In this document: one piece after another, positions 1 to 64,000 of the stretch
Layout of the letters: each line of letters opens with the position of its first letter
How positions within the stretch are numbered: the first letter of the stretch is position 1
From: Acidimicrobiia bacterium
GTDB lineage: Bacteria; Actinomycetota; Acidimicrobiia; Spongiisociales; UBA11373
Reading direction: 5' to 3'
DNA: 64,000 nucleotides
Assembly (NCBI GenBank): GCA_016215655.1
Contig: JACRIT010000016.1
Span: 28,626 to 92,625 of the forward strand
The notes under the pieces: generated by a model
The model's database searches: none
What the model was told of the DNA's origin: nothing
Seen by the model: the letters and a program-made list of their open reading frames with translations, nothing else
Translations under genes and position numbers: made by a program

Positions 1-270
1 CTTGTCGCCGACGCCTCCGGTGGAGTGCTTGTCGACCTTGGGGGCGGCGATGTGGGAGAAGTCGAGGACGTCGCCGGAATGGAGCATGGCATCGGTCCAC
101 ACCGCCAGCTCATCGGCGGAGAGGCCGCGCAGCAGGATCGCCATGAGCAGGGCTGACATCTGGTAATCCGGGATGGCATCGGCGGTGTATCCGGCGATGA
201 GCGCGCGAATCTCCTCGGCAGCCAGGGCGTGTCCGTCGCGCTTGCGTTCGATCGATTCGACGACGTTCAT
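1..270 (-). CDS. deoA: thymidine / pyrimidine-nucleoside phosphorylase, N-terminal part (3' end lies outside the window)
   Basis: Reverse translation from ATG 270-268 gives MNVVESIERKRDGHALAAEEIRALIAGYTADAIPDYQMSALLMAILLRGLSADELAVWTDAML...VDKHSTGGVGDK. This is the N-terminal helical domain plus the KHSTGGVGD phosphate-binding motif. Absent from the ORF track because it is truncated by the window edge. Confidence 0.85.
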   Translation of the reverse strand, partial: MNVVESIERKRDGHALAAEEIRALIAGYTADAIPDYQMSALLMAILLRGLSADELAVWTDAMLHSGDVLDFSHIAAPKVDKHSTGGVGDK

Positions 271-545
271 CTTCGGGCCATTGTGCCCACGCGGGAGCCT
301 TCGACGCGAATACCCTCAGCCCGGAGTCGCCGCGCCTGCTCGCGCTCGGCGCCGGGAACGAGCCTCCCTCCCGCCGCCACCACCCGCCACCACGGATACT
401 CGCCGTGCGACGCAGCCAGGAGCCGGCCCACGGCGCGCCCTGCCCCCGGATATCCGGCCTCCGCCGCCACCTCGCCATAGGTGACGACCTCGCCTGGCGC
501 GAGGCGCTCCAGGACGTCGGCGACGCGCTCCTGGAACACCGTCAT
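267..545 (-). CDS. alkyltransferase-like (ATL) / MGMT-family DNA-binding protein lacking the acceptor cysteine
   Basis: Last 92 aa of ORF 267..1415(-): MTVFQERVADVLERLAPGEVVTYGEVAAEAGYPGAGRAVGRLL..GEYPWWRVV. This is the MGMT C-terminal fold with PCHR replaced by PWWR. ATGA overlaps occur at both ends (268-270 and 542-545). Confidence 0.8.
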   Translation of the reverse strand: MTVFQERVADVLERLAPGEVVTYGEVAAEAGYPGAGRAVGRLLAASHGEYPWWRVVAAGGRLVPGAEREQARRLRAEGIRVEGSRVGTMARR

Positions 546-1159
546 GTCGTGCCGAACAGCCGGTCGCCCATGTCGCCCAGACCCGGACGGATGTAGAAGT
601 GATCGTTGAGATCGCGGTCGAGGGCGGCCACCACGATGCGGACGTCGGGGTGCTCGCGTTCGATGCGGGCGACGCCCTTCGGGGCCGCCACGACGCACAG
701 TGCCGTGATCCGACTCGCCCCGGAGGCCTTGGCCTTGCCGATCGCCCACGACAGCGAGCCGCCGGTGGCCAGCATCGGTTCCAGAACGAGCACCGTGGCG
801 CGCTCGAGGTCGGGGGGTTTGAAGTAGTACTCGATCGGCTCGGCGGTCTCCTCGTTGCGCTGCACGCCGGCAAAACCGACCTTGACATAGGGGATGAGAT
901 CGATGACCGCGTCGAGCAGCCCCAGTCCGGCGCGCAACACCGCGATGGCCACGACCTTCGAGGTCTCGAATCCCGTCGTCGCCTCGAGTGGGGTCTCCAC
1001 CGGGCGTTCGTTCACCGGCAGGTCGCGGGTTGCCTCGAGGGTGAGGAAGTAGCACAACCGGCGTGCCGCCGACCGGAACTCCTCCGGCATGGTGCCCTTG
1101 TCGCGCAGGACGGTCAGATAGTGCTTGGCGAGGGGGTGATCGAGGACGGTCAGGCTCAT
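542..1159 (-). CDS. upp: uracil phosphoribosyltransferase
   Basis: ORF 542..1336(-), start taken at MSLTVLDHPLAKHYLTVLRDK. It has the PRPP loop VLVLEPMLATGGS and the C-terminal YIRPGLGDMGDRLFGT. Confidence 0.9.
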   Translation of the reverse strand: MSLTVLDHPLAKHYLTVLRDKGTMPEEFRSAARRLCYFLTLEATRDLPVNERPVETPLEATTGFETSKVVAIAVLRAGLGLLDAVIDLIPYVKVGFAGVQRNEETAEPIEYYFKPPDLERATVLVLEPMLATGGSLSWAIGKAKASGASRITALCVVAAPKGVARIEREHPDVRIVVAALDRDLNDHFYIRPGLGDMGDRLFGTT

Positions 1160-1240
1160 GAGCGCTCCCCGGGAGGTATGGAGGGAGGGTAGTGAGGGGT
1201 CGGCCGCGTGTCGGCCGCCTGGTGGCGGCCTTCTGCTCAG

Positions 1241-1313
1241 GCGCAATTCGCAATTCGTCAGAAGGCGTGGATGGCGTCTCGACGCGTCTGGCGAATTGCG
1301 AATTGCGAATTGC
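1241..1313. repeat. heptad-repeat palindromic element E1 (GCAATTC x2 / GCGAATT x3 arms around a core CCAGACGCGTCG on the minus strand)
   Basis: gcaattcgcaattcg (1243-1257) is the perfect reverse complement of cgaattgcgaattgc (1292-1306). The 34-nt loop contains cgacgcgtctgg, the reverse complement of the core shared with the other elements. It lies between the divergent upp and ffh genes. Confidence 0.8.
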
Positions 1314-1359
1314 AGTCCGCCGTCGCCCCACCGCACCGCGCCCCCTAGCCTGCGGCGCG

Positions 1360-2700
1360 ATGTTCGACAGTCTCACCACTCGCCTAGGAGCCGTGTTCGA
1401 GCGCCTGCGCGGCAAGGGCCGGCTGTCCGAGGCCGACGTCGCTGCCGCGCTCGGCGAGGTGCGCCTCGCCCTGCTCGAGGCAGACGTTCACGTCGAGGTG
1501 GTGAAGCGGTTCCTCGATCGGGTGCGTGCCCGCACCGTCGGCACCGAGGTGCGGTCGAGCCTCACCCCCGGCCAGCAGGTGGTGAAGATCGTCCACGACG
1601 AGCTGGTGACCACCCTGGGCCGCGATGCCGTCCCGCTCGCGGTCGCTCCCCGCCCGCCCCTCGTCGTCCTCATCGCCGGTCTCCAAGGATCGGGAAAGAC
1701 CACCACGGCCGCCAAACTCGCCGAACGCCTCAGAGCCCAGGGGAAGCACCCTCTGCTCGTCGCTGCCGACCTGCAGCGCCCGGCTGCCATCGATCAGCTC
1801 GAGGTCCTCGGTGCTCGGATCGGAGTGCCGGTGCATGCCGACCGGAGGGGAAAGCCGGAGCGCCTCGTCCGCGAGGCCCGCAAGCGCGCCATCGACGAAG
1901 GCCTCGATGCGATCGTCATCGACACCGCCGGACGGCTTCAGATCGACGATGTCCTCATGTCCGAGCTGGCGGCGGTGCGCAAGGCGGCGGAGCCGCATGA
2001 GGTACTCCTCGTCCTCGATGCCATGACCGGCCAGGACGCCGTCGCCGTGGCCAGGGGGTTCCTCGAACGGGCGGAGGTGACCGGTCTCGTGTTCACCAAA
2101 CTCGACGGTGATGCCCGCGGGGGCGCCGCCATCTCGGCTCGCGAGGTCACCGGTCGCCCCATCAAGTTCGTGGGCGTGGGGGAGGGATCGGGAGACCTCG
2201 AGGTATTCCATCCCCAGCGCATGGCTTCACGCATCCTGGGGATGGGTGATGTGATGACACTCATCGAAAAGGCCGAGGCCAGCTTCGACGCGGCCGAGGC
2301 GGCAGCGGCCGCCGAGAAGCTGCGCACGGTGTCATTCACCCTCGAGGACTTCCTCGGCCAGTTCCAGCAATTGCGCCGGATGGGCGGGATGGGACAGTTG
2401 CTTGGTATGCTGCCGGGCGCCACCACGGCCTCGTTGAAGGCCGGGGTGTCCGACGCCGACCTCGGACGGGTAGAGGCGATCATCAGATCGATGACCCCGG
2501 ACGAGCGGCGGAATCCAAAGATCATCGACGGAAGCCGCAAGCGGCGCATCGCCACTGGGTCGGGAACCTCCCCCCATGACGTGAACGGCCTGCTGCGGCA
2601 ATTCGGCGAGACACAGAAGCTGATGAAGGCCTTGGCCGAGGGAAAGAGCCCGATACCGGGGCTCGCAATGCCCGGGGCGAGGCGAACGAGGAAGAGGTGA
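1360..2700 (+). CDS. ffh: signal recognition particle protein Ffh
   Basis: ORF 1192..2700, start at MFDSLTTRLGAVFERLRGKGRLSEADV. It has the GTPase motifs GLQGSGKTTTAAKL and DTAGRL, and an M-domain (GMGDVMTLIEKAE, RRMGGMGQLLGMLPG). Confidence 0.95.
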   Translation: MFDSLTTRLGAVFERLRGKGRLSEADVAAALGEVRLALLEADVHVEVVKRFLDRVRARTVGTEVRSSLTPGQQVVKIVHDELVTTLGRDAVPLAVAPRPPLVVLIAGLQGSGKTTTAAKLAERLRAQGKHPLLVAADLQRPAAIDQLEVLGARIGVPVHADRRGKPERLVREARKRAIDEGLDAIVIDTAGRLQIDDVLMSELAAVRKAAEPHEVLLVLDAMTGQDAVAVARGFLERAEVTGLVFTKLDGDARGGAAISAREVTGRPIKFVGVGEGSGDLEVFHPQRMASRILGMGDVMTLIEKAEASFDAAEAAAAAEKLRTVSFTLEDFLGQFQQLRRMGGMGQLLGMLPGATTASLKAGVSDADLGRVEAIIRSMTPDERRNPKIIDGSRKRRIATGSGTSPHDVNGLLRQFGETQKLMKALAEGKSPIPGLAMPGARRTRKR

Positions 2701-2703
2701 CCC

Positions 2704-3114
2704 ATGGCGGTGAAGATCCGCCTGACGCGAATCGGGAAGAAGCGGCAGCCCTCCTACCGGGTGGTCGTGGCCGACTCGCGCGGCCCGCGTGACGGCCGCT
2801 ACATCGAGCAGATCGGGCGATACGATCCGCGCCAGGAGCCGTCGCTGGTGGAAATCGACACCGAGCGGGCCGCCTACTGGCTGTCCGTGGGTGCGCAGCC
2901 CTCCCCGCAGGCCAAGAAGCTGATCGAGATCGCACGCGGCGGTGCCAGGCCGGTCGCTCCGAAGCGCCCGCAGAACGTCCATGTCGTCGGCGAGGCGGCC
3001 CCGGCGGCCGAGTCGCTCGCGGCCAAGCCGCTTGCGGCCGTCATCGAGGTGGTCGAGGAGACCGCGGCCGACGTCGTCGAGACCGCTGCGGAACTCTCCG
3101 AGGAGACACCGTGA
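2704..3114 (+). CDS. rpsP: 30S ribosomal protein S16 (with Ala/Glu-rich C-terminal tail)
   Basis: [46 protein letters not shown] is a canonical S16 N-terminus. Confidence 0.95.
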
Positions 3115-3359
3115 GAGGCGAAATCGTCCAGCGCGTGGTCGAGTACATCTCGAAGGAGATCGTCGAGAACCCCGACGAGGTGACGGTCACGATCGTCGAG
3201 GAGGGACCCGACGAGGTGATCGCCGAAGTGCGTGCCGCCAAAGGGGACATGGGCCGGGTGATCGGTCGTCGCGGGCGGGTGGCGAAGGCGATCCGGGTGC
3301 TCGCCCAGGCCGCAGCCGACGAGGAAGGGCTGCAGGCCCGGGTCGAGTTCATCGATTGA
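3111..3359 (+). CDS. KH-domain RNA-binding protein (YlqC/UPF0109 family)
   Basis: 82 aa with the KH GXXG loop [18 protein letters not shown] start overlaps the rpsP stop (GTGA). It sits in the conserved position between rpsP and rimM. Confidence 0.85.
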
Positions 3360-3360
3360 G

Positions 3361-3858
3361 GTGAGCACCGACGGGCTGGTGCGGATCGGCCGGATCGGCA
3401 GACCTCACGGCCTGCGCGGAGGGATCACGATCGTCCCCGAGGTGGAGCTCGATCGACTGTCCCCGGGCACCGTGGTCTCCAGTGACGATGGCCGCGAATT
3501 CGTCATTGCCGCCTCCAGTCGGTACCGCGACCGCGGTGCGGTGGTGCAGTTCGTCGGCATCGATTCGCGGGAGGCGGCCGAGGCGTTGCGGGGGACGTCG
3601 ATCTCGATGCCGGCCTTCGCTCGGCCACCGCTGGGTGGCGGCGAGTACTGGGCCGAGGACCTCATCGGGATCACCGCGGTGGCCCCGGATGGGGCCGTGC
3701 TGGGAACGATCACCGCCGTGGACACCGGCGTCGGCCAAGACCGCCTCGTGGTGACCACCCCGGGCGGCACCGAGGTGCTCGTGCCCTTCGTCGGAGCCTT
3801 CGTGGGTGATCCCGAACAGGGTCGCATCGAGATCAGGGATCCCGGCGGTCTGTTCTGA
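3361..3858 (+). CDS. rimM: 16S rRNA processing protein RimM
   Basis: LVRIGRIGRPHGLRGGITI N-terminal motif, a PRC-barrel C-terminus, and synteny after rpsP-KH. Confidence 0.9.
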   Translation: MSTDGLVRIGRIGRPHGLRGGITIVPEVELDRLSPGTVVSSDDGREFVIAASSRYRDRGAVVQFVGIDSREAAEALRGTSISMPAFARPPLGGGEYWAEDLIGITAVAPDGAVLGTITAVDTGVGQDRLVVTTPGGTEVLVPFVGAFVGDPEQGRIEIRDPGGLF

Positions 3859-3887
3859 ATCTTCTCTTCGGCTCAGCCGTGTGCCGG

Positions 3888-3910
3888 CGTCACCGGCTCA
3901 GCCGGTGACG
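3888..3910. terminator. 10-bp perfect hairpin between convergent rimM and cupredoxin genes (putative bidirectional terminator)
   Basis: cgtcaccggc (3888-3897), loop tca, gccggtgacg (3901-3910). No T-tract, and it overlaps the cupredoxin stop codon. Confidence 0.45.
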
Positions 3911-4329
3911 GTGATCGTTCCCTGCATGGATCCGTGGATCTGGCAGACGAAGTCGTAGGTGCCGGGCTGGTCGAAGCTGATCTCGAAGGTGTCACCGGAC
4001 GACTTCTCCCCCGACGACCAGGATCCATCGACGGCACTCGCCGTGTGGGTTCCGCCGGTGAAGACGAAGGTCACCGTCTGGCCGACGGTGATCTCCACGT
4101 CGGCGGGCGTGAACTGGAAGTTCGCCACGGTGATGGTGGCGCCACCGGCAACGGTGGTCACCGACACCCCCGTCGTGACCGTGGTCGTGACCGTGGTCGT
4201 GGCAGTGGTCGTGGCAGTGGTCGTGGCGGTGGTGGTCTCGGTGGCGTCGTCGTCTCCGCACGCCGACACCACGGCGAGCACGGCGACGGCCAACACGGCG
4301 ACGGTGCGGTGCAGGCGCAGTCCGAACAT
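3898..4329 (-). CDS. cupredoxin (plastocyanin/halocyanin-like blue copper) lipoprotein
   Basis: C-terminal 143 aa of ORF 3898..5484(-): MFGLRLHRTVAVLAVAVLAVVSAC (lipobox), then a Thr-rich linker. Type-1 Cu ligand pattern is GGTHT ... CQIHGSM. Confidence 0.85.
   Translation of the reverse strand: MFGLRLHRTVAVLAVAVLAVVSACGDDDATETTTATTTATTTATTTVTTTVTTGVSVTTVAGGATITVANFQFTPADVEITVGQTVTFVFTGGTHTASAVDGSWSSGEKSSGDTFEISFDQPGTYDFVCQIHGSMQGTITVTG
4174..4233. repeat. five tandem 12-nt units encoding the (T-T-T-A/V) linker of the cupredoxin
   Basis: cgtgaccgtggt x2, cgtggcagtggt x2, cgtggcggtggt, read directly at 4174-4233. The period is in frame. Confidence 0.8.
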
Positions 4330-4415
4330 GGGCCCCTCCCGATGGTTGCGAGTAGCTGGGGAGGCTACCGCCGGCCGGGTCGCTACTCGTGCCGGCCGGC
4401 CGAGTCGGATCGCTC

Positions 4416-5414
4416 CTAGAACCGGGCGATGCGCTCGATGAGATCGACGACTCGGTTCGAGTATCCCCATTCGTTGTCGTACCAGGCCAGGACCTTCACC
4501 ATGGTCCCGCCCAGGACGATGGTGGAGTGGGCATCGAAGATCGACGAGTGGGGGTTGCCAATCACATCGCTCGAGACGAGGTGGTCCTGCGAGTACTCGA
4601 TGATGCCGGCGAACGGACCCTCGGCGGCGCGACGAATCGCCGCGTTGACCTCGTCGGCGGTCACGGCCCGCTCGAGTTCCACGACGAGGTCGACGGTCGA
4701 TCCGTCGGGCACGGGCACCCGCATCGCCATACCGTCGAGGCGGCCCTTCAGCTTGGGGAGGACTTCGGCAACGGCCTTGGCGGCGCCGGTCGAGGTGGGG
4801 ATGATGTTCTCGGTGGCGGCGCGGCTGCGGCGGAAGTCCTTGTGGGGGACGTCGGCGAGGCGCTGGTCGTTGGTGTAGGCGTGCACCGTCGTCATCACCC
4901 CGCGCTTGATCCCGAATGCCTCGTCGAGGACCTTGGCCACCGGGGCGAGGCAGTTCGTGGTGCACGAGGCATTGGAGATGAGGAGATCCTCGGGGCCCAG
5001 ATCGGCGTCGTTGACGCCGAGCACGATGGTGGCGTCGAGGGCGTCCTTGGGCGGCACGGTGAGGATCACCCGTTTGGCGCCTGCGGTGAGGTGCTTGCTC
5101 ACCGATGCCCGGTCCCGGAAGGCGCCGGTCGACTCGATGACCACGTCGACCTCGAGCTCCGCCCAGGGAAGGGCTGCGGGATCCTTCTCGGTGAGCAGAC
5201 GGACCTTCTGGCCGCCGGCGATGAGGTGGTGGTCGACGACCTTCACCTCGCCCGGGAACACGCCCATCACCGTGTCGAACTTGAGGAGGTAGGCCTCCAT
5301 CTCGTCGGAGGCGAGGTCGTTGATGGCGACGATCTCGATGCCGCGATCTCGCTGGGTGATGACCCGAAACACCGACCTGCCGATCCGCCCAAAGCCGTTG
5401 ATCGCCACCCTCAT
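4416..5414 (-). CDS. gap: glyceraldehyde-3-phosphate dehydrogenase (type I, catalytically complete)
   Basis: Starts MRVAINGFGRIGR. It has the active site SNASCTTNCLAP, plus TTVHAYTNDQ, STGAAKAV and WYDNEWGYS. Confidence 0.95.
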   Translation of the reverse strand: MRVAINGFGRIGRSVFRVITQRDRGIEIVAINDLASDEMEAYLLKFDTVMGVFPGEVKVVDHHLIAGGQKVRLLTEKDPAALPWAELEVDVVIESTGAFRDRASVSKHLTAGAKRVILTVPPKDALDATIVLGVNDADLGPEDLLISNASCTTNCLAPVAKVLDEAFGIKRGVMTTVHAYTNDQRLADVPHKDFRRSRAATENIIPTSTGAAKAVAEVLPKLKGRLDGMAMRVPVPDGSTVDLVVELERAVTADEVNAAIRRAAEGPFAGIIEYSQDHLVSSDVIGNPHSSIFDAHSTIVLGGTMVKVLAWYDNEWGYSNRVVDLIERIARF

Positions 5415-6445
5415 CGGTTGCCTCCCTCGAATCCGGCGAGCAGACCGATGGCGTCGACCACGCGAGCGGCGTAGCCCCACCCATTGTCGAACCAGGTGAT
5501 GCATTTGAGCATGGTGGGGTCGGGCATCATCGTCGCCAGCCCATCCCACACCGCCGAGTGGGTGTTGCCGATCACGTCACTCGACACGACAGGATCCTCG
5601 GTGTATTCGATGACCGTCGAGGTGGCAGCAGCCTCCCGGATGGCGGCGTTCACGGCGGCCTTGTCCGTCGGGGTCTTCAGGAACGCCACCAGGTCGACGT
5701 TCGAGCCATCGGCCACCGGGACGTTGAGAGCCATGCCGGCGAGCTTCCCGGTGAGTTCCGGGAGCACGAGCTCGATGATCTCCACCGAGTTCGTGGTCGT
5801 CGGAATGATGTTCTCGGCGGCGGCACGACTGGTGCGGAACTCACCACCCGGGACGTCGGCAAGGCGCTGCTCGTTCGTGTAGGCGTGAACCACCGTGAAC
5901 ATGGCACGCTCGATGCCGTAGCGGCCGTCGAGGATCTTGAGGATGGGCGCGAGCGCGTTGGACGTGTTCGAGCCCAATGCCACCAGACGGTCGTCGGGAC
6001 TGAGAAGGTGATCGTTGGCACCCATGATCACCGTGTCCATGTCTCCGGGGTGCTCTGGCGTCGAGGCGAGGATCACCCGCTTGGCGCCGCGTGCCAGGTG
6101 CCGGGCGCACTCCGCCTTCGTGCGATGTTTGCGGGTCGCCTGGACCACGATGTCGACGCCCAGAGAGGCCCAATCGGTGTCGCCGGGGTCGCGGTCCGCG
6201 AGCATCTTCACGCGTCGATCGCCGATGACGAGGTGCCCGTCGGTGAAGCCGACATCCTCCGGATAGCGTCCGAAGATCGTGTCGTACTCGAGCAGATAGG
6301 CGAGTGCGGCCGGATCCGCGATGTCGACGATGGCGGCCACTTCGATGTCGGACCGGTTCGCCACCTGACGGAAGACGTTGCGCCCGATCCCGCCAAACCC
6401 CATCAGCCCGATGCGGGTGGGGGGAGTCGCCTGCTGACGCGCCAT
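5411..6445 (-). CDS. GAPDH-like paralog lacking the catalytic cysteine (putative pseudoenzyme)
   Basis: Full-length GAPDH fold (IGLMGFGGIGRNVF, VVHAYTNEQRLAD, WFDNGWGYAARV). SNASCTTNCLAP is replaced by SNTSNALAP, STGAAKAV by TTTNSVEI, and MRVPV by LNVPV. An ATGA overlap joins it to gap. Confidence 0.85.
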   Translation of the reverse strand: MARQQATPPTRIGLMGFGGIGRNVFRQVANRSDIEVAAIVDIADPAALAYLLEYDTIFGRYPEDVGFTDGHLVIGDRRVKMLADRDPGDTDWASLGVDIVVQATRKHRTKAECARHLARGAKRVILASTPEHPGDMDTVIMGANDHLLSPDDRLVALGSNTSNALAPILKILDGRYGIERAMFTVVHAYTNEQRLADVPGGEFRTSRAAAENIIPTTTNSVEIIELVLPELTGKLAGMALNVPVADGSNVDLVAFLKTPTDKAAVNAAIREAAATSTVIEYTEDPVVSSDVIGNTHSAVWDGLATMMPDPTMLKCITWFDNGWGYAARVVDAIGLLAGFEGGNR

Positions 6446-6493
6446 GACGGCGCCATCGTACCGAAGTCGCGCATGGGCCCGGCCGCGGCTGCG

Positions 6494-7831
6494 TCAGGGG
6501 AGCGTGGTGATACCGGCCGTCACGACCGCCGGGTCGATGGCGTCGAGATCGAACACCCGATGACGGACGACCAGCCGGATCGTCCCGAGGGCGCTCCACG
6601 CCGGTGGAAGCGATGCGGCGAGGACCGCGGCATCGCCGGTGACGCTGAAGCCGACCTCGACCACCCAGGTCGTGCCTTCGGCCACCCAGAACGAGAAGCT
6701 GTCCACCACGACACCTTCGAGCGTGCTGCCGAGAACCGGTCCGAGGGCCGCCGGATCCGGGCTGAACCCCAGTGCGTTGACGTCGTTGATGCGATGCCGG
6801 ACGGAGGACGCTCCCATGAGCGCGTCGAGGCCCGCGGCGGATGCGTCGAGCGGCCACGAGGCGCATCCCGCGGCCATCGATCGCACTGCCAGGTCCCCGG
6901 CCCCTGCGGTGCGCCAGGTGGCGTCGTCGCCGGCGTAGGTGAGCACTCCCGACACCATGGCCAGGTCCACGGTGACCTCCCCCTCGGGCTCGACCGTGCG
7001 CACCCGGCACCGCAGGTCCGTGCCGGCGACGACACCGGTTCGCTCGAGGAGCCTGGTGTCGGTGGCGCCCGCGACGGTGATCGTGGTCTCGAATCGGTAG
7101 CTGGGCCGTTCGGGCGCCTCCGTGGTGACGGGGGTGGAGGCCAGCGTGGCGATGGCTCGCTCCTGGACATCCTCGGCGAGGTACTGCAGGGGCACACGCA
7201 GGTCGGTGCCATCGGGGTGTTCCAGCGCGGCGTACACGACGAGGCGGCCGAGCCGGAACAACACGGCCGTCTCGCTCATCGCCCCCGCATCGAGATCGAT
7301 GAGCAGGCCGATCGACTCCTCGCCGACACGGATCGGGAACTCGGTGGCGGCTCGCGCCGCGGCGTCCGGGGCATGGGTGCCTCCCGTCCGTTTGATGATG
7401 TCGCCCGCCGTGTCGAGGAGATATCCATGGGCGGCCTCGGCGTCGGCGAGGAGGTCGATCCAGACGTGGGCGGTGCCCGACTCGGCGTCCATCGAGGTCA
7501 TCACGCCCACCTCGCGTCGGAACCCCAGGACGTCGGCAGCAGCATCGTCCGTGTCGGCGAGGCTCCGGGTGATGAGGTCGGGGTTGGTCACCACCACCGC
7601 CTCCCCCCCGGGGAGCATCGCCGCCAGGTCGGCACTCGTCAGGGGGCGTGCCGTCGCGTCGGGGAGAGCGAAGGCCTCCACCGGCACGGCGGTCGTGGTC
7701 GACGTCGTGATCGGAGCAACGTCGGCAGGGCCGGTTGCGTCACCGGGGGCCGTGCTCCCGGTGGCGCAGCCGGACGCCACCAGCGCCAGGCATGCCGCGG
7801 CGAGGCTCACGCGGGGAAACGCCGACTCCAT
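6494..7831 (-). CDS. hypothetical lipoprotein (445 aa)
   Basis: C-terminal part of ORF 6494..8824(-), from MESAFPRVSLAAACLALVASGC (lipobox). GC3-rich coding signal. No recognisable domain. Confidence 0.7.
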   Translation of the reverse strand: MESAFPRVSLAAACLALVASGCATGSTAPGDATGPADVAPITTSTTTAVPVEAFALPDATARPLTSADLAAMLPGGEAVVVTNPDLITRSLADTDDAAADVLGFRREVGVMTSMDAESGTAHVWIDLLADAEAAHGYLLDTAGDIIKRTGGTHAPDAAARAATEFPIRVGEESIGLLIDLDAGAMSETAVLFRLGRLVVYAALEHPDGTDLRVPLQYLAEDVQERAIATLASTPVTTEAPERPSYRFETTITVAGATDTRLLERTGVVAGTDLRCRVRTVEPEGEVTVDLAMVSGVLTYAGDDATWRTAGAGDLAVRSMAAGCASWPLDASAAGLDALMGASSVRHRINDVNALGFSPDPAALGPVLGSTLEGVVVDSFSFWVAEGTTWVVEVGFSVTGDAAVLAASLPPAWSALGTIRLVVRHRVFDLDAIDPAVVTAGITTLP

Positions 7832-7869
7832 GGAATAGGTGTCGGGTGATCGCTGCGCCGCCTTGAGGC

Positions 7870-8859
7870 TCAACCCTGGCGATTGAGGGCGTGGCGGGCT
7901 GCCCAGCCATCGAGGCCGGGCCCGGCGGCGATGTGGACCCACGGGCCGACTTCGCGTTTGACCAGATACCAGGTGCCGGGGTGCAGCACACCCACGATCC
8001 GGGTGTGATCGGTCATGTCGAAGACGTCGACATCGGAAAGCACGTATCCCCAATAGGGTGCGGCCACGGGCTCGGGCGGAGGTTGGGGCGCCGGCTCCGG
8101 GGGGGCGGTCCGGTCGGCGGCCGGTCCCGTCACCACGGGCACGGACGGCGTCGTTTCGGTCGTGGAGGCGATGCGGAGTCGCCGGCGGGTGCGCCGCCTC
8201 TCCCGGGCAGCGCTGCCGAGGAGGCGGGCCACGGCGAACCCCGTGAGCGCGGCGATGGCGATGCAGGCTCCGAGTGCGGGATACGAGGGCTGGAGCACCC
8301 CGAACTGCTGCGCCGTCACCGCGGCGCCGGTTCCGGTGAGGATTCCGGCGAGGGCGGCGCCGACTCCGGTGAACCGGCGGCGTGAGGCGATGGCGCCGAG
8401 TTGCCCGGCGAGGCCGGCGACGGCCACTCCGGCACCGGTGAGCCCGGCAAGGGTGGCAAGGGGGAAGCGGCCGGTGATCCGCATCCATGCCTCGGCAGTG
8501 CACCCATCGGCCTCGCCGCGGATTCGATAGAGCCCCACCGCGTACGGGCTCAGTCCTCCGAGATCGATGGTCGCGGAGAACCCGGTGGCAGGAGTGGCGT
8601 AGGCCGTGGCCGCCGAGTCGATTTCGACGGGGCCGGCGACGATCGACACGCGGGCCGTCGTCGTGCCGCTCTCCATCGTCCCGGAGAACACGAGGGCGTC
8701 GGTCGTGGCGAGTTCGAGCGGGCTGCTCAGGCCATCGATACGATCGACGGGGACACCGTTGAACGTGGGGGAGCAGGATCCTTCCACGGAGGCGGAGGCC
8801 GGGGTGGCGAGCGCCGCCGGCCACGCCAGCACCACGAGCGCGGCGAGCAATCGGCGCAT
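7870..8859 (-). CDS. hypothetical membrane protein with signal peptide, 3 TM helices, Pro-rich linker and C-terminal SH3-like domain
   Basis: Signal peptide MRRLLAALVVLAWPAALATPASA and Gly/Ala-rich TM segments. The C-terminus YWGYVLSDVDVFDMTDHTRIVGVLHPGTWYLVKREVGPWVHI resembles a bacterial SH3 domain. Confidence 0.7.
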   Translation of the reverse strand: MRRLLAALVVLAWPAALATPASASVEGSCSPTFNGVPVDRIDGLSSPLELATTDALVFSGTMESGTTTARVSIVAGPVEIDSAATAYATPATGFSATIDLGGLSPYAVGLYRIRGEADGCTAEAWMRITGRFPLATLAGLTGAGVAVAGLAGQLGAIASRRRFTGVGAALAGILTGTGAAVTAQQFGVLQPSYPALGACIAIAALTGFAVARLLGSAARERRRTRRRLRIASTTETTPSVPVVTGPAADRTAPPEPAPQPPPEPVAAPYWGYVLSDVDVFDMTDHTRIVGVLHPGTWYLVKREVGPWVHIAAGPGLDGWAARHALNRQG

Positions 8860-8882
8860 GGAGACGACGATACCCTCAGGGA

Positions 8883-9575
8883 ATGCGCATCGCCGTCGTC
8901 ACCCTCTTTCCCGAGTTCTTCGCCGGGCCGCTCGGCGTCGGCATCGTCGGCCGGGCGATCGCCGACGGTGTGGTGGCGGTGGAGCCGATCGACCTGCGCG
9001 CCCATGGTCTCGGGGCCTACCGGCAGGTCGATGATGCTCCGTTCGGCGGCGGTGCCGGCATGGTGATGATGATCGAGCCGCTGGCGCGGGCGCTGGAACC
9101 GCTCGCCGCGACGCATCGCGTGCTGCTGTCGCCGGCCGGGGAGCCTTTGCGCCAGCCCACCCTCGACCGCTGGGCGGAGATGCCCCGGCTCACCCTGGTG
9201 TGCGGGCGCTATGAGGGGATCGACGAACGGGTCGCCGAGCACCTCGTCGACGAGGAGGTGTCACTCGGCGACTTCGTGCTCGCCGGCGGGGAGGCAGCGG
9301 CGTTGGCCATCATCGAGGGCGTCGTCCGTCTCCTTCCGGGAGTGGTCGGCAACCCGGAATCGACCCGGCAGGAGAGCTTCCGTGGTGAGGGGCTCCTCGA
9401 GGAACCCCAGTACACCCGACCGGCGGAGTTCGCCGGCTGGGCGGTGCCCGAGGTGCTGCTCTCGGGGGATCACGCTCGCATCGCCGCCTGGCGTCGCGAG
9501 CAGAGGCTGCGCCGCACCAGGGAGCGTCGCCCCGACCTGCTCACCGATTTCCCGGAAGACGGATCCGGCCGCTAA
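8883..9575 (+). CDS. trmD: tRNA (guanine37-N1)-methyltransferase
   Basis: MRIAVVTLFPEFF, DDAPFGGGAGMVM, VCGRYEGIDERV and SLGDFVLAGGE are canonical TrmD motifs. Confidence 0.95.
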   Translation: MRIAVVTLFPEFFAGPLGVGIVGRAIADGVVAVEPIDLRAHGLGAYRQVDDAPFGGGAGMVMMIEPLARALEPLAATHRVLLSPAGEPLRQPTLDRWAEMPRLTLVCGRYEGIDERVAEHLVDEEVSLGDFVLAGGEAAALAIIEGVVRLLPGVVGNPESTRQESFRGEGLLEEPQYTRPAEFAGWAVPEVLLSGDHARIAAWRREQRLRRTRERRPDLLTDFPEDGSGR

Positions 9576-9626
9576 CATCCGCCGCCGCCGGACATCCTTC
9601 CGTGCGCTCTGCTGAGGACGGCTCCC

Positions 9627-9974
9627 ATGAACACGCTCGACCATGTAGAAGGCGCGTACCTGCGCGACGACATCCCGCCCTTCGGGCCGGGGGACACCAT
9701 CAAGGTCAATGTCCGCGTCGTCGAAGGCGGCCGCGAGCGCATCCAGACGTTCGAAGGCAATGTCATCGCCCGTGATGGGGGCGGCCTGCGCGAGACCTTC
9801 ACGGTGCGCAAGGTGTCGTTCGGTGTCGGGGTGGAACGCATCTTCCCGGTGCACGCACCGATCATCGCCTCGATCGAGGTGGTGCGAAAGGGCGACGTGC
9901 GGCGTGCCAAGCTCTACTACTTGCGCGACCGGGTGGGCAGCCGGGCCACCCGCATCAAGGAGAAGCGCGACTAG
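9627..9974 (+). CDS. rplS: 50S ribosomal protein L19
   Basis: [32 protein letters not shown]...RRAKLYYLR. Confidence 0.95.
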
Positions 9975-10027
9975 TCGATGGGCTCGATCCGCCGCGGTGC
10001 AACCCGCGGCAGCGGTATCGTCGCTTC

Positions 10028-10720
10028 GTGAATCCGGACGAATCCCGCTTCGACGCCGCCGCCACCGATCCCTTCGGGGAACCGGACTCCCTCGACCGGC
10101 TCCGTGAGGGTGCCCGCGCCCGGGGCGTTCGCAAGGACGCCGCCCGGTCCTTCTGGAAAGAGCTCCCGATCCTCATCGTGGTCGCTCTCGTCGTGGCGGT
10201 CGTCATCAAGACGTTTCTCGTGCAGGCGTTCTTCATCCCGTCGGCTTCGATGCGCGACACCCTGCTCGAGGGCGACCGGGTCATGGTCAATAAGCTCGCC
10301 TATCGCTTCGGTGATCCGGCTCGGGGTGACGTGATCGTCTTCGACTCCCCCCTGGTCCCCGACGACGACGGTGAGTCGTTCCTCGGAGCCGTGGTGCGCA
10401 ACATCGGCGAGGCTCTCGGCCTGAGCACGCCGGACACCGCCCTCATCAAGCGGGTGATCGCGACGGGGGGCGAGACCCTCGAGATCCGCGGCAACACCGT
10501 CTACATCGATGGGGTGGCGATCGACGAGCCGTATGTTCGCCCCGGGTCCCAGATGCCGGCGTTCGGACCGGTGACCGTTCCCGAGGGCGAGGTCTTCGTG
10601 ATGGGCGACAATCGCAACCAGAGCGAGGACAGTCGCCGGTTCGGCACCGTGCCGGTGGACGACATCATCGGGAGGGCGTTCCTCCGGGTGTGGCCGCCGT
10701 CGCGGTGGGGAGGGCTCTAG
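10028..10720 (+). CDS. lepB: signal peptidase I
   Basis: TM anchor followed by IPSASMRDTL (catalytic Ser), GDVIVF, LIKRVIATGGE (catalytic Lys) and VMGDNRNQSEDSR. Confidence 0.9.
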   Translation: MNPDESRFDAAATDPFGEPDSLDRLREGARARGVRKDAARSFWKELPILIVVALVVAVVIKTFLVQAFFIPSASMRDTLLEGDRVMVNKLAYRFGDPARGDVIVFDSPLVPDDDGESFLGAVVRNIGEALGLSTPDTALIKRVIATGGETLEIRGNTVYIDGVAIDEPYVRPGSQMPAFGPVTVPEGEVFVMGDNRNQSEDSRRFGTVPVDDIIGRAFLRVWPPSRWGGL

Positions 10721-10787
10721 GCACGGCAGTCTCCATGGGGTAGAACGTGGGCGAACGCCGAGTCGTCAGAACGGCCCCGGGGCTAGC

Positions 10788-11144
10788 ATGAGTGATCTAC
10801 CGGCCCCATCCCTGCCAGGAGCCCCTGTGAGCGAAGAAGATCTCGAGCGCTACGAGTCCGACGTCGAACTGCAGATCTATCGGGAGTATCACGACGTCCT
10901 CCCGATGTTCCGCTTCGTGATCGAGACCGAACGCCGGTTCTACCTGGCCAATCGCGTGGACCTCAAGACCCGCGAGGCCGGCGGTTCGGTGTTCTTCGAG
11001 ATCGAGCTCGAGGATGCGTGGGTATGGGACATGTACCGGCCGGCACGCTTCCTCAAGAGCGTGCGAGTGCTCACCTTCCGCGACGTCAACGTCGAAGAAG
11101 TCGAGCATCCCGAGTTCAAGCCGCCGGATCCCGGCGAGATCTAG
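10788..11144 (+). CDS. DUF2469 family protein
   Basis: EEDLERYESDVELQIYREYHDVLPMFRFVIETERRFYLAN. This is a conserved actinobacterial protein found between lepB/rnhB and yraN. Confidence 0.8.
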   Translation: MSDLPAPSLPGAPVSEEDLERYESDVELQIYREYHDVLPMFRFVIETERRFYLANRVDLKTREAGGSVFFEIELEDAWVWDMYRPARFLKSVRVLTFRDVNVEEVEHPEFKPPDPGEI

Positions 11145-11449
11145 GCCGGCTCGGCGAACGCCTCGCGCTGGGGTTCCTCCGTCGTCGTGGGGCGCGGTTG
11201 GTGGCGTCCAACCTCCGGTCGGGGCAGGGCGAGATCGACCTCCTCGTCGTGATCGGTGGCCGGGTCGTCGCCGTCGAGGTGAAGTCCCGGATCGGCGAGG
11301 ACCCGCTCATCCAACTCACCTCCGAGAAGGAGCGTCGGATGCGGGAGGCGGCCGCGGCGGTGCGTCCCCGACCCTGGCGCATCGATGTCGTGGCGGTCCG
11401 GTTCGATCGCTCCGGAATCACCATCCGCTGGGTACCCGGCGTCGTGTGA
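11024..11449 (+). CDS. yraN: YraN/UPF0102 family endonuclease (start uncertain)
   Basis: LGRLGERLALGFLRRRGARLVASNLRSGQGEIDLLVVIGGRVVAVEVKSR carries the D-x-E-x-K nuclease core. The only in-frame ATG/GTG starts (11018, 11024) overlap DUF2469 by about 120 nt, whereas the conserved domain begins near 11140. Confidence 0.65.
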   Translation: MGHVPAGTLPQERASAHLPRRQRRRSRASRVQAAGSRRDLGRLGERLALGFLRRRGARLVASNLRSGQGEIDLLVVIGGRVVAVEVKSRIGEDPLIQLTSEKERRMREAAAAVRPRPWRIDVVAVRFDRSGITIRWVPGVV

Positions 11450-11469
11450 GGCCCGGAGGGCGCACCCCG

Positions 11470-11670
11470 TCAGCGGCCGTGGCGGCGGCGCAGCTCCCGT
11501 TGCCAGCAGGGTCGATGCCAGTGGCGGCGCAGATCGGGATGATGCTCGGGCACCACCACGACATGACCGTCGCCCACCTCCACGAAGCCGTCGCAGCCGG
11601 GGCAGAGGTACCGCTTGCGGGCTGCGTATGGCTGCACGGGGACGACGACCTCGTCGTCGAACGAGTTCAA
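11470..11670 (-). CDS. small conserved Cys/His protein (putative zinc ribbon; family often annotated 'ATP/GTP-binding protein' in actinobacteria)
   Basis: TTG start: (M)NSFDDEVVVPVQPYAARKRYLCPGCDGFVEVGDGHVVVVPEHHPDLRRHWHRPCW. The motif is KxYxCPGC...H.V..P...RRHWH..CW. A TTGA overlap joins it to the upstream small ORF. Confidence 0.55.
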   Translation of the reverse strand: MNSFDDEVVVPVQPYAARKRYLCPGCDGFVEVGDGHVVVVPEHHPDLRRHWHRPCWQRELRRRHGR

Positions 11671-11780
11671 CCGGAGAAGGCCGCCCACACGACCAGGGCT
11701 GCGGCCACCGTCAAGGTGACCACGACGAGCACGATGTCCGCGGTGGAACGCCGGCGCACCCGGAACGGATTGAAGCCCAT
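11667..11780 (-). CDS. 37-aa single-TM peptide
   Basis: MGFNPFRVRRRSTADIVLVVVTLTVAAALVVWAAFSG. Its stop overlaps the start of the downstream Cys/His protein. No homology claim is made. Confidence 0.4.
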   Translation of the reverse strand: MGFNPFRVRRRSTADIVLVVVTLTVAAALVVWAAFSG

Positions 11781-11841
11781 GTCGCCATGGTACGAGCGAG
11801 GACGATGGAGCTGCGCGCCCTCCGGGGGTAGTGTCTCGGCC

Positions 11842-12609
11842 ATGTTCGAAGTGCGTGACACCGGTTCGATTCGCCGCCTCACCATCAGCAATCCCGGTCG
11901 GCGCAACGCGGTCCCCACGGGGCAGTGGGGCCGCCTTGCCGAGCTCTTCGGCGAGTTCGAGGCGTCGGAGCAGCGGGTCCTGGTGATCGCGGGCGCCGAC
12001 GGCGACTTCTGTTCCGGGGCGGACTTGGGTTCCGACTTCGTGCCCGGGGCCGTCATCGATGGGTATGCCATGGTCGATCGCGTGAGCGCTGCCGCCCTTG
12101 CGCTCCACCGCATCACGAAGCCGACCGTGGCGGCGGTCGATGGTGTCGCCGCCGGTGCCGGGCTGAACCTGGCACTGGGGTGCGACCTCCTGGTCGCCTC
12201 GGATCGGGCGCGCTTCTCCGAGATCTTCGTGCGCCGCGGCCTGACGCTGGACTTCGGTGGCACCTGGCTGCTGCCGCGTCGGATCGGCCTCGGTCGGGCG
12301 ATGGAACTGGCGCTCACCGGCCGGGTGATCGACGTCGGCGAGGCCGAGCGCCTCGGTCTCGTCACCCGTGTGGTCCCCGCCGCCGAACTGGACGGGGCCG
12401 CCACCACCTTGGCCGAGGAACTGGCCGCCGGGGCACCTCTGGCACAGCGGTTCATCAAAGCGGGCCTGGGCCGGTCGTTCGACATGTCGTTCGAGGAGGC
12501 CCTGTCGTACGAACAGACGGCGCAGGCCCTCCTGCTTTCCTCGGAGGACTTCTTCGAAGGAGCCGCGGCGTTCCTCCAGAAGCGCGATCCCGAGTTCCGC
12601 GGCCGCTGA
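11842..12609 (+). CDS. enoyl-CoA hydratase/isomerase family protein
   Basis: Crotonase motifs VLVIAGADGDFCSGADL and AAVDGVAAGAGLNLALGCDL. Start at MFEVRDTG inside ORF 11014..12609. Confidence 0.85.
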   Translation: MFEVRDTGSIRRLTISNPGRRNAVPTGQWGRLAELFGEFEASEQRVLVIAGADGDFCSGADLGSDFVPGAVIDGYAMVDRVSAAALALHRITKPTVAAVDGVAAGAGLNLALGCDLLVASDRARFSEIFVRRGLTLDFGGTWLLPRRIGLGRAMELALTGRVIDVGEAERLGLVTRVVPAAELDGAATTLAEELAAGAPLAQRFIKAGLGRSFDMSFEEALSYEQTAQALLLSSEDFFEGAAAFLQKRDPEFRGR

Positions 12610-12652
12610 CGGGGGTCTAGGCGCGGGCATCGCCACGCCATAGGTTGCCGCC

Positions 12653-14125
12653 ATGTTCGCCGCGGTGACCTCGGCAGCCCTCGTCGGCGTGGAACCCCGA
12701 CCGGTTCGCGTCGAGGCGCACGTATCGGGTGCCGGGAAGCACCTGTTCGCCGTCGTCGGGCTCCCCGATGCCTCGGTGCGGGAAGCCCGCGAACGCGTCA
12801 AGTCGGCCATGGCGGCGTCGGGTCATCCGTTTCCCGCCCGCCACGTCACCGTGAACCTCGCTCCGGCGGACCTCCCCAAGGCCGGATCCGCCTACGACCT
12901 CCCCATCGCCCTCGGAATCCTCATTGCGGCCGGGCGCATCCCGGCAACGGCCTCCCAGGTGGTGGCGCTCGGCGAACTGGCGCTCGATGGCGGGGTGCGG
13001 CCGGCACGGGGCGGTCTCGCCGCCGGCCTGGTGGCGCGCACCCGTGGTGAGCGCTGTCTGGTCAGCGCCCACGGCTCGGGGGAGGCGGCACTGTCGGGAG
13101 CCGATGTGCGCGGTGTCGCCAGTCTCGCCGAGGCGGTGGCGGTGGCCATCGGCGACGACGCCGGCACCACGATCATCCCCCCGAACGGCGCCCCCGGCCC
13201 ACCGGTCGTCGATCTCGCCGCGATTCGCGGACAGACCGTGGGGAGGCGGGCCCTCGAGGTGGCCGCCGCGGGAGGGCATCATCTCCTGCTGATCGGATCC
13301 CCGGGTGCCGGCAAGACCATGCTCGCCCGCGCCCTTCCCGGGGTGTTGCCCGATCTCACCCCCGCCGAGACCCTCGAAGTGGCCCAGGCGCATTCCGCCG
13401 CGGGGCGATCCCTCCCGCTGGGGCCGCGCCCGCCGTTTCGCAGTCCTCACCACAGCGCCACTCCGGCGGCGATCCTCGGCGGCGGCTCCGGGGTCCCGGT
13501 ACCGGGCGAACTCACGCTCGCCGATCGCGGTGTGCTGTTTCTCGACGAACTCGCCGAGTTTCCCCGGCACCTGCTCGACATGCTCCGACAACCCATCGAG
13601 GAGGGCAAGGTGCACGTGGCCCGCAAGGGTGTGTCGGTGGCCTTCCCCTGCCGGGTCCAACTGGTGGCGGCGAGCAACCCGTGCCCGTGCGGGCACCTCG
13701 GCGACGGGCGCACCGCGTGCCGCTGCCAGGTCGCCGCGGTCGAGCGCTACCGCGCCCGGCTGTCCGGTCCGTTCCTCGACCGATTCGACCTGCGGGTGGT
13801 CGTCTCACGGCTCGATGGGGCCGAGCTCTCCGCGGTCGGCGGGGAGTCGTCGGCCGGGGTGCGCGTCCGGGTCATGGAGGCCCGGCGCATCCAGCGGGAT
13901 CGCGGCGTTCTCAACCGTGAGCTCGGGCGCGACCGCCTCGACGCCATGGCTTGGGAGGAGGAGGCACGGGCGCTTCTCGCCGCCGCCGTCGACCGATGGG
14001 GGCTCACCGGCCGGGGGTGGGATCGGGTGCGGCGGGTGGCGCGCACCATCGCGGATCTCGACGGAAGCGAACCCGTGGGCGGCGACCACGTCGCCGAGGC
14101 GCTCTCGCTGCGAGCGCCGGTGTGA
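12653..14125 (+). CDS. comM: Mg-chelatase-like ATPase YifB/ComM
   Basis: Lon-like N-terminal domain (NLAPADLPKAGSAYDLPIALGIL), Walker A GSPGAGKT, and LFLDELAEF. Confidence 0.9.
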   Translation: MFAAVTSAALVGVEPRPVRVEAHVSGAGKHLFAVVGLPDASVREARERVKSAMAASGHPFPARHVTVNLAPADLPKAGSAYDLPIALGILIAAGRIPATASQVVALGELALDGGVRPARGGLAAGLVARTRGERCLVSAHGSGEAALSGADVRGVASLAEAVAVAIGDDAGTTIIPPNGAPGPPVVDLAAIRGQTVGRRALEVAAAGGHHLLLIGSPGAGKTMLARALPGVLPDLTPAETLEVAQAHSAAGRSLPLGPRPPFRSPHHSATPAAILGGGSGVPVPGELTLADRGVLFLDELAEFPRHLLDMLRQPIEEGKVHVARKGVSVAFPCRVQLVAASNPCPCGHLGDGRTACRCQVAAVERYRARLSGPFLDRFDLRVVVSRLDGAELSAVGGESSAGVRVRVMEARRIQRDRGVLNRELGRDRLDAMAWEEEARALLAAAVDRWGLTGRGWDRVRRVARTIADLDGSEPVGGDHVAEALSLRAPV

Positions 14126-15126
14126 GCGATGCCCGGCTCGGTGTGGCCTTCCTCGGGCTGCATCCGGAGCGGCGCGGTGAACTCGTCCGGCGCCACGGCG
14201 GTCCGTCCGGATTGATGCGTGCCGTGCGGCGCGGCCAGATCGAGGGCATTGCCCCCGACGCCGCGGGCTCACCGGCCCGTCGGGAAGCGGCTTTGCGCGA
14301 TGCCGGGGCGCGAGTGGTCTACCTCGGCGCCCCGGAGTACCCGGAACTCCTCGCCGTCATCGCCGATCCTCCCGACGTGCTATTCGTCCGCGGCTCGCTG
14401 CCTCCGGCGCCGATGGTGGCGGTGGTGGGCACGCGGCGCAGCACCGCCTACGGCCGCAGTCTCGCCCGGGCCTTCGGCCGGGCGGTGGCCGAAGCCGGTT
14501 GGGCGCTGTGCTCGGGGTTGGCCCGGGGCATCGACGGTGAGGCACATCGTGGCGCGCTCGAAGCCGGAGGTGCCACGGTGGGAGTGCTCGGATGCGGTTC
14601 CGACGTCGTGTATCCGCGGGAGCACCTTCGGCTCATCGCCGAGGTGGAGGGCGCGGGCGCGGTGGTCACCGAGTATCCCCCGGGCACGCCGCCGCACGGC
14701 TGGCGATTTCCGCCGCGCAATCGGATCATCTCCGGGTTGAGTCGGGCGGTCGTCGTGGTCGAGGCTGCCGCCACGGGCGGGGCGCTCGTGACTGCGGCCC
14801 GTGCCGCAGAGCAGGGGCGCGAGGTGTTTGCCGTCCCTGGTGACGTCGATCGAGAGTCCTCCCTGGGCTGCAATCTGCTCATCCGCGATGGTGCCATCCC
14901 GGTGCTGGGCGCCGCCGATCTCATCGAGGCGCTGGCGCTGGTGATCGGCCCGGTGGCGCGCCGAACGTCGGCGGATCCGGTGATCCCGGTGACCGGCCTC
15001 GCCATGGAGGAACTGGCGGACCGTCTCGGGCTCTCCGGGCCTTCCCTGCTGGCCTGGCTGGGGCGAGCCGAGCTGGGCGGGGCGGTGCGGATCGAGGGAT
15101 CCCGGGTTTTCCCGGGACGGGTTTGA
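14122..15126 (+). CDS. dprA: DNA-processing protein DprA
   Basis: GTGA overlap with comM. Motifs VAVVGTRRSTAYG, SGLARGIDGEAH, PPRNRIISGLS and VVVVEAAATGGAL. Confidence 0.9.
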   Translation: MSDARLGVAFLGLHPERRGELVRRHGGPSGLMRAVRRGQIEGIAPDAAGSPARREAALRDAGARVVYLGAPEYPELLAVIADPPDVLFVRGSLPPAPMVAVVGTRRSTAYGRSLARAFGRAVAEAGWALCSGLARGIDGEAHRGALEAGGATVGVLGCGSDVVYPREHLRLIAEVEGAGAVVTEYPPGTPPHGWRFPPRNRIISGLSRAVVVVEAAATGGALVTAARAAEQGREVFAVPGDVDRESSLGCNLLIRDGAIPVLGAADLIEALALVIGPVARRTSADPVIPVTGLAMEELADRLGLSGPSLLAWLGRAELGGAVRIEGSRVFPGRV

Positions 15127-15169
15127 GTTTCACGGCCCCGAATGCCGAAACAGACCCGGTACCAGGAGG

Positions 15170-15862
15170 GTGGAGCGCCAGATGACGCCACGCACACGGC
15201 CGCCGACGGACGGTGCCGGGCTCGAGATCGCCGTCGTCGATTCGCGTCCCCTGTTCGGGGCGGCGATGGCTGCGGTGTTCCAGTCGGCCGGGCTGCGCGT
15301 GCGCGTCGTGCGGCCCGAGGCGGTGCGGCAGCTCGTCGCCCATCCGGGTGTCGCCCTCGTCGCCCGCGCCGTCCCCGATTTCGCCGCCACCGTCACCGAG
15401 TTGACGCGTCACGGCTGCCGGGTGATCGTGTACGGGGTTCTCGATCGGTCCGCCCTCGGCATCGCGGCGCGCGCCGGTGCGGTGGACTTCGTGCCGGAAG
15501 ATGGCGCGGCGCTCGACTTCGAGCGTGCGGTCGAGGCCGCCGTTGGATCGATCGGGCTGCCCGCGTTCTCCGGGGGTGCTCCCGGGGCCTCTCCCCGCCC
15601 CTTCGATCACATCGGGTTCGCCGACCTGACCCGCCGCGAACGGGAGGTGCTCGATGGCCTGGTTGCCGGGCTGCGACCGGCAGACATCGCCCGTCGCGAT
15701 TTCGTCTCGGTGGTCACGGTGCGCAACCAGGTGCAGTCGCTGCTCACCAAGCTCAACGTCCACTCGCAACTCGAGGCCGTGGCGGCAGCCCGGTGGTACG
15801 GATGGGGCGGCCCTCCCACACACTCCGAGGTCGACCCGGCGATTGATGCGTCTGCATCATGA
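15170..15862 (+). CDS. LuxR/GerE-family transcription regulator with degenerate receiver-like N-domain
   Basis: C-terminal HTH LTRREREVLDGLVAGLRPADIARRDFVSVVTVRNQVQSLLTKLNV. In the N-terminal domain the phospho-acceptor position reads ALVARAV (no Asp). Alternative start is ATG 15182. Confidence 0.75.
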   Translation: MERQMTPRTRPPTDGAGLEIAVVDSRPLFGAAMAAVFQSAGLRVRVVRPEAVRQLVAHPGVALVARAVPDFAATVTELTRHGCRVIVYGVLDRSALGIAARAGAVDFVPEDGAALDFERAVEAAVGSIGLPAFSGGAPGASPRPFDHIGFADLTRREREVLDGLVAGLRPADIARRDFVSVVTVRNQVQSLLTKLNVHSQLEAVAAARWYGWGGPPTHSEVDPAIDASAS

Positions 15863-15959
15863 CACCACCCCTCTGAACGCCCAGGGTGGCATCGCGTGCT
15901 AGGCCGCTCGGCCCAAAGGGACTAGTGCGCAGGACCATCGGACTAGGAGGAGGCAGGAA

Positions 15960-16127
15960 GTGCTGCAGGTACTGCACCGTCTGTTGGATCGTGAGGAGGG
16001 GGCGACGATGGTCGAGTACGGCCTGATGGTCGCACTCATCGCCGTCGTGGCGCTGTTGGCCGTCACCGCCCTGGGAGGCGGTGTCCGCGACATCTTCCAG
16101 AACGTCGCCGACACGCTCACCCCGTGA
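15960..16127 (+). CDS. flp: Flp-family type IVb pilin (55 aa; too short for the ORF track)
   Basis: GTG preceded by aggagg. The sequence is VLQVLHRLLDREEGATMVEYGLMVALIAVVALLAVTALGGGVRDIFQNVADTLTP, with the Flp processing motif G/ATxVEYGLM. Confidence 0.85.
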   Translation: MLQVLHRLLDREEGATMVEYGLMVALIAVVALLAVTALGGGVRDIFQNVADTLTP

Positions 16128-16552
16128 CACTCCGTGACGCGATCTCCGGGCGGCCCGGCCGCCCGGAGATCCGACGGAGGCACCTCCCCATGCAACGCGA
16201 AGATGGAGCCGCTCTCGTGGAATTCGCCATGGTGCTCACCCTGCTCACGATGATCCTGTTCGGGATCATCGAGTTCGGGAGGGTGTACAACGCCGAGGTG
16301 ACCCTCACCCACGCCAGTCGCGAGGGTGTCCGGGTGCTGGCGATCACCGGCGATGCCGCCGCCGCCGCCGAGGCGACACGCCATGCCGCGCCGTCGCTGG
16401 ATCCGACCCGCCTGTCGGTGAGCGCCACCGCCTGCCTGCCGGGATTCCCCACCGAGCTCACCGCCACCTATCCGTTCCCGATCGACATCCCCTTCTTCGG
16501 CGCCCGCAACTTCATGCTCGACGCCACGGCGGTGATGCGATGCAGCGGCTGA
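16124..16552 (+). CDS. tadE: TadE-like pseudopilin/pilus assembly protein
   Basis: GAALVEFAMVLTLLTMILFGIIEFG is a TadE N-terminal motif. Alternative start is ATG 16190. Confidence 0.8.
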   Translation: MTLRDAISGRPGRPEIRRRHLPMQREDGAALVEFAMVLTLLTMILFGIIEFGRVYNAEVTLTHASREGVRVLAITGDAAAAAEATRHAAPSLDPTRLSVSATACLPGFPTELTATYPFPIDIPFFGARNFMLDATAVMRCSG

Positions 16553-17595
16553 GAGTCCGTGTCCACCGGTCGCGGGGCCCTTCGAGCTCGGGCTTGCGCG
16601 TCGGCCGAAACCTGAGGCCGGGGTGTCCGGGGACGGGCGCCTGGAGCGACGAGCGGGGGGCGGTCGGCGTGTTCATGGCGATCACGGTCGTCGTGCTGTT
16701 CGGCATGCTCGGACTCACCGTCGACGTCGGTGCCCTGTACTACGAGCGGCGCCAGCTCAGCAACGGGGCCGATGCCGCGGTGCTCGCCATCGCCGAGGAT
16801 TGCGCGCTGGGTGTCGGCTCGTGTGACCCGGCATCCGCCCGGGTCATCGCGGAGTCGTTCGCCGACGCCAACGCCCGTGATGGGTACGCGATCGTCGAGG
16901 CCCTCGACCTCGATGCCGTCGCCAAGCGGGTCAGGGTGGTCACCGGCACCCTCACCGCCTCGGGAGGCCGGATTCTCGAACCCTTCTTCGCCCAGGTGAT
17001 CGGATTCGACGGCACCACGGTGCACGCCGACGCCACCGCGGTCTGGGGGTATCCCTCATCGATGCGCAACGTGCTTCCCCTGATCATCTCCCTCTGTGAG
17101 TTCCCCGGCGCGGCCACGCTTCCCGGACCCCTCGAGGTGCTGTTCTTCCACGACGGCAATAGCGCCGAGTCGTGCAACGCCCAGGCCGGTCAGGACACCG
17201 ATGGCGACAACCGGCTCGCCGGCGGATTCGGCTGGCTCGCCACCACCGGAGCCTGTGCGGCCTCGATGGCCCAGGGCGCCTGGGTGGTGGACGATCCGGG
17301 CGCCTCGCCGAGCAATGGCTGCTCGGCGAGCTTCATCGGGTCGCTGCTGGGAACGGCGGTGCCGCTGCCGATCTTCGACGACATCACCGGCACCGGGAGC
17401 AACGGTCAGTACCACGTTGCCGGCTTCGCCATGTTCGTCATCACGGGATACAACTTCGGAGGTCAGTTCAAGGCGCTCGCCCCGTGCCTCGGCGACGAGC
17501 GGTGCGTCTCCGGCTACTTCACGACGGGCGTCGTGCACGACGGAGAACTCGGCGGCACCGATCGCGGCATCGTCATCGTCAAGCTCACGGATTAG
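16540..17595 (+). CDS. TadG-like (Tad N-terminal domain) pilus assembly protein
   Basis: ERGAVGVFMAITVVVLFGMLGLTVDVGALYYERRQLSNGADAAVLA is typical of TadG-like proteins. Confidence 0.7.
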   Translation: MQRLRVRVHRSRGPSSSGLRVGRNLRPGCPGTGAWSDERGAVGVFMAITVVVLFGMLGLTVDVGALYYERRQLSNGADAAVLAIAEDCALGVGSCDPASARVIAESFADANARDGYAIVEALDLDAVAKRVRVVTGTLTASGGRILEPFFAQVIGFDGTTVHADATAVWGYPSSMRNVLPLIISLCEFPGAATLPGPLEVLFFHDGNSAESCNAQAGQDTDGDNRLAGGFGWLATTGACAASMAQGAWVVDDPGASPSNGCSASFIGSLLGTAVPLPIFDDITGTGSNGQYHVAGFAMFVITGYNFGGQFKALAPCLGDERCVSGYFTTGVVHDGELGGTDRGIVIVKLTD

Positions 17596-17605
17596 GAGAG
17601 TCGCC

Positions 17606-18442
17606 ATGCGGAGAGCCATCGGCATCGTCGGAGCCATTGCGGTCGCCGCCCTCGGCACCCTGTTGCTGGTCGGATACGTCCGCGGCGCCGAGGATCGGGC
17701 TCTCGCCGGAGAGGAGCTGGTCGAGGTGCTGGTGGTGGACCGCCCGATCTCGCAGGGGATGCCGGCCAGCCTGCTGACGGACTCGGTTCGTGTGGAGCGC
17801 GTCCCCCTCAAGGTGCGAGCCGACGGCGGGGTCTCGGACCTGTCCACACTTGCCGACCTCGTCGTCGGCACGGACCTCGTCCCCGGCGAGCAGGTGGTGG
17901 CCTCCCGGTTCGTCACCGCGGAGAGCCTCTCGGCCCGGGCCCGCATCGAGGCTCCTCCCGACACCCTCGAGGTGACGATCAGCCTCTCGCCGGAGCGCGC
18001 CCTGGGCGGTCAGTTGGTTCCGGGCGATGTCGTGGCAGTGATCGCATCATTCGATCCCTTCGACTTGAACACGTTCGAACCATCGCAGCTCGGCCCGGGT
18101 GAGGTGATCGATCCCGGCGAGATCTTCCTGGGCACCTCCGAGGACGGGAGCGGGTCGTCGGTCCGATCCCCGGCATCGACCGGTGTGATCCTGCACCGGG
18201 TGCTCGTCACGAGCGTCCAGGTCGAACAGGTGCCACGCGCCGCGGCCGAGGATCTCCCCAGCGATGCTCCGGCGCTGGCTCCGACCGGAAACCTGCTGAT
18301 CACCCTGGCGGGGCCGGCCGACGCGGTGGCTCGGATCGTCTTCACCGCGGAGCATGGCTTCGTCTGGCTGGCCGCGGAAGGTCCGGACGTCGTCGATGCC
18401 GCCTCCACCATCCAGACCCGGTCGACGGTGTATCTGCGATGA
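17606..18442 (+). CDS. cpaB: Flp pilus assembly protein CpaB/RcpC (SAF domain)
   Basis: N-terminal TM MRRAIGIVGAIAVAALGTLLLVGYV. SAF-like VEVLVVDRPISQGMPA and RcpC-like C-terminus. SD ggagag lies upstream of ATG 17606. Confidence 0.8.
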   Translation: MRRAIGIVGAIAVAALGTLLLVGYVRGAEDRALAGEELVEVLVVDRPISQGMPASLLTDSVRVERVPLKVRADGGVSDLSTLADLVVGTDLVPGEQVVASRFVTAESLSARARIEAPPDTLEVTISLSPERALGGQLVPGDVVAVIASFDPFDLNTFEPSQLGPGEVIDPGEIFLGTSEDGSGSSVRSPASTGVILHRVLVTSVQVEQVPRAAAEDLPSDAPALAPTGNLLITLAGPADAVARIVFTAEHGFVWLAAEGPDVVDAASTIQTRSTVYLR

Positions 18443-19623
18443 GGCCGATCCTTCTCGTCGGGAGCACCGACGCCATGGCCCGGAGGATCCATGCCGTGCT
18501 GGGCGAGGGTGTGCGCGAGCGGCTGCGCTTGTGGACCCAGCCGATCGCCGAGACCGGCGGGATCGACGCGGTGCTGTGGACCCGGCCCGCCGTCGTGGTC
18601 CTTGGCCCGGGACTGGTCGACAAGGTGTTGCTCCGCCTGGCCCAGGCGATCGATGCCGCCGACACCGACGTCGAGGTCGTGGTGGCGCACAGCGGCGGCG
18701 TCGACACCGATGCCGCTCTCGCCGCCGGGGTGCGCGGCCTGCTCGTCAAGACGTCGGACGACGACACCATTCGCGCCACGATCGGCCGGGCCCTCGTGGC
18801 GGCGGAGCGCCACGCCGCAGGGGAGACGATGGCGCCACCGCGTCAGACCGCCGTCTCCAGCGGCAAGGTGACGACGGTGTTGTCGCCCAAGGGCGGGGCC
18901 GGCAAGACGGTGTTGAGCACCAACCTCGCCGTCGGCCTGGCCTCGGTGGCTCCCCGAGGTGTCGTGCTCGTGGATCTCGACCTGCAATTCGGAGACGTGG
19001 CCTATGCGCTCGGCCTCAAGCCCCGTCACACCATCTACGACGCCGTCGCCGGAGCGGGGCCTCTCGACATCACCACGCTCAAGGTGTTCCTGACCCACCA
19101 CGCCTCCGACCTGTACGTGCTGTGCGCACCCGATGAGCCCCATCGCGGCGAGATGGTGAGCGTCGAGGTGGTGCAGCAGATCATCACCCTGCTGGCATCC
19201 GAGTTCGACCACGTGGTCGTCGACACCGCGGCGGGTCTCAGTGAGCACACGCTGGCGACCCTGGATCTGTCCACCGATGTTGTCTTCCTCGCCGACATGG
19301 ACGTCCCCAGTGTCCGCCACCTCAACAAGGTGATTCGTGCGTTCGACCGGCTCGGGATGAAGAAGGCCAAGCGCCATTTCCTGCTCAATCGCGCCGACGC
19401 CCGTGTCGGCCTGAGCATGCTCCAGGTGGCCACCCAGGCGGGGCTGGCCGTCGATCTCGAGATCCCGCTGTCCAAGCAGGTTCCGGTCACCCTCAACGAG
19501 GGTGTTCCCATCATCCTCTCCGATCCCAAGTGTCCCGTCTCCCGAAAGGTCTGGGAGCTCGTCGAGCGCCTCACCGATTCCCATGTCAGTCCGGCTCGCC
19601 AACCCCTGAAACGGAGCGCTTGA
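18439..19623 (+). CDS. cpaE: CpaE/TadZ ParA/MinD-like ATPase with receiver-like N-domain
   Basis: Deviant Walker A SPKGGAGKTVLSTNLA, plus VLVDLDLQFGDV and VVVDTAAG. Confidence 0.85.
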   Translation: MRPILLVGSTDAMARRIHAVLGEGVRERLRLWTQPIAETGGIDAVLWTRPAVVVLGPGLVDKVLLRLAQAIDAADTDVEVVVAHSGGVDTDAALAAGVRGLLVKTSDDDTIRATIGRALVAAERHAAGETMAPPRQTAVSSGKVTTVLSPKGGAGKTVLSTNLAVGLASVAPRGVVLVDLDLQFGDVAYALGLKPRHTIYDAVAGAGPLDITTLKVFLTHHASDLYVLCAPDEPHRGEMVSVEVVQQIITLLASEFDHVVVDTAAGLSEHTLATLDLSTDVVFLADMDVPSVRHLNKVIRAFDRLGMKKAKRHFLLNRADARVGLSMLQVATQAGLAVDLEIPLSKQVPVTLNEGVPIILSDPKCPVSRKVWELVERLTDSHVSPARQPLKRSA

Positions 19624-20996
19624 TGAAACTGAGTGAGCGGCTCAAGGCTCTCGACACCGGCACCGCGCAGCCGGACACGCCGGGCGTCGAGTTCATCGAC
19701 ACCTATCGAAGCGGGCCGGATCCGCTCGCCGACTTCAAGACCAAGGCGAAGGAGGCGCTCTACGGCAAGCTGGAGTCGCGGGCGCTCGATGCCACGCTGG
19801 GAGAGGCCGAGCTCAGGTCGGCGGTGGTGCGAGAGCTCGAGCGATTCCTGTCCGAGACCGAGATCCCGTTGAGCCCCGCCGAGCGTGAGCGCATCGCCGA
19901 GGAGATCAGCGAGGACATCCTCGGGTACGGGCCGATCCAGCGGTTCCTCCAGGATCGCGAGGTCACCGAAGTCATGGTGAACTCGACGAATCCGATCTTC
20001 GTGGAGCGAGGCGGGAAGATCAGCCGGACCAATGCCCGCTTCGCCACCGAGGAGCACCTCCGCCAGGTGATCGAACGCATCGTGGCCAGCGTCGGGCGGA
20101 GGGTGGATGAGGCGTCACCGATGGTGGATGCCCGGCTCCCCGACGGGTCACGCGTGAACGCGATCATTCCACCGCTCGCCGTCGACGGGCCGGCGCTGAC
20201 GATCCGCAAGTTCGCTGCCGATCCATACCGGGTCGACGACCTGATCGCGCTGAAGACGCTGACCCCGGCAATGGCGTCGCTGCTCGACCACTGTGTCCGC
20301 GGCAAGCTGAACATCCTGATCTCGGGTGGAACCGGAACCGGGAAGACCACGCTGCTCAACGTGATGTCCGGCTTCGTGCCCGGCGACGAACGGATCGTCA
20401 CGATCGAAGATGCTGTCGAGCTCCAGCTGCTCCAGGAGCACGTTGTTCGGCTGGAGAGCCGCCCCCCCAATGTCGAGGGGAGGGGCCAGGTGACCATCCG
20501 CGATCTGGTGAGGAACTCGCTGCGAATGCGGCCGGACCGGATCATCGTCGGTGAGGTCCGCGGCGCCGAAGCGCTCGACATGCTCCAGGCGATGAACACC
20601 GGCCACGAGGGCTCGATGTCGACCCTGCACGCCAATTCACCTCGTGACGCCCTGAGCCGACTCGAGACGATGGTGCTGATGGCCGGCCTCGACATCCCCG
20701 TCTCCGCCGTCAGGGAGTACATCTCATCGGCCATCGGCGTGATCGTGCAACTGAGCCGCCTCAGCGACGGAACGCGGCGGATCACCCAGATCACCGAGGT
20801 CGTCGGGATGGAAGGCGAGATCATCACGATGCAGGACGTGTTCCGCTTCCACAAGCGCGGAGTCGACGACCAGGGCAAGGTGGTGGGCGGCGTCACCGCC
20901 ACGGGTATTCGGCCCAAGTTCGCCGAGAAGCTGGCGGAGGCAGGCTTGCCGCTCTCCGCCGACCTGTTCGCCACCGACAAGGAGCGGGCAGCGTGA
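19623..20996 (+). CDS. cpaF: CpaF/TadA secretion ATPase
   Basis: ATGA overlap with cpaE. Walker [10 protein letters not shown], plus [22 protein letters not shown] and [13 protein letters not shown]. Confidence 0.95.
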
Positions 20997-22900
20997 ACGC
21001 GGCACGGCTCCTCGCCGCTGTCGTCGTCGCAGTCGTGGTGGCCGGGGGCGCGGCCTGGGCTGGGGAGGCCATCGAGGTCGAGGCTGTCGACGTGTCGGCA
21101 CGCCCGGAGATCTCGCTGACGATCTCGCTCCCGGCCGACGTGGTGGCCGCCGAGCCCGACGCCGACGATTTCGCCGTCGTGGTCGACGGCACCCGGGTCA
21201 CCGCCGAGGTCTACGCCGCCCTGCGCGACCCGATGGAGGTGGTCGTGGTGATGGACGCGTCGGGCAGCATGGCGGGGGAGCCCATCGAGCGCGCCGCGGC
21301 TGCGGCGCTGGCGTTCGTGGGCCGGCTGCCCTCATCGGCGCGGGTGGCCGTGGTCTCGTTCGGGGACGACCCGGCCCCGCTCACCGCGATGGGGGCGACC
21401 CATGACGAGGTCGTCGCCGCCCTGACCGGCCTGCGTGCCGCCGGGGAGACCTCGCTGTACGACGCGGTCGTCTTCGCCTCGGGCCTGTTCGAGGCCGCGG
21501 ACGCCCGCCACATCCTGGTGGTCCTCTCCGACGGCGCCGACACCGTGAGCGCGGCGACGCTCGAGGATGCCCTGGCTGCGGTCGGTGCCGCCGGTGCCGA
21601 CCTGCGCGCCGTGGCTCTCCAGTCGCCGGAAGCGTCCCCGGAGGCGCTGCAAACCCTCTCCGGAGGAGAGGTGACCACCGCGGTCGACGCCAACGCGCTT
21701 GCCGCGGCCTACACCACCGTGGCTCTCGATCTCACCGGCCGGTATCGCTTGACCTTCTCCACCGCTGCCTCCGGGCTGATCGAGATCGAGGTGTTCGTCC
21801 GCAGTCCCTCCGGGGTGCTGGCGGCATCGCAACAGGTCGATCTCGCCACGGGAGCCGCCACCGCACGCGCCACCCCGAGCGCGCCCCCGGCGGGATTCGG
21901 AATGGTCGATCCCGGTCCCGCCGAGGTGCTCGTGGCCGCACCCGGGCGCTTCGACCAGCCGTGGACGCTCCCTGCAGGGATCGCCTTCGTGTTCCTCGGC
22001 ACGGTCGCCGCGTTGTGGCTCACCTCGCGGTCGGGTGAGGACGGGTCCGAGTTCCGGCCGCTCGAAGGGATCCTCGTGGCCGCTCCGAAGCGCCCCGGCC
22101 TGCTGGCGGCCGTCGGGAGCCGGGTCCGGCTCATCGGCGACGGGGTGGCGCGGCGCTCGCGGGCTGGGGCGATCGATGCGGCCCTGGATCGCGCCGGACT
22201 GGCGGTGCGGCCCGGCGAGTTCGTGGTGGTGGCCGCCACGGCCGTCGTGGTCGGTGTGACCCTCGGTCTGGTGCTGGCCGGCCTCGTCGGAGCGGTGATC
22301 CTCGGTGGCGCGGCGGCTCTGGCCCCGCGCTTCGTCCTGCGAACCCTCGCCGTGCGCCGCCGGCGGGCATTCGCCGACCAGCTCGAAGGAACCCTGCAGA
22401 CCCTCGCCGGGAGCCTGCGCGCCGGGTATGGCCTCGTGCAGGCGATCTCCACCGTCGCCACCGAGGCACCCGAGCCGACCGCGACCGAGTTCAACCGAGT
22501 GGTCGTCGAGAACCGCCTCGGCCGTTCGATCGAGGATTCGATGACCGCCATGACGCGGCGGCTCGACGACGAGGATCTCGGCTGGGTCGTCGAGGCGATC
22601 GAGATCCAGCGCGAGGTGGGCGGGAATCTCGCCGAGGTCCTCGACACGGTCGCCGGGACGATCCGCGACCGCAACCTCATTCGACGCCAGGTCCAGGCGT
22701 TGAGCGCCGAGGGCCGAATCTCGGCATACATCCTGTTTGCCCTTCCCATCGTGATCGCGGGATTCATCGGCGTGATCAGCCCCGACTACCTCGCCGAGCT
22801 CACATCGAGCACGATCGGGCTCGTCATGCTCGGGGGCGCCGCCGTGCTCATGGGTCTCGGGGGTCTGTGGATCCGCAAGATCATCAGGGTGGACTTCTGA
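20993..22900 (+). CDS. tadB: VWA-domain / TadB (T2SS-F) fusion protein
   Basis: N-terminal signal/TM, then a VWA domain with MIDAS DASGSM...SLYDA...LSDGADT (aa ~80-260). The C-terminal half has polytopic T2SSF repeats (LPDTL-like [33 protein letters not shown]). Confidence 0.85.
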
Positions 22901-23808
22901 TGTTCGACGTTCCCTGGCACGTCTTCGTCGGTGCCGCCCTGGTGGTCGGGTCTCTGCCCCTGCTTGCCTGGTCGGTGGGCGGGTCGCGCCGGGGGTCGGC
23001 GGTGGCCGCATCGGGACAGGGCATCACCCTTGACGAGCGGCAAGCTCATCTCAGGGTGGGCGCCAGCGATCGGCTGCTCCTCCCCGCGGTACGGGCGATG
23101 GGGCGACGGGTGCGCCGTGTCACCCCGCGCGGCTGGGTGGAGGCACTCGACAAGAGGATCCGGCTCGCCGGATCGCCGCCGGCGTGGACCCTGGAGCGGT
23201 CACTGGCTCTCAAGGTCGGACTGGGAACGATGCTGGCCCTCGCCGGATACGCCGGGATGCGGGCCGACGTGCCGACGCGGGTCGGACTCGCGGTGGTGGC
23301 GTGGGCGGTCGGATACGCCGTTCCCGACGTCATCCTCCACGCTCGGGGGCGGGAGCGGCAGAAGACGATCCTGCACGAACTGCCCGACACCCTCGATCAG
23401 CTCACCATCAGCGTGGAGGCGGGACTGGGATTCGACGCCGCCCTCAGCCGGGTGGCGGCGAGCGGCACCGGTGCCCTGGCCGAAGAACTCGCCCGGGTGC
23501 TCGCCGAGATCAAGGTCGGGGTGCCCCGCACCGAGTCGCTGAAGCGGCTGCTCAGTCGCACCGATGTCCAGGAGCTCCGCCACTTCGTGCTCGCCCTGCA
23601 GCAGGCCGAGCAGTTCGGTCTCCCGGTGGCCCGGGTGCTGCGCATCCAGTCGGGGGAGCTGCGGACGAAGCGCCGTCAGCGGGCGGAAGAGACCGCGATG
23701 AAGATCCCCGTCAAGATCGTCTTTCCGCTCGTGCTGTGTATCTTCCCGGCGCTGTTCGTGGTGCTGTTGGGACCCGCCATGATCCGGGTGGCCCGGGCAC
23801 TGCTCTGA
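22900..23808 (+). CDS. tadC: TadC (T2SS-F family) pilus assembly membrane protein
   Basis: ELPDTLDQLTISVEAGLGFDAAL, LALQQAEQFGLPVARVL, and terminal TM helices. ATG overlaps the tadB stop (TGATG). Confidence 0.85.
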   Translation: MFDVPWHVFVGAALVVGSLPLLAWSVGGSRRGSAVAASGQGITLDERQAHLRVGASDRLLLPAVRAMGRRVRRVTPRGWVEALDKRIRLAGSPPAWTLERSLALKVGLGTMLALAGYAGMRADVPTRVGLAVVAWAVGYAVPDVILHARGRERQKTILHELPDTLDQLTISVEAGLGFDAALSRVAASGTGALAEELARVLAEIKVGVPRTESLKRLLSRTDVQELRHFVLALQQAEQFGLPVARVLRIQSGELRTKRRQRAEETAMKIPVKIVFPLVLCIFPALFVVLLGPAMIRVARALL

Positions 23809-23862
23809 GATTGCCGCAGGCGGGTCGTTGACCTCGGGCGGGGCGACGGCGACGATGGGGCG

Positions 23863-24750
23863 GTGACGATCCCTGCACTTCCGTGTTGGGCGGAGCCGGC
23901 GGTGGGGGAGTTCCTGGGCCGCGCCGCCGCCGAGCGCAACCTGTCCGCTCACACCCGCCAGGCCTACCGGCGCGACCTGGCGCAGTTCTTCGACTTCTGC
24001 GACCGCCTCGGCATCACCACGCTGCACGGTGTCGATCGCCAGGCGGTGCGCCGCTGGCAGGCGCAGCTCGGCACCCGGGGGTTTGCCGCGGCCTCGATCG
24101 CCCGAAAGGTGTCGGCGGTGCGGTCGTTCTTCCGCGATGCCGCCCGTCGCGACCTCGTGGCCGGTGATCCCTCCATCGGCCTGCCCACGCGCAAGAAGCC
24201 ATCACGGCTCCCCCGGGCGTTGGGTGCGACCTCGCTCGCCGCGATGCTCGACGGCCTCGACGGGAGCGACGCGCTCACGTTGCGTGACCGTGCGATCCTC
24301 GAAGTGCTGTATGGCACCGGCCTTCGGGTTTCGGAGCTCGCCGGGCTCAGGGTGCGAGATGTCCAGACCGAACTCGTGCGCGTGCGGGGCAAGGGCGACA
24401 AGGATCGAGTGGTGCCACTGGCAGGCCAAGCCCGCAGCGCCCTCGACCGGTACCTCGCCGCGGGCCGCCCGTCCCTCGTCGTCGCCGAGTCGGGGGACGC
24501 GCTCTGGCTGGGAGCGCGCGGTGGTCCGCTCGACTCTCGAGGGGTGCGCCGGGTCGCTCGTTCGCGGCTCGGCACCTACCCCCATGCCCTGCGCCACTCC
24601 TTCGCCACCCACCTCCTCGAGCGGGGTGCCGACCTGCGCACGGTTCAGGAACTCCTGGGGCACGTTGAACTGGCCACTACCCAGACTTACACTGCCATAT
24701 CCCGACACCACCTCAAGGCCACCTATGAGCGATCGCATCCGCGCGCCTGA
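23863..24750 (+). CDS. xerC: tyrosine recombinase XerC
   Basis: Catalytic residues are in context: YGTGLRVSEL (R), GKGDKDRVVPL (K), HALRHSFATHLL (H-x-x-R), LLGHVELATTQTYT (H..Y). Confidence 0.9.
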   Translation: MTIPALPCWAEPAVGEFLGRAAAERNLSAHTRQAYRRDLAQFFDFCDRLGITTLHGVDRQAVRRWQAQLGTRGFAAASIARKVSAVRSFFRDAARRDLVAGDPSIGLPTRKKPSRLPRALGATSLAAMLDGLDGSDALTLRDRAILEVLYGTGLRVSELAGLRVRDVQTELVRVRGKGDKDRVVPLAGQARSALDRYLAAGRPSLVVAESGDALWLGARGGPLDSRGVRRVARSRLGTYPHALRHSFATHLLERGADLRTVQELLGHVELATTQTYTAISRHHLKATYERSHPRA

Positions 24751-25516
24751 ACCGACAGCGCAGGAGATCGGCGGTCTCTGGGCGACGTTCAAGAAGTCGG
24801 GGAGTCCGAGTGCCCGCGAAGGGCTCATCCTCCACTACTCGCCCCTCGTGAAGTTCGTGGCCGGGCGCGTCGGGGTGGGACTTCCGCGCAGCGTGGAGCA
24901 GTCGGATCTGATCTCCTACGGGATGTTCGGACTCATCGATGCCATCGACAAGTTCGAGCCCGAGCGCAACATCAAGTTCGAGACCTACGCGGTCAACCGC
25001 ATCAAGGGGGCGATCCTCGACGAGCTGCGTGCACTGGATTGGGTGCCGCGTTCGGTGCGCGCTCGCGCCCGGGAGATCCAGCGTTCGCTCGACGAGCTCG
25101 AGCACCGGCTGAAGCGCTCGGCGACGGAGGACGAACTCGCCGCGCACATGGGGTTGCCGCTCGAGACGCTGCAAACCCAGCTGGGCGAGATCGCCGGTCT
25201 CGGCTTCGTCGCGCTCGATGAGCTCGTCGATGCCGGGGACCGCAGCTCCGCCACGCTCGGGGATCTGCTGTCGGATCCGAAGGCCACCGAGCCGGGTGGC
25301 TCCTTCGAACAACAGGAGACCCGCTACTTCCTCAGCGACGCCATCAACCGCCTCCCCGAGCGCGAGCGGCTCGTGATCACCCTGTACTACTACGAGGGCC
25401 TCACCCTGGCCGAGATCGGGGATGTGCTCGGTGTCACCGAGTCGCGCATCTGCCAGATCCATACGAAGTCGGTCATGAGCCTGCGCAACCGGATGATCGA
25501 ACCGGGAGCACTCTGA
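24725..25516 (+). CDS. whiG: FliA/WhiG-type (sigma-28 group) RNA polymerase sigma factor
   Basis: Region 2 reads [42 protein letters not shown]. Region 4 reads [29 protein letters not shown]. It overlaps the xerC 3' end by 26 nt. Confidence 0.85.
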
Positions 25517-25673
25517 CGTCGCCCGGGTCCGGCCCGCTCAACTCCTCGTCCCGTCTACACTTCGCCGCAATCACACACGTTCGCCGCAACCTCCCGCGGT
25601 CGGGGTCGCCGACGCGTCCCCGGGGAGGCCGAAGGGCGGGCGGAGGCAGCAACCGAACCTAAGGAGACCACCG

Positions 25674-26399
25674 GTGGCCAGTGTCACCATGAAAGAGCTG
25701 CTCGAAGCAGGGGTCCACTTCGGGCATCAGACCCGGCGCTGGGACCCGAAGATGCGCCCGTTCATCTTCTCGGAGCGCAACGGGATCCACATCATCGACC
25801 TGCGCCAGACCCTGGCGGCGGCGAACCAGGCGGCAGAGTTCGTCAAGAACCTCGCGGCCGGCGGGGGCATCGTGCTGTTCATCGGCACGAAGAAGCAGGC
25901 GCAATCGGTGATCAAGGATGCGGCGACCCGGGCCGGCATGCCGTACGTCAATGAGCGCTGGCTCGGCGGCATGCTCACCAACTTCACCACCATCCACAAG
26001 CGCATCCTCTACATGCGCGAGTTGGAGCGCATGAACGACAGCGGCGAAATGGATGCGTTGCCGAAGAAGGAGCGCCTCCGCCTCCGCCGCGAGCTGGAGA
26101 AGCTCCAGGCGGTGCTCGGCGGGGTTCGTGACCTGCATCGCGCCCCGGATGCCGTCTTCATCGTCGACGTCAAGAACGAGCACATCGCGGTCACCGAAGG
26201 CACCCGTCTGGGGATTCCGATCATCGCCATCGTCGACACCAACTGCGATCCCGACAACATCGACTACGTGATCCCCGGCAACGACGATGCCATTCGCTCT
26301 GCCGGCCTCATGGCCGATGTGATCGCGGATGCCTGCATCGCCGGTGCCGAGATCGCTGCGGCGCGGGGCAAGGACAAGGCGGGTGACGCCAATGGCTGA
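25674..26399 (+). CDS. rpsB: 30S ribosomal protein S2
   Basis: [31 protein letters not shown] and [14 protein letters not shown]. The start may be ATG 25689 instead of GTG 25674. Confidence 0.95.
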
Positions 26400-27012
26400 G
26401 ATCACCGCCGCCCTGGTCGCAACCCTGCGCAAGTCGAGCGGCGCCGGGATGATGGACGCCAAGCGCGCCCTCGAGGAGGCAGCGGGCGACCTCGCCCGTG
26501 CCGCCGAGATCCTTCGCGAGAAGGGCCTGGCCTCGGCGAAGAAGCGCTCGGAGCGTGCCACCGAGCAGGGGACCATCGGGCACTACCTGCACTTCCAGGC
26601 GGACCGCCCGGTGATCGGGGTGCTCGTGGAGCTCTCGTCCGAGACGGACTTCGTCGCCAAGTCGGACCGGTTCCAGAGTGCGGCGCGCGACATCGCCATG
26701 CATGTCGCCGCAGCCCGTCCCCGGTGGGTGCGGCGCGACGAGGTGCCCGATGCGATCCTTGCCAAGGAGCGCGAACTCATCGCCGCCCAGGCGCGCAACG
26801 AAGGCAAGCCGGACAAGGTCATCGACAAGATCGTGGACGGCAAGGTCAACTCGTTCTTCGAGGACAACGTGCTGTACGACCAGACCTTCGTGAACCCCGA
26901 GAAGTTCGAGGGCACCGTGGGCCAACTCGTCGAATCCCTCGCCGCCACGATGGGGGAGAACATCTCGGTTCGGCGCTTTGCCCGCGTGGGTGTCGGTGAG
27001 GTCGCGGAGTAG
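26392..27012 (+). CDS. tsf: translation elongation factor Ts (short form, 206 aa)
   Basis: [45 protein letters not shown] (UBA-like N-domain) and [13 protein letters not shown]. Confidence 0.9.
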
Positions 27013-27716
27013 TGGGCCGCCGGGTAGCCCTCAAGCTCTCGGGTGAATCCTTCGCCGACGCCGAACTCGGGTATGGCATCGATCCGAAGACGGTGCAGCG
27101 GATCGCCACCGAGATCGCCAGTGTGCACGGCGAGGGTCACGAGATCGCCATCGTCGTCGGTGGGGGAAACATCTTCCGCGGGTTGTCGTCGGCGGCGGCG
27201 GGGATGGACCGGGCGAATGCCGACTACATGGGCATGCTCGCCACGATCATCAACGCCCTGGCGCTGCGCGACGCGCTGGAGCACGCCGGGGTCGAGACGA
27301 GGGTCCAGACCGCCATCTCCATCGCCCAGGTGGCCGAGCCCTACATCCGGCTGCGCGCCATCCGGCATCTCGAAAAGGGGCGGGCGGTGGTCTTCGCCGG
27401 GGGGACGGGCAATCCCTACTTCACCACCGATACCACCGTGGCGCTGCGCGCCGCAGAGATCGGCGCCGATGCCGTGCTGAAGGCCACGCGGGTGGATGGG
27501 GTGTTCGATGCCGACCCGGAGACCCATCCCGGTGCCCGCCTCCTCACCGAGCTCACCTACATGCAGGTCCTCGAGCAGGGTCTTCGGGTGATGGACAGCA
27601 CCGCCATTACGATGTGCATGGACAACAACCTGCCCATCCGGGTGTTCAACATCTCCGTTCCGGGCAACATCGCCCGGGCCGTCCGCGGCGAACCGGTGGG
27701 TACGCTGGTTCGCTGA
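27012..27716 (+). CDS. pyrH: UMP kinase
   Basis: [22 protein letters not shown] and [15 protein letters not shown]. Confidence 0.95.
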
Positions 27717-27731
27717 AGAGGAGGCCACCAC

Positions 27732-28283
27732 GTGATCGATGAACTCCTCGCTGAGGCGACGGCGAAGATGGACCAGGCCGTCCACCACGTCCAGGCCGAG
27801 TTCGGCACCGTACGGACCGGGCGGGCCAATCCCGGGATCCTCCATCGGGTGATGGTGGACTACTACGGCACACCGACTCCGCTGCAGCAGCTGGCGACGA
27901 TCGCCGTTCCCGAGCCACAGCTGCTCGTGATCAGCCCCTATGACCGATCGTCGGTCCATGCGATCGAGAAGGCCATCCAGGCGTCGGATCTCGGTCTCAA
28001 CCCGGCGAGCGACGGCACCGTGCTGCGCCTCGTGTTCCCACCTCTCAACGAGGAGCGGAGGCGCGAACTCATCAAGCTCGTGCGGCACATGGCCGAGGAC
28101 GGCCGGGTGGCCGTGCGCAACGTGCGCCGCCACGCCAAAGCCGACATGGAGGCCCTTGAAGGTGAGGTCTCCACCGACGAGGTGAGGCGCGGGGAAGCGC
28201 GCCTGCAGGAGTTGACCGACCACCACATCGCCAAGATCGATCAGCACGTCCAGCACAAGGAAGCGGAGCTGCTCGAGGTATAG
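27732..28283 (+). CDS. frr: ribosome recycling factor
   Basis: FGTVRTGRANPGILHRVMVDYYGTPTPLQQLATI and PPLNEERRRELIK. Confidence 0.95.
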   Translation: MIDELLAEATAKMDQAVHHVQAEFGTVRTGRANPGILHRVMVDYYGTPTPLQQLATIAVPEPQLLVISPYDRSSVHAIEKAIQASDLGLNPASDGTVLRLVFPPLNEERRRELIKLVRHMAEDGRVAVRNVRRHAKADMEALEGEVSTDEVRRGEARLQELTDHHIAKIDQHVQHKEAELLEV

Positions 28284-28302
28284 AGCGGGCGAGGAGAGGG
28301 CC

Positions 28303-30864
28303 GTGACGGACGGACGGGACGGCGAATTCGAGGTCCACCCCGGGGATCCCTGGCATCCCGGCTGGACCGACGACGCCGCCAAGACCGCCGAGATCACGCC
28401 CGAGGAATCGGCGCAGCCGCCCGGGGAGGCGAAGAAGCGTCGACGGTTCGGCCGCAAGCGCCGCGAACGCGACGAGGCCCCATTCGTCGCCGAGGAGTGG
28501 CCCGACGTCGAGGAGGAGCCCGACGTCGTCGTCATCGACGATGCCCGGTTCCGGCCGGCTGAGGCGCCCGTCCCCGCCGCCGAGGCCACCCCTCCGGTGG
28601 TGCCACCGGCGTCGGAGGCGCCAATGCCGGCGTGGCTGTCGGACCCACCCCGGCCGGAGCGTGAGATGCCGCTGCCCGTGGAACTGCCTTCCTGGGTCGG
28701 GACCACGAGCCTCGGCGCCGAGGGGGTTGCCGTGGAGTTCGACGAGCCCATCGAGGACCCGACCCCCGCCGAGGCGGCGGTGGTGGCTCCTCCCGCGGCG
28801 GTGGCTCCTCCCGCGGTGGTACCCACCCCGCCTCCGGGAGGCGATGTCGCGGCCGATCTCGCTGCGGCCCTGTCGGCCCTCGGTGCCGATGACGACGACG
28901 ACATCGAGGTGGCACCCGTCGACGACGCCGGGGAAGCCGACACCTTCGACGAGTTACGTCGCCTCGATGTCGGCGCCGCGGATGCCGCGACGACGCCGCA
29001 GGTGGCCGAGGATGCGTTCGAGGCGCTGCGCCGCCTCGAGGCCGGCGCCCCATCCACGGGGGTGTACGGGGTGGCGAGCAAGGAGGCGTTCAAGGCGCTG
29101 CAAGAGCCCGACGCCACCGGCGAAGACCTCGCCGACTGGGAGGCATTCGCCGGGACCGAGGCTGCCGATCCGGGACGCAGGCGGCCGGCCGCACCGCCTC
29201 CCCGGGCCGAGTCGCCGCCGGTGGAGACGCCTGCGGCGATCGCAGATCCCGGCCACTTCGACGACTGGGCTGCCTCAGCGGACGAGCCCAGGGAGAAGAA
29301 GGGGATCTGGCCGTTCCGCCGCAGGCGGCGCGACGACGAAGTCGTGGCGGAGGAGCCCGCCGATTGGGAGGCCGACGGCACCCAGGTTCCGGCGACGTGG
29401 TTTCCCGAGATCGACGAGGACGCGGTCGTGCCTCCGGCGCCGGCACTCCCCGAAGAGGAGTGGCCCGCCGCCGCCGAGGCCGTGACGCCGTCGATCAGAC
29501 CCGAGCCGGAGGTCGGGCGCCCTCCCGTCGCAGCGCAGCCGCAGGTTGCGGATGAACTGCAGGCGCGTCGCCAGGCGGCGATGCGTGAGGCGGAGCCATG
29601 GGAACCGCCCGCGATCGATACTCCGGTCGTCCGTCCCGTCCCGCCGCCACCCCGATCGGTCGTGCCCGTCGTCTCCGACGACGACGAGGAGGCGGACCTC
29701 CAGGCCGGCGGACCCTGGAAGCTCGACTTCGACGACGGCACGGCCGAGCCGGGTTCGGACCGTTCGGAATACGACCCGGTGCCTCCTGCAGCGGTGCGCG
29801 GTGACCGTGACGAGTGGGACGAGCGGGATCCGGATGCCACCGTCGAGCTCACCGATCCCGGTCTGCGGTTCACCGAGGACATCTACGGCGGATCGGTGAC
29901 GATCGAACACCGCGGCCTCGCCGAGGAGATCTACCGCCTCGGCGACGAGGACACCGAATGGCAGGCGATGTCGGCAGCGATGCCCGGGATCGAGACCGGG
30001 GTCGTCGGCTTCGAGGACGTCGCGGATCTCAGCACCGGTGAGGAGTATCGGGAAGCTCCTCGCTCCGACTTCGGAATGCGGGTCGGAACCGGACTCCTGT
30101 TGGTGGTGTTCCTCCTCGGCACGATGTTCGTCGGGGGCGGCGCCATGGCGATCTTCATCGGGGCCATGGCGATGCTCGGCATCTGGGAGTTCTACGGCAC
30201 ACTGCGCCGGCTCGAGTTTCGCCCGCTGGGCGTGATCGGATACCTCGGCGGCCTCGGGGTGCTGGCCGCGGGATGGTTCCATGGTCCGATTGCGGTCCCC
30301 ATCGCCGTGGTGGCGATGGTGGTGCTGGCCTTCTTCGTGTATGCCTTCTCCCCGATGCGCGAGGATGCCCTCGCCAATGGTGGGTTGACGGTGCTCGGCG
30401 CAGCCTGGGTGGCGGGGACCGTCGCGTTCGCCTTTCCGATCCTCCGGCAGGCGGAGTTCCGGGTCCTCGTCATGGCCGTCGTCGCCGCCACCGTGGCCAT
30501 GGACGTCGGTGCGTACTCGTTCGGAAGAACCTGGGGCAAACGCGCCCTCGCCCCCGTGGTGTCGCCCAACAAGTCGGTGGAGGGTCTCGTGGGCGGGATC
30601 CTCCTGGCGATGGGGGCTGCGGTCGCCTTTGGGTATCTCGCCGAGCCGTTCGAGATCTCCTCCGGGATCGCTCTCGGAGTCGTGGTGTCGGTGATGGCTC
30701 CGCTTGGCGACCTCGCCGAGTCGATGGTGAAGCGCAGCCTCGGGGTGAAGGACATGGGCACGATCCTGCCCGGCCACGGAGGGGTGCTCGACCGGATCGA
30801 CGGCTTCCTGTTCGTGCTCCCGGCGGCATGGGTGCTGTACCAGGTCACCGGGTTCCTCGGGTGA
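28303..30864 (+). CDS. cdsA: phosphatidate cytidylyltransferase with a 591-aa acidic/Pro-rich N-terminal extension
   Basis: The C-terminal 262 aa (from M592, nt 30076) is a polytopic CdsA with SPNKSVEG...ESMVKRSLGVKDMGTILPGHGGVLDRIDG. The upstream 1.77 kb is in the same frame with no stop and has strong GC3 bias. Confidence 0.8.
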   Translation: MTDGRDGEFEVHPGDPWHPGWTDDAAKTAEITPEESAQPPGEAKKRRRFGRKRRERDEAPFVAEEWPDVEEEPDVVVIDDARFRPAEAPVPAAEATPPVVPPASEAPMPAWLSDPPRPEREMPLPVELPSWVGTTSLGAEGVAVEFDEPIEDPTPAEAAVVAPPAAVAPPAVVPTPPPGGDVAADLAAALSALGADDDDDIEVAPVDDAGEADTFDELRRLDVGAADAATTPQVAEDAFEALRRLEAGAPSTGVYGVASKEAFKALQEPDATGEDLADWEAFAGTEAADPGRRRPAAPPPRAESPPVETPAAIADPGHFDDWAASADEPREKKGIWPFRRRRRDDEVVAEEPADWEADGTQVPATWFPEIDEDAVVPPAPALPEEEWPAAAEAVTPSIRPEPEVGRPPVAAQPQVADELQARRQAAMREAEPWEPPAIDTPVVRPVPPPPRSVVPVVSDDDEEADLQAGGPWKLDFDDGTAEPGSDRSEYDPVPPAAVRGDRDEWDERDPDATVELTDPGLRFTEDIYGGSVTIEHRGLAEEIYRLGDEDTEWQAMSAAMPGIETGVVGFEDVADLSTGEEYREAPRSDFGMRVGTGLLLVVFLLGTMFVGGGAMAIFIGAMAMLGIWEFYGTLRRLEFRPLGVIGYLGGLGVLAAGWFHGPIAVPIAVVAMVVLAFFVYAFSPMREDALANGGLTVLGAAWVAGTVAFAFPILRQAEFRVLVMAVVAATVAMDVGAYSFGRTWGKRALAPVVSPNKSVEGLVGGILLAMGAAVAFGYLAEPFEISSGIALGVVVSVMAPLGDLAESMVKRSLGVKDMGTILPGHGGVLDRIDGFLFVLPAAWVLYQVTGFLG

Positions 30865-31997
30865 GGCCGCTCGCGGTCCTCGGCGCCACCGGTTCCATCG
30901 GCCGCCAGGCTCTCGAGGTCGCCGCCGACATCGGCGCCGAGGTCGTGGCGGTGGCGGCGCGTCGTGGCTCCGACGAGCTTCTCGCCGTGGCCGCGGCGCA
31001 TCCCGCGGCGCGGGTGGCCATCGCTGCGCCCTCCGGCGACGAGCGCCAGCGCGCCACCCAGCTCGGTTCGCGAGTCGCCTTCGGGGCGGACGCCGTCGCC
31101 GCCCTCGCCGCAGAGCCGGGGCTCACCGTCGTGAATGGCATCGTCGGTGTCGCCGGCCTGGCCGCATCGGCGGCGGCCCTGGCCGCCGGCAACCGGCTGG
31201 CCCTGGCCAACAAGGAGAGTCTCGTCGCCGGCGGGCCGGTGGTCTCGGCGCTGGTGGGAACCGGCGGCAGCGAGATCGTTCCGGTCGACAGCGAGCACAG
31301 TGCCCTGTTCCAGCTGCTCGCCGGGCGAGATGGTCACGAGGTGCGGCGCCTCGTGCTCACCGCCTCGGGTGGGCCATTTCGCGGTTTCACCGCCGATCAG
31401 GTGGCGGCGGCGACGCCCGCGGCGGCGCTGCGACATCCCACCTGGAGGATGGGACCACGGATCACCGTCGACTCGGCCACGCTGATGAACAAGGCCCTCG
31501 AGGTGATCGAGGCCCATCACCTCTTCGGATACTCCTACGAGGCCATCGATGTCGTGGTCCACCCGCAGAGCCTCGTGCATGGCATCATCGAACTCTCCGA
31601 CGGGGCGCTGCTCGCGCACTTCGGCGAGCCCGACATGCGGATCCCACTCCGGTTTGCCCTCACGCATCCCCAACGGGCGGTGCGCCCTGCTGCTCCGTTC
31701 CCCCTCGCCGGGACCTCGCTCACCTTCGAGGCGCCGGACTTCGAGGTCTTTCCGGCGCTGCGACTCGGCTATGAGGCGGGCCGGGCGGGCGGATCGGCGC
31801 CGGCGGTGCTCATCGCCGCCGAAGAGATCGCGGTCGGGGCGTTCCTGGCCGGCCGGATCGGCTTCTCCTCGATCGCGGTGGTGGTGGAGCACACGCTGCA
31901 CGATGTCGCCATCAGGGATCTGGCGTCGGTGGCCGACGTGCTCGCCGTCGACGCCGAGGCGCGGGCCGTCGCCACCGGCCATCTGGGCTCGTGCTAG
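30861..31997 (+). CDS. dxr: 1-deoxy-D-xylulose-5-phosphate reductoisomerase
   Basis: GTGA overlap with cdsA. Motifs LGATGSIGRQAL, LANKESLV, PVDSEHSALFQ and HPTWRMGPRITVDSATLMNKALE. Confidence 0.95.
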   Translation: MRPLAVLGATGSIGRQALEVAADIGAEVVAVAARRGSDELLAVAAAHPAARVAIAAPSGDERQRATQLGSRVAFGADAVAALAAEPGLTVVNGIVGVAGLAASAAALAAGNRLALANKESLVAGGPVVSALVGTGGSEIVPVDSEHSALFQLLAGRDGHEVRRLVLTASGGPFRGFTADQVAAATPAAALRHPTWRMGPRITVDSATLMNKALEVIEAHHLFGYSYEAIDVVVHPQSLVHGIIELSDGALLAHFGEPDMRIPLRFALTHPQRAVRPAAPFPLAGTSLTFEAPDFEVFPALRLGYEAGRAGGSAPAVLIAAEEIAVGAFLAGRIGFSSIAVVVEHTLHDVAIRDLASVADVLAVDAEARAVATGHLGSC

Positions 31998-32041
31998 ATG
32001 GCGTCTCCCGGTAGCGTGATGGACCTTCAGAGGAGTGGTTC

Positions 32042-33151
32042 GTGACCGGCGGTCTGATCGTTCTCTTCGGCATCATCGCGATGGTCATGATCCATGAGGC
32101 CGGCCACTTCGTGGCCGCCAAGGCCATGGGCATGAAGGCCACCGAGTTCTTCTTCGGTTTCGGGCCGAAACTGTGGTCGACCCGGCGCGGCGAGACCGAA
32201 TACGGGGTGAAGGCCTTCCCCCTGGGTGGCTACGTCCGCATCGTCGGCATGAATCCGTACGAGGAGGTGGCGCCGGAGGACTTCGGGCGCACCTATCGCG
32301 AGCAACCCTTCCGGGCTAAGGCCATCGTCGTGCTCGCCGGCGTCGCCAGCCACTTCGTCGTGGCGTTCATCCTGTTCTTCGTCGTGGCCAGTGTCCTCGG
32401 CGTCCAGGTCTCCACCACCACGGTCGAAAGCGTCCAGGCCACGCTCGAAGACGGCACACCGACACCCGCGGCAGTGGCCGGCGTCCTGCCCGGCGACCGC
32501 ATCGTTTCGATCGCCGGCGTCGCCACCGACGAGTGGGCCGATGTGGTCGCGGTCATCGTCGACGGCCCGGGTGACACCGTCGATCTCGTCGTGGAGCGCG
32601 ATGGCGCCACCATCGAGCTGACGGTGACGCTCGCCTCGATCGACGACGACGACGGCGGTGAGCGCGGGTTCCTCGGTGTCCGGTCCGCCACGGTGACCGA
32701 CCGGGCGGGGCCCATCGAAGGCGCCGCGGATGCGGGTGGCGCCGTCGGTGAGGCGACCGTGGCGTCGGCCACGGGCCTGTGGAGGATGGTGACCGGTTTC
32801 GGGGGCCTGATCGAGGCCGTGATCACGGGCGACGCCGAGCGCATCAACGAGACCCGTCCGGCCAGCCCGATCGGTCTGGTGCGCATCGGCGCCGAGACCG
32901 AGAACCTGGGGATCGGCTTCACCCTCGAGTTGCTGGCGCTCGTCAACGTCTTCGTCGGGCTGTTCAATGTCGTGCCCATCTACCCGCTCGACGGCGGGCA
33001 CTTTGCGGTCGCCCTCTACGAGAAGATCCGGGGACGCCAGGCCGATGTCCGCAAGTTGGCTCCGGTGGCCGCAGTCGTCGTCGCCTTCATGGTCGTGCTG
33101 GGGGTGCTGGCGATCTACCTCGACATCGCCAATCCCTTCTCGCTGCGGTGA
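32042..33151 (+). CDS. RIP site-2 metalloprotease (M50, RseP/Rip1-like) with PDZ domain
   Basis: HEAGHF zinc motif at the N-terminus, GGYVRIVGM, a central PDZ domain (GVLPGDRIVSIAG), and a C-terminal NLxPxxPLDGG-like motif (NVVPIYPLDGGH). Confidence 0.9.
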   Translation: MTGGLIVLFGIIAMVMIHEAGHFVAAKAMGMKATEFFFGFGPKLWSTRRGETEYGVKAFPLGGYVRIVGMNPYEEVAPEDFGRTYREQPFRAKAIVVLAGVASHFVVAFILFFVVASVLGVQVSTTTVESVQATLEDGTPTPAAVAGVLPGDRIVSIAGVATDEWADVVAVIVDGPGDTVDLVVERDGATIELTVTLASIDDDDGGERGFLGVRSATVTDRAGPIEGAADAGGAVGEATVASATGLWRMVTGFGGLIEAVITGDAERINETRPASPIGLVRIGAETENLGIGFTLELLALVNVFVGLFNVVPIYPLDGGHFAVALYEKIRGRQADVRKLAPVAAVVVAFMVVLGVLAIYLDIANPFSLR

Positions 33152-34356
33152 TCACCCGCCGCCAGACCCGGGCCGTGCGGGTGGGATCGGTGACGGTGGG
33201 GGGTGGCGCCCCGATCTCGGTGCAATCGATGACGACCACGAAGACGGCCGACGTCGAAGGCACCCTGGCCCAGGTCTACGCGTTGCGGGGCGCGGGAGCC
33301 GACATCGTGCGCATCACCTGCAACGACGCCGAGGCTGCCCAGGGCCTCGCCGGGATCATGCCGCGGTCCCCGGTGCCGATCATCGCCGACATCCACTTCC
33401 AGTACCGGCTGGCGCTTGCCGCCCTCGAAGCCGGGGTCCACGGTCTGCGCCTCAATCCGGGCAACATCCGTGATCCCCGCCACATCCGCGAGGTGGCCCG
33501 CGCCGCCGCCGAACGGGGGGTGCCGATTCGTGTCGGGGTGAACGCCGGGTCGCTCGACAAGGATCTGCTGGACAAGTACGGCGCCCCGGTGCCCGAGGCG
33601 CTGGTCGAGTCCGCCCTCGGCGAGATCCGCCTGCTCGAGGATGCCGGATTCGGCGACATCAAGATCTCGGTGAAGCACAGCAGCGTTCCCGCCATGGTGG
33701 AGGCGTATCGACTGCTCTCGACGAAGACCGACCATCCCCTTCATCTCGGCGTCACCGAGGCGGGTCCGCCTCCGGCCGGGCTCATGAAGTCGGTGGCCGG
33801 CATCGCCACCCTGCTCCTCGAGGGCATCGGCGACACGATCCGGTTCTCGCTCACCGCCGACCCGGTCGAGGAAGCCGAGGCCGGGAGGAAGCTGCTCGAG
33901 CAACTCGGACTGCGCGAGCGCATCGGACTCGATCTCATCGCCTGCCCCTCGTGTGGCCGCGCCGACGTCGATGTCGTCGCGGTGGCCACGGCGGCGCAGC
34001 GCGCCCTCGAGGCGGAGAAGCTCTCCATTCAGGTGGCGGTGATGGGCTGCGTCGTGAACGGCCCCGGCGAGGCGCGCGAAGCCGACATCGGCATCGCCGC
34101 GGGAAAGGGCAAGGGCCACTTGTTCATCAAGGGCAAGGTGGTGCGGGTCGTCCCCGAGGCCGACATGGTGGCGGCGCTCGTCGACGAGGCCCGCCGTCTC
34201 GCCGCCGAAGGAGTCGAGGCTCGGCTTGCCGCCGCCGACGGCGTCGCCGAGGAACTGGCGCGCGAGACGGCGGACGCCCTCCTGGCGAGCCAGGGGGATG
34301 CGAACGATCTCGCGGCACGGCGGGCGCGGGTGGCGAGGGTGGCGAAGGGGGACTGA
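33148..34356 (+). CDS. ispG: 4-hydroxy-3-methylbut-2-enyl diphosphate synthase
   Basis: GTGA overlap with the protease gene. Motifs VQSMTTT, IADIHFQYRLAL, RLNPGNI, GVTEAG, CPSCGR and GCVVNGPGEA. Confidence 0.95.
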   Translation: MITRRQTRAVRVGSVTVGGGAPISVQSMTTTKTADVEGTLAQVYALRGAGADIVRITCNDAEAAQGLAGIMPRSPVPIIADIHFQYRLALAALEAGVHGLRLNPGNIRDPRHIREVARAAAERGVPIRVGVNAGSLDKDLLDKYGAPVPEALVESALGEIRLLEDAGFGDIKISVKHSSVPAMVEAYRLLSTKTDHPLHLGVTEAGPPPAGLMKSVAGIATLLLEGIGDTIRFSLTADPVEEAEAGRKLLEQLGLRERIGLDLIACPSCGRADVDVVAVATAAQRALEAEKLSIQVAVMGCVVNGPGEAREADIGIAAGKGKGHLFIKGKVVRVVPEADMVAALVDEARRLAAEGVEARLAAADGVAEELARETADALLASQGDANDLAARRARVARVAKGD

Positions 34357-34360
34357 GCAT

Positions 34361-34437
34361 TCGGTCCTCTGTCTTCGGTCTTCAGTCCTCAGTCCGAGTC
34401 GCTCCGCGGGTTCTGGCTGAGGACTGAGGGCTGACGA
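34361..34437. repeat. heptad-repeat element E2 (core in inverted orientation)
   Basis: tcggtcc tctgtct tcggtct tcagtcc tcagtcc | gagtcgctccgcgggttctgg | ctgagga ctgaggg ctgacga. tcagtcctcag (34382-92) is the perfect complement of ctgaggactga (34417-27). The reverse complement of the centre is ccagaacccgcggagcgactc. Confidence 0.8.
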
Positions 34438-34472
34438 CTTCTCCCTGATCCCCCGCACTACCCTCCCCGCGC

Positions 34473-36194
34473 ATGCTCTGGTCCCGCGCCTTCATCCCCA
34501 CGCTTCGCGAGGATCCCGCCGATGCCGAGGCGGTGAACCACCGACTGCTCGTGCGCGGCGGCTTCATCCGCCGGCTCATGGCAGGGTCGTGGTCGATGTT
34601 GCCCCTCGGGATGCGCGTGGCCAAGAAGATCCAGGATGTGATCCGTGAGGAGATCGACGCCATCGGCGGCCAGGAGATGCTGTTGCCGGTGGTCCATCCC
34701 GGGGAGATCTGGAAGAAGACCGGCCGTTGGGACGATGTCGAAGGAATCCTCGTCAAGCTCAAGGACCGGCGCGACACGGATCTCCTGCTGGCCATGACCC
34801 ACGAGGAGATCTTCACCACCGTCGCCACCGAGTTGACCTCGTACCGGCAACTCCCGCAGCTCTGGTACCACCTGCAGACGAAGTTCCGTGACGAGCCCCG
34901 ACCCAAGGGGGGACTGCTGCGGGTGCGCGAGTTCACCATGAAGGACTCGTACAGCTTCGACATCGATCCGGCCGGGCTCGATGTCCAGTTCCAGAACCAC
35001 TACCGGGCCTACCACCGGATCTTTGCCCGGCTCGGCATGGATGCCATCGCGGTGCACGCTTCGAGCGGATGGATGGGAGGCAAGGAGTCCGTCGAGTTCA
35101 TGGTGGAGGCCGCCGCCGGCGAGGACGAGATCGCCTTCTGCCCGGCGTGCCGCTATGCGGCCAACACCGAAAAGGCCACTTCGGTGCCCGCGGGCGTCGT
35201 CGATGAGCCGTGGACCGGCCCCCCGGAGCGTTTCCCCACGCCGGGGATCCGTACCATCGCCGAACTCACCGCGGTGGGCGGTTTCGCTTCCGCCGATCGT
35301 CAGATCAAGACACTCGTGTATCTCGTCGGCGGCACCGTGACGCTCCTCCTCCTGCGCGGCGACCACGAGCTCATGGAGCAGAAGGTCGTGGACGGGCTCG
35401 GCACCTGGGAGGTGCGCCCCGCCCGGGATGACGAGATCACCGCGGCGCTGGGTGCCCACGCCGGGAGCCTCGGGGCGGTGGGGGTGAAGGGCCTGCGCAT
35501 CGTGGCCGACCCGGCGCTGCGGGGCAGGGTGAACATGGTCACCGGTGCCAACGACGACGACTGGCACCTGCGCGGCGTCGACGTGGATCGCGACGTCGCA
35601 GTCGACACCTGGCTCGACATCCGTCTCGTGAGGGCGGGAGAGGGATGTCCGACGTGCGGCAAGCCGCTCGAGGTGAAGCGCACCATCGAAGTGGGCCACA
35701 TCTTCAAGCTCGGCACCAAGTTCAGTGAGGCCCTCGGAGCCTCGGTGCTCGACCCCGACGGCGAGCAGCGGGTGATCTGGATGGGCTCGTACGGGATCGG
35801 AGTCGGGCGGAATCTCGCCACGGTGGTCGAGTCGAGCCACGACGCCAAGGGCATCATCTGGCCCATGGCGATCGCCCCCTTCGAGGTCGTGGTGACGGCC
35901 GTGAAGGTGGACGATGCGGCATCGATGGGCGTCGCCGGGGAGATCCACGCCGCCCTCGTCGCCTCCGGGGTCGACACCTTGTTCGACGACCGTGATGAGC
36001 GGCCCGGTGTGAAGTTCGCCGACGCCGAACTCATCGGCATTCCCTACCGGGTGACCGTGGGCCCCAAGGGTCTTGCCGACGGTGTGGTCGAGGTGGTTCG
36101 CCGCCGTGACGGGGCGGTGGAGCGCATCGCCCCGGCGGCGGTGGTGGCGCACCTGGAGCGGCTGGTGAAGGCGGAGCGCGAACTGGGGAAGTAG
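34473..36194 (+). CDS. proS: prolyl-tRNA synthetase
   Basis: Starts MLWSRAFIPTLREDPADAEAVNHRLLVRGGFIRR. Class II motifs are FRDEPRPKGGLLRVREF and GSYGIGVGR. Confidence 0.95.
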   Translation: MLWSRAFIPTLREDPADAEAVNHRLLVRGGFIRRLMAGSWSMLPLGMRVAKKIQDVIREEIDAIGGQEMLLPVVHPGEIWKKTGRWDDVEGILVKLKDRRDTDLLLAMTHEEIFTTVATELTSYRQLPQLWYHLQTKFRDEPRPKGGLLRVREFTMKDSYSFDIDPAGLDVQFQNHYRAYHRIFARLGMDAIAVHASSGWMGGKESVEFMVEAAAGEDEIAFCPACRYAANTEKATSVPAGVVDEPWTGPPERFPTPGIRTIAELTAVGGFASADRQIKTLVYLVGGTVTLLLLRGDHELMEQKVVDGLGTWEVRPARDDEITAALGAHAGSLGAVGVKGLRIVADPALRGRVNMVTGANDDDWHLRGVDVDRDVAVDTWLDIRLVRAGEGCPTCGKPLEVKRTIEVGHIFKLGTKFSEALGASVLDPDGEQRVIWMGSYGIGVGRNLATVVESSHDAKGIIWPMAIAPFEVVVTAVKVDDAASMGVAGEIHAALVASGVDTLFDDRDERPGVKFADAELIGIPYRVTVGPKGLADGVVEVVRRRDGAVERIAPAAVVAHLERLVKAERELGK

Positions 36195-36292
36195 TTTCCC
36201 GCTTCCCGCTACCGGCCGGCACCAGGGTCCGGTACCCGGCGCCCAGTCCCACTCCGCCACCTTCTGACTCGCTTTCACCTCATGCCTGCTTT
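36195..36292. repeat. heptad-phased spacer E3 (weaker member)
   Basis: Reading from the proS stop gives tttcccg cttcccg ctaccgg ccggcac cagggtc cggtacc cggcgcc cagtccc ... C recurs at phase 1 in 11 of 13 consecutive heptads. It shares ccggtacccggc with E7. Confidence 0.55.
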
Positions 36293-36360
36293 TCCCTCCT
36301 GCCCTAGCGATCCTGGACGAGATATACTCGAAACCGGTTCAATTGAGGACGCTGGACGTG

Positions 36361-36384
36361 AAGTGGGCGCCCGCCCACTTTTTT
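36361..36384 (+). terminator. intrinsic terminator/attenuator in the rimP-nusA-infB leader
   Basis: aaGTGGGCgcccGCCCACtttttt: 6-8 bp GC stem, 4-nt loop and a T6 tract (rare in this genome). It lies 16 nt upstream of the rimP ATG, and the SD gaggag follows it. Confidence 0.65.
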
Positions 36385-36399
36385 GTTGAGGAGTGCGTG

Positions 36400-36891
36400 A
36401 TGGGTGACGTCGATCGCAGGCTCTGGGGTCTCCTCGAGCCGTGGCTCGTGGCGGAGGGCGTGGAGCTCGACGACCTCGAGGTGCTCGGCACGGGTGCCGG
36501 GCGGATGGTGCGCGTCACCGTCGATGCCCCCGGCGGTGTCGATGTGGACCGTCTCGCCGACCTCTCCCGGGGTCTCAACCGGCTGCTCGACGAGGAGCCG
36601 TCCGTCGGCGCCGCCTACACCCTCGAAGTGTCCTCTCCCGGACTGGAGCGACCCCTGCGCCGACCGTCGCAGTTCCGCAAGGCGGTGGGTCGCGAGGTGA
36701 TCGTCAAGACGAGGGCCGAGATCCTCGGCTCGCGCAGCCACCGTGGCGTCCTGGCCGCGGCCGACGATTCCGCCGTCCTCGTCACCGTCGATGGCACCGA
36801 CCATCCGATTCCGCTCGACGACGTGACCCAGGCGCGCACGGTGTTCCGCTGGGAGAAGGCCCCGAAGCCGGGGAAGCGAGGTGGGCGATGA
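36400..36891 (+). CDS. rimP: ribosome maturation factor RimP
   Basis: LLEPWLVAEGVELDDLEV...RVTVDAPGGVDVDRLADLSRGL...YTLEVSSPGLERPL. The start was moved from the track's 36343 to ATG 36400 (SD gaggag, downstream of the terminator). Confidence 0.85.
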   Translation: MGDVDRRLWGLLEPWLVAEGVELDDLEVLGTGAGRMVRVTVDAPGGVDVDRLADLSRGLNRLLDEEPSVGAAYTLEVSSPGLERPLRRPSQFRKAVGREVIVKTRAEILGSRSHRGVLAAADDSAVLVTVDGTDHPIPLDDVTQARTVFRWEKAPKPGKRGGR

Positions 36892-37937
36892 ACGAGTCGT
36901 TCATGGAAGAGCTCGACATCCTCGAGCGCGAGAAGGGCATCCCCAAGGAGACGATTCTCGATGCCCTGGCCAACGCGCTGGTATCGGCGTACAAGCGCAG
37001 CCCGGGTGCCGCCGAGGAGGCCCGGGTCACCATCGATCAGGACACAGGCGAGATCAGGGTGTACGGCCAGGAGCTCGACGAGGACGGCAACGTCACCCGT
37101 GAGTGGGAGGACACCCCCGACGACTTCGGCCGCATCGGGGCACAGACGGCCAAGCAGGTGATCCTGCAGCGGCTCCGCGATGCCAAGCGGGCGCAGGTGT
37201 TCGACATCTACGACGGACGCGAGGGCGACCTCGTCACCGGGATCGTGCAGCAGTCCGATCACCGCACCGTCATCCTCGATCTGGGCAACACCGAAGCCGT
37301 CATGCCCTTTGGGGAGAAGATCCCCTACGAGCGTCTCGAGCGCGGCGCCCGGGTGAAGGCACTCATCATCGAGGTCCGGGGTGAGGAATCGAAGGGCCCG
37401 CAGATCGTGGTGTCGCGCAGCCATCCCGACTTCATCCGCCGCCTGTTCGAACTCGAGGTGCCCGAACTCGTCGAAGGGATCATCGAGATCAAGGCCATCG
37501 CCCGCGATGCCGGGCACCGGACGAAGATCGCCGTCGCCTCCAACGATCCCAACGTGGACCCGATCGGCGCCTGCGTCGGTGCGCGCGGAGCCAGGGTTCG
37601 CCAGGTGGTCAACGAGTTGCGCGGGGAGAAGGTCGACATCGTCGAGTTTCGCGCCGACGTCAAGCAGTTCATCGCCGAGGCGCTCAGCCCCGCCAAGGTG
37701 CGGCAGGTGATCCTCGACGAGGAGAAGAAGGAAGCCACCGTCATCGTGCCCGATCATCAGCTCTCCCTGGCGATCGGCAAGGAGGGCCAGAACGCCCGCC
37801 TGGCGGCCCGGCTCAGCGGCTACCGCGTCGACATCCGGCCGGAAACCCCTCCCGAAGAGGCCTCACCGACGGAGCCGGCGGCGGCGGTGGCAGAGGCCGA
37901 GGCGGCCCGAGACCCCGAGCCCGCCTCCGAGGCCTGA
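36888..37937 (+). CDS. nusA: transcription termination/antitermination factor NusA
   Basis: ATGA overlap with rimP. It has an S1 domain and two KH domains (IGACVGARGARVRQVVNEL, SLAIGKEGQNARLAARL). Confidence 0.95.
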   Translation: MNESFMEELDILEREKGIPKETILDALANALVSAYKRSPGAAEEARVTIDQDTGEIRVYGQELDEDGNVTREWEDTPDDFGRIGAQTAKQVILQRLRDAKRAQVFDIYDGREGDLVTGIVQQSDHRTVILDLGNTEAVMPFGEKIPYERLERGARVKALIIEVRGEESKGPQIVVSRSHPDFIRRLFELEVPELVEGIIEIKAIARDAGHRTKIAVASNDPNVDPIGACVGARGARVRQVVNELRGEKVDIVEFRADVKQFIAEALSPAKVRQVILDEEKKEATVIVPDHQLSLAIGKEGQNARLAARLSGYRVDIRPETPPEEASPTEPAAAVAEAEAARDPEPASEA

Positions 37938-37991
37938 GAGCGCCCCTCCCGTGCGTGGCACAATGCACCGTCAAACCCCCGCGAGGAGCGC

Positions 37992-40070
37992 ATGCGCGTC
38001 TACGAACTAGCCCGTGAATTGGGCCTCGAGTCCAAGGACGTGCTGGCGCGCGTGATCGATCTCGGCATCGACGTCAAGACCGCCTCGAGCGGCATCAGTG
38101 ACGATGATGCCGCCCTGGTGCGGCTCTCCTACGACGAGGAGAAGGCTCCCCCTCCGGCGGCGGCCGGTCCGGTGGCACCGGTGGAGGTCCCACCCGAGGT
38201 GCTCGCCGCGGTGGTGGAGGAGGAGGAGGCCGCTCCGGTGGCCAAGTCCAAGGGCAAGGACCATCGCCGCGCCCCGGTGGTCGAGGCGCCGCAGCCCAAG
38301 CGGGCGGTCACCGTCCCCGAGGGGATCACCGTCCAGGAGCTGTCCGATCTGATCCGACGACCCGTCGGTCTCATCGTTCGCGAGCTGGTGACCCGGGGAC
38401 GCATGGCGGGTGCCACCCAGCCGGTCCCGACGGATCTCCTCGTCGTGGTCGGCGATGCCCTCGGCTATGACGTCACCATCTCGTCGGCAGCGGCCGCCCC
38501 CGAGCCGGAGGCCCCGGTGATGCGGCGCAAGCGCGACTTCGGCGATGCGAGCGCCACCCTCGTGCGCCGCCCGCCGGTGGTCACGGTCATGGGACACGTC
38601 GATCACGGAAAGACCCAGCTGCTCGACACCATTCGCCGCGCCAATGTGGTCGCCGGCGAGGCGGGCGGGATCACCCAGCACATCGGGGCGTATCAGGCGC
38701 AGGTCGGCGACCACAAGATCACCTTCATCGACACCCCCGGCCACGAGGCGTTCACCTCGCTGCGTGCCCGCGGCGCCGAGATCACCGACATCGTCGTCCT
38801 GGTCGTCGCCGCCAACGACGGAGTGATGCCCCAGACCATCGAGGCCATCAACCATGCCAAGGCGGCCGGCGTGCCGATCGTGGTGGCCATCAACAAGATG
38901 GACCTCGAATCGGCCAATCCCCACAGTGTGCGCGCCCAACTCACCGAGCACGGACTGGTGGTCGAGGAACTCGGAGGTGACGTCGTCAGCGTCGAGGTCT
39001 CCGGACTGACCGGCAAGGGCATCGAGCGTCTGCTCGAGTACCTCGACCTGATCGCCGAGCTCGAGAACTACTCGGCGAATCCCTCCGTTCCGGCCTCGGG
39101 GACGGTCATCGAGGCCCAGCTCGAGACCGGGCGCGGGCCGGTCGCCACCGTCATCGTGCAGCGTGGCACCCTGCGGCGCGGGGATGCCCTCGTCGCCGGG
39201 GGAGTGGCCGGGCGGGTGCGGGCGATGTTCGATGAGCGCGGCGAAGCCGTGGAGTCCGCTGGTCCGAGTGCACCGGTGCTCGTGATGGGGTGGGATGACG
39301 TCCCGCAGGCCGGAGACTTCTTCGAGGTCGCCGAAGACGATCGCGCCGCCCGTGCGCTCGCCGTCGAGCGTCAAACGGCGATGCGCGACCAGGAGCTCGT
39401 GATGCCGACCGCGGCGCAGCGACTCACGGCGCTGCTCGACGATCTGCGCACCGCCGATGACGCCGAACTGCCCATCATCGTCAAGGCCGACGCCCACGGC
39501 TCGCTCGAAGCGATTCGTGAAGCCGTGGCCAAGATCACCCGCGAAGCCGGGAGCATCACCATCGTGCACACCGGGGTCGGGGGGATCAATGAGAACGACG
39601 TGCTCCTCGCCGAGACCACCGGATCGATCGTGTTCGGGTTCAACGTGCGACCCGACGCCAAGGCGCGCAAGGCGGCGGAGAAGGCCGGGATCGAGGTCCG
39701 CACCTATCGGATCATCTACGAGTTGCTCGATGACATCGAAGCCATCCTCGTGGGACGCCTTGCTCCATCCGAGGTGGAGAGCATCCTCGGCTCGGCAGAG
39801 GTGCGGGCCACGTTCCGTGCACCGCGCTACGGGACGATCGCCGGGTCGTACGTCACCGAGGGCGAGATCGTCCGCGGCGCCAGGGCCCGCATCGTGCGCA
39901 ACGGCGTGGTCGTGCACGACGGCACCATCGCCTCGGTGCGCCGGTTCAAGGACGACGTCCGCAGCGTGGCCGCCGGCTTCGAGTGCGGTATCGCCCTCGA
40001 GGGCTTCCGTGACATCAAAGAACGCGACATCATCGAGGCGTACGAAGTCCGCGAAGTGGCGCGGACGTAG
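37992..40070 (+). CDS. infB: translation initiation factor IF-2
   Basis: [12 protein letters not shown]-terminus, G domain [14 protein letters not shown]...DTPGHEAF...NKMD, and a C-terminal beta-barrel. Confidence 0.95.
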
Positions 40071-40175
40071 GCACCAGGCTCCAGGCTCCAGGTACCAGCC
40101 GGAACCCGTGCGACCTCTAGTGTCTGGCATCTGGCAGCTGGCATCTGGCACCGGGCAACGGGTAACGGGTGACAC
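40071..40175. repeat. heptad-repeat element E4 (15 phased heptads filling the infB-DUF503 spacer)
   Basis: gcaccag gctccag gctccag gtaccag ccggaac ccgtgcg acctcta gtgtctg gcatctg gcagctg gcatctg gcaccgg gcaacgg gtaacgg gtgacac. It starts immediately after the infB TAG and ends 1 nt before ATG 40177. Confidence 0.85.
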
Positions 40176-40176
40176 C

Positions 40177-40473
40177 ATGTCCAATCTCCACGCCGTCGCC
40201 ATTCGCATCGGGCTTCACATCAACGAGTCGCAGTCGCTGAAGTCCAAGCGCGCGGTGCTGCGCCCCCTGCTCGCCCGATTGGAGAAGCTACGGGTGTCGG
40301 TGGCCGAGATCGGACACCAGGACTCCTGGCAGCAGGCGACGATCGCGGTGGCGGCCGTGGCTGCGGATGCCGGGCGGCTCGGCGAGGTGGTCGAGACGGT
40401 CAAACGCATCGTCTACTCCGACCCCCGCATCGAGGTGACGGCGATCGAGATCAGCCACCTGGAGGAGCCATGA
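40177..40473 (+). CDS. DUF503 (YlxP-like) protein
   Basis: 98 aa: IRIGLHINESQSLKSKRAVLRPLLARLEK. It holds the conserved position between infB and rbfA. Confidence 0.8.
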   Translation: MSNLHAVAIRIGLHINESQSLKSKRAVLRPLLARLEKLRVSVAEIGHQDSWQQATIAVAAVAADAGRLGEVVETVKRIVYSDPRIEVTAIEISHLEEP

Positions 40474-40856
40474 GCAGGGGCGGGTCGTGGCTGCGAAAGG
40501 TGAACGAGTCGCTGCGCGAGGTCATCGCCGATGAAGTCACGCGTCTCAAGGACCCCGGCCTCGGCTTCCTCACCATCACCGGTGTGGACACCGCACCCGA
40601 CCTGCGAGCCGCCCGCGTGTTCTACTCGGTGCTCGGTGATGCGGACCAGCAGGCTGCCACCGCGGCGGCATTGCAGCGTGCCAAGCCCCGCTTGAAGAAG
40701 GCGGTTGGGGGCCGGGTCCGACTCAAGTACCTTCCGGACCTCCACTTCGAGAGGGACGAGTCGATCGATCGCGGCAATCGGATGGAACAACTGTTGCGGC
40801 GACTGGAAGAGGATGGGGATGGAGGATCTGACGACTTCCCTGCGACGAGCGGCTGA
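40470..40856 (+). CDS. rbfA: ribosome-binding factor A
   Basis: RKVNESLREVIADEV..LKDPGLGFLTITGVDTAPDLRAARVFYSV. Confidence 0.9.
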   Translation: MSRGGSWLRKVNESLREVIADEVTRLKDPGLGFLTITGVDTAPDLRAARVFYSVLGDADQQAATAAALQRAKPRLKKAVGGRVRLKYLPDLHFERDESIDRGNRMEQLLRRLEEDGDGGSDDFPATSG

Positions 40857-41781
40857 GGCGATCGCGGGCGCCAGTTCGCTCGCCATCGTCGGCCATGTGT
40901 CACCCGACGGTGATGCGCTCGGCTCGGCGCTGGCCCTGGCGCACGCCGCCCGTGGCGCCGGGAAGGAGGCCGTGGTGTCCTTCGGGTCGCCCTTCGCCAT
41001 CCCCGAGTCGCTGCAGTTCCTCGACACCTCGCCCGTGGTGCCACCGGGGGAGTTCCCGCCGCATCCCGACTGTCTCGTGGTCTTCGATGCCGGCTCGGCA
41101 GATCGCCTCGCCGAACTGGCGTCGAACGCCGGTGCAGCCCGGGTGGTGATCGTCGTCGACCACCACAAGTCGACGACCGGCGACTTCGGTGACATCCATG
41201 TGGTCGATCCCCACGCCGCCGCCTCCGGCCAGCTCACCGTTGCCCTGCTCGACGCCCTGGGTTGGACGATCGATCCCACGGTGGCTCTGTGCCTCCTCAC
41301 CGCCATCGTCACCGACACCGGACGCTTCCAGTATTCGGCCACCTCGGGAGAAGTGATGCGCGTGGCGGCCCGGCTCGTCGATGCCGGCGCCCGGCCCGAG
41401 GTCATCGGTCAGGCGGTCTATGAGTCGGTGCCCTTCGGGTACCTGGAGGTGTCAGCCGCCGTGCTGGGCCGGGCCGTGCTCGAAGCCGACCTCGGCCTCA
41501 TCTGGTCCTGGGTGGAGACGGCCGACCTCGGGGACCTCGCCTGGGGCGACCTCGATCGGCTCATCGACGACCTCCGCATCGCACGTGAGGCCGGGGTGGC
41601 GGCCCTGCTCAAGGAGACCCCGCGGGGCTGGAAGGTCAGCCTGCGATCCCGCGGCGTCGCCGACGTCGGCGCCATCGCCCAGCGCCATGGCGGGGGAGGC
41701 CACCACAACGCCGCCGGGTTCACGCTCGCCGGCGAACGGACCGCCGTGGTCGAGGCGATTCGGGCGGGTCTGCGTGGCTGA
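40813..41781 (+). CDS. nrnA: DHH/DHHA1 phosphoesterase (NrnA-like oligoribonuclease/pAp phosphatase)
   Basis: GHVSPDGDALGS, VVFDAG, VVDHH, IVTDTGRFQY and GGGGHHNAAGF. Alternative start is ATG 40819. Confidence 0.85.
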   Translation: MGMEDLTTSLRRAAEAIAGASSLAIVGHVSPDGDALGSALALAHAARGAGKEAVVSFGSPFAIPESLQFLDTSPVVPPGEFPPHPDCLVVFDAGSADRLAELASNAGAARVVIVVDHHKSTTGDFGDIHVVDPHAAASGQLTVALLDALGWTIDPTVALCLLTAIVTDTGRFQYSATSGEVMRVAARLVDAGARPEVIGQAVYESVPFGYLEVSAAVLGRAVLEADLGLIWSWVETADLGDLAWGDLDRLIDDLRIAREAGVAALLKETPRGWKVSLRSRGVADVGAIAQRHGGGGHHNAAGFTLAGERTAVVEAIRAGLRG

Positions 41782-42658
41782 GGGCTTCGTGCTCGTCGAC
41801 AAGGCCGGGGGCTGGACGTCGCACGACGTGGTGGCTCGGTGCCGCCGGATCTTCGCCATGCGCCGCATCGGCCACGCCGGGACGCTGGACCCGATGGCCA
41901 CCGGACTCCTCGTCGTCGCCCTGGGGCGCGCCACGCGGCTGCTCCGCTTCATCCAGGATGCCCCCAAGACCTACGAGGCCGTGGCGGCGTTCGGCGTGGC
42001 CACCGACAGCCTCGACGCCGACGGGGCGATCCTGAGCCGCGAGGAGATGATCGTCGACGAGGCCGAGCTCCGGCAGGTGGCGACCCGATTCGTCGGCACG
42101 ATCGCCCAGATCCCCCCCATGGTCTCGGCGATCAGGATCGAGGGTCGGCGTCTATATGAGCTGGCCCGCTCCGGCGTGGAGGTGGAGCGGGCGCCCCGGG
42201 CCGTCGAGATCTACGACCTCGAGATCCTCGACGTCTCGCCGGGGATCTATCCCGAGGTCGCCTTCCGGGTGACCTGCGGGTCGGGGACATACGTCCGGGT
42301 GCTGGCCGACGACCTGGCCCGGGCCCTCGGGGGACGAGCATCGCTCGTCTCGTTGCGCCGCACCGCCAGCGCCCGGCATCGGGTGGAGGATGCATCCACG
42401 ATCGAGGACCTCGAGGCTGCCGCGGCCGAGGGAAGGCTGGATGGGCGCGTGATGCCGCCTTCGAGCGGGCTGGGACACCTTCCCGCGTTCGAAGTCGACG
42501 AGGCGACGGCCGGGGCGGTGCGCCATGGGGCGACGTTTGCCGCCGGGCCGCTGGCCGGGCTCTGCGGCCGGTATCGCCTGGTCGACGCCGCGGGGACCCT
42601 CGTCGCGGTATACCAGGGTGATGGGCGCCGCTCCTCGGCCGAGGTGGTGATGGGATGA
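41774..42658 (+). CDS. truB: tRNA pseudouridine55 synthase
   Basis: GFVLVDKAGGWTSHDVV, IGHAGTLDPMATGLLVVALG (catalytic Asp) and YVRVLADDL. Confidence 0.9.
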   Translation: MAEGFVLVDKAGGWTSHDVVARCRRIFAMRRIGHAGTLDPMATGLLVVALGRATRLLRFIQDAPKTYEAVAAFGVATDSLDADGAILSREEMIVDEAELRQVATRFVGTIAQIPPMVSAIRIEGRRLYELARSGVEVERAPRAVEIYDLEILDVSPGIYPEVAFRVTCGSGTYVRVLADDLARALGGRASLVSLRRTASARHRVEDASTIEDLEAAAAEGRLDGRVMPPSSGLGHLPAFEVDEATAGAVRHGATFAAGPLAGLCGRYRLVDAAGTLVAVYQGDGRRSSAEVVMG

Positions 42659-43506
42659 AGGTGCTGCAGGGCTTTGCCGGAGCCTGGGCGGCCGAGGATG
42701 CCGAGTCCGCCCTCGCCGTCGGGGTGTTCGACGGCATGCACTCCGGTCACCGCAGCGTGCTTGCAGCCGTGTGCCGCCACGCCGCCGCGGGCGGCCTCAG
42801 GCCGGGGGTGGTGACCTTCGACCCGCATCCCCTCGCCGTGGTGGCGCCCGATCGGGCGCCGGCCATGATCACCGACATCGATCAGCGCCTCGAGCTCCTG
42901 GAGGGCCTGGGGATGGAGTTGGTGGCCGTGGTGGCATTCGACGAGGTGACCCGGGCCTGGAGTCCGTCCGACTTCGCCCTCGGTCTGCTCGCCGGGACGC
43001 TGCGGGCGCGGGTGGTGCTCGCCGGTGAGGACTTCCGGTTTGCCAAGGACCGGGTGGGCGACGTGGGTGTCCTGCGCGAGCTCGGGGCCATCGGCGGGTT
43101 CGAGACGGAGGTGGTGCCCCTCGTGGGAGGAGCGGCTCGTCCCGCATCATCGAGTGCGGTGCGAGCACTGATCGCCGCCGGTGACGTCGCCGCCGCCGCC
43201 GACGAACTGGAACGACCGCATGAGGTGCGGGGGGTGGCCGCGGTGCGCGAAGGCGTCGTCGCCATCGCGGTGCCACCGGCGATGGCGATGCCTCCTGCCG
43301 GGGCCTATGCGGGCAATGTCGGCCGGTCGTCCACCGAACGGATCCCGGCGCTCATCCGCATCGGCGACGGGCTGTCGGTCGAGCCGCTGGCGCCAGGAGC
43401 CGTGCGCAGCGGCAGCATCCGCGTCCGGTTCGTGGCCCGCCTGCCCGAAGGATCGGGAGACATCGCCGCCGCGGTCCGGTCGCTCGTCGTCCCACCGGGG
43501 TCTTGA
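42655..43506 (+). CDS. ribF: FAD synthetase RibF with divergent/degenerate C-terminal riboflavin-kinase module
   Basis: The N-terminal FMN adenylyltransferase motifs are intact: GVFDGMHSGH, VVTFDPHP, SSSAVRALI. The C-terminal ~100 aa lacks the GFPTAN-type motif. Confidence 0.8.
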   Translation: MKVLQGFAGAWAAEDAESALAVGVFDGMHSGHRSVLAAVCRHAAAGGLRPGVVTFDPHPLAVVAPDRAPAMITDIDQRLELLEGLGMELVAVVAFDEVTRAWSPSDFALGLLAGTLRARVVLAGEDFRFAKDRVGDVGVLRELGAIGGFETEVVPLVGGAARPASSSAVRALIAAGDVAAAADELERPHEVRGVAAVREGVVAIAVPPAMAMPPAGAYAGNVGRSSTERIPALIRIGDGLSVEPLAPGAVRSGSIRVRFVARLPEGSGDIAAAVRSLVVPPGS

Positions 43507-43564
43507 CGACCGGCCGTCCGGAGCGCACGCTGCACATCCCCGCCTCCCCGGAGAGGAGCACGCC

Positions 43565-44602
43565 GTGCTCTCCGTCGGATTGGTCGTGGCGGCGCTGGCG
43601 GCGGTGCCGGGGCTGGGGCTCGCCCCTGAAGACGAGCCCGCAACGGACTCCGGCGGCGGTGTCCAGATCCCGATGGCCCCACCGGCGGAGCCGGGCATCC
43701 CCGGCGAGCCGATCCTGTTGGGTCTCGCCGCCGCCGCCGCCGTGTTCGCCACACGGCGTGAGGGATCGGCGCTCGGGTTGCGCCCGCCCGAGGACACCAT
43801 GGTCGTCTTCGTTCCCGGCCACGGGCAGGGCGCCGGCGCCGATGTGTATGCGGAGTTCGTCGAGCTCATGGGCCTCGATCCCGACGATGCCCGCTACTTC
43901 GACTATCGCTGGGTCACCGGGGATGCCGATCCCCACCGGGCGTCGGCGCTCGCCCCCATCGAGCAGACCGCGGCATCCCTGAACGCCTATCTCGCCGGTG
44001 TGGCCGACGGCGATCGCCCGGTGTGGCTCGTCGGGTTCAGCAAGGGTGGAGCCACCGTCGCCGAATTGATCGCCACGTGGGATCGGGGAGTGCATCGGCC
44101 CCCGGCCGATGTCGTCGGGGCGATGCTGCTCGACCCCCCGATGGCACGGGGGGTGCACGGCACGCTGCAGAGCGCCGGGCGGGTGGTGAGCGGGATCCCC
44201 GACGACGGGGGCTACGACCCGGTCGACTGTGCGTTCCTGTGGTTCGGCTGCCATGACACGAGAGCCCATCTCGGGCAGAAATCGGACATCGAGGTGATCG
44301 TGGTGCGCAATCCCCGCGCCGCGGTGACCAGCTTCGGCGATCGGCCGCCCGGATTGCGGGTCGTCGATGCCCCCGACGACGGCCCCGGCCCCTGGGGTCA
44401 GATCATGGACAACCCGCTGCGGATCTTCAGCCGCCTCAGCGAAGCCCACGAGTCGGTGCTGACGGATCCCCGGGTCGTGCGGTGCCTGGTGGCAGAGATG
44501 CACGCCCCGGGGACGTGCCCGCTGGGGCGGCCCCGCATCGAAGCGCCGGAGTTCAGTCCGCTACGGGTCCGGGCGGCCTCCAGGGCGGGGAGGGCGGTCT
44601 AG
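43565..44602 (+). CDS. hypothetical membrane-anchored alpha/beta-hydrolase-like protein
   Basis: GTG after SD ggagaggag. It has two N-terminal hydrophobic segments, a nucleophile-elbow-like GFSKGG, and MVVFVPGHGQG. No family is assigned. Confidence 0.6.
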   Translation: MLSVGLVVAALAAVPGLGLAPEDEPATDSGGGVQIPMAPPAEPGIPGEPILLGLAAAAAVFATRREGSALGLRPPEDTMVVFVPGHGQGAGADVYAEFVELMGLDPDDARYFDYRWVTGDADPHRASALAPIEQTAASLNAYLAGVADGDRPVWLVGFSKGGATVAELIATWDRGVHRPPADVVGAMLLDPPMARGVHGTLQSAGRVVSGIPDDGGYDPVDCAFLWFGCHDTRAHLGQKSDIEVIVVRNPRAAVTSFGDRPPGLRVVDAPDDGPGPWGQIMDNPLRIFSRLSEAHESVLTDPRVVRCLVAEMHAPGTCPLGRPRIEAPEFSPLRVRAASRAGRAV

Positions 44603-44679
44603 GAGCGCCGTTTGGCGGGTGAGGTCCGCGGAACTGCTACAGTTTCCGGGCCGGAGTGCATTCCGCCTCCGGGTTTTCC

Positions 44680-44937
44680 ATGAACGACACCAAGACGATC
44701 ATCGCGGAGCATGGCTCCCACGCCACGGACACGGGTTCGCCCGAGGTCCAGATCGCGTTGCTCACCGAGCGGATCAACCAGCTCACCGAGCACCTGAAGA
44801 CCCACGACAAGGACCACCATGGTCGTCGTGGCTTGCTGATGATGGTCGGCCGTCGCCGTCGTCTGCTCGACTACCTGCAAGATCAGGATGTCGAGCGGTA
44901 CCGCAGCGTCATCGCACGCCTCGGCCTGCGGCGCTGA
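44680..44937 (+). CDS. rpsO: 30S ribosomal protein S15
   Basis: [50 protein letters not shown]. Confidence 0.95.
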
Positions 44938-44941
44938 CGGA

Positions 44942-44965
44942 AAAGACGATCCTCCGATCGTCTTT
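44942..44965 (+). terminator. rpsO terminator / pnp-leader hairpin
   Basis: AAAGACGATC ctcc GATCGTCTTT is a perfect 10-bp stem 5 nt after the rpsO stop. A second hairpin, cctcggca..tgccgagg, lies at 45026-45043 in the pnp leader. Confidence 0.6.
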
Positions 44966-45098
44966 CGTGCTGTCATGGGGGGCAACACGAAGCGGGAGCC
45001 CTCGCGTCAGTTGCTAGTTGCCACTCCTCGGCATGTGCCGAGGGTTGACTACTGGTAATTGACGGACGGTGGGCTCCCTCGAAGAAGAGAGAGAACAT

Positions 45099-47489
45099 AT
45101 GTCCGTACACTCGTCACGCGGAGCCGTAGGCGCCGCCGAGTTCGTCTTCACCACCGGCAAGCTGGCCCTTCAGGCCGACGGCGCCGTGGTCGTCAGGGTC
45201 GGCGACACCGAAGTGCTCGCCACCGCCGTAGCCACCCGAGGCCTTCGTCCCGGCGCCGACTTCTTCCCCCTCACGGTGGACGTCGAGGAGCGCATGTACG
45301 CGGTCGGCAAGATCCCCGGGTCCTTCTTCCGCCGCGAGGGACGCGCCACCGAGCGCGCCACCCTATCCGCACGTCTCATCGATCGACCGCTGCGCCCCTC
45401 GTTCCGTGAGGGCTATCTGTGCGAGACCCACGTCGTGGCGCTCGTCACCTCGGCCGACGAGGTGCAGCCGTACGACGTGCTCGCCCTCAATGCGGCGTCG
45501 GCGGCATTGATGGTGAGCCCGATCCCGTTCGAGGGTCCGATCGGCGGTGTCCGGATGGGGTACTCGCACGGCGAGTGGATCCCCATGCCGTCGTACGAGC
45601 AGCTCGCCGATTCCGTGTTCGAGCTGGTAGTCGCCGGCAGGCGCAACGATCAGGGCGGCATCGACATCGCCATGGTCGAGGCCGGTGCCACCGAGCACGC
45701 CATGCGGCTCATCGAGGCGGGCCAGGCTCCCACCGACGAGGCGGCGGTGGCCCGCGGTCTCGAGGAGGCCAAGGCACACATCGGGACCCTCATCGACGCC
45801 CAGCTCGCACTGCGCAAGCAGGTCGGCGACATCCCGGTGGTCGAGTTCCCGGTGGTCGTGCCCTACAGCCCCGAGCTGTATACCCGGATCGAGGCCGTCG
45901 CCGCCCCCAAGCTGGCCGGCGTGGTCAAGATCGCCGGCAAGCTGGAGCGCCAGACCGCCGAGGAGGAGGCCAAGGCCGCCACGCTCGGCGAGCTCGGCCT
46001 CACCGAGGAGAGCGAGGACTTCGCCGCCGCCGCCAAGGCCTTCCGCTCGGTGTCGAAGAAGGTCATGCGGCAGCGGGTGATCGAGGACGGGATTCGTCTC
46101 GACGGGCGCGGGGTCAAGGACGTCCGTCCGATCACCGTCGAGGTCGGGGTCCTGCCCCGGGCACACGGCTCGGCGCTCTTCCAGCGCGGCGAGACCCAGG
46201 TGCTCAATGCCACCACGATCGGCATGCTGCGGATGGAGCAGATGCTCGACACGATCGGCATCGAAGAGTCGAAGCGGTACATGCACCACTACAACTTCCC
46301 GCCGTTCTCCACCGGCGAGGTCGGGTTCATGCGGGGGCCGAAGCGCCGCGAGATCGGACACGGAGCACTCGCCGAGAAGGCGTTGTTCCCGGTGATCCCG
46401 ACGGCCGAGGACTTCCCGTACGCCTTCCGTCTCGTCTCCGAGGTGCTCTCGTCCAACGGATCGTCGTCGATGGCATCGGTGTGCGGATCGAGCCTGTCGC
46501 TCATGGACTGCGGCGTGCCGATCAAGGCGCCCGTGGCGGGCGTCGCCATGGGGCTCATCGCCCATGACGGGGAGTTCGTCACCCTGACCGACATCCTCGG
46601 GGCCGAGGACGCTCTGGGCGACATGGACTTCAAGGTTGCCGGCACCGCGGACGTGATCACGGCCCTGCAGCTGGACACCAAGATCGAGGGTCTGCCCGCA
46701 CACGTGCTGGCGGCCGCACTCGATCAGGCCCGGGTGGCCCGGCTCCACATCCTCGGCGAGATGGCCAAGGTCATCGCCGCGCCGCGGACCGAGCTCAACC
46801 CGATCGCCCCTCGCATCGAGGCGGTGATGGTGCCCAAGGACAAGCTGGGCGAGATCATCGGCCCCAAGGGCAAGGTCATTCGCGAGATCGAAATGCAGAC
46901 CGGTGCCACCCTCGAGATCGAGGACGACGGCACCGTGCGCATCGGCGCCGCCGATGGCGAGGCGCTGCGCAAGGCCAAGGACTGGGTGTTGGGGATCGCC
47001 TTCCCGCCCGAGGCCGAGGTCGGCAAGGAGTACGAGGGCGAGGTGGTGAACATCACCAAGTTCGGCGCCTTCGTCAACATCCTCCCCGGCCGTGACGGCC
47101 TGCTGCACATCTCGAAGATGGGCGGCGGCAAGCGGATCGAGAACGTCGAGGACGTCTACAACCTGGGGGACAAGATCCAGGTGGTGGTGCGTGAGATCGA
47201 CGACCGGGGCAAGGTCAGCCTCGACATCGCCGGGGCCGAGCCGACGCCCGAGGGCGACTCCGAGCCCCGTCCACCGCGTGAGCCACGGGAACCCCGCGGT
47301 GAGCGGTCGGGTGGCGATCGTGGGGGAGAGCGCGGCGGTGGCCGTGATCGCGGTCCGCGTCGCTCCGGCGGCGACCGGGATCGCGGGGCGAGTCGTTCGT
47401 CGGAGCGGTCGAGTGCCGCTCCGGCGCCCGCTGCCAAGCCGGGCCGCAAGATCGTCTCGTTCGAGGACGATTTCGAGTCCGGGGTGTAG
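45099..47489 (+). CDS. pnp: polyribonucleotide nucleotidyltransferase (PNPase) with Arg/Gly-rich C-terminal tail
   Basis: Two RNase PH domains (FFPLTVDVEERMYAVGKIPGSFFRREGR, HGSALFQRGETQ), KH (IGPKGKVIREI) and S1 (GEVVNITKFGAFVNILPGRDGLLHIS). Start is ATG 45099. Confidence 0.95.
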   Translation: MSVHSSRGAVGAAEFVFTTGKLALQADGAVVVRVGDTEVLATAVATRGLRPGADFFPLTVDVEERMYAVGKIPGSFFRREGRATERATLSARLIDRPLRPSFREGYLCETHVVALVTSADEVQPYDVLALNAASAALMVSPIPFEGPIGGVRMGYSHGEWIPMPSYEQLADSVFELVVAGRRNDQGGIDIAMVEAGATEHAMRLIEAGQAPTDEAAVARGLEEAKAHIGTLIDAQLALRKQVGDIPVVEFPVVVPYSPELYTRIEAVAAPKLAGVVKIAGKLERQTAEEEAKAATLGELGLTEESEDFAAAAKAFRSVSKKVMRQRVIEDGIRLDGRGVKDVRPITVEVGVLPRAHGSALFQRGETQVLNATTIGMLRMEQMLDTIGIEESKRYMHHYNFPPFSTGEVGFMRGPKRREIGHGALAEKALFPVIPTAEDFPYAFRLVSEVLSSNGSSSMASVCGSSLSLMDCGVPIKAPVAGVAMGLIAHDGEFVTLTDILGAEDALGDMDFKVAGTADVITALQLDTKIEGLPAHVLAAALDQARVARLHILGEMAKVIAAPRTELNPIAPRIEAVMVPKDKLGEIIGPKGKVIREIEMQTGATLEIEDDGTVRIGAADGEALRKAKDWVLGIAFPPEAEVGKEYEGEVVNITKFGAFVNILPGRDGLLHISKMGGGKRIENVEDVYNLGDKIQVVVREIDDRGKVSLDIAGAEPTPEGDSEPRPPREPREPRGERSGGDRGGERGGGRDRGPRRSGGDRDRGASRSSERSSAAPAPAAKPGRKIVSFEDDFESGV

Positions 47490-47512
47490 GTCCAACCGAT
47501 TCGCGTGGCGCT

Positions 47513-47534
47513 GGGGCCCCCGCAAGGGGGCCTC
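47513..47534 (+). terminator. GC-rich hairpin with GCAA tetraloop downstream of pnp
   Basis: ggGGCCCCC gcaa GGGGGCCtc lies 24 nt after the pnp stop. It has no T-tract (actinobacterial I-shaped type). Confidence 0.5.
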
Positions 47535-47650
47535 GGCGCGTCCGGGGTGGGGCTATCCAGTCCAACGCAGCCTCGTCTTGCCGGGCGAGTGGTTGGGAAG
47601 CCGTCGGCGATGGTCTCCAGTGATGCCACGGCAAGCGATAGGGTGAGTAG

Positions 47651-48268
47651 GTGCGAATCGCAGGTGAGTACAACCTTCTTGCAGTCGGAGACGCGGGTGT
47701 ACGTCTTCGAGAGAGTGGAGCGCTCGTCGAGATCAGACAAGCGATCACGGAGGTGGTCTGGCCAGTCGGTTCAGACATCTTCACGATCTTCCCTGAGTCG
47801 GGGAAGAAGGGAGGAGAGGGCAACGGCGTCGTGCCGATCAGGCAGTCGTTTGTGGAGCGCGCACGCAGTCGGGGTTGGACGGTGGAGCAGCCCTTTCCGT
47901 GGACCACTGAGGCCGGTGAGTCTGACCTCGGTCCTTTGGATGTCTCGAAGCGGTTCGGTCCCGACCTTGTCGGTGTCGAGTGGGAGACCGGGAATGTGAG
48001 TTCGAGCCACCGCACACTCAACAAGCTCTCGCTCGGTCTCGAGGAGGGAGTCTTGGCGGTGGGTGTCCTCATTGTGCCAACCCGTACCTTGGCTCGGTTT
48101 CTCACAGATCGGATCGGAAACCTCGAGGAGCTCAAGCCCTACTTCAGGCACTTTCGCCGAATTCGTTGTGACAGCGGGGTGCTGACCGTTATCGCGGTTG
48201 AACAGGATGCGGAGTCGACTGCGGTGCCGCGGATCAGAAAAGGGACTGATGGTCGGGCGATGCGGTAG
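47651..48268 (+). CDS. type II restriction endonuclease, BamHI-like
   Basis: Collinear with R.BamHI as I remember it. EVVWPVGSDIFTI..GNGVVPIR matches SPIWPATSKTFTI..NGVVPIK. GPLDVSKRF...GVEWETGNVSSSHRTLNKLSLGL matches GPIDVYKEF...GMEFETGNISSAHRSMNKLLLGL. RFLTDRIGNLEELKPYF matches YYLTDRVTNFEELEPYF, and RKGTDG matches PKGSDG. Confidence 0.8.
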   Translation: MRIAGEYNLLAVGDAGVRLRESGALVEIRQAITEVVWPVGSDIFTIFPESGKKGGEGNGVVPIRQSFVERARSRGWTVEQPFPWTTEAGESDLGPLDVSKRFGPDLVGVEWETGNVSSSHRTLNKLSLGLEEGVLAVGVLIVPTRTLARFLTDRIGNLEELKPYFRHFRRIRCDSGVLTVIAVEQDAESTAVPRIRKGTDGRAMR

Positions 48269-49109
48269 GCCTGGCTCGGTTCGATCCTTTCCCGGCGTCT
48301 CCACGTCCTGGGGCCGCGACATGGTGGGTGCGTCCGGAGAGTCGGGCGACAATCGGTTCGGTATCACCGAGTTCGATGCCGATCCAGTGTCGATGCATCC
48401 GTTCGGCAGCGGCGTAGGTCGTACCTGATCCACCGAAGGGATCGAACACCAAGTCGCCCTCAGCCGATGCGATCGTCAGGACGCGCTCCAGCAACCGCTC
48501 GGAGAGTTCGTTGGCGCCTCTCCGTTTTAGGCCCCTGTGGCGAACCGGGGGAATGTCGACCCACACGTCCGTCAGGTTCAGGCCGTCGGGGTTCAGCTTG
48601 TTGCGGTGTCCTCCGTAGTCCTTGATGTCGCCTCCGCAGTGGCGGCAAGTCGGAATGGGTACCCGTGGGCGCTCGAATCGCTTCGGCTTTCCGTTGGAGT
48701 AGTACAGAAGGGAGTAGTGCGAGGGATAGAGCCGACCGGGTATCGGTAAGGACATCTTGATGTCGATCGCAATCCAATGGCGGAAGGTCATGCCGAGTTC
48801 GGTTAGGTAGTGACCGAGCTCAACGTTCCAGCGCGGGAGGTTGTATACGAAGATCGACCCGCCGTCGGCGATGACCCGCACGCATTCGGCAAGCCACTTG
48901 TGGCACCAAGCGAGATAGTCGTCGTCTGCGAGGGCGTCGTTGATGCCTTCGCCGTAGTCCTTCTTGAGGTTGAACGGTGGGTCGGCGAAGACGAGATCCA
49001 CAGAAGCGGTCTCCATGGCCGCGAGCAAGTCGAGGCAATCACCTCGGTAGAGCTTGCCCAAGGGCGTTTCGAGAACGAGCTGCAGGCCTGGGGCGGTCCC
49101 GTCTGACAT
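48234..49109 (-). CDS. beta-class N6/N4 DNA methyltransferase (N6_N4_Mtase family)
   Basis: Motif IV VDLVFADPPF lies N-terminal and motif I VFDPFGGSGTT lies C-terminal, which is the beta permutation. It has a CRHCGGD Zn-ribbon-like insert. It is convergent with the REase, overlapping by 35 nt. Confidence 0.85.
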   Translation of the reverse strand: MSDGTAPGLQLVLETPLGKLYRGDCLDLLAAMETASVDLVFADPPFNLKKDYGEGINDALADDDYLAWCHKWLAECVRVIADGGSIFVYNLPRWNVELGHYLTELGMTFRHWIAIDIKMSLPIPGRLYPSHYSLLYYSNGKPKRFERPRVPIPTCRHCGGDIKDYGGHRNKLNPDGLNLTDVWVDIPPVRHRGLKRRGANELSERLLERVLTIASAEGDLVFDPFGGSGTTYAAAERMHRHWIGIELGDTEPIVARLSGRTHHVAAPGRGDAGKGSNRARPTASPDHQSLF

Positions 49110-49159
49110 AGTTGTAGTTTGGCACCTTGGCGTGACACGCGCTGACCTGGTTGAGTCGG

Positions 49160-50125
49160 TTAGGAGCGTCTCGGCGCGGGGAGGGCAGCGAGCTCGGACT
49201 TCGGTATCCCCAGCACAACCCCCGGCCTCCCCACCTGTCGGAAATCACTGACTACCCCTACGATCTCCTCAACAAGGGCCTGAAGATGCTGCTCCTGTCT
49301 TTCCCATCGCCTCTCTGATGCTTTCTTGTCTGTCGTCAGGTCCTTCTGCATCTCTGTGGCTGCCTGCACCATTCCTCGCATTCGGTCCCCGAAGTCCGAT
49401 CCTCGGACGTACTCATAGACAGCGGTGGCTGTACCAGCCTGCGCACGTGCAGGTCGGTTGGAGTGAAGTTGGATCTGGTTGGCTCGCAGCGCCGCGCTCA
49501 ACGCCGGCGCGAGTTCGAGTGTTGTTCTCCACAATTCATCAATCTGGGCGATAGGTGCCAGGTCAGCTCGGCCAACATCAGAGACTATGACGCCTGCGTT
49601 GTGTCTTCCCGACTTACAGTCCTTGCGCAGTTTTGTCACCCAGGCCGAGCTCCACTTAGCGGCTCGCTTCACCTCCCAGAGAATGGTGCCGACCTTCGCT
49701 CCGCTGGGGTTGAATACCGATTGGGTGACGTCTCCTCCGGCTCTTCCGCGGCCGGTTATCAAGATCTCGTCCTGTGGGAACTTCGATGCGAGCGCTTGAG
49801 CGAGAGCTTCCTCGTGGAGGGCACCGAGCTGTTGCGCGCGTTCTGTCGGGACTCGTCGACTCAGCTTGGTGATCTCACCCTTTAGGGTTCGAACCTGCCG
49901 CCTGAGGTCTTCGGCTTCCTGCTCCTGGTCCCGCCGATCGGCCTCTAGGCGTTTTCGAGCTTCGGTTGCTGCCTGTTCGCGCAAGCCCGGGAGGATCTCC
50001 TTCTTGAGTTGGGGGAGCGTCTCGCGCCGCCAGCCATCGGCAAGCTGCCGGAGGTACGTCTCGTCGAGCTTGATACTGCCTCCGCAGTGTGGACAGGTAA
50101 TCCGGTTGCTGGCAGCCTTGGTCAC
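49160..50125 (-). CDS. DUF2130-family protein (Zn ribbon - coiled coil - PD-(D/E)xK-like domain)
   Basis: N-terminal CPHCGG, then a long charged coiled coil (EQEAEDLRRQVRTLKGEITKL). Next comes GGDVTQSV...GTILWEVKRAAKWSSAWVTKLRKD (D...E-x-K). It lies 50 nt upstream of, and co-oriented with, the MTase. Confidence 0.7.
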   Translation of the reverse strand: MTKAASNRITCPHCGGSIKLDETYLRQLADGWRRETLPQLKKEILPGLREQAATEARKRLEADRRDQEQEAEDLRRQVRTLKGEITKLSRRVPTERAQQLGALHEEALAQALASKFPQDEILITGRGRAGGDVTQSVFNPSGAKVGTILWEVKRAAKWSSAWVTKLRKDCKSGRHNAGVIVSDVGRADLAPIAQIDELWRTTLELAPALSAALRANQIQLHSNRPARAQAGTATAVYEYVRGSDFGDRMRGMVQAATEMQKDLTTDKKASERRWERQEQHLQALVEEIVGVVSDFRQVGRPGVVLGIPKSELAALPAPRRS

Positions 50126-50217
50126 TCCCGGCTCGCGCGTCGTTCCGATTCGTGCTCAGAAGAGCCGTGTGTGTCAGGAGGGCTTCTCTACGGCCCTTGG
50201 CCGGTCCCCTCAAGCGA

Positions 50218-50233
50218 TCGAACACATGTTCGA
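50218..50233. promoter_or_regulatory. LexA (SOS) box
   Basis: TCGAACacatGTTCGA is a perfect match to the Gram-positive/actinobacterial TCGAAC-N4-GTTCGA consensus. It lies 11 nt upstream of the imuA' GTG and 93 nt upstream of the divergent DUF2130 start. A TAACAT -10-like hexamer follows at 50235-50240. Confidence 0.85.
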
Positions 50234-50243
50234 TTAACATGAC

Positions 50244-50897
50244 GTGCCCTTGAACCGGGCATCCCTCCTCGGCAGCGCCGCGAGCGCTCTTACGCCCGAC
50301 CCTGTCGCGCCCCTGCTCATCGCCGCCCAACCGGGCCGGGTGCTGGGTCTCATCGGCGGTCCCGGGACCGGCCTCACCAGCCTCGGTCTTGCCCTGCTCG
50401 CCGGGCATCCCGGCATGGTGGCGGCGGTGGACGTCCGCGGCTGGCTGTGCCCGGTTGCTGCCTGGGAGGCGGGGATCGCCCCGGATCGTCTCGTGGTGGT
50501 GCGCTGCCCCGATCGCGGCGACTGGCCCAAGGTGACCGCCTCGCTCATCGAGGGGTTCCCGGTGGTGTATGCCGAGGTTCCCGCACATCCCGCCGACGCC
50601 GACCTGCGCCGCCTCGGGGCGCTGGCGCGGGCCCGCAACACCGCACTCATCCTGCGCCCCGTGTCGGGTGACCTTCCCTCCGGAGTGCTCCACCTGCGCC
50701 TCGAAGCCGAGTCGGTGCAGTGGGACGGGGTGGAGCGAGGCCATGGCGCCCTGGTGCGGCGCCGACTCACCCTGCGCGCCAGCGGCAAGGGCGTCCGCGG
50801 CATCGAACAGGTCGTGGAAGTGGAGGACGATGGCTCGCACGCTCTGCGTGTGGTTCCCCGATTGGCCGCTGCGCCGCCCGGATTCGCCGCCGGATAG
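50244..50897 (+). CDS. imuA': ImuA'-like (RecA/SulA-fold) SOS mutagenesis accessory protein
   Basis: Degenerate P-loop GLIGGPGTGLTSLGLALLA. It sits directly upstream of and overlapping imuB, and a LexA box lies upstream. Confidence 0.7.
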   Translation: MPLNRASLLGSAASALTPDPVAPLLIAAQPGRVLGLIGGPGTGLTSLGLALLAGHPGMVAAVDVRGWLCPVAAWEAGIAPDRLVVVRCPDRGDWPKVTASLIEGFPVVYAEVPAHPADADLRRLGALARARNTALILRPVSGDLPSGVLHLRLEAESVQWDGVERGHGALVRRRLTLRASGKGVRGIEQVVEVEDDGSHALRVVPRLAAAPPGFAAG

Positions 50898-52290
50898 GCC
50901 CTGTCAGGTCGTCGATGCATCGGGGACGGTGGTGGCCGTCACCCCCGATGCCTTTGCCATGGGCGCCCGGGTGGGGATGCGCCGCGGCGAGGCCGAGGCC
51001 CTGGCCCCCACCGCGGTCACCCTCGTCTCCGATCCCGGGGGCGAGGCGGTCGCCTTCGAACCGGTGGCGGCGGCCATCGAGTCGGTGGTGCCCGCCATGG
51101 AGATGGTCGCACCCGGGCTGGTCCATCTCCCCGTCGCCGGGGCGATGCGGTACTACCGGTCCGAGGAGGCGGTGATGTCGGCGGTGGTGGCCGCGGTGGA
51201 CCGGGTCGCACCGGGCGGGCGGTTCGGGCTCGCCGACGGTCCCTTTGCCGCCAGGATGGCGGCCGAGCGCGCCGCCACCGGAGCGCTGATCGTCACCGAC
51301 ACCGCCGGGTTTCTCGCCGATCTCGACGTCGCCACCCTCGGGGTCGAAGACCTGGTTGCCACCTTCCGCTGGCTGGGGATCGGCACCCTCGGCGGTCTTG
51401 CCGCGCTGCCGCGACCGGCGGTGGCTTCGCGTTTCGGTCCCGCCGGGCTGGAGGCGCACCGCATCGCCAGCGGCGAGGACCGCATGGTGCATCCCCGTCC
51501 CATCCCGGAGACGGTGCTCGTCGAGGAGGTCTTCGAACCGCCACTCGATGACTTCGAACGAGCCGCCTTTGCCGCCCGGGCCCTCGCCCGGAAGTTGCTG
51601 GAGGCGGTGGCCCCTTCGGGAGCGATGCCACACCGGGTCGAGGTGGAGGTCGAGGCCGCAACGGGGATGATGCGTGTCCGCACCTGGCGCAGCGCCCATC
51701 CCTTTGCCGAGGTCGAACTCGCCGAACGGGTGCGTTGGCAGTTGCGAGCCTGGATCGAGTCGGGCGGGGTGCCCGGGGGTGTGGTCCGGCTGCGCCTGAT
51801 CCCCGCCGATCTCTCCGATCGGGGCCGGCAGCTGCGTCTCGACGAGGACGCCGCCTCCGATCTCGACGCCCACCGCGCCCTGGGACGGGCGCAGGGATTG
51901 GTCGGCCCCGATGCGGTGCTCCAGGCGGTTCCGCAGGGGGGACGGGATCCGGGGGAGCGCGTGCAGTGGCACCGCTGGGGTGAGCCTCCCGAGGGCATCG
52001 CCCGCGATCCGGCAGCACCGTGGCCCGGTCGGCTGCCGTCGCCATCGCCGACGTTGGTGCCACCCCAGCCGCGGCCATTCGAAGTGGAGTGGGATGCCGG
52101 GTTCCCGGTGCGGGTGCGCCTGGGCAGCCGTTGGGAGCCGGTGTTGGGGTGGGCCGGCCCCTGGCGCCGGACCGGACGATGGTGGGAGGGGGAGTCGGCT
52201 GCCGACCGTTACCAGGTGGTCACCTCGGCAGGAGCGTTCCTCTGCGAGGTGCGGGAGGGAAGGTCATGGCTGGTGGGGGTGTACGACTGA
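50830..52290 (+). CDS. imuB: ImuB (catalytically dead Y-family polymerase-like protein)
   Basis: Starts MARTLCVWFPDWPLRR (typical ImuB N-terminus). It has a Y-family fold without the acidic catalytic triad context, and C-terminal WRRTGRWWEG...YQVVT...FLC. Confidence 0.8.
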   Translation: MARTLCVWFPDWPLRRPDSPPDRPCQVVDASGTVVAVTPDAFAMGARVGMRRGEAEALAPTAVTLVSDPGGEAVAFEPVAAAIESVVPAMEMVAPGLVHLPVAGAMRYYRSEEAVMSAVVAAVDRVAPGGRFGLADGPFAARMAAERAATGALIVTDTAGFLADLDVATLGVEDLVATFRWLGIGTLGGLAALPRPAVASRFGPAGLEAHRIASGEDRMVHPRPIPETVLVEEVFEPPLDDFERAAFAARALARKLLEAVAPSGAMPHRVEVEVEAATGMMRVRTWRSAHPFAEVELAERVRWQLRAWIESGGVPGGVVRLRLIPADLSDRGRQLRLDEDAASDLDAHRALGRAQGLVGPDAVLQAVPQGGRDPGERVQWHRWGEPPEGIARDPAAPWPGRLPSPSPTLVPPQPRPFEVEWDAGFPVRVRLGSRWEPVLGWAGPWRRTGRWWEGESAADRYQVVTSAGAFLCEVREGRSWLVGVYD

Positions 52291-52409
52291 AGAAGTCTCC
52301 AGTCTCCAGTCTCCAGTCTGGAAGTCATCAGTCATCAGTCATCAGCCAGAACGCGTCGGGCTCTGGCATCTGGCATCTGGTACCTGGCACCGGGGCGTAC
52401 CCTTTCCTC
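52291..52409. repeat. heptad-repeat element E5 (17 phased heptads, exactly stop-to-start)
   Basis: agaagtc tccagtc x3 tggaagt catcagt x2 catcagc cagaacg cgtcggg ctctggc atctggc atctggt acctggc accgggg cgtaccc tttcctc, then ATG 52410. The core gccagaacgcgtcgggc lies at 52345-52361. Confidence 0.9.
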
Positions 52410-53009
52410 ATGGACCGTCACGCCTGGAACGAGCGGTATCGGGAGCGGGGATTCCACGGGCACACCGGTGCCAACCGGTTCTTCGTGGAGATCGCCTCCG
52501 CGCTGGCACCGGGAGCCGCCTATGACCTGGCGGGCGGTGAGGGCCACAACGCCGTCTGGCTCGCCGAACACGGCTGGCGGGTGACCGTGGTCGATTGGTC
52601 GGAGGTCGCTCTGGAGACGGGGCGACTGCTTGCCGCCGAGCGTGTCGTCGAGGTCGACTTCGAGGAGGCCGACCTGCTCGAGTGGCGACCCGTGGAGCTG
52701 CGCGACCTGGTGGCGATGGTGTACCTGCAGATTCCCCCCCGGGAGCGGCAGGCCGCCTGGTGCACTGCCGTCGACGCTCTCGCACCCGGTGGCACGCTGG
52801 CGATCATCGGCCATGACTCCTCCAACCTCACCGAGGGATGCGGCGGCCCGCAGAGTCCCGACGTCCTCTACACCGCCGACGAGGTGGTCGAAGTGATCGG
52901 CGACCGGGTCGAGATCCTCCGCGCCGGACTCGTGTCCCGCCCCGTGGTCCTCGACGACGGCACCACGGCGATCGCCATGGACAATGTGGTGGTGGGGAGG
53001 CTCAGGTAG
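52410..53009 (+). CDS. class I SAM-dependent methyltransferase
   Basis: Motif I AYDLAGGEGHNAVWLAEHGWRVTVVDWS, followed by PGGTLAIIGH. The substrate is unknown. Confidence 0.8.
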   Translation: MDRHAWNERYRERGFHGHTGANRFFVEIASALAPGAAYDLAGGEGHNAVWLAEHGWRVTVVDWSEVALETGRLLAAERVVEVDFEEADLLEWRPVELRDLVAMVYLQIPPRERQAAWCTAVDALAPGGTLAIIGHDSSNLTEGCGGPQSPDVLYTADEVVEVIGDRVEILRAGLVSRPVVLDDGTTAIAMDNVVVGRLR

Positions 53010-53025
53010 ACCTGAGGGCCAGGCG

Positions 53026-53088
53026 GAGTCCTCAGTCCTCAGTCCTCAGCCAGAACGCGTCGGGCTGATGACTGATGACTGAAGACTG
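53026..53088. repeat. heptad-repeat element E6 (long imperfect hairpin around the conserved core)
   Basis: gagtcct cagtcct cagtcct cagccag aacgcgt cgggctg atgactg atgactg aagactg. Arms 53027-53051 and 53063-53087 pair at 22/25 positions with an 11-nt loop. It lies between the convergent MTase and plsC genes. Confidence 0.9.
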
Positions 53089-53093
53089 GTCCC

Positions 53094-53831
53094 CTACCTG
53101 ACCCGGATCTCCTCGTACTTCCGCTCCACCACCGACCGCACCCGGTCACGCAGGTCCACGATGTCGGCCTGGGTGAGGCCGGCGGTGGGGATGGGGTCGT
53201 GGATCACCAGGCGCACCCGGCCACCCAGGATGAGCTTGGAGCCCGGCCTCCACACCTTCTCGCTCCCGGTGATCACCACCGGCACGATCGGCATGGCATT
53301 GTCGATGGCGATGCGGAAGGCGCCTTTCTTGAACGGCATCATCTCGGCGTTGCGCGACCGGGTTCCCTCGGGGTAGATCACGAGGGACAGTCCCTCGGAG
53401 ACGACCCGGGCGACCTGGTCGTTGATCTCGCGGTGGGCCATCGGGCCCGCGGTGCGATCGGTCTCCACCATGTGGATGGAACGCATGGCATGTCCCAGCA
53501 CCGGGACGCCGAAGAGCTCCTTCTTCGCCAGGAAGCGCACCGACACCGGGAGCCGGCCGATCATGACGGGGATGTCGATGTTGGAGATGTGGTTGCCGCA
53601 GAAGACATAGGAGGCATGGGGGGAGATCCGGTCCAGTCCCTCGACGGACACCCGGGTGCCGGTTCCGAACAGGAAGACGCGCGCCCACAACCGCATCAAT
53701 CCGGTCACGTGACGGCTGCGGGGTGACACCCGAACGAGTGCGATCACGTACATCCCGAGGATGAGCGTGGTCACCACCAGGCTGACGATGGCAAAGAGCG
53801 TGCGAGCCGGGGCCAGGATCACCCGAACCAT
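53094..53831 (-). CDS. plsC: 1-acyl-sn-glycerol-3-phosphate acyltransferase
   Basis: NHISNIDIP (HX4D), FLAKKELF, IYPEGTRS and IVPVVI. Confidence 0.9.
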   Translation of the reverse strand: MVRVILAPARTLFAIVSLVVTTLILGMYVIALVRVSPRSRHVTGLMRLWARVFLFGTGTRVSVEGLDRISPHASYVFCGNHISNIDIPVMIGRLPVSVRFLAKKELFGVPVLGHAMRSIHMVETDRTAGPMAHREINDQVARVVSEGLSLVIYPEGTRSRNAEMMPFKKGAFRIAIDNAMPIVPVVITGSEKVWRPGSKLILGGRVRLVIHDPIPTAGLTQADIVDLRDRVRSVVERKYEEIRVR

Positions 53832-53866
53832 GGCGGTAGGCTACCGACCCGCCCCACCGGGAGATC

Positions 53867-54649
53867 GTGTTGTCCGACATCGTCCTTGCCTCAGCCGATC
53901 ACGTGGCCACGATCACCATGAGCCGTCCCGAGCGGAAGAACGCGTTCACCGTGGACATGTTCGACGAGCTCGGCGACACACTGCGCCAGGCCGCCGGCGA
54001 TGCCCAGGTGCGATGCATCGTGCTCACCGGAGCCGGGGACGCCTTCTCGGCGGGTCTCGACCTCATCGAAGCGGCCGCCCAGGCCGATCGTCTCGACTCC
54101 ATCGCCTTCACCTTCGAGGCAGAGCGGTCGCCGGCCATCATCCTCCAGCAGCTCGACGTGCCCGTGATCGCCGCGATCAACGGGTCTGCCGCCGGGTATG
54201 CCGTCGGGATGGCGATCAACGCCGACATCCGGGTGATGGCCCGCACCGCCCGTCTCGTGCCGGCCACGAAGCGCAATCTGCTGCCGGAGAGCGGCGACAC
54301 CTGGCTGCTGCCCCGGCTCGTGGGCTGGGAGCAGGCGGCACGGTTCTACTTCCTCGGCGAGGACATGACCGGCGAGCAGGCACTTGCCGCCGGCGTGGTG
54401 TCCGAGTTGGCGGAGGACTCGGCCGCCACCAAGCGGCGCGCCGCCGATCTCGCCGCGCAGATCGCCGCCATGCCCCCGCAAGCGGTGCAGGCGGCCAAGC
54501 GGCTGATGCGGGCGGGGCGCACCGATGCCTATCCAGACCACGTCCATCGCGCCCTGCTGCAGCTCCTCCCCATGTTCCGCACCAAGGATTTCGCCGAGGC
54601 GGTGGCGGCCTTCTTCGAGAAGCGTCCCCCGCGGTTCACCGGAGCGTGA
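53867..54649 (+). CDS. enoyl-CoA hydratase/isomerase family protein
   Basis: ITMSRPERKNAF, VLTGAGDAFSAGLDL and AAINGSAAGYAVGMAINADI. Confidence 0.85.
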   Translation: MLSDIVLASADHVATITMSRPERKNAFTVDMFDELGDTLRQAAGDAQVRCIVLTGAGDAFSAGLDLIEAAAQADRLDSIAFTFEAERSPAIILQQLDVPVIAAINGSAAGYAVGMAINADIRVMARTARLVPATKRNLLPESGDTWLLPRLVGWEQAARFYFLGEDMTGEQALAAGVVSELAEDSAATKRRAADLAAQIAAMPPQAVQAAKRLMRAGRTDAYPDHVHRALLQLLPMFRTKDFAEAVAAFFEKRPPRFTGA

Positions 54650-55833
54650 GGCGGCTGACCCTCGCCCAGGTGCGTCGGGCCCACATCGCCGCCCAGGGCC
54701 TGGCGACGCCGCGGCCCTCCTCCCCTCCCGACATCCGCCACCTGCGCAGGGCCATGCAGACGATGGGTGTGCTCCAGATCGATTCGGTGAACGTCGTCGA
54801 GCGGGCCCACCAGCTGACCCTGTTCTCCCGTCTTGGCCCCTACGACTCCGATCTGCTGTGGCGCGCGCTGCGCACGCGCCACATCTTCGAGTACTGGACC
54901 CACATGGCATCGTTCGTGTCGATCGCCGACTATCCGCTGTGGAAGCACCGCATGGTTCACCATCGAGAGCACCCCTGGCAGCGGATCCACGAACTCCATG
55001 AACGGGCGCCTGGCTACGTCGACTCGATCCTGCGCCAGGTGGCGGAGCGCGGTCCGCTCACCCCGTCCCAGCTCGAGGAGCCGGGGGAGCGGCGCGGGCC
55101 GTGGTGGGGCTGGGCCGACGGCAAGTACGTGCTCGAGTGGATGTTCGAGAGCGGTCAGGTGGCGGTGTCGGACCGGCGCAACTTCGAACGCCACTACGAC
55201 CTCGCCGAGCGCGTGATACCGGCGGTGCACCGGGAGGCGCCGATGGTCCCCGAGGAGGAGGCGCATCGGATCCTGCTGGTGCGGGCCGCCGAACGGATGG
55301 CGGTGGCCAGCGCCAAGGGCCTCGCCGACTACTACCGGCTCCCCATCGTCTCAGCCCGCGCCGCCGTCGATGCCCTGGTCCGCGAGGGTGCCCTCGTTCC
55401 GGTGGAAGTGTCCGACTGGAGCGAGCCATTGTTCATGCATCCGCAGGCGAGGTTTCCCCGTGCGGTGGAGGCCCGGGCGCTGCTCAACCCGTTCGATCCG
55501 ATCGTGTGGTTTCGTGAGCACACCGAGCGCCTGTACGACTTCCACTACCGCATCGAGATCTACACCCCCGCCCCCAAGCGGGTCCATGGCTACTACGTGT
55601 TCCCCTTCCTCCTCGGTGACGAACTCGTGGCGCGGGTCGATCTCAAGGCGGATCGCAAGGCGGGGGTGTTGCGCGTGCCCGGGGCGTTCCTCGAGACCGG
55701 ACAGGACCCGAGACGAGTCGCTCGGGAACTGGCCGGGGAGTTGGCCGAGATGGCCCGCTGGCTCGGGATGGATGAGATCGCCGTCGGCAAGAAGGGCGAC
55801 CTGGCCGGAGCGCTGGCAAAGGCGGTGGGGTAG
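54646..55833 (+). CDS. winged-helix DNA glycosylase AlkZ/YcaQ family (DUF1006)
   Basis: GTGA overlap with the upstream gene. Motifs QGLATPRP, GVLQIDSVNVVERAHQLTLFSR, FEYWTHMASF, HGYYVFPFL and VARVDLKADRKAGVL. Confidence 0.75.
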   Translation: MRRLTLAQVRRAHIAAQGLATPRPSSPPDIRHLRRAMQTMGVLQIDSVNVVERAHQLTLFSRLGPYDSDLLWRALRTRHIFEYWTHMASFVSIADYPLWKHRMVHHREHPWQRIHELHERAPGYVDSILRQVAERGPLTPSQLEEPGERRGPWWGWADGKYVLEWMFESGQVAVSDRRNFERHYDLAERVIPAVHREAPMVPEEEAHRILLVRAAERMAVASAKGLADYYRLPIVSARAAVDALVREGALVPVEVSDWSEPLFMHPQARFPRAVEARALLNPFDPIVWFREHTERLYDFHYRIEIYTPAPKRVHGYYVFPFLLGDELVARVDLKADRKAGVLRVPGAFLETGQDPRRVARELAGELAEMARWLGMDEIAVGKKGDLAGALAKAVG

Positions 55834-55938
55834 AAGCCCGACGCCCGATGCCCGATGCCTGGCGCCCGCTTCCGGAACCCGGTACCCGGCACCCCATTGT
55901 CCGCGGTTCGGGCAACCGGCATCTGGCCTCTGGCGACC
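55834..55938. repeat. heptad-repeat element E7
   Basis: gaagccc gacgccc gatgccc gatgcct ggcgccc gcttccg gaacccg gtacccg gcacccc attgtcc gcggttc gggcaac cggcatc tggcctc tggcgac. G is at phase 1 in 11 of the first 12 units. It contains the core-like ccggaacccg. Confidence 0.8.
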
Positions 55939-55976
55939 GCCCTACCCTTACTCCAACCCTCACGGAAGGACCCTCG

Positions 55977-56882
55977 ATGATCGACTTCCAGGATCGAGTC
56001 GCCCTGATCACGGGTGCCGGGCGCGGTCTGGGTGCCCATCATGCCCGCCTCCTCGCCTCCCGGGGGGCGGCGGTGGTGGTCAACGATCCCGGTGTGGCCA
56101 CCGACGGCACGGCCTCCGAGCAGCGCCCCGCCGATGAGGTCGTCGCCGAGATCAAGGCGGCCGGTGGCGCCGCCGTGGCCGACTACGGATCGGTATCGGA
56201 CCCCGCTCAGGCCGAAGCGATGGTGGAGCGGGCGGTGTCGGAGTTCGGTCGTATCGATATCGTGGTGAACAACGCCGGGATCCTGCGTGACAAGGCGTTC
56301 CACAATCTCGAGTGGGACAACATGAACGCGGTGATCGACGTGCATCTCCGCGGTGCCTTTCACGTGACCCGGCCCGCCTTTCGCAAGATGCGCGAGCAGA
56401 GCTACGGGCGCATCGTGATGACGTCGTCGAACTCGGGTCTCCTCGGCAACTTCGGGCAGGCCAACTACGGTGCCGCCAAGCTCGGACAGGTCGGGTTCAT
56501 GAACGTGCTGAAGCTCGAAGGAGCCAAGTACAACATCAAGGTGAATGCGATCGCACCGGTCGCCCGCACCCGGATGACCGAGGAGATCCTCGGGCCGGTG
56601 GCGGACAAGCTCGAGCCGGGGCTGGTATCACCGGTGGTCGCCTACCTGTGCTCCGAGGCCTGCGCGGTGACGGGCGAGATATTCTCGGTGGCCGGGGGCA
56701 CGGTGAGCCGGATGTTCATTGGTGTGACCCCGGGTTGGTTCAAGCACCCGGACAAGGAGGGGGCGCTCACCCCCGAGGACGTCGAGGCGAACCTGGCGAA
56801 GATCCGCGATGAGACCGGGTACATCGTGCCGGCGTCCAATCAGGAAGAGCTGCAGAAGATCGCCCCTCTCCTGTTCTCATGA
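55977..56882 (+). CDS. SDR-family oxidoreductase (MFE-2-type 3-hydroxyacyl-CoA dehydrogenase-like)
   Basis: TGAGRGLG, NNAGI and SSNSGLLGNFGQANYGAAK (Y-x3-K). Start is ATG 55977 after ggaagga. Confidence 0.85.
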   Translation: MIDFQDRVALITGAGRGLGAHHARLLASRGAAVVVNDPGVATDGTASEQRPADEVVAEIKAAGGAAVADYGSVSDPAQAEAMVERAVSEFGRIDIVVNNAGILRDKAFHNLEWDNMNAVIDVHLRGAFHVTRPAFRKMREQSYGRIVMTSSNSGLLGNFGQANYGAAKLGQVGFMNVLKLEGAKYNIKVNAIAPVARTRMTEEILGPVADKLEPGLVSPVVAYLCSEACAVTGEIFSVAGGTVSRMFIGVTPGWFKHPDKEGALTPEDVEANLAKIRDETGYIVPASNQEELQKIAPLLFS

Positions 56883-59140
56883 CGCCTCCCGGTCCTGGGG
56901 CAGACCGGGCAGCTCCGCCCTCCACGGCGGACAAGGCGGCGTGGCGGGCGTGGGCCCGCACCGAACGGGCACGCCTCGACATGACCGCGATCTCGCGGGG
57001 CATCCGCTCCGGACTCGAGGCGTGGGGCGGGCTCGCCGCCGGGTCGCGGGTGCTGCTGTTCGATCCGCTGCCCGATGAACCCGACGTCACCGCGGTCGCG
57101 GCCGGGGTCGTCGCCCTGCTCACCCGGACGCCGGAATCCGGACCGCTGACCGTTCACCCCTTCGACGCCCCCCGGGAACGCCATCGTCTCGGATTCACCC
57201 AGCCTGCTGCCGGCTCACCGGAGGTCGATCCGGCGGAGATCGATGTCGCCCTCGTGCCGGGTCTCGCCTTCGACCGCAGCGGTATCCGCCTCGGCCGCGG
57301 TGGCGGACACTACGACCGCTTGCTCGCCCGCCTTCGCCCCGATGCGGTGATCGTGGGTGTCACCCCGGCGGCGCTCGTGGTCGATCGACTTCCCCGGGAG
57401 GCCCACGATCGCCCGGTCGGCCACCTGGCGGTCGAGGATGGCGTGGTTAGCGTGCCGCAGATGTCGATCTTCGACTCCGCCGCCGCCTGGGTCGCCGCCG
57501 ATCCCGACCCGGTGACCCGCGCCGAACTGCAGGCGCTGATCGATGCGGGCGACGAGGCGTCGGTGCGCGCCCGAATGATTCCCCTCGATTTCGGCACCGC
57601 CGGGATCCGCGGTGAGGTCGGGGCGGGGCCAGGCCGGATGAATCGGGCGGTGGTCATCCGCACCACTCGCGGTCTGGCGGATCACCTGGTCGGTCGCGGC
57701 GATGCCGGTCGGGGGGTGGTCGTCGGCTATGACGGCCGCACCGACAGCCGTCGGTTCGCCGAGGATGCGGTGGCGGTGCTCGCCGGGGCCGGATTCGCCG
57801 TGCGGTGGTTTTCCGGCACCACGCCCACCCCGCTGGTGGCGCACGCCCTGCTGCGGTCGGGAGCCGCCGCCGCGGTGGTGATCACGGCGAGCCACAACCC
57901 GCCCCAGGACAATGGCTACAAGGTCTACGACGCCAACGGCGCGCAGATCATCCCTCCCATCGATGCCGACATCGCCGCCGCCATTCTCACCGTCGGTCCG
58001 GCGAGCGCGGTTCCCCGCGGCGACGCTCCGTCGGCCGAGGACCCCTCTTCCATCGAGGAGGCCTACGTCGACGACGTCATGTCCTTTCGCGGCACGACAC
58101 CGGCTCCGGCCACCGTGCCCATCGTCTACACGGCGCTCCACGGCGTCGGCGGTCGGTTGGCGCGGCGCCTGCTCGCCGCCGCCGGTCACCACGACGTCAA
58201 CCCGGTGCCGGAGCAGCAGGAACCCGACGGGGCATTCCCCACGGTGGCCTTCCCCAATCCCGAAGAGCCCGGCGCCCTCGACCGCGCCGAAGCGCTGGCG
58301 ACACGCCTCGGTGCCGACCTGGTGGTCGCCAATGACCCTGACGCCGATCGTCTCGGAGTCGCCGTCCCCGACGGCGGTGCCTGGCGCCGGCTCACCGGCA
58401 ATGAGATCGGGGTGCTGCTCGCCGACTTCGTCCTGGAGCGGACCTCGGGTCCGGATCGTCTCGTCATCACCTCGGTGGTCTCCACCCCCATGCTCGAAGC
58501 CGTCGCCGCCCATCACCGCGTCGCCCATGCCACCACCCTCACCGGTTTCAAGTGGATCTGCAATGCCGCTCTCGACCTCGAAGCGCGGGGTCGCCGATTC
58601 GTCTTTGGCTTCGAAGAGGCGCTCGGCTACACGGTTGGCCCCGTGGTGCGCGACAAGGACGGGATGGCGGCGGCGGTGTGGTTCGCCGACCTGGCGGCGG
58701 CCTGTGCCGTCGCCGGAGAGACCGTCCTCGATCGGCTCGCCCGGCTCTGGGTGCGTGACGGATTGTGGGTGAGTCACCCCGTGAGCATTCGTCTCCCGGG
58801 CGAGTCGGGTCCTGCCGAGATCGATGCCGCCATGGAGCGTCTCGTGACTCGGCCACCCGGCGAGGTCGGTGGCGTCGCCGTGGTGGCGATGACCGACTAT
58901 GCGATCGGAGCATCCGAGCGGCCTCGCTGGTTGGCGGCGACGCCGCTGATCGAGTTGACTCTCGCCGAAGGCTCCCGGGTGCTGGTGCGGCCTTCCGGTA
59001 CCGAACCGAAGCTGAAGATCTACATCGACATCCGCGCCGACGTCGCATCGGTCGGCGCGGTGCCGGCAGGTCGCGGCGCGGCCCTGCAGACCGCCGAGCG
59101 CATTGCTGCGGATCTCCTGCGACACCTGGAGATGTCATGA
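56879..59140 (+). CDS. fusion: 5-formyltetrahydrofolate cyclo-ligase (aa 1-~190) + alpha-D-phosphohexomutase (aa ~195-753)
   Basis: The N-terminal part has VPGLAFDRSGIRLGRGGGHYDR. The mutase part runs from MSIFDSAAAWVAADPDPVTRAEL with FGTAGIRG and the active site ITASHNPPQDNGYKVY. There is no in-frame stop between them. Confidence 0.75.
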   Translation: MTPPGPGADRAAPPSTADKAAWRAWARTERARLDMTAISRGIRSGLEAWGGLAAGSRVLLFDPLPDEPDVTAVAAGVVALLTRTPESGPLTVHPFDAPRERHRLGFTQPAAGSPEVDPAEIDVALVPGLAFDRSGIRLGRGGGHYDRLLARLRPDAVIVGVTPAALVVDRLPREAHDRPVGHLAVEDGVVSVPQMSIFDSAAAWVAADPDPVTRAELQALIDAGDEASVRARMIPLDFGTAGIRGEVGAGPGRMNRAVVIRTTRGLADHLVGRGDAGRGVVVGYDGRTDSRRFAEDAVAVLAGAGFAVRWFSGTTPTPLVAHALLRSGAAAAVVITASHNPPQDNGYKVYDANGAQIIPPIDADIAAAILTVGPASAVPRGDAPSAEDPSSIEEAYVDDVMSFRGTTPAPATVPIVYTALHGVGGRLARRLLAAAGHHDVNPVPEQQEPDGAFPTVAFPNPEEPGALDRAEALATRLGADLVVANDPDADRLGVAVPDGGAWRRLTGNEIGVLLADFVLERTSGPDRLVITSVVSTPMLEAVAAHHRVAHATTLTGFKWICNAALDLEARGRRFVFGFEEALGYTVGPVVRDKDGMAAAVWFADLAAACAVAGETVLDRLARLWVRDGLWVSHPVSIRLPGESGPAEIDAAMERLVTRPPGEVGGVAVVAMTDYAIGASERPRWLAATPLIELTLAEGSRVLVRPSGTEPKLKIYIDIRADVASVGAVPAGRGAALQTAERIAADLLRHLEMS

Positions 59141-59763
59141 CCGCCCTCGTCACCCTGATGCGGCGCAACCCGGGCCCGGCGTTGCTGCTCGGAGCCCTCG
59201 TCGCCACGTTCACCGTGGTGGGTGTGGTGCGCGGGGTGTGGTTTCTCTGGGTCTACCTTCCGGCCCTGGCCGCCTGCGTCGGGCTGGTCGCCGCCCTCGA
59301 TCATCTCCGTGGTCCGCTTCCCGGATCGCTGCTCTGGCCACTCGTGGTGTGGGCGGGCATGCACCTGGCCGGGGGTCTCGCCGCCAACCCCACCGGGGAG
59401 AGCGAGATCCTCTACGGCATGTGGCTGATCGACGGGGTGCTGCGGTACGACCAACTGGTCCACGGATTCGGCATCGCCGCCGCCACCGTCGTCTTCGCCT
59501 ACGCGGCCCGCCACAGCGACCGTCCACTGTTCTGGGGGTTCGTGCTCTCCCAGGTGGTGGGCCTGGTCAACGAGACGGCCGAGAACACCTTCGCCGCCTT
59601 CGTCGAGGAGTCCAATGTCGGTGACATCGTGAACACCATGGGAGACCTCGTGTGGCATCTCATCGGCGCCGCGGTGGCGACGCTGTGGATGGCCCGCCGC
59701 GGCATCCCGGGTCACCTCCGGGGCGAGTCATACGCCGCCGTGCGCCGCGAGCGATCCTCGTGA
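59137..59763 (+). CDS. hypothetical polytopic membrane protein
   Basis: ATGA overlap with the upstream gene. About 6 hydrophobic segments. No family recognised. Confidence 0.6.
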   Translation: MTALVTLMRRNPGPALLLGALVATFTVVGVVRGVWFLWVYLPALAACVGLVAALDHLRGPLPGSLLWPLVVWAGMHLAGGLAANPTGESEILYGMWLIDGVLRYDQLVHGFGIAAATVVFAYAARHSDRPLFWGFVLSQVVGLVNETAENTFAAFVEESNVGDIVNTMGDLVWHLIGAAVATLWMARRGIPGHLRGESYAAVRRERSS

Positions 59764-60248
59764 CCATCCCCGAGACCTCCCTGCGGGTGATCGCCGCCGG
59801 CGGGCGCCTCGGGGTGAGCGTGGACATGCGCCATTTCCCCGAGGGGACGAAGACCTCGCAGGACGCCGCCAATGCCATCGGCTGTCCCCTCTCGGCGATC
59901 GCCAAGTCGATCGTCGTCACCCTCGACGAGCGCGAGCAGGTGGTCGTCTTCGCCTCCGGTGACACCCGCATCGATCTCGAGCGCCTGGCCGTCGCCGCCG
60001 GCGCCGTCTCAGCCCGGCGCGCCACCCTCGAGGAGGCGCGCTCCGCCACGGGGTTCGCCGCCGGAGGCACCCCGCCCTTTGGCTACCCGGGTGCGGTTCG
60101 GGTCTTTGCCGACCGTGCGCTGCAGCGTCACGACCTCGTGTGGTCGGCCGGGGGCACACCGACCACGGTGTTCCCCATCCGTCTCGACGACCTGGTGCGG
60201 GCGGCCGAGGCCGAGTGGGTGGATGTTGCGGCTCGAGCCGACCGCTGA
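59760..60248 (+). CDS. YbaK/ProX-type aminoacyl-tRNA editing domain protein
   Basis: GTGA overlap. Motifs KSIVV, GFAAGGTPPFGY and VWSAGGTPTTVF. Confidence 0.75.
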   Translation: MTIPETSLRVIAAGGRLGVSVDMRHFPEGTKTSQDAANAIGCPLSAIAKSIVVTLDEREQVVVFASGDTRIDLERLAVAAGAVSARRATLEEARSATGFAAGGTPPFGYPGAVRVFADRALQRHDLVWSAGGTPTTVFPIRLDDLVRAAEAEWVDVAARADR

Positions 60249-60263
60249 CAGCCGACAGCCCGG

Positions 60264-61226
60264 CTAGGGCGTCACTTCGGCGATGGCGCGCCGGTCCACC
60301 GTGACCTGCACCCGCTCGCCGGAGCGCCGGTGTGCGGCCGCCGCGGCCGGCACCCTCACCCCACCGACGTCCACGGTGACCACCCACTCCGGGCCGCGGA
60401 AGGCGCTGGCGATCACGGTCGCCTCGTGCTCCCCGTCCGGAGACAGGTGCACGGCGTCGGGACGGATCGCCAAAGACGATCCCGGTCCCGGGGTCATTCC
60501 GGCGAAACTCCCCGACACCACGCTATGACCGAGGAGCGCGGCCACGGCTGCGGTCTCGGGCTGCTGCCACACCGCCTCGGGGGTGTCGATGCGGACGATC
60601 CGGCCGCGATCCATCACCGCCACCCGGTCGGCGAGCGCAAACGCCTCATCGGTGTCGTGGGTGACGAGCAGGGTGGGGACCGGCTCGGCGGCGAGAGTGG
60701 CGGCGAGATCGGCGGCCAGGCCGCGGCGCAGGGCCGGGTCGAGCGATCCCAGCGGCTCGTCGAGCAGGAGCAGCCGCGGTGTGGTGGCCAGGGTCCGGGC
60801 CAGGGCGACACGCTGGGCCTGGCCACCCGACAGTTCCTCGATCCGGCGTGCGCCCAGACCGGATAGCCCGACGCGCTGCAGCGCATGCGCCACTCGTGAC
60901 GCGAGGTCGCTGCCACCCATCCCCGCCACCCGGAGCCCAAAACCGACGTTGCCGGCGACGTCGAGGTGCGGAAACAGCGCGAAGTCCTGGAAGACCAGCC
61001 CGAAACGGCGGAGGTGCGGCGGCACCGCGGCGAGATCGCTTCCCTCCCAGGCGACGGTCCCGGAATCCGGCACGTGGAGGCCGGCGACGACCCGCAACAG
61101 TGTGGTCTTCCCGGAACCGCTCGACCCGAGCACGGCGACCGTCTCTTCCGGGCCGACGTCGAACGAGACGTCGTCGAGCGCCACCACGTCGTCGTACCGG
61201 ACCGTCACCCCGCGCACCGAGAGCAT
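60264..61226 (-). CDS. ABC transporter ATP-binding protein (thiamine/Fe3+-type importer)
   Basis: GSSGSGKTT, LSGGQAQRVALAR and LLLDEPLGSLD. ATGA overlap with the permease. Confidence 0.9.
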   Translation of the reverse strand: MLSVRGVTVRYDDVVALDDVSFDVGPEETVAVLGSSGSGKTTLLRVVAGLHVPDSGTVAWEGSDLAAVPPHLRRFGLVFQDFALFPHLDVAGNVGFGLRVAGMGGSDLASRVAHALQRVGLSGLGARRIEELSGGQAQRVALARTLATTPRLLLLDEPLGSLDPALRRGLAADLAATLAAEPVPTLLVTHDTDEAFALADRVAVMDRGRIVRIDTPEAVWQQPETAAVAALLGHSVVSGSFAGMTPGPGSSLAIRPDAVHLSPDGEHEATVIASAFRGPEWVVTVDVGGVRVPAAAAAHRRSGERVQVTVDRRAIAEVTP

Positions 61227-62794
61227 CAGAACCACCCCTCACCGGGGAGGCGGTAGCGGTCGATCACCATCACCACCGTCACCGTCATCACCATGAGGAG
61301 GAGGGCGAGCAGCATCGCGCCCTGGACGTTGACCGCACCGGGTCGTCCCAACAGGCGGAATATCGCCAGCGGCAGCGTTGCCGAGCCGGGCCGGGCGAGC
61401 AGGGTGGTGGCTCCGAATTCGCCCAGCGAGATCACGAAGGCGAAGCCGGCGCCGACTGCGGCCGCCCGTCCGGCGATGGGGAGGTCGATCTCGCGGCGGA
61501 TGCGCCGCGGCGAGGCTCCGAGCGTGCTGGCGGCTTCGCGCAGCCGCAGGCGGATCGATCCGAGGACGGGGACGAGGGAGCGGACCACGAACGGGATCGC
61601 CACCAGGGCATGGGCGATGGGGATGATCGCCGCGGTCGCCCGGAGGTCGATGGGTGCGTCGAAGGCGAGCAGCATGCCGAAGCCGAGCGTCACCGCCGAG
61701 GTCCCCAGCGGGAGCATGAGGAGCGTGTCGAACCAGCGCGAGAGCCGACCACGGTGCGAGGCGATGACCAGTGCCGCGGGGAGACCGACTCCGACGGCGA
61801 TGAGCATCGCCGCCATGGCATAGCCGAGGGAGGTGGTCGTCGATGCAGCCACGTCCACGAACGGCGAGGTCTGCAGTGCCCGGAATCCCGCCAGCGTGGG
61901 GACACCATCACGGGTCAAGGCCCGCCACGCCAGGACCATGGTGGGAAGCCCGACGAGCAGCAGTGTCCACACCACGGTGGCGACGACGAAGATTCGCTGG
62001 CGAGCCGAATGCGGGCGGCGGGGACGCGATCGGGCGAGGGTCTGGGTGATACGGGAGCGCCCCTGGTGGTGCGCATAGACGAGCAGGGCCGTGGTGACCC
62101 CGACGATCTGCAGGATCGCCAGGACGGCGGCACCGCGCAGGTCGAACAGGAACGCCGTGCGCCGGTAGATCTCCACCTCGATGGTGGCGATACCCGGACC
62201 GCCGAGCACGAGCACGGTGCCGAATGCCGTGAAGGAGAACAGGAACACGATGGCGGCGGCGGAGGCGATCGCCGGTCGGAGCAGCGGCAGCGTCACCAGT
62301 CGCATCACCTGCACCGGCCTGGCGCCGAGCGAGCGCGCTGCCTCCTCGAGCCGGGGATCGAGGTGTTCCCACAGCCCGCCGACCACGCGTACCACCACGG
62401 CGACGTTGAAGAACACATGCGAGGCGATGATGGCCGCGGCGGTGCCGCTCAGGTCGATGCCCAACAGCCCGGACGGTCCGATGAGGGCGAAGAAGGCGAT
62501 GCCCACCACGAGCGTGGGCAGCACGAAGGGGACGACGGTGGCGGCTCGAAGCAGCCGCCGACCCGGGAACTCGTAGCGCGCCGTCACGTAGGCGATGGGG
62601 AGACCCGCCACCAAGGTGAGGATCGTCGAGACCACCGCCTGCCACACCGTGAACCACACCACCCCGGCATCGAGCAAGGGTCCGCCGCCGTCGCTCGCCG
62701 CCAGCGACTTCACCAGGATCGTCGCCATGGGGTAGGCGAAGAAGGCCGCCAGGAAGACGGCGGGGATGGCGACGAGGGCCCAGGGCCGCTTCAC
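61226..62794 (-). CDS. ABC transporter permease, duplicated 2x6-TM (ThiP/FbpB type)
   Basis: 522 aa with two MetI-like permease halves. GTGA overlap with the binding-protein gene. Confidence 0.85.
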   Translation of the reverse strand: MKRPWALVAIPAVFLAAFFAYPMATILVKSLAASDGGGPLLDAGVVWFTVWQAVVSTILTLVAGLPIAYVTARYEFPGRRLLRAATVVPFVLPTLVVGIAFFALIGPSGLLGIDLSGTAAAIIASHVFFNVAVVVRVVGGLWEHLDPRLEEAARSLGARPVQVMRLVTLPLLRPAIASAAAIVFLFSFTAFGTVLVLGGPGIATIEVEIYRRTAFLFDLRGAAVLAILQIVGVTTALLVYAHHQGRSRITQTLARSRPRRPHSARQRIFVVATVVWTLLLVGLPTMVLAWRALTRDGVPTLAGFRALQTSPFVDVAASTTTSLGYAMAAMLIAVGVGLPAALVIASHRGRLSRWFDTLLMLPLGTSAVTLGFGMLLAFDAPIDLRATAAIIPIAHALVAIPFVVRSLVPVLGSIRLRLREAASTLGASPRRIRREIDLPIAGRAAAVGAGFAFVISLGEFGATTLLARPGSATLPLAIFRLLGRPGAVNVQGAMLLALLLMVMTVTVVMVIDRYRLPGEGWF

Positions 62795-63807
62795 CGCAGG
62801 ACCACCTGGGTCCACTCGGCCAGCCAGCGATCGCGATTGGCATCGATCCGATCCGGCTCCATCCTGAGCGAACCCGGAGTGGGGGTGTCGAGCCAGGTGG
62901 GGAGGGCGACGTCGGGCCGGACGGGATACACGAACATCGAGCCGGGCACATCGCCCTGGAACTCCGTGCCCAGGAGGAAGTCGATGAGGGCTTCGGCCGC
63001 GCCGCGGTGGGTGGTGCCACGCAACACCCCGGCGTACTCGATCTGGCGGAAGCAGCCTTCGGTGAGGGTGGCGGTGGACGGTTCGGCCGGCGGTGGTTCC
63101 GAGAACACGAGCTCGGCTCCGGGGGAAGAGGCGTAGGACACGACGAGTGGCCGATCGCCGTCACCGGCTCCGGAGAAGTGGCCGTAGTACGCGGTTCCCC
63201 AATCGGATGCCACCAGGACGTCGTTGGCGCGCAGGTCGGCCCAGTAGTCCCGCCAGGTGTAGTCGCCCTGCTCACCGAACTCGACGATCGTGGCGAGGAG
63301 AAAGGCCAGGCCGGGCGATGAGATCGTGGGGTCCTCGACGACGAGCATTCCGGCGTAACCGGGGTCGGCGAGATCCGCCAGGGTCCGGGGCGGAGCGAGG
63401 TCGGTGAAGGCGGCCTTGTCGTAATTCACGCACACGTCGCCGAAGTCGATCGGCGTCACCCCGGCGGCGGCGGCGAACTCCTCGGGGACGAGACCCATGG
63501 CCGGGCTCACGTAGGGGAGGAAGAGGTCGCCATCGAGTGCTCGGGAGAGCAAGGTGTTGTCGACGCCGAACAGCACGTCGGCGACGGGGTTGCCCGCGGT
63601 GAGGAGCGCCTGGTTGACCACCACCCCGGCGTCGCCCCCGAGCACCACCTCGACCTCGATCCCGGTCTCCGCGGTGAATGCGGCGAGCACCTCCGGGGTG
63701 ACGGCGAAGAAGTCGTGGGCGAGCAATGTCACCGTGTCCTCGGTGCCGTCGGTGCCGCATGAGGCGGCGACGAGCAGGGCGGCGGTGAGCGTGGCGAATC
63801 GTCTCAT
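62791..63807 (-). CDS. ABC substrate-binding lipoprotein (thiamine-binding TbpA/ThiB-like)
   Basis: Lipobox LLVAASCG and a periplasmic binding-protein fold. The operon begins with a thiamine pyrophosphokinase. Confidence 0.75.
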   Translation of the reverse strand: MRRFATLTAALLVAASCGTDGTEDTVTLLAHDFFAVTPEVLAAFTAETGIEVEVVLGGDAGVVVNQALLTAGNPVADVLFGVDNTLLSRALDGDLFLPYVSPAMGLVPEEFAAAAGVTPIDFGDVCVNYDKAAFTDLAPPRTLADLADPGYAGMLVVEDPTISSPGLAFLLATIVEFGEQGDYTWRDYWADLRANDVLVASDWGTAYYGHFSGAGDGDRPLVVSYASSPGAELVFSEPPPAEPSTATLTEGCFRQIEYAGVLRGTTHRGAAEALIDFLLGTEFQGDVPGSMFVYPVRPDVALPTWLDTPTPGSLRMEPDRIDANRDRWLAEWTQVVLR

Positions 63808-64000
63808 GATGCCTCCTCGAGGTGGGCGACCAGGGCGACCCCGGAGTGGATCTCCACCGTGGCCTCGGCCGCGATCATCTGATTGCTCACGCCCCGCGAC
63901 GAGCCGAACCCGAGCGGCTCGGCGTGCAGCGGCCAGCGCAGTCCCGTGGTCGACACCACCACCTCGCCGTCGACCGGGATGATCGAGACGGTGTCCCCCG
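63804..64000 (-). CDS. thiamine pyrophosphokinase, C-terminal part (5' end outside the window)
   Basis: Reverse translation gives GDTVSIIPVDGEVVVSTTGLRWPLHAEPLGFGSSRGVSNQM...GVALVAH, the B1-binding domain motif GL+WPL...G.SN. ATGA overlap with the binding-protein start. Confidence 0.7.
   Translation of the reverse strand, partial: GDTVSIIPVDGEVVVSTTGLRWPLHAEPLGFGSSRGVSNQMIAAEATVEIHSGVALVAHLEEAS

Follow-up and report, generated by a model that had tools for sequence, protein, structure and literature searches.

The locus described here raises the question of what a glyceraldehyde-3-phosphate dehydrogenase (GAPDH) without its catalytic cysteine does beside a normal one. GAPDH is among the best-studied enzymes and is regarded as being built of four identical subunits, all of them active. 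In the window (the whole stretch of 64,000 nucleotides analysed, from an Acidimicrobiia bacterium), the initial annotation had reported a full-length GAPDH paralogue lying directly upstream of a canonical gap gene and overlapping it by four nucleotides. Gene models and overlap were both borne out, and the locus comprises the following features:

5411..6445, minus strand: Cys-less GAPDH paralogue P0001, 344 aa (open reading frame and translation)
4416..5414, minus strand: canonical type I gap P0002, 332 aa (translation and TIGR01534)
5411..5414, minus strand: ATGA, the 4-nt overlap of the paralogue TGA with the gap ATG (from the sequence)
5421..5428, minus strand: putative Shine-Dalgarno-like GAGGGAGG (read from the sequence)

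The translation of gap carries SNASCTTNCLAP, VHAYT, STGAAKAV, MRVP and YDNEWGY. At the junction, the plus strand reads tcat at 5411-5414, i.e. ATGA on the coding strand, which runs GAGGGAGG-CAACCG-ATGA and thus places the Shine-Dalgarno-like element within the last codons of the paralogue, 6 nt ahead of the gap ATG. A promoter and terminator scan of 3800-9000 returned no promoter-like site and one terminator-like site, not above shuffles. A whole-genome search with PF02800 gave three matches, namely gap P0002, its paralogue and, on a separate contig, a type II GAPDH, and P0002 was the sole type I GAPDH with a catalytic Cys found in this genome.

The paralogue has a type I GAPDH fold but scores below the cut-offs of the GAPDH families that it matched. 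Both GAPDH Pfam domains were detected (Gp_dh_N, 3.9e-28; Gp_dh_C, 2.8e-45), and the protein is 48% identical to the neighbouring gap product over 332 columns (BLASTP), with a C-terminus that extends only 6 residues past the gap end. Its AF2 model (pLDDT 90.1) matched 1gd1_O in Foldseek with TM 0.90/0.93 and an rmsd of 2.0 A over 332 columns, suggesting that the full GAPDH fold is retained, and a protein atlas search returned GAPDH clusters only. Comparison with GAPDH and erythrose-4-phosphate dehydrogenase families, a check proposed in the initial annotation, placed the paralogue at 309.3 bits against the type I GAPDH equivalog TIGR01534 (cut-off 367.2), whereas gap scored 444.9. Erythrose-4-phosphate dehydrogenase (TIGR01532; 242.1 versus 530.55) and ArsJ-associated GAPDH (NF033735; 265.8 versus 450) were rejected as identities, and the paralogue remained under every NCBIfam equivalog cut-off among the models matched at E<=0.001.

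The changes in the active site are extensive. The absence of Cys149 and Cys153 was correctly noted before; the 3-residue deletion invoked to explain it was not, as LVALGSNTSNALAP aligns to LISNASCTTNCLAP without gaps both in BLASTP against gap and in phmmer against solved GAPDHs, giving Cys149 to Asn and Cys153 to Ala. Three substituted codons are central to what follows:

5966..5968, minus strand: Asn160 codon AAC, at the position of catalytic Cys149 (ungapped alignments)
5723..5725, minus strand: Asn241 codon AAC, at the position of Arg231, turning MRVP into LNVP (alignment)
5480..5482, minus strand: Gly322 codon GGG, at the position of Glu314, turning YDNEWGY into FDNGWGY (alignment)

In addition, Gly209 is replaced by Asn, STGAAKAV by TTTNSVEI (as previously described, and seen in both translation and alignment), and RRSR by RTSR, in which the second-position Arg is gone; we take this residue to be Arg195, the phosphate-site arginine in B. 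stearothermophilus numbering. The loss of the MRVP arginine had also been recognized, under the label of a Pi-site residue; the label is questionable, since Arg231 is usually placed at the substrate-phosphate (Ps) site instead. Features retained by the paralogue include the Rossmann GxGxxG motif, in agreement with the initial annotation, as well as Asp32, His176 (VHAYT), Thr179, Asn313, the S-loop and the 280s segment, the last two forming the subunit contacts in canonical GAPDH. The protein has just two cysteines, C113 and C315. A substitute cysteine or other nucleophile in the pocket, the finding that would have overturned the idea of a disabled enzyme, was looked for and rejected: sequence alignment places C113 and C315 outside the active-site segments, and the model agrees with 1GD1 over its whole length. 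Lacking the thiol nucleophile, Arg231 and the second Arg of RRSR, the paralogue is, judged from its residues, almost certainly unable to perform GAPDH chemistry.

The gene itself is not decaying, and purifying selection on it is as strong as on gap. Compared with the nearest relative (the G002 orthologue), dN/dS was 0.057 for the paralogue and 0.065 for gap; against eight other relatives, values were 0.14-0.24 for both genes. With best homologues reaching E=1e-212 and a dN/dS of 0.057, chance origin is of no concern. A decaying duplicate that survives through its position in the gap operon would account for the lost catalytic residues, for an evolutionary rate about twice that of the partner gap (ratio 1.96), and for an Acidobacteriota copy (G261) that is split across three frames, although an assembly error could also explain the latter. 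However, the dN/dS on par with gap, the 64-94% identity of at least 120 homologues among the matches listed, the intact reading frames, uninterrupted by stops, of the 61 pairs examined at the DNA level, and the spread of the clade over 10 named phyla bring this explanation close to refuted.

Phylogenetic distribution and linkage to gap, which the initial annotation proposed to determine, gave a consistent picture. The window paralogue belongs to a single clade of gap-coupled gap paralogues: the split of 36 paralogues versus 57 canonical gaps had an SH-aLRT support of 99.7, and FastTree recovered a 24-row paralogue clade with SH-like support of 99. Asn at 231 (58 of 61 paralogues) and Gly at 314 (56 of 61) mark the clade, and the window protein has both. 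Named carriers, all of them MAGs, are spread over 10 phyla; within Actinomycetota, no order other than that of the window was seen to carry the pair. In every distinct pair (61/61) the paralogue lies directly upstream of canonical gap on the same strand, with a stop-to-start spacing of -4 in 41 pairs, -1 in nine, 0 to +3 in nine and 85-88 in two, so that 59 of the 61 pairs overlap or lie no more than 3 nt apart. Paralogues and partner gaps diversify in parallel: the correlation of their distances was r=0.833, and none of 2000 permutations was equal or higher. The earlier view of a catalytically disabled paralogue co-expressed with gap is supported by the residue losses, the purifying selection, the invariable adjacency and this parallel diversification.

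Variation within the clade bears on whether the paralogue could be an enzyme with a different chemistry, either a Cys-independent NAD-linked reaction or a Cys-type dehydrogenase acting on a substrate without an Arg231-held phosphate. Within the close family of the window paralogue, Asn149 is present in 121/121 members, and His176, Ser148, Thr150 and Thr179 are conserved, as expected if a reaction were preserved. Moreover, Cys149, His176 and the Arg numbered 195 here are all retained in 5 of 61 paralogues, and these five may, from their residues, be active enzymes. Across the clade, however, position 149 is occupied by N, S, A, I, P, V or C, which requires a minimum of 11 substitutions on the tree of paralogues; seven residues including Ala, Val, Ile and Pro are difficult to reconcile with a preserved reaction. 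His176 is replaced by Lys in 5 of 61 paralogues, and one Acidimicrobiia subclade has Lys at 176 yet keeps Asn149. Given that residue 149 varies and His176 is sometimes Lys, the shared function of the clade cannot need a conserved nucleophile or base. Scores under all matched NCBIfam equivalog cut-offs and the loss of constraint at E94, G97, F99 and P121, which line the cofactor pocket, also argue against a different chemistry, and we consider it quite improbable. As read from the sequences, the order of losses is Arg231 and Glu314 first, followed by Cys149 several times.

We compared constraint in 61 paralogues and 106 canonical gaps. Fifty-two positions are invariant in both sets, including (P0002 numbering) G7, F8, G9, R10, G12, R13, D33, D188, R195, R198, N203, P206, V280, S281 and D283. 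In paralogues, constraint has been lost at 30 positions that canonical gaps conserve, among them C151, R196 and G210 in addition to the four pocket-lining residues. Another 18 positions of the pocket region are conserved within the Asn-type family yet differ from canonical gaps, including a basic run Q-A-T-R-K-H-R where canonical proteins have E-S-T-G-x-F-R. By this pattern of residues, the Asn-type pocket is remodelled rather than eroded. Such a conserved, remodelled pocket would also suit a novel ligand or a newly gained catalytic role.

These observations leave room for a stand-alone binding or regulatory protein, in which the GAPDH fold would serve to bind a nucleotide, metabolite or nucleic acid, co-expressed with Gap and outside its tetramer. 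The invariant Rossmann motif and Asp32, the 18 altered pocket positions, and the occurrence of gap without the paralogue in four relatives (see below) are in line with such a role. Tight gene abutment together with parallel diversification is the pattern expected for subunits of one complex, and its presence here, with 59 of 61 pairs within 3 nt, speaks against a protein acting alone; so does the finding that few residues are better conserved than those forming the subunit contacts. Ligand binding at a kept adenosine site was raised for a trypanosome GAPDH-like protein by its authors (PMC4106842), a parallel in favour of a stand-alone role. We regard such a role as unlikely.

The explanation that we favour, with roughly even confidence, is that the paralogue assembles together with Gap as a non-catalytic subunit that can probably still bind nucleotide. 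Paralogue and catalytic Gap are translated from one mRNA. With the paralogue stop lying across the gap start codon, both products should arise jointly and in similar amounts. The paralogue would then take its place beside Gap in a mixed tetramer without contributing to catalysis; there it probably binds nucleotide and may tune or stabilise the enzyme. As for the retained interface residues, they suit homotetramers just as well, a point against co-assembly. A wider scenario, which we consider less likely than not, is that glycolytic GAPDH in these organisms is a two-gene mixed tetramer whose dead subunit senses a ligand through the remodelled cofactor pocket and thereby sets how tightly the enzyme binds its cofactor, how cooperative it is or how sensitive to redox conditions; the module would have arisen from one tandem duplication, travelled as one block, in part through horizontal transfer, and replaced the usual gap of actinobacteria in the Acidimicrobiia order to which the window belongs.

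Four relatives from the same order (G017, G029, G030 and G040) have a gap that is 64-69% identical, with neither paralogue nor remnant upstream. These lone gaps argue against an obligate partnership; in these genomes the partner is either dispensable or was never acquired. Secondary loss of the paralogue was considered for them: the best tree places the four gaps among partner gaps, but a placement outside was not rejected (p-AU 0.33). Partner-tracking residues in Gap were also considered. Y42, L186 and A187 (P0002 numbering) occur in 35/35 partnered gaps, and H, I and L predominate at these positions in 27 gaps without a partner; however, there were only three independent contrasts in total, one of them on supported branches, lone Acidobacteriota gaps have Y42 and L186, and two lone Acidimicrobiia gaps have A187, so that such tracking is not supported. 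Natural fusions of paralogue and gap, as a sign of interaction, were sought among 15 longer hits, with no genuine case. We read the candidates P0273, P0274 and P0275, which join the two, as frame-shifted singletons: the initial GAPDH match of P0273 and P0274 stops near residue 240-250 and is followed by about 90 non-GAPDH residues into the gap frame. P0275 is more degenerate than these two.

If our reading is true, a conserved dead twin coupled to gap in uncultured bacteria of 10 named phyla would represent an overlooked regulatory or structural partner of GAPDH. There is also a practical consequence. Some public records label members of the clade as 'type I glyceraldehyde-3-phosphate dehydrogenase' or 'glyceraldehyde 3-phosphate dehydrogenase', and metabolic reconstructions that draw on these entries include a GAPDH that is almost certainly not one. 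The stepwise residue loss makes the paralogue family a natural series for studies of how an enzyme becomes a pseudoenzyme. New in this analysis are the clade-wide Arg231 to Asn and Glu314 to Gly changes, the six different residues that replace the catalytic Cys, the parallel diversification, the order-restricted occurrence in Actinomycetota and the four lone-gap relatives.

Compared with known systems, the paralogue shares Pfam domains and fold with type I phosphorylating GAPDH (GapA; EC 1.2.1.12; 1GD1 from B. stearothermophilus), but differs by Cys149 to Asn, Cys153 to Ala, Arg231 to Asn, Glu314 to Gly, Gly209 to Asn, RTSR and a TIGR01534 score below cut-off. A GAPDH tetramer of two paralogous subunits, one of them regulatory, exists in the chloroplast GapA/GapB A2B2 enzyme. 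There GapB is itself an active subunit, and its regulatory role depends on a Cys-bearing extension at the C-terminus, unlike the window paralogue, which has no active-site Cys and a tail of 6 residues only. A dead paralogue that serves as partner subunit is known from the AdoMetDC prozyme, and the same combination, loss of catalytic residues with purifying selection kept, was observed here. A bacterial Cys-less GAPDH partner was not found in the literature searched, most subscription journals being outside its coverage; the initial annotation likewise knew of no characterised bacterial case. Trypanosomatid TbGAPDHL is homologous to GAPDH and, like the paralogue, predicted to lack catalytic activity; its authors raise the possibility that the cofactor site keeps its adenosine portion (PMC4106842). 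It differs in being eukaryotic, a component of the flagellar cytoskeleton and encoded away from active GAPDH, and its orthologues are described there as poorly conserved (PMC4106842), whereas the bacterial paralogue is constrained like gap. The same study describes T. brucei hexokinase HXK2 as an inactive paralogue that works with active HXK1 (PMC4106842), and plant PDX1.2 is described as an inactive paralogue cooperating with an active enzyme. Unlike for HXK2, PDX1.2 and the prozyme, complex and effect are predictions for the GAPDH pair, and its two genes form one bacterial translational unit.

The gene for a Cys-less GAPDH paralogue (P0001) and the canonical gap adjoining it (P0002) are part of a minus-strand block between rimM and trmD (window 3361-9575), two genes that are adjacent as a rule. 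The block, its borders and the substituted codons, the latter assigned by alignment, are as follows:

3361-3858 (+), rimM
3898-4329 (-), cupredoxin lipoprotein, one end of the block
4416-5414 (-), P0002, canonical gap, 332 aa, directly 3' of P0001
5411-6445 (-), P0001, paralogue ORF, 344 aa
5480-5482 (-), Glu314->Gly in P0001
5723-5725 (-), Arg231->Asn in P0001
5966-5968 (-), Cys149->Asn in P0001, codon AAC
6494-7831 (-) and 7870-8859 (-), two ORFs without Pfam matches, other end of the block
8883-9575 (+), trmD

The pair also adjoins trmD or rimM in five relatives (G002, G001, G004, G019 and G024). The lipoprotein is small and cupredoxin- or plastocyanin-like (PF13473, 1e-09; PF00127, 8.3e-09), with a lipobox-like signal peptide and a long Thr/Ala-rich linker (ATTT repeats). 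On the coding strand, the junction of the pair reads GAGGGAGG-CAACCG-ATGA; the paralogue TGA therefore shares 4 nt with the gap ATG, in agreement with the overlap described in the initial annotation. A Shine-Dalgarno-like motif was present within the last codons of the paralogue, 6 nt ahead of the gap ATG.

Translated P0002 contained the motifs SNASCTTNCLAP, VHAYT, STGAAKAV, MRVP and YDNEWGY. P0001 was 48% identical to it over 332 columns (BLASTP) and contained both GAPDH Pfam domains. In NCBIfam, P0001 scored 309.3 bits against the type I GAPDH equivalog, under the 367.2 cut-off (P0002, 444.9), and was under the cut-off of every other named GAPDH subfamily. A 3-residue deletion had been thought to remove Cys149 and Cys153; instead, LVALGSNTSNALAP paired with LISNASCTTNCLAP gap-free, both in BLASTP and in phmmer comparisons with solved GAPDHs, and this ungapped alignment placed Asn at 149 and Ala at 153. 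The change of STGAAKAV to TTTNSVEI, also noted initially, was confirmed by alignment. The canonical RRSR is RTSR in P0001, which in B. stearothermophilus numbering replaces Arg195 by Thr and leaves Arg194 and Arg197 in place; residue numbers for P0001 follow the classical scheme, and the motifs themselves were read from the sequence. The two cysteines of P0001, C113 and C315, were both outside active-site segments. In an AlphaFold2 model built from an alignment of 21 sequences (pLDDT 90.1, pTM 0.88), the S-loop region was the sole low-confidence part; over 332 columns the model matched 1gd1_O (TM 0.90/0.93, rmsd 2.0 A).

From a 90%-clustered protein collection, 8000 candidates were scored and the best 120 (64-94% identity) taken. 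Asn at 149, His176, Asp32, Ser148 and Gly314 were present in all 121 sequences including P0001, and Asn231 in 115/121. The window's own copy has Gly instead of the usual Arg in GFGRIGR, a change found in 3/121. Compared with the nearest relative, G002, dN/dS (Nei-Gojobori) was 0.057 for the paralogue and 0.065 for gap; with eight more relatives it was 0.12-0.24 for both, dS being near saturation. A decaying duplicate is thus very improbable, and P0001 is a functional gene and a member of a family. At 18 positions this Asn-type family was at least 90% conserved for a residue different from that of 106 canonical gaps (P0002 numbering: E94Q, G97R, F99H, P121T, N148L, A149G, C151N, T153S, C155A, A160L, G172A, H191G, A211S, A214I, R232N, Y312F, E315G and S319A); the pocket is remodelled and maintained rather than eroded. 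An Asn-type subclade from Acidimicrobiia relatives (L017, L019, L020, L107 and L113) also carried His176->Lys and Thr179->Ser; therefore, both catalytic-dyad residues are gone there.

The wider distribution was assessed with 152 sequences: the 150 best 50%-identity representatives, P0001 and P0002. Cys149 was absent in 26 (N 5, S 7, A 4, P 4, G 3, V 2, D 1). In a FastTree phylogeny of 135 rows, a 24-row clade (support 99) combined N, S, V, A, P and G forms and one Cys-keeping member, P0127. Eight other Cys-less rows lay outside it, seven of them single and scattered among canonical gaps; Cys-less P0227 adjoined the clade with weak support. Also from this search came P0124, of 2089 aa, and P0154, of 1455 aa, both very long, with signal-peptide-like N-termini, two to four GAPDH-like domains that kept the Cys motif and, in P0124, a PGK-like stretch; neither is related to the paralogue clade.

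The clade alignment was compared with species-representative genomes, and the best 80 of 595 confirmed matches, which are not a census, contained the tandem pair at 35 loci. L030 was omitted from trees because its downstream gap matched only partly. The 34 complete pairs among these best 80 of 595 matches, all from MAGs, belonged to Acidobacteriota (8), Actinomycetota (5), Fidelibacterota (Marinimicrobia; 4), Ca. Eiseniibacteriota and Bacteroidota (2 each), and Thermodesulfobacteriota, Bdellovibrionota, Pseudomonadota, Lentisphaerota and Planctomycetota (1 each), with 8 unplaced. One Marinimicrobia genome (G238, with L041) had two separate pairs, on contigs C8 and C2, perhaps through genuine duplication, perhaps because the bin is mixed. 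Adding the window's pair and 27 from its relatives gave 62 pairs, or 61 distinct ones after removal of a duplicate locus. The paralogue was upstream on the same strand in 61/61, with a stop-to-start distance of -4 in 41, -1 in 9, 0 to +3 in 9, and 85 or 88 in 2.

Among the 61 paralogues, position 231 was Asn in 58, Gly in 2 and His in 1; position 314 was Gly in 56, Ala in 3, Ser in 1 and a gap in 1; position 176 was His in 56 and Lys in 5; and position 149 was Asn in 32, Ser in 13, Cys, Ala in 5 each, and Ile, Pro, Val in 2 each. In a tree of the paralogues alone, no fewer than 3 changes were required for Cys versus non-Cys, at least 11 for residue identity at 149, and one for His->Lys at 176. 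Arg231->Asn and Glu314->Gly are therefore marks of the clade. Unrelated residues took the place of the thiol on repeated occasions, suggesting that the selected function of the clade was at no time thiol-dependent; we infer that the direction of change at 149 was loss, not regain. An enzyme with new chemistry is, on this record, a rather unlikely explanation for P0001.

When the 61 paralogues were compared with 61 partner gaps (directly downstream of a paralogue) and 45 solitary gaps, 52 positions were invariant throughout, including the Rossmann motif, Asp32, Ser148, Thr150, His176, Thr179 and, in P0002 numbering, the S-loop residues D188, R195, R198, N203 and P206 as well as V280, S281 and D283. 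We take the S-loop residues and the V280/S281/D283 group to be inter-subunit contact segments of GAPDH. Only R232N and E315G were conserved but different over the whole clade, and constraint was lost at 30 positions that canonical gaps conserve, including C151, T153, R196, G210, E94, G97, F99 and P121. Our preferred reading, given about an even chance, is that P0001 is a putative non-catalytic subunit that would co-assemble with Gap and probably still bind nucleotide.

An IQ-TREE phylogeny of 93 rows separated 36 paralogues from 57 canonical gaps (SH-aLRT 99.7); 35 partner gaps formed one side of a branch (support 81.6, not decisive) and 22 solitary gaps one side of another (support 98). Paralogue and partner subtrees mirrored one another (pairwise distances r=0.833, 0/2000 permutations as high), paralogue distances being 1.96x those of partner gaps. 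Paralogue and gap are inherited as a unit. Grouping all 12 Actinomycetota gaps was rejected (p-AU 0.017), a value to be read with caution since the group was picked after the tree was seen. Among the matches listed for 201 evenly sampled Actinomycetota genomes, adjacent pairs occurred only in the window's order, Spongiisociales (G000, G019, G027, G038 and G196); G025 of this order had none. Outside it, 177 genomes had at most one match at E<=1e-60 and 18 at least two, the second being non-adjacent in 4/18 and, in the other 14, among 69 rows beyond the matches listed. The 40 closer relatives comprised 30 with an adjacent pair (residues checked in 27; G037 and the unpublished G028 and G039 left out), 2 whose paralogue lies at the edge of a contig, 6 in which the canonical gap stands alone, and 2 that are incomplete and had no type I match. 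Of 41 genomes around a carrier from Acidobacteriota, 26 had the pair, including G261 and the unpublished G242. Together, the tree tests and surveys suggest a module acquired by the window's order, as opposed to inheritance of the usual actinobacterial gap. In G261 of the Acidobacteriota group (L119, C12:42400-45200), the paralogue was split over three frames within ~100 nt upstream of an intact gap, making it a pseudogene unless the assembly is in error.

The gaps of G017, G029, G030 and G040 were 64-69% identical to P0002, and no paralogue or remnant was detected in ~2 kb upstream of them. These lone gaps are evidence against an obligate partnership, as is the lack of a true paralogue-gap fusion among 15 longer matches. 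The best tree nested the four lone gaps within the partner gaps of Acidimicrobiia, a position that would imply two or more paralogue losses; placement outside was not rejected (p-AU 0.33). That P0001 is a stand-alone binding or regulatory protein is a minority possibility, and some of the probability is assigned to no reading.

Outside the window, contig C53 of the same genome carries the gene for a phosphorylating GAPDH of type II, the archaeal type (L003, 1255-2277, -; NF003251, 378.6 bits vs 185 cut-off), which abuts a second phosphoglycerate kinase gene (26-1252, -); a bacterial-type PGK is on contig C10. Type II GAPDH was above cut-off in 14/41 genomes (own plus 40 relatives).

No bacterial gap-coupled Cys-less GAPDH was found in the literature searched. 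In the parts consulted, a review of aldehyde dehydrogenase superfamilies describes an essential Cys in most GapDH-superfamily members and names a pseudoenzyme for ALDH16 only (PMC12041015), and a GAPDH-like protein of trypanosome flagella is predicted to be inactive (PMC4106842). Among known families P0001 comes nearest to type I GAPDH, whose fold it shares; it is without the catalytic features that define this family and falls under its curated cut-off.

Follow-up and report, generated by a model that had tools for sequence, protein, structure and literature searches.

Intergenic heptanucleotide repeats have been known in cyanobacteria since 1990, and the STRR heptanucleotide repeats of these organisms were reportedly described by Mazel in that year. 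REPs, another group of dispersed bacterial elements, are conserved imperfect palindromes of about 35 nt that are associated with RAYT transposases. In 2007, heptanucleotides were pointed out as the most common class of long bacterial SSRs, and the ten genomes richest in them included three Actinobacteria—as far as the work of Mrazek 2007 is relayed in PMC4679880 and PMC4692102. Paired inverted GGGANTN arrays, with the units GGGAATC and GGGGA(C/T)T, occur in Xanthomonas and Nostoc (Rehm et al. 2015, PMC4692102), and direct repeats of TAACTGA in marine Beggiatoaceae, Microcystis, and some Bacteroidetes (PMC4679880).

The heptad elements analyzed here lie in a stretch of 64,000 nt from an Acidimicrobiia bacterium, hereafter the window. 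They are a variant of the "heptamer repeats" of Xanthomonas and cyanobacteria and no new kind of element, and they constitute a fast-evolving repeat family that is restricted to one clade of uncultured Acidimicrobiia. An earlier note on this DNA had stated that it knew of no described equivalent in high-GC actinobacteria, which is too strong, as intergenic heptanucleotide SSRs are an already described class; a description of such elements in Acidimicrobiia was not found in the literature searched.

The Xanthomonas/Nostoc arrays are the closest equivalent. Both systems consist of 7-nt units in tandem, show a strong bias towards intergenic DNA, and prefer about four units per array (mean 4.0 here); the arrays very often form inverted pairs at short distance, are nearest to the stop codon of the upstream ORF, and are placed mostly between co-directional genes. 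The same intergenic sites are occupied in related genomes with extensive variation in length and sequence, and within the unit, positions 5 and 7 are variable, unlike the conserved positions 1–4 and 6 (GGGANTN in Xanthomonas and Nostoc, CKGRNRN in this family). In relatives, some right arms even read GGG(T/C)ATC or GGGTAAC. However, the phylum is a different one (Actinomycetota, class Acidimicrobiia), most units bear no G-tract (CTGANGA, CTGGCAT, CTGGWGC), many unit types coexist instead of one dominating, a recurrent CCRGAACSCG core is placed between the arms, and several distinct arrays can be joined in one spacer. A GGGANTN or GGGGAYT unit with at least four G-tracts is not found in the focal spacer, whose units AGTCTCC, AGTCATC, and TCTGGCA hold no G3 tracts, and G-tract units are seen only in some arrays of relatives, namely (GGGTAAC)5 in locus L122 and (GGGTATC)4 in L128. 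Such GGG-type arms could form G-quadruplexes (G4). Since most units lack a G-tract, G4 formation cannot explain the four-unit preference or the focal element, and the recurrence of this preference and of the fixed and free positions in non-G4 units argues against it as a general explanation.

The analogy to STRR and other long heptanucleotide SSRs that the earlier note had drawn is apt: these are dispersed intergenic tandem heptamers with several unit types per genome, period 7 is specifically over-represented, and slippage of the polymerase in a register of 7 nt is a mechanism that has been put forward. STRR units are unrelated in sequence, though, and form mainly simple arrays rather than inverted arms around a core. 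The TAACTGA repeats resemble our elements as intergenic arrays of two to six copies that are mixed with other heptamers, patchy among lineages, located near start codons, and missing from some spacers of close relatives, but they have one dominant unit in AT-rich genomes with a proposed translational role and are almost all direct, with 169 direct sets versus 1 indirect set (PMC4679880). As for the likeness to REP/BIME elements of Enterobacteria and Pseudomonas that had also been drawn, only the positional part remains. Those, too, are abundant and strain-variable intergenic elements that follow stop codons and often form hairpins; yet they are not tandem heptamers, whereas here no long conserved palindrome exists, only a core of 10–19 nt is shared, the arms differ between copies, and the focal copy folds like shuffled sequence (z about 0).

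The 7-nt periodicity, which the earlier note had read from the letters, is borne out. Perfect three-copy arrays are enriched at period 7 alone among periods 5 to 15, with four in the window versus none in 30 dinucleotide shuffles. At ≥85% identity, 14 arrays of period 7 are found, and periods 5, 6, 8, 9, 10, 11, and 12 yield 3, 1, 0, 0, 0, 0, and 1. These 14 arrays sit in intergenic spacers or at a spacer edge, at eight intergenic sites. Lag-7 identity reaches 0.52–0.66 in five spacers versus ~0.27 elsewhere, and TRF together with the lag-7 scan confirmed head-to-tail 7-nt units in at least two to three copies. The loci of relatives, retrieved by homolog searches, likewise show the period-7 excess and the intergenic bias.

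The focal spacer spans exactly the 119 nt noted before, between the imuB TGA (52288–52290) and the ATG at 52410, and TRF calls three tandem arrays in it, all given here on the plus strand. The first left array, AGTCTCC x3.7 (52294..52319, 100% matches; CTGGAGA on the opposite strand), begins 3 nt past the upstream stop codon and has orthologous AGTC[Y/A]CC arrays in L132, L128, and L138. The second, AGTCATC x3.3 (52323..52345, 100% matches; CTGATGA on the opposite strand), is placed 8 nt from the final unit of the first; it is missing in the orthologs L132 and L128 and is therefore a recent addition. The core or junction CAGCCAGAACGCGTCGGGC follows at 52343..52361, identical to 53047–53065 and kept at the orthologous site in L132, L133, L128, and L138. 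The right array, TCTGGCA x4 in CTGGCAT phase (52362..52389, 85% matches), is built of a unit that is also found at 40123–40150, at 55911–55934, and at 8261–8287 of L210. Outside the repeat, a −10-like TACCCT (52398..52403) is present in all orthologs and ends 6 nt before the methyltransferase ATG at 52410, which is probably leaderless. Short 7-nt arrays around a core are hence a fair description of the spacer, but "made entirely of 17 phased heptads" overstates it, because its 3′ end (CGTACCC TTTCCTC) consists of the conserved TACCCT and the 6 nt before the ATG, and because a 1-nt register slip separates the two left arrays. The AGTC anchor moves by 8 nt (52315 to 52323), so that the single phase arises in part from reading in sevens, which any sequence allows.

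Five of the six further spacers listed earlier (starting at 1241, 34361, 40071, 53026, and 55834) are clear members, and the sixth, 36195–36292, is weak; an eighth element, unlisted before, is the small array at 60237–60261. The sister element at 53024..53089 (unstranded) fills the spacer between the convergent methyltransferase and acyltransferase genes and consists of (AGTCCTC)3, the focal 19-nt core, and (CTGATGA)3. It forms a clean hairpin with a single mismatch per 7 bp and minimum free energies of −36.0 (plus) and −39.2 (minus) kcal/mol (z −5.8 and −6.7); its L126 ortholog reaches z −5.2 and −6.5. On the plus strand of the ispG–proS spacer, (TCNGTCY)5, the reversed core, and (CTGAGGR)3 make up a hairpin (34360..34439) of −42.1 kcal/mol (z −4.45) on the plus versus −25.9 on the minus strand, a difference which points to G:U pairs on the transcribed strand, and a −10-like TACCCT lies downstream at 34459. 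The infB–DUF503 spacer is filled by (GCNCCAG)4, the core CCGGAACCCG, (TCTGGCA)4, and (ACGGGYA)3 (40068..40173, plus strand), whose hairpin is not significant (z +0.35). After the stop of an AlkZ-like gene (55833..55934, plus strand, z −1.9), the order is (GCCCGAY)4, (CCCGGNA)3 with the core CCGGAACCCG, and a CGGGCAA..CTGGCNN array, with TACCCT downstream at 55943.

The divergent upp/ffh spacer bears (CGCAATT)2.3, a 33-nt centre, and (GCGAATT)3.3 (1242..1313, unstranded), which form a strong hairpin of −44.9 kcal/mol (z −7.1); the element is kept in L213 with an expanded centre. The CCRGAACSCG core is absent from this element; by eye, the minus strand of its centre, GCCAGACGCGTCGAG, resembles the core minus one base. 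The weak or degenerate member (36196..36216, plus strand, lag-7 identity 0.38) has two to three copies of TTCCCGC and a CCGGTACCCGG-type tail directly after the proS stop, where the L210 ortholog has (ATCTGGC)3. The eighth element (60237..60261, plus strand, TRF) is a small GCCGACA-type array in a convergent spacer, overlapping the 3′ end of a gene.

Generally, an element consists of a core flanked on each side by one to three arrays of about three to six heptamers. The core CCRGAACSCG matches five times in the window, against 2.15 expected window-wide, and all five matches lie inside heptad elements, in the intergenic 9.65% of the window—in line with the earlier claim of a core common to most copies in either orientation. 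A common form of the junction reads CAGC(C/A)(A/G)GAAC(G/C)CG. Both spacers flanking the methyltransferase gene share the same 19-nt core in the window, and in L122 both share another module. The core motif occurs 7.7 times per 100 kb in close and 5.0 times in distant relatives. A scan of genome contigs with the 17-mer core GCCAGAACGCGTCGGGC gave 120 scattered single matches in unrelated taxa, none of them with heptad flanks; these are only chance matches, and the core by itself is no diagnostic marker.

Read outward from the core, the majority of arms conform to a single degenerate unit, CKGRNRN. This holds for a hand-curated set of arrays anchored on C.G, whose misfits include CGCAATT, GGCTCAT, and CCTCCGG. 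Left arms thus read NYNYCMG and right arms CKGRNRN, so that the two sides are reverse-complement-symmetric at the consensus level even for units that do not pair. Variation within arrays amounts to 30% at position 5 and to 4–7% at positions 1–4. Identical units are found at non-homologous loci in 3 pairs versus 0.18 expected (P about 8e-4) and units with at most one mismatch in 13 pairs versus 3.4 expected (P about 6e-5). Hence, the arm heptamers do vary from copy to copy as had been noted, but they are not arbitrary and belong to a limited vocabulary fitting CKGRNRN. Several known elements were also considered. An integron attC site, a sigma-54 promoter, and a LexA box misfit core and arms by consensus on inspection; piled-up target-site duplications would yield direct rather than inverted arms; and a 2.7-kb island at 47.5–50.2 kb, considered as a transposase or RAYT source, turned out to hold genes for a DNA methylase and a DUF2130 protein.

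Period-7 arrays number 14 in the 64 kb of the window and 34 in 79 kb of close relatives, along with a separate 7 in 22 kb of L210 and 19 in 21 kb of L214, versus 13 in 537 kb of distant Acidimicrobiia and 10 in 898 kb of unrelated high-GC loci. This corresponds to densities per 10 kb of 2 to 9 for the window and its close relatives and of about 0.1 to 0.2 for distant or unrelated high-GC DNA. The 21-kb region of L214 is unrelated to the window, which supports the idea of a genome-wide family within the lineage, and arrays were seen in many independent assemblies (ENA, JGI, NCBI, Logan). The syntenic outgroup L212 has no period-7 array in 22 kb, and the same spacers measure only 26 and 47 nt there. 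Upstream of trmD, L214 carries 199 nt of heptads, versus 23–32 nt without heptads in the window and L213. The comparison with Rfam that the earlier note proposed matched no family, neither at gathering thresholds for the whole window nor at E ≤ 1 for 34000–56200.

Between orthologous spacers, the architecture is kept, and units, copy numbers, and whole arms outpace the flanking genes. L122 and L124 differ at 3/600 and 1/738 nt of the flanking coding sequences versus 13 substitutions and two 7-nt indels in the heptad spacer, and L136 differs from L122 by one GGGTAAC unit. In the infB–DUF503 spacer, the left arm and the core are conserved, and (TCTGGCA)4 of the window is set against (ACTGGTA)5 in L210 with a 7-nt gap; the L210 copy folds with z −4.2. 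Four arm types occupy the methyltransferase/plsC (MT/plsC) spacer among relatives of 73–91% protein identity: TCNTCAG/CTGANGA, GCCGACA/ACGGGTA, GAGAGTT/AACTCTC, and GAGCTNT. The ispG–proS element is wholly different in the window and L210, despite an IF2 that is 91% identical. The S15–pnp spacer and the S15 leaders, which are conserved regulatory spacers, contain no heptads, and the former is identical to that of L210 at 156/158 positions.

Six of the eight elements in the window start no more than about 5 nt from a stop codon and end upstream of the next −10; arrays end just ahead of a conserved TA[CG]CCT −10. On the plus strand of the window, all six TA[CG]CCT matches are intergenic, four of them 6–8 nt before an ATG. 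Scans for canonical promoters and terminators found nothing inside the elements, and of the features of an intrinsic terminator, a hairpin is present in about half of the copies and a U-tract or T-run in none. Folding separates a hairpin class (z −3.4 to −9.6) from a non-hairpin class (z about 0). Strong hairpins are formed by 1241, 34361, and 53026 of the window and by L126, L128, L132, L121:17759, L210, and L211 of the relatives; for the focal copy, 40071, and several orthologs, folding does not exceed that of shuffles. The focal copy, devoid of significant structure, is most likely tolerated and largely neutral. Outgroups bear a plain hairpin at the same site: L212 in the infB–DUF503 spacer (z −2.3) and L140 in the MT/plsC spacer (by eye). 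Sense versus antisense folding energy, taken as a test of selection at the RNA level, gave an inconsistent picture with seven cases favoring sense, three antisense, and four equal. In both the 53026 and L126 hairpins, the variable seventh position is mismatched and thus shows no covariation; as compensatory changes between these orthologs are absent, they lend no support to selection for pairing.

We hold it to be the probable explanation, though with reservations, that the elements are slippage-driven composites of heptanucleotide SSRs in unconstrained intergenic DNA, which often elaborate older hairpins and of which some copies would be structural punctuation. At one and the same locus, 7-nt indels, one-unit differences, and concerted unit changes are seen; arrays gain or lose whole 7-nt units and homogenise internally, and entire arms are replaced far faster than the flanking genes. 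Replication slippage in a 7-nt register, a register preference that has also been reported for long SSRs in many bacteria, would drive these changes, and template switching or gene conversion might copy one arm onto the other and move units among nearby and dispersed copies—which would account for both the inverted symmetry and the vocabulary in common. The reverse-complement consensus of the arms, which holds even without pairing, points to a symmetric generating process. The occupied DNA reaches from a stop codon to the −35/−10 of the next, often leaderless gene, or lies between convergent stops or divergent promoters; the elements fill whatever intergenic DNA is unconstrained and halt abruptly at functional sequence, and several sites give the impression that a plain hairpin of older date was elaborated. 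Copies that fold into very stable RNA or DNA hairpins, about half of the total, probably provide structural punctuation where transcription units end, a point of lower confidence, and might serve as read-through barrier or 3′-end protection; the mismatch at every seventh pair counts against function. Slippage gives no reason for a register of 7 and predicts neither the CKGRNRN consensus with one hypervariable position nor a conserved asymmetric core. The latter two are hints that specific sequence is recognized or that a master copy was the source of the spread.

Alternatively, the elements might be selected structures as such—terminators that need no factor or assist Rho, insulators, or protectors of mRNA 3′ ends in the manner of REPs—with pairing of the heptad stem held by selection and non-pairing copies decaying. 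The placement between stop codon and next −10, the strong hairpins in the window and relatives, and the strand asymmetry of 34361 would fit, as would the infB–DUF503 hairpin, which is found in four lineages, one of them a heptad-free outgroup, without conservation of sequence. Nevertheless, we regard this as possible but unlikely: the focal copy, 40071, and several orthologs lack structure, no element has a U-tract, the seventh-position mismatches are uncompensated, and the strand bias in energy is inconsistent. Moreover, some copies are flanked by divergent promoters, a setting that requires no terminator (1241; 9758–10000 and 15175–15373 of L214), and relatives and the outgroup get by with spacers of 23–47 nt without the element. 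Improbable, to a further degree, is a MITE- or REP-like non-autonomous mobile family, for which an enzyme would copy the core and the proximal units, and the arrays would be secondary growth. The same 10–19 nt core at non-homologous loci in both orientations, units common to different loci, the variable presence in the clade (trmD upstream in L214 versus the window and L213), and the exchanged ispG–proS element are consistent with mobility; such sharing is equally explicable by gene conversion, however, and the core is overall no more frequent in close than in distant relatives. Filled and empty sites were compared for 15175–15373 of L214 versus 8851–8882 of the window and L213, and for the window versus L212; between short and divergent flanks, no discrete ends, terminal inverted repeats, or target-site duplications are apparent by eye. 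No transposase or RAYT-like gene was detected among the 10 window proteins scanned or the Pfam-labelled and called genes of the relatives.

The fixed and free positions of the unit, unusual for neutral SSRs, would also suit a far less probable model: phased sites, one per 7 nt, for a protein that binds single-stranded nucleic acid (e.g., of the cold-shock-domain type). CKGRNRN/NYNYCMG with free positions 5 and 7 would then be a recognition code, and by coating the pyrimidine-rich 5′ arm, the protein would decide whether this arm pairs with its partner; hairpins melted or gated in this manner would tune read-through or translation. Several elements are located in the proS–rimP–nusA–infB–rbfA–pnp cluster, which in E. 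coli is CSP-antiterminated. The 5′ arms GUCUUCA, GUCCUCA, GUCAUCA, and GUCUCCA resemble GUCUUUA, which is said to be a ligand of CspB in work by Sachs in 2012 and Morgan in 2007. CspB binds heptamer repeats with one protein per heptamer (PMC4679880). Still, many units (GCCGACA, ACGGGTA, CGCAATT) are unlike CSP ligands, close outgroups have the same operon without elements, and sequence turnover at fixed sites is extreme, so that we give the model very little credence. If it were true, the elements would be protein-titratable read-through gates between transcription units, including rimP–nusA–infB–rbfA–pnp, and, should the Xanthomonas and cyanobacterial pattern have the same cause, the bacterial excess of 7-nt repeats would be explained. 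Chance low complexity or an assembly artefact can practically be dismissed, as the shuffle controls exclude chance and the arrays recur in many independent assemblies.

The clade adds an independent, high-GC, Gram-positive case of heptanucleotide repeats and offers unusually rich variation for their study: unit types are many, strains in metagenomes are polymorphic, and syntenic outgroups lack the elements. The arrays are VNTR-like markers by which strains of uncultured Acidimicrobiia can be told apart. As likely break points of contigs, they also matter for assembly, and they cause annotation errors, such as ORFs that are extended through arrays.

The spacer at 52291–52409 measures exactly 119 nt, in agreement with the length given in the earlier note. 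It separates the TGA of the imuB-like gene (52288–52290), whose orthologs match IMS weakly, from a class I SAM methyltransferase gene, which starts with the ATG at 52410. Tandem Repeats Finder resolves it into a perfect AGTCTCC ×3.7 array (52294–52319), a perfect AGTCATC ×3.3 array (52323–52345), and a right array of TCTGGCA ×4 with 85% matches (52362–52389). Between the arrays lies CAGCCAGAACGCGTCGGGC (52343–52361), a 19-mer with a second copy at 53047–53065, 700 bp off and beyond the methyltransferase gene. The spacer is not made entirely of phased heptads, as had been claimed: the terminal CGTACCC TTTCCTC is nonrepetitive, and the AGTC anchor steps 8 nt from the first array to the second—hence, the arrays are not truly in one register.

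This terminal stretch includes TACCCT, 6 nt 5' of the methyltransferase ATG and kept in every ortholog. All six plus-strand matches to TA[CG]CCT in the window (among them 1346–1351, 8871–8876, 34459–34464, 52398–52403, and 55943–55948) are intergenic, and four sit 6 to 8 nt 5' of a start codon, namely those of ffh (1360), the gene at 8883, proS (34473), and the methyltransferase (52410). A Shine–Dalgarno sequence is absent at these four ATGs, and the hexamers are conserved in orthologs. Most simply, TA[CG]CCT looks like a putative −10 element of leaderless genes. Its placement would put the ffh start at 1360 rather than 1393, giving 446 aa as in homologs.

Perfect three-copy arrays of period 7 occur four times in the window and never in 30 dinucleotide-preserving shuffles; among periods 5 to 15, this is the sole one with such an excess. 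At ≥85% identity, 14 arrays have period 7, against 3, 1, 0, 0, 0, 0, and 1 for periods 5, 6, 8, 9, 10, 11, and 12. Self-identity at a 7-nt offset, taken over ~40 spacers of ≥25 nt, reaches 0.52 to 0.66 in five and 0.38 to 0.42 in two, with a baseline of ~0.27. The periodicity thus exceeds composition, and the shuffles together with independent assemblies leave practically no room for chance or artefact. The proposed core, CCRGAACSCG, has five matches (2.15 expected window-wide), all of them inside heptad elements and hence in intergenic DNA, which makes up 9.65% of the window. Six further elements had been listed; those starting at 1241, 34361, 40071, 53026, and 55834 are clear, that at 36195 is weak, and an eighth small array lies at 60237–60261.

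Oriented outward from the core, 34 arrays (mean 4.0 units per array) fit the consensus CKGRNRN, a fit qualified by their having been hand-curated and anchored on C.G, and variation within them amounts to 30% at unit position 5 versus 4 to 7% at positions 1 to 4. Left arms read NYNYCMG, its reverse complement, even without arm–arm pairing; CGCAATT, GGCTCAT, and CCTCCGG arrays fall outside the consensus. TCTGGCA is common to the nonhomologous loci 40123 and 52362, and the unit at 55911, TCTGGCC, is one mismatch away from it; CTGAKGA-type units appear at 34361, 52323, and 53026. Nonhomologous loci share three pairs of identical canonical heptamers versus 0.18 expected (P ~8e-4) and 13 pairs of units within one mismatch versus 3.4 expected (P ~6e-5). 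The view that arms differ freely from copy to copy is overstated in the light of this recurrence and of the common consensus.

The methyltransferase, IF2, and Ffh have their homologs in uncultured Acidimicrobiia MAGs and metagenomes, and syntenic loci fetched from relatives at graded distances (L-numbers) were scanned for period-7 arrays. Their density drops steeply with distance from the window: 14 arrays in its 64 kb, 34 in 79 kb of close relatives (methyltransferase ≥73% identical), 7 in 22 kb of L210, and 19 in 21 kb of L214, but 13 in 537 kb of distant relatives, 10 in 898 kb of unrelated high-GC loci, and none in 22 kb of the syntenic outgroup L212 (IF2 75% identical). Periods 5 and 6 show no comparable contrast among these locus sets. 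In L212, the ispG–proS and infB–DUF503 spacers are 26 and 47 nt long, versus 116 and 106 nt of heptads in the window. Because density falls with distance and the outgroup spacers are short, the heptads are a clade-specific, genome-wide property—neither a general high-GC feature nor a peculiarity of one window—and the suspected dispersed family is confirmed. Within GCA_964440905.1, arrays are spread very unevenly over the chromosome: its methyltransferase locus (L128) has just 2 arrays in 19 kb, versus the 19 of L214, where two spacers of 199 to 243 nt (9758–10000 and 15175–15373) consist almost wholly of heptads and ~17 GCCCGAN units precede ffh.

At fixed sites, the elements turn over rapidly in sequence. 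The convergent methyltransferase/acyltransferase spacer keeps its architecture among relatives while its arms differ: the window and L126 carry (TCNTCAG)n-core-(CTGANGA)n, L121 and L122 carry (GCCGACA)n...(ACGGGTA)n, L128, L131, and L132 carry (GAGAGTT)n...(AACTCTC)n, and L133 carries (GAGCTNT)n, whereas L140, a 68% relative, has a plain short hairpin. Near-identical strains diverge mainly in the heptad spacer: the genes flanking it differ between L122 and L124 at 3/600 and 1/738 nt, the upstream heptad spacer by 13 substitutions and two 7-nt indels. A single GGGTAAC unit separates L136 from L122. At infB–DUF503, the window and L210 agree in left arm and core but have different right arms, (TCTGGCA)4 and (ACTGGTA)5, respectively; the substitutions have been propagated to every unit, i.e., the array evolves in concert. 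Presence itself varies within the clade, the spacer upstream of trmD holding 199 nt of heptads in L214 and 23 to 32 nt without heptads in the window and L213. Arrays can apparently also become absorbed into coding sequence: proS is called at 594 aa in L210 versus 573 to 574 aa elsewhere, its extra C-terminal residues deriving from (AGGTATC)n and (CAGCYGA)n arrays (8197–8263), and the GCCGACA array at 60237–60261 of the window overlaps the 3' end of a gene ending at 60248.

Structurally, there are two classes. Hairpin elements (1241, 34361, and 53026 in the window; the downstream spacers of L126, L128, and L132, L121:17759, ispG–proS and infB–DUF503 of L210, and infB–DUF503 of L211) fold at z = −3.4 to −9.6 relative to shuffled sequence, often with every seventh pair mismatched and with no compensation of that mismatch between orthologs. 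For the focal element, 40071, and several orthologs, folding is no stronger than in shuffled sequence, and pairing in this class is limited to the CCAG/CUGG type, four of seven positions. No element bears a U-tract or a canonical promoter or terminator call, Rfam returns zero matches (for 34000–56200 even at E≤1), and sense and antisense folding energies are inconsistent. Since the infB–DUF503 site forms a hairpin in four of four lineages, the heptad-free outgroup included, at least some elements elaborate older hairpins.

Heptads are absent from the S15–pnp and S15 leaders. The S15–pnp spacer is identical at 156/158 positions between the window and L210, versus ~86% for infB coding sequence. 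This spacer (44938–45098) and the pre-S15 spacer (44603–44679) are almost invariant clade-wide and have no Rfam match; they are probably leaders through which rpsO and pnp regulate themselves, of a kind missing from current models. Upstream of rimP–nusA, 36330–36390 holds a −10-like box, GATATACT, then a hairpin, GAAGTGGGCGCCCGCCCACTT (36360–36381), and a T-run, an arrangement retained even in the heptad-free outgroup L212. By its appearance it is a putative leader attenuator of the rimP–nusA–infB operon, and it shows that this genome does employ canonical hairpin-plus-U terminators.

Cyanobacterial STRRs are another case of heptamer repeats—the analogy drawn in the earlier note was right—as is Chloroflexus (GATAGRA)n. 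The likeness to REP/BIME, also drawn there, holds for position and for nothing beyond it. Beggiatoaceae TAACTGA repeats add a further case (PMC4679880). The closest described system, however, is the GGGAATC/GGGGAYT heptameric repeats of Xanthomonas and Nostoc (PMC4692102): intergenic, preferring four units, forming 70 to 75 inverted pairs per genome, lying mostly in co-directional gene gaps at a mean distance of 28 nt from the upstream ORF, shared in location by related species but highly variable in length and sequence, and conserved at unit positions 1 to 4 and 6. These features match closely here, and some right arms in relatives of the window are literally GGG(T/C)ATC. The present family differs in phylum, in the recurrent core between its arms, and in the coexistence of many unit types, most without G-tracts; hence, G4 formation cannot account here for the four-unit preference or for the focal element. 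According to PMC4679880 and PMC4692102, Mrazek 2007 reported that no class of long SSR is more abundant than heptanucleotides, offered a polymerase-slippage rationale, and placed three Actinobacteria among the ten genomes richest in them. The claim that no equivalent exists is therefore overstated, although no paper in the literature searched ties such repeats to Acidimicrobiia. The family is an Acidimicrobiia version of known yet unexplained heptamer repeats, not a new element class, and the clade is a good natural system for asking why bacterial genomes favour 7-nt repeats.

The data establish a clade-restricted family with length changes in 7-nt steps, concerted array evolution, and a shared core and vocabulary, whose members fill the stretch from stop codon to next −10, convergent-stop gaps, and divergent-promoter gaps, and avoid functional leaders. 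Probably, several processes combine: arrays would grow as replication slips in a 7-nt register, and template switching or gene conversion would produce the inverted symmetry and the sharing among neighbouring and dispersed copies. Most copies would be tolerated filler, with hairpin and GGG-type copies probably acting as structural punctuation at transcription-unit ends. That the elements are instead selected terminators or insulators is possible but rather doubtful, as copies occur in divergent spacers, some do not fold, U-tracts are absent, and relatives dispense with them. MITE- or REP-like mobility is unlikely, given that filled and empty sites compared by eye show neither element ends nor target duplications and that no transposase is seen among ten scanned window proteins or the genes called at the relatives' loci. 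Phased protein-binding arrays, in which, e.g., cold-shock proteins would occupy one heptamer each, appear quite improbable.

Gene insertions are frequent in the heptad spacers of relatives, and the arrays may be candidate recombination or integration hot spots. In L121 (8150–10000), a 1.8-kb block sits between left and right arms; L138 (1175–2507) carries a VapBC-like toxin–antitoxin pair; the MT–plsC spacer of L134/L135 is an insertion site, with a TA-like pair in L134; and in L129 (7889–10000), direct CGATTGG arrays lie on either side of an ECF-sigma block. L213 (40–150) has, 5' of the 1241-type element, three tandem ~45-nt units, each with the hairpin GGTCGGCCGCCTGGCGGCGGCC, of which the window holds one to two copies (1199–1235); this repeat is separate from the adjoining heptad element and longer in period. 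A low-GC island at 47500–50200 (0.60–0.64 vs 0.69) encodes, on the minus strand, an N6/N4 DNA methylase (48234–49109) and a DUF2130 protein (49160–50125). L210 and L211 lack it between pnp and the MT3502_N gene; the island is probably restriction–modification-like and of recent acquisition.
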